Shown: piece after piece, positions 1-5,496 of the stretch
Layout of the letters: the number at the start of each line of letters is the position of its first letter
Position numbering within the stretch: the first letter of the stretch is position 1
DNA from: a virus
Length of the DNA: 5,496 nucleotides
Virus record (IMG/VR): IMGVR_UViG_3300045988_031707
Span: 1-5,496 of that record
Reading direction: 5' to 3' (one strand)
Notes under the pieces: generated by a model
The model's database searches: none
What the model was told of the DNA's origin: nothing
The model's input: the letters and a program-made list of their open reading frames with translations, nothing else
Translations under genes and position numbers: made by a program

Positions 1-55
1 AGGTTATTATTCTACATAAGTGAATATTAGCATATAAGTTATTTTTGCTCTGAAT
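1..55. repeat. Terminal direct repeat, copy 1. Identical to 5442-5496. Assembly overlap of a circular genome with unit length 5441 nt.
   Basis: Base-by-base comparison shows 1-55 (aggttattattctacataagtgaatattagcatataagttatttttgctctgaat) equals 5442-5496. The repeat runs to the very end of the window and cuts through the 3' end of the VP3 ORF, as expected for a linearised circle. Confidence 0.95.
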
Positions 56-482
56 TACTCTCTCCTGCTACCGGAGTGACAGGTGCTACCGGAGTATCTA
101 CAATAGCTTTAGGTTTAAGGCCTAACTCTTCAAGCCTAGATACAACTTTAGCGTCAGTAGATGTTAAAGCATCAAGCAGCATTCGTGGGTCATTGCCAAA
201 TTCGGCACGGACACTAGAAGGCAAATCTGCAAATTCTGCATTAACATTAGCAACAAGGTTGCAGGCTGTTTCATAATCAGGTAAAAGAGTAGTATCACCA
301 TACTGCAAAGTAGCCGGGTCATGTGCTCCAACAGAATCGACAATGCCGGTAGTATTAAAGTTAGCAATAATATGATGAATATCACATTCCTCGGCAAATG
401 TTTGGTCAGCAAGCGAAGGCTGAGTAATTTCAACATGAGGTTTGGGCGGTTGCTCATCGTAAAGCGTATAAAACTTAGCCAT
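39..482 (-). CDS. VP3: Internal scaffolding protein VP3 (gokushovirus type), 147 aa
   Basis: The ORF starts at ATG 482 and stops at TAA 39-41, with an AAGGAG Shine-Dalgarno site 10 nt upstream. The pattern PSLADQTFaeECDIhhIi...tG....YGD...lpDYe.a.N.v....eF.dLPssVRaeFgNDP matches my recollection of the conserved core of Microviridae VP3 scaffolds. No search was run. Confidence 0.8.
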   Translation of the reverse strand: MAKFYTLYDEQPPKPHVEITQPSLADQTFAEECDIHHIIANFNTTGIVDSVGAHDPATLQYGDTTLLPDYETACNLVANVNAEFADLPSSVRAEFGNDPRMLLDALTSTDAKVVSRLEELGLKPKAIVDTPVAPVTPVAGESNSEQK

Positions 483-608
483 GCGTAAAAATCTCCTTTC
501 TTAACCTAACAAGGCGCGCAGGTTAGTTTTGCGTAAGGCTTAATTCTCGTCCGCGATTGTTACGAAGATGTAAAGTGATTGTTCCAGCTGGCGAACAGCT
601 AATTCCAA

Positions 609-1028
609 TCATACCGGCATAGCCGGTATATAAAAACAAAAAAGACGCTCAACATAACGCTGAACGCCTTTTAAGAGTTGCGGTATTACAACTTGCCTTG
701 TTAGCATTATACCACAACATTGGAAAGCGGGCAAGCGTACCTTATAACTACATTTTAGCAGTCTGGGGGGGGGAGTCAATAGTTCCGTAGCGGTAGACAA
801 AAGCAAAGTGGGATTTTGTGGGGAAAATGCGCACGTTTTATCATCAAACTCACCAAGATACATGAGAACGAAGTCCTCATGATAATCATGGATAATATTA
901 GAACGCTCCGGAGTAGAAGGCTGATTAACCATGATTTGGAACTGACGGATAGCCATAGCATTATTTTGTTGAACGAAGGGCGGATTCATCAGCTCACCCT
1001 TGCGGTCATAAATACAATAAAGTTTCAT
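609..1028 (-). CDS. VP5-like small non-structural protein. The start is well supported; the 3' end is uncertain and the real stop may be at 755-757 or 748-750.
   Basis: ATG at 1028 is preceded by GAGGTG with a 6-nt spacer. The GTG at 1037 used by the ORF track has no RBS. The N-terminal ~85 aa (MKLYCIYDRKGELmnPPFvqqNnamAIRqFq..VNqP.......H.EDFvLmyLGEFDDktc.fs) resemble the conserved ~85-100 aa gokushovirus ORF5/VP5 family as I remember it. After the C9 run at 765-773 the translation becomes Cys-rich and atypical, and it overlaps a promoter and a terminator. Confidence 0.6.
   Translation of the reverse strand: MKLYCIYDRKGELMNPPFVQQNNAMAIRQFQIMVNQPSTPERSNIIHDYHEDFVLMYLGEFDDKTCAFSPQNPTLLLSTATELLTPPPRLLKCSYKVRLPAFQCCGIMLTRQVVIPQLLKGVQRYVERLFCFYIPAMPV
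611..629 (-). other. GC-rich 8-bp hairpin with a 3-nt loop (ATACCGGC-tat-GCCGGTAT on the minus strand)
   Basis: ataccggc (611-618) and gccggtat (622-629) are exact reverse complements. The hairpin sits immediately 3' of the terminator U-tract on the minus strand and has no U-tract of its own. Confidence 0.6.
631..672 (-). terminator. Rho-independent terminator on the minus-strand transcript
   Basis: The minus-strand RNA reads aaaa-GGCGUUCAGC-guuau-GUUGAGCGUC-UUUUUUGUUUUU. This is a 10-bp stem (7 Watson-Crick plus 3 G-U pairs), a 5-nt loop and a U6-G-U5 tail. On the opposite strand the three G-U pairs become A-C mismatches, so the structure is specific to the minus-sense RNA. Confidence 0.7.
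706..734 (-). promoter_or_regulatory. Sigma70-type promoter with extended -10 (minus strand)
   Basis: The -35 is TTGCCC (734->729), the spacer is 17 nt, and TGg precedes a perfect -10 TATAAT (711->706). The predicted transcription start is near 699. It lies upstream of VP3, inside the 3' tail of the 142-aa ORF. Confidence 0.55.
765..773 (-). repeat. Homopolymer: G9 on the plus strand, C9 on the coding strand (encodes PPP)
   Basis: Counted directly as nine consecutive G at 765-773. It is the longest G/C homopolymer I noticed in the window. Confidence 0.95.
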
Positions 1029-1275
1029 TAATATCACCTCTTAAGTATTGAATGAGAACCTGTTTAGCTGCCATTGGCAGAAGAATGTAAACTTCATCAA
1101 AACAAATAATAGTTAATTGATTTTCTGCAACAATAGAATATTTCATACGTTCGCGATAGCCGCGAGCGCGAGAGTAAGTAGAAAAACGATAACCATATTT
1201 AGTTAGAAAATCATAAGCCTTGTTAAACTTATAATCATCAACACCAATAACACCTTCAGCGTAGTCTTTAAGCAT
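1006..1275 (-). CDS. Hypothetical protein, 89 aa (orphan/accessory ORF between Rep and the VP5-like gene)
   Basis: ATG at 1275 is preceded by GAGGTG with a 6-nt spacer. A predicted promoter lies about 25 nt further upstream. The stop is TGA at 1006-1008, overlapping the next gene start by 23 nt. I recognise no family motif. The 19 codons the ORF track adds upstream (to 1332) cover the promoter and have no RBS. Confidence 0.55.
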   Translation of the reverse strand: MLKDYAEGVIGVDDYKFNKAYDFLTKYGYRFSTYSRARGYRERMKYSIVAENQLTIICFDEVYILLPMAAKQVLIQYLRGDINETLLYL

Positions 1276-1300
1276 TACGCTCACCTCACTTTCTAAAAAT

Positions 1301-1329
1301 ATTATAACATGAGGAAGCGCAAAAGTAAA
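1301..1329 (-). promoter_or_regulatory. Sigma70-type promoter with extended -10 (minus strand)
   Basis: The -35 is TTTACT (1329->1324), the spacer is 17 nt, and TGt precedes a perfect -10 TATAAT (1306->1301). A short leader follows, carrying the GAGGTG RBS of the 89-aa ORF. Confidence 0.6.
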
Positions 1330-1369
1330 CAACTTTTAGCAACTTTTAGCAACTTTTAGCAACTTTTAC
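1330..1369. repeat. Tandem direct repeat: 4 x 10 bp (caacttttag x3, then caacttttac)
   Basis: There are three perfect units at 1330-1359 and a fourth at 1360-1369 with one mismatch. Each unit carries a T4/A4 tract, so the A-tracts are phased at about one helical turn. The last unit contains the Rep stop codon (1366-1368), and the array abuts the -35 element. Confidence 0.95.
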
Positions 1370-2310
1370 AAACCTAAATTATCAAAATCGCATTCAAATT
1401 GTTCCTGCCGGTGCTTCATAATTTTTTCGCGCGCTTCTAACCTTTTACAATCGATAACAGCAGCCTTTGCATTTTCGGCCTTTTGGTGCTTGTATATACT
1501 ATACCAAACGGGATTGCTGCGCTCAAATAATGTTTGATAATAGCGAGGTATTTTATATTTAGCTCCGTTAATTGTAACAAAACCTAATTTAAAAATATCC
1601 TCAGAGTAACGGTCAAAATAATCAGCTCCTATACCTGGCTTTAAAGAGCTGCCGACAAACTCCGGGGCAATGCCTAAAGCATCATACATACAGGCATTTT
1701 TACCGGTCTGCTTTTTAAGCGAATATTTAGCAACATACCGGGCAGATTCAAAAGTAATCGCACCAACAATACTGTAGCCATAAGGCCAAAGTTTCTCCAG
1801 CGTCGGAGAGCGAAAGAGATTATAACCAGATGTCAACGCCGAAACTTTCCGGACATCAGCAGGAAACCAACCAAAGCAAAGAATATGATAATGCGGCCTG
1901 CGATTAAGGTCGCCATACTCACCGCAGCACAGAAAACGTATCTTAGAATTGTCATGATAATCTAAATAGCGACGTAATCTCTTAAAAAAAAGTTGTAAGT
2001 GGTCGCGATGTAAAGAGCCGTCTGCTGGAAGGCAATCATCATTATAGGTCAGCGTGATGAAACAGTTATGCAAATGCAATTTAGCTTCGTGAACGCACCG
2101 AATAGCCCAGTCATTAGCTTTGTCCAAACGGCAACCAAGACATTGGCCACAGGGCACAACAACAGCATAATCATTAGCTAACTCAGCTTTAGCATATTCC
2201 AACGATTTACCGGACAACTGACGATAAGCAACAAAATTTGATAGCTCATACTTGCCGTTAGCGTTAGGCACAGCAGAGCGTTTAGCAAACATAGGATTAA
2301 GGCAAGTCAT
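1366..2310 (-). CDS. VP4: Replication initiation protein VP4 (HUH rolling-circle endonuclease, phiX174 gpA-like), 314 aa from ATG 2310
   Basis: The N-terminus MTCLNP fits the usual M-x-C-x-x-P start of gokushovirus VP4. The Cys cluster PCGQCLGCR is present. RCR motif 1 is FITLTY. The HUH motif is HYH (1885-1893, checked at nucleotide level). The two-tyrosine catalytic motif is YVAKY (1723-1737, also checked). The ORF track begins at GTG 2319, which remains an alternative start. No strong SD is present, and translation may be coupled to the upstream 37-aa ORF, whose stop is at 2326-2328. Confidence 0.93.
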   Translation of the reverse strand: MTCLNPMFAKRSAVPNANGKYELSNFVAYRQLSGKSLEYAKAELANDYAVVVPCGQCLGCRLDKANDWAIRCVHEAKLHLHNCFITLTYNDDCLPADGSLHRDHLQLFFKRLRRYLDYHDNSKIRFLCCGEYGDLNRRPHYHILCFGWFPADVRKVSALTSGYNLFRSPTLEKLWPYGYSIVGAITFESARYVAKYSLKKQTGKNACMYDALGIAPEFVGSSLKPGIGADYFDRYSEDIFKLGFVTINGAKYKIPRYYQTLFERSNPVWYSIYKHQKAENAKAAVIDCKRLEAREKIMKHRQEQFECDFDNLGL

Positions 2311-2325
2311 AATACACACAGCTTT

Positions 2326-2439
2326 CTACATGCGGATACCGCCGCGCATGTTGCGAGATTTAAGATTTTTGAGCCGCGGAACGGCATGATTGCGAAAGTT
2401 CCGGCGAGAGCTTCCGCGCGAAATTCTACTTCTTTTCAT
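2326..2439 (-). CDS. Small arginine-rich protein, 37 aa. Probable DNA-binding/packaging protein (phiX174 J / gokushovirus ORF8 analogue).
   Basis: Hand translation gives MKRSRISRGSSRRNFRNHAVPRLKNLKSRNMRGGIRM followed by TAG. It has 10 Arg and 3 Lys and no acidic residue. ATG at 2439 is preceded by AAGGAG with a 7-nt spacer. It sits directly upstream of Rep. It is too short to appear in the supplied ORF track. Confidence 0.7.
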   Translation of the reverse strand: MKRSRISRGSSRRNFRNHAVPRLKNLKSRNMRGGIRM

Positions 2440-2477
2440 GGCGTTTACTCCTTAAATAAATACCAAGGGTTAAAAGG

Positions 2478-2747
2478 TTAATTATTTTTTCCCAAAAAGC
2501 GGGAGTAGCTTTTTTCTTCCTGCGCAGCTGCTGCCGCGTGGCGAAAGCCATTTACATCATCTTGACCTCTTTTCTGCATATTAACAAGGTCATCCTGCAT
2601 AGCAAGCGAGATAGCTTTAAGACTTGCAGAGCCTTCACGGTTGTATTTACCGGTACGAAACATGTCGATAAAATCAACAACGTCTTGAATAAACGGAATA
2701 ACAGTAGAAACGAGGAAAGTCAGAATAGCAGTAGTTTTGTTGGACAT
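2478..2747 (-). CDS. Hypothetical membrane protein, 89 aa, with a single N-terminal transmembrane helix
   Basis: An internal ATG at 2747 in the 160-aa ORF is preceded by GAGGTG with a 6-nt spacer; this RBS overlaps the VP2 stop codon. The product MSNKTTAILTFLVSTVIPFIQDVVDFI... has one hydrophobic helix followed by a charged, Ala/Gln-rich tail. The 71 codons upstream in the ORF track overlap VP2 out of frame and are discounted. Confidence 0.6.
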   Translation of the reverse strand: MSNKTTAILTFLVSTVIPFIQDVVDFIDMFRTGKYNREGSASLKAISLAMQDDLVNMQKRGQDDVNGFRHAAAAAQEEKSYSRFLGKNN

Positions 2748-2757
2748 ATTAAACACC

Positions 2758-3558
2758 TCACTTAGAAAAATAATTAGCAATACCAGAAAAAAGACGATTA
2801 GCAGCACGTCCGACAGTATTCCAAGGTAATCCGTCATCAGACAAACCAAGATTTTTATAATCGGAATTGCGAGAAGTTTTGTAATCATAATCAGCCTTAG
2901 CAACATTGGATAACTGAGCATTATAAGCGGCAGAACTATTAGCAGCGTTACCTTGTGCAATCATCATGTTAGCTTGAGCGGGCATAACTACATCACGCTG
3001 ATAGAGAGCATTTTGGGTTTGCTCAGAAATTAACTGACCTTGCTTTTTAGCATTTTCCAAATTCTGTTTATACAAAGCAACGTTATCAGCATATGTATCA
3101 GTAGCCAATTTATTAGCAATAGTTTTTCCAGCAGCTTCAGCTTCAAAATTCTTTGCAGTAGCAGCATTCAAAAGAACATCAGAATCTAACTTTTTAACAG
3201 TACCTTCACCAACACGCTGGGCAGTATCAGCCTGTTTTTGAGCAGCCTTAGCAGAGCTACCAGCAGCCTGAGCGGACATACCAGCAGTAACGCCTTCGCC
3301 TAAATTATACTGACTAGCAAGAGCAGAAGCACCATTAACAGAGCCACCAATACCAGAAGTAGCAGCAAGCATAGGATTTAAACCAGCTTTCTGCATATCC
3401 TGCATAGACCACTGATAGCGATGCTGGTAATTGTATTGATTACGCTGATTAGCTACTGTTGCAGCATGGCGGTCAGCAGAGTTAGAAAGAGCACCACCAA
3501 TGATAGACGCAATGCCACCAGTAACAGATCCAAGAGCAGAGCCAAGAAAGGAACCCAT
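2758..3558 (-). CDS. VP2: Minor capsid / DNA pilot protein VP2, 266 aa
   Basis: ATG at 3558 is preceded by AAGGAG, which begins at the last base of the VP1 stop codon. The N-terminus is Gly-rich and hydrophobic (MGSFLGSALGSVTGGIASIIGGALS). The motif YQWSMQDMQKAGLNPMLA is present. A long Ala/Gln/Asn-rich region, probably coiled-coil, follows. All of this is typical of Microviridae VP2 and of its position after VP1. Confidence 0.85.
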   Translation of the reverse strand: MGSFLGSALGSVTGGIASIIGGALSNSADRHAATVANQRNQYNYQHRYQWSMQDMQKAGLNPMLAATSGIGGSVNGASALASQYNLGEGVTAGMSAQAAGSSAKAAQKQADTAQRVGEGTVKKLDSDVLLNAATAKNFEAEAAGKTIANKLATDTYADNVALYKQNLENAKKQGQLISEQTQNALYQRDVVMPAQANMMIAQGNAANSSAAYNAQLSNVAKADYDYKTSRNSDYKNLGLSDDGLPWNTVGRAANRLFSGIANYFSK

Positions 3559-3570
3559 TTAAACCACTCC

Positions 3571-5268
3571 TTAGAAATGACCCATCATACCGGGTATACC
3601 ATACATAGGCATCGGGCGAATACATTTCAAATTAAATTTAACGTCGAGCAAGAAGTGAGGATAAGACGGAACGGCAACAACACGACTAATAGGCGGGTGG
3701 TCTTGTATAAATTCATCCGAGAGCGTAGGCAACGTAGCAAATTTCTGTGACAAATGCCAAATGTCTAAAGGTTCTTTATAGGTTGAGCGGAATTGACCGG
3801 TAATCAAAGACGGCTTATAACGATATTCTGCATAGCGTTCTTGATAGCCAAATACCTTTTTATCATCTTCATTTCCTTGACAATAAATCTCAATATTTTG
3901 TATAGCCTGCTCGCCTAAGTGAGCAAAGGACGGCCAATAGAAATCCAAGACATCAGAACGCAGCCACATCTTGTTAACGCCTTGCTGATAAGTCAAATCA
4001 GCACGCACATTAATTAAACCGATAACATAACCAAATTCACTAAATGACTTAGTGAAAGCATGATAGCGTTGGGCATTTAAACCATATGCAGCTAAATTGC
4101 CTTGTGGAGTAGTGGAATCCGTGGAGCTTGTCTGAGTAACCGGGTTAATATTCATCATACTACTATGCGAGCCGAGGAACTCAGGACGTTGCAGCCGGGC
4201 ATCCGGATTAGTTACACCAAAGTGAACTTGTAATTTTTCCGTATAACGAGTACCACCACGAGCATCAATCTCATAATACCTTTGCAGCATAAACGCTTGA
4301 CGAAGCGAATTAATAGTTATTAAAGAAACATCGGACATATCAGCATAAACGCCAGTAGCATAACCAGATTCTTTAGTTGGTAAACCACCAAGACTCAAAT
4401 AGTTAGGATTAGTAAAAGAACCAGAACCGACAGCACCGATAGAAGCACCATTATTAGCAGCTAAAGTAACACGAGCGGAAGTATGAGAACCCTGAGTTTC
4501 ATACAAAGAAAGACCAGCCGTACCAGTACCAGCAAAATTGAGAGCTAAAGCACCATTACCATAAACGGGAGCTTGACCGCCTAAAGGCAAATCAACAGCA
4601 GGGCCTTTTTGTGGCCACGGCAGCGCACCGGTGAAATAGTCATATCTTTTTCCACGCGGAGCCGGGTCATACCAATTAGATACGCCGGACGGCAAACCAT
4701 AATTAGGATTAGCGGTAGATCGTCCCATAGGTTCCAAGACTGTGTTAGTTTCGCCTTTGCTAACCTTAACAGACTTTTGCAGGTTCTCATCTCTGAACCA
4801 CTCATTCCAAATGAGCCAATACGAACGAAACGGCAAGCAGTTGACGGAAACATTATTAAAAGTACCATTACTACAAGCAATACCCATATAATCGGGGAGC
4901 TTATTTGTCATATCACCGGTTAAGGAAACAGTAGGAACAAGATAATCCGTAGAATCTTCCGGATTCTCCTGCTCGCCGCACAAATTAACCCATTTATCAT
5001 ATACAAGGCGGGACGGAACAAAGAAGAAGAAACTCTCAATGTAAATGTTATCCATAAACGGAACGACCGGAGTAGCTAAACGGCAGAACTCCACAGGATT
5101 AAGAGTGAACGTATCGCCTGGAATAACCTCATCCACAAAGTAAGGAATGAGATGGCCTTCGTTAAAAGTTGTCTTGTAAACATGACTTCTATCGAAGACA
5201 GAACGGCGAATATTAGCTTGTGGAATCATCGCGAAATGCGATTGATTAACACGAATATTACGAGCCAT
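3571..5268 (-). CDS. VP1: Major capsid protein VP1 (Microviridae F-protein fold), 565 aa
   Basis: ATG at 5268 is preceded by AAGGAG with a 9-nt spacer. Hallmark blocks are present: IRRSVFDRSHvyKTTFneGhLIPyfVDEViPGDTF, ALPWPQKG, INsLRQAFmLQRyyEidARGGTRYtE...HFGV...DaRLQRPEfLG and FGYQERYAEYRYKPS. The size is typical of gokushovirus VP1. Confidence 0.97.
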   Translation of the reverse strand: MARNIRVNQSHFAMIPQANIRRSVFDRSHVYKTTFNEGHLIPYFVDEVIPGDTFTLNPVEFCRLATPVVPFMDNIYIESFFFFVPSRLVYDKWVNLCGEQENPEDSTDYLVPTVSLTGDMTNKLPDYMGIACSNGTFNNVSVNCLPFRSYWLIWNEWFRDENLQKSVKVSKGETNTVLEPMGRSTANPNYGLPSGVSNWYDPAPRGKRYDYFTGALPWPQKGPAVDLPLGGQAPVYGNGALALNFAGTGTAGLSLYETQGSHTSARVTLAANNGASIGAVGSGSFTNPNYLSLGGLPTKESGYATGVYADMSDVSLITINSLRQAFMLQRYYEIDARGGTRYTEKLQVHFGVTNPDARLQRPEFLGSHSSMMNINPVTQTSSTDSTTPQGNLAAYGLNAQRYHAFTKSFSEFGYVIGLINVRADLTYQQGVNKMWLRSDVLDFYWPSFAHLGEQAIQNIEIYCQGNEDDKKVFGYQERYAEYRYKPSLITGQFRSTYKEPLDIWHLSQKFATLPTLSDEFIQDHPPISRVVAVPSYPHFLLDVKFNLKCIRPMPMYGIPGMMGHF

Positions 5269-5392
5269 TTTTAAAATCTCCTTATTTTTATTAAAAGGCC
5301 AAAAAGCGCGAGAACGGCATTTTTTGTTATCAAATCAGAAGGTAATTAAAAATTAAAAAAAGGCTTATTTTTTAAAGGTTTTTCTGATTTTG

Positions 5393-5441
5393 TGTCACCT
5401 TGACCAGTTACTATCAAGTAGGGTAACTGGTCAAGGTGACA
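5393..5441 (-). other. Perfect 19-bp stem / 11-nt loop hairpin. Candidate replication origin (Rep nick site in the loop).
   Basis: Arm 5393-5411 (tgtcaccttgaccagttac) is the exact reverse complement of arm 5423-5441. The loop 5412-5422 reads CCTACTTGATA on the minus (virion-sense) strand. No T/U-tract follows on either strand. It is located in the only large non-coding region. Confidence 0.6.
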
Positions 5442-5496
5442 AGGTTATTATTCTACATAAGTGAATATTAGCATATAAGTTATTTTTGCTCTGAAT
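5442..5496. repeat. Terminal direct repeat, copy 2 (identical to 1-55). Includes a truncated duplicate of the VP3 3' end (5480-5496).
   Basis: Exact 55/55 identity to the window start. Confidence 0.95.

Follow-up and report, generated by a model that had tools for sequence, protein, structure and literature searches.

Few single-stranded DNA phages of gut, marine and soil viromes are as abundant as the gokushovirus-type microviruses. Among rolling-circle replicons, the origins of CRESS-DNA viruses carry a nonanucleotide such as TAGTATT^AC in a stem-loop. In phiX174, G4 and alpha3 (Bullavirinae) the viral strand is cleaved by the replication protein gpA at CAACTTG^ATATTAATAAC..., and the initial annotation of the DNA studied here was right that phiX174 has its origin within gene A and without a hairpin, as can be read from the phiX174 record, in which rep_origin 4306 is the A of CTTG^AT. 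The Reps of the two Microviridae subfamilies are homologous, VP4 to phiX174 gpA (PMC6668415), and the origins of phiX174 and pT181 consist of a nick site plus a separate bind site 3' of it (PMC5714925). An experimentally mapped gokushovirus origin was presumed to be lacking, and we found no report of one in the full-text literature, older subscription papers lying outside that search.

The stretch of DNA analyzed here (5,496 nt, hereafter the window) is a complete gokushovirus-type genome with all of its genes on the minus strand. Positions 1-55 are identical to 5442-5496, and this exact 55-nt terminal direct repeat, which fits a circular contig with an assembly overlap, implies that the genome is a 5441-nt circle. 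The repeat begins at the base adjoining the hairpin described below; the resulting contig break just outside the hairpin was considered as evidence for a nick and discarded, the break being probably arbitrary. The genes comprise VP1 (5268..3571; Phage_F, E = 4e-172), a VP2-sized ORF (3558..2758) labelled by its position and without Pfam hit, VP4/Rep (2319..1366; Pfam PF23343, E = 3e-22), ORF5 (1037..609) and the VP3 scaffold gene (482..39), all on the minus strand; once the circle is closed, VP3 and VP1 are separated by a spacer of about 211 nt (5479..5269). VP4, the presumed HUH rolling-circle Rep for the hairpin, has its HUH motif, HYH, at residues 151-153 and its two-tyrosine motif, YVAKY, at residues 195-199 in the context RYVAKYSLKK. 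The counterparts in phiX174 gpA read HFHAVHF and FYVAKYVNKK, and YVAKY is identical in VP4 and in the gpA of phiX174 and G4, so that the motif comparison bears out the two-tyrosine active site initially reported as common to both proteins. Whole-genome megablast revealed no close DNA-level relatives among GenBank phages, giving two short VP1 matches only. A sequence search of the PDB did not find a solved VP4 homologue, and a structure-based docking argument was therefore impossible.

The hairpin (5393..5441, minus strand) is located in the VP3-VP1 spacer, 38 nt past the VP3 stop and 124 nt before the VP1 start. As first described, it is a perfect 19-bp inverted repeat with arms at 5393-5411 and 5423-5441, 100% complementary and separated by 11 nt. 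No inverted repeat of the window is longer or better, and it is the strongest hairpin in the 5441-nt genome: folded as single-stranded DNA, the gene-sense strand reaches -21 kcal/mol (z = -8.5), a value that none of 200 shuffles equalled, and the hairpin stays, and dominates, when the whole intergenic region is folded. Read in gene sense on the minus strand, the 5' arm TGTCACCTTGACCAGTTAC (5423..5441) is followed by the loop CCTACTTGATA (5422 to 5412), by the apical 3' arm GTAACTGGTCA (5401..5411), which pairs with 5423-5433, and by a 3' box, AGGTGACAC (5392..5400).

Inside the loop, CTACTTGATA (5421 to 5412) matches the phiX174 decamer CAACTTGATA at nine of ten positions, again in agreement with the initial annotation, and is the sole such site in the window. 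The initial annotation had also extended the match into the 3' arm, ACTTGATAGTAA against phiX174 ACTTGATATTAA; the count of 11/12 is correct, but the extension into the stem is lineage-specific, most relatives reading GAT-GTAAC. The window bases corresponding to the annotated phiX174 cleavage position are G5415 and A5414 on the minus strand, and alignment with that origin places the predicted VP4 nick at G5415^A5414, 3 nt before the 3' arm in the window and 2 nt before it in most relatives. A match of at least 9/10 to the decamer is expected 0.42 times per genome by chance and was present in 65 of 200 shuffles, so that the match taken alone is weak evidence and the real support comes from conservation among relatives; a post hoc calculation for the loop's two 10-mer positions on the gene-sense strand alone gives a chance of about 1e-4.

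Directly downstream of the hairpin a second structured element was observed, in which 5332-5340 pairs with 5382-5390 (minus strand) and encloses an AT-rich hairpin. Across 16 close relatives this stem exists in two haplotypes, ATCAG/CTGAT and ATACG/CGTAT, which are correlated in 16/16 cases, i.e., a double compensatory change, and an invariant ATTTGATAAC at 5335..5326 resembles the nick core plus stem (CTTGAT-GTAAC). The downstream stem (5332-5390) is possibly a complementary-strand origin or a regulatory site.

When the spacer was used in a sensitive blastn search, the hairpin, and essentially nothing else, was retrieved from many otherwise unalignable microviruses; its conservation persists where DNA-level alignment of the remaining genome fails. 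A pattern scan of microvirus-size contigs in IMG/VR detected the element in at least 120 contigs, and a 43-nt consensus matched 253 GenBank records, all of them microviruses, with no feature, or just a CDS or similarity feature, under the element among the 40 matches listed. In a further set of 59 contigs, picked by VP1 or VP4 protein similarity only and against circularity, 54 presented a gene-sense hairpin with CTTG(A/T) in the loop region (L187 being doubtful, with its hit within the VP4 match), while the other five had the element in a version with a single substitution in the core (CTCGAT in L175; CTAGAT in L186, L188, L197, and L198). The initial annotation had named beforehand the conservation of loop motif and stem among relatives as the point on which its reading should stand or fall, and these figures speak in its favor. 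The element is found in almost all gokushovirus-type phages. The cultured phages Chp2 (CTAGCGTATAACAG-tctacttgat-CTGTTATACGCTAG), SpV4 (TGGGGCATAT-attacttgttata-ATATGCCCCA) and phiMH2K (GTTCGGCTAC-ggaccctacttgttgtaa-GTAGCCGAAC) carry it with entirely different stems, and its known range covers phages or prophages of Chlamydia (Chp2), Spiroplasma (SpV4), Bdellovibrio (phiMH2K), Phascolarctobacterium and Escherichia coli. It is always intergenic, in one of the two chief spacers: 91 genomes carry it upstream of VP4, at a median of 181 nt, and 75 carry it upstream of VP1, at a median of 131 nt.

Two further observations were made in these collections. In the group L152-L175 (53-56% VP1 identity; e.g., L152, 1287-1326) many genomes have a second conserved hairpin, AAACCTAATAAT-16 nt-ATTATTAGGTTT, standing ~50 nt downstream of the origin-type hairpin. 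At the contig junction of L016 in IMG/VR (about 5099, wrapping to the start) we encountered a 61-bp palindrome of the Nextera transposase adapter (CTGTCTCTTATACACATCT...), which is an assembly artefact.

The anatomy of the element was derived from 138-158 unique copies. The invariance of CTTG is partly due to construction, the element finder and one contig scan having required this tetranucleotide; the adjacent bases, only partly imposed, are A at -1 in 142 of 158 unique relatives, T or C at -2 and, following CTTG, A (or T) and then T, the family motif being (T/C)ACTTG(A/T)T. Stem positions 1-11 are Watson-Crick paired in 83-100% of the copies with up to four pair types per position, all four being present at positions 8-11, whereas permuting the arms between sequences left just 32-68% paired at positions 6-11. 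In a formal covariation test on a 59-sequence alignment, 75.6% of the cells were paired vs. 61.3% in shuffled alignments and 27-46% in slid controls, and the covariation score was 0.346 vs. 0.125, with none of 500 shuffles as high. Changes on both sides occur in 15 of the 19 stem pairs, and the inverted repeat is maintained by compensatory change, as the initial annotation would have led one to expect.

The base of the stem behaves differently. Among 138 unique elements, no more than 34-57% have positions 12-20 paired, and the information content of these positions is 0.8-1.2 on the 3' side vs. below 0.3 in the 5' arm; the 3' box, (A/G)(G/C)TGACAC, is conserved even where it is unpaired (e.g., in L009, L023, L035, SpV4, and L177). 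Since the basal stem is often unpaired and its 3' side is conserved as sequence, the 19-bp stem is a lineage-specific pairing of an asymmetric 3' box, and only the apical 11 bp are conserved as a helix. In the window, accordingly, only the apical 11 nt of the 5' arm (5433..5423) take part in the family-wide, covarying helix, and its basal 8 nt are the lineage-specific complement of the box, itself a candidate Rep-binding site ~20 nt downstream of the predicted nick. In fifteen close relatives, at about 85% VP1 identity, the 19-bp stem persists, with compensatory pairs in L140, L141, and L149. Iterated repeats (iterons) were not seen by the element.

The location between genes, often shortly upstream of VP1 or VP4, and the resemblance of TGACA in the 3' box to a -35 hexamer could indicate a function in RNA or transcription, be it as terminator or 3'-end stabilizer of the upstream mRNA or as operator or promoter for the downstream gene. 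We judge such a function very improbable. No T-run follows the stem on either strand, the consensus 3' flank being ACCAAA, and a terminator scan was empty; a promoter scan of the window spacer disclosed no promoter-like site, and TGACA as a -35 hexamer was rejected because no conserved -10 exists at a fixed distance from the box (information content 0.1-0.4 at +30 to +43). Moreover, a purely structural RNA role fails to explain a loop sequence that stays fixed amid stem turnover, and Rfam returned nothing above noise, the best hit being mir-582 at 22.8 bits vs. a threshold of 84.

What stays fixed in the loop is the mapped cleavage site of phiX174 and G4, CAACTTG^ATA, and in the relatives L194 and L199 the likeness to phiX174 rises, by our own count, to 13/15 (CTACTTGATATTAAC vs. 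CAACTTGATATTAAT). With a matrix built from the relatives, the true phiX174 origin was ranked 4th of 10,772 sites; with the core masked in the same matrix it fell to 494th of 10,772, so that only the core is common to the gokushovirus element and the phiX174 origin, and homology extending over the full 30-nt phiX174 origin was rejected. The identity of the consensus to the phiX174 origin is 16/32, and outside the core only GAC at +21..+23 coincides.

Conservation, the shared core and the shared catalytic motif together make a viral (+) strand origin of rolling-circle replication the best explanation of the hairpin, and on sequence grounds we consider it likely that the element serves as such an origin, with the VP4 nick at G5415^A5414. 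The persistence of a sequence-specific, strand-specific and structured element in phages of unrelated bacteria suggests that a conserved phage protein recognizes it, and the only such DNA enzyme encoded is VP4. The asymmetric 3' box also matches the layout of a nick site plus a 3' bind site. Binding of VP4 at the hairpin, the cut at G^A and the formation of a cruciform are steps that we infer. In the supercoiled RF the inverted repeat would be extruded as a cruciform, or the region would melt, and the loop, (C)CTACTTGAT(A), would thereby become single-stranded on the gene-sense strand. VP4 could dock on the apical stem and the conserved 3' box, after which one of the YVAKY tyrosines would cut between G5415 and A5414, i.e., after ...CCTACTTG, leaving VP4 covalently joined to the 5' phosphate of the A (5'-ATAGTAAC...) and a free 3'-OH to prime the host polymerase. 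After one round, the hairpin regenerated on the displaced strand would be cut by the second tyrosine and the strand ligated to a circle for packaging.

Several points count against a (+) strand origin. There is no similarity to the 30-nt phiX174 origin beyond the core; phiX174 does without a hairpin, which means that this Rep family does not need one; six genomes have the module in the opposite orientation to their genes; and a complementary-strand origin would also look like a strand-specific hairpin. Contig ends were considered as a further trace of nicking and proved uninformative, the nick lying within 150 nt of an end (<=150 nt) in 16 of 153 contigs vs. about 6% expected, and in none of the 153 did a contig end coincide with G^A.

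As a complementary (-) strand origin, the hairpin on the incoming, SSB-coated viral DNA would recruit host primase, RNA polymerase or the primosome and start the conversion to the double-stranded form, like the intergenic hairpins of G4 and phiX174, and the Rep nick would lie elsewhere or the element would have a dual role. We regard this as unlikely, though it agrees with a stable intergenic hairpin of strong strand bias on the packaged-sense strand (assuming that the packaged strand is gene-sense), and the sole paper found on conserved microvirus hairpins, from a different clade, reads them in this way, considering only (-) strand priming (PMC9865509). The loop with its closing base, CCCTACTTG, can in addition be compared with the G4 primer template ...GTCCCTACTG beside the G4 hairpin (L200, 3988-3998), CCCTACT being common to the window loop and the G4 primase start site; this resemblance was given less weight because the G4-like 5' part of the loop varies over the family (TTAC, TCAC, CAC, CTAC), the conserved part being ACTTGAT plus the 3' stem and box. 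The start trinucleotide of E. coli primase, CTG, is absent from the consensus loop. Known (-) strand origins are specific to the host, even those of phiX174 and G4 being different, whereas Chlamydia, Spiroplasma, Bdellovibrio, Negativicutes and E. coli all have phages with this motif, a distribution more easily explained if a conserved phage protein, and not a host factor, recognizes the element. Furthermore, no other candidate for the essential (+) strand origin was found in the genome, whose only 9/10 match to the gpA decamer is the loop, and the separate covarying stem downstream (5332-5390) could fill the priming role.

The strand bias itself is pronounced, the motif being on the gene-sense strand in 113 of 114 contigs among the pattern-scan matches listed, in every canonical member of the protein-selected set, and overall in about 96% of the copies. 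The whole module, loop motif and 3' box, runs against the direction of the genes in L008 (1751-1800), L009 (1024-1064), L011 (5345-5385), L037 (about 522-542), L197 (~530-570), and L198 (~365-405), and a search of L008, L009, L011, and L037 did not reveal a second, sense-oriented copy. The samples behind L009 and L011 are independent of each other (pig faeces in China and human blood in Spain). If the element is the (+) strand origin, its inversion implies that those phages would package the antisense strand, for which we know of no precedent in Microviridae. A bolder proposal, which we advance tentatively and hold to be rather doubtful, is that the hairpin and the 3' box form an autonomous origin module that can be inverted and by itself determines the strand to be nicked, displaced and packaged. 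In that case the virions of L008, L009/L011, L037, and L197/L198 would be antisense to all mRNAs and represent the first negative-sense microviruses, and where a long perfect palindrome includes the box (window, L008) flipping the 10-11-nt loop alone would switch polarity. In another contig, L127, VP4 and VP1 lie on opposite strands with the hairpin (about 1161-1192) between them, an arrangement that stems either from a genuine inversion at the hairpin or from a chimera that arose at the inverted repeat during amplification or assembly.

Prophages were sought with a pattern scan of 596 Gb of bacterial genomes, used for this end only, as about 280 chance matches were expected by our calculation; VP1 or VP4 is encoded at only 13 of 120 loci among the matches listed. 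The element occurs in 7 of 5426 complete E. coli genomes. The chromosome of Phascolarctobacterium faecium DSM 14760 (L236) harbors a 4.5-kb gokushovirus prophage with a 16-nt direct repeat, ATATATATTATGTAAA, at 2793-2808 and 7326-7341, the hairpin (about 7196-7244) lying inward of the right repeat by about 80 nt. This repeat, which resembles a Firmicutes-type dif site, suggests XerCD-mediated integration in a Negativicutes host. In E. coli strain C5 the prophage (L321, 3876-8162) is located beside hipBA in the chromosome, with the order VP4-VP5-VP3-hairpin-VP1-VP2; the hairpin (~5497-5533), CCTGGCACAGT-gccctacttgatgta-ACTGTGCCAGG, has the 3' box (TGACAC) after it, which extends to about 5540, and the hairpin carries no annotation.

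The integration of some gokushoviruses as prophages, and the nature of the element as an imperfect palindrome in non-coding DNA, might point to a site-specific recombination (attachment) site for lysogeny, e.g., of the XerCD/dif type. This role is contradicted by both prophage maps, with the P. faecium repeats being separate from the hairpin and the E. coli C5 hairpin sitting mid-prophage between VP3 and VP1, more than 1.5 kb away from both ends; Chp2 and SpV4, which are lytic phages, carry the element too. The probability that the element acts as an attachment site appears negligible.

The candidate gokushovirus rolling-circle origin is, as far as we found, an unannotated and previously undescribed element, no prior description of it being found in the full-text literature, a scope to which the original genome papers of Chp2, SpV4 and phiMH2K do not belong. 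Should the (+) strand origin reading be correct, gokushoviruses would gain a nick site defined with nucleotide precision and occurring also in prophages of a tractable host, E. coli. The element would then offer a universal landmark to orient and zero-point microvirus genomes and a cis element for gokushovirus phagemids or replicons, a few lineages would be predicted to package the opposite strand, and the hairpin-less intragenic origin of phiX174 and the hairpin origins of other rolling-circle replicons would represent one cleavage motif in two presentations.

Among the known systems, the origin of phiX174, G4 and alpha3 has the core ACTTGAT on the viral-sense strand, as has the gokushovirus element, and in both cases a homologous Rep with HUH and identical YVAKY motifs is encoded and a conserved segment stands about 20 nt 3' of the nick site. 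Unlike the phiX174 motif, intragenic and outside any inverted repeat, that of the gokushoviruses is intergenic and lies in the loop of a covarying hairpin, and the AT-rich spacer and distal sequence of phiX174 have no detectable relation to the gokushovirus stem and box. The G4 oric hairpins and the phiX174 primosome assembly site (F-G spacer) are likewise intergenic viral-strand hairpins of microviruses; the G4 primer start, for all its 7-nt identity with the window loop, is however placed beside the hairpin and not in its loop. These complementary-strand sites are host-factor sites, unconserved even between G4 and phiX174, whereas the gokushovirus element is conserved across unrelated hosts and its conserved part, unlike theirs, is the gpA-like core. 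CRESS-DNA virus and pMV158/pT181 origins also have an inverted repeat whose loop carries a conserved nick motif, with strict strand polarity, and the predicted cut 2-3 nt before the 3' arm and the intergenic site, often next to rep, are further traits of this kind. In CRESS-DNA virus and plasmid origins a sequence beside the nick hairpin binds the Rep, a part for which the 3' box is here a candidate only. The CRESS loop motif, on the other hand, is unrelated to that of the gokushoviruses, the latter show no iterated repeats, and CRESS Reps combine a single catalytic tyrosine with a fused helicase, whereas VP4 has two tyrosines and no helicase. By descent of its Rep and motif, the element would therefore belong with the phiX174 origin, while its architecture would work like that of CRESS-DNA virus and pMV158-type origins.
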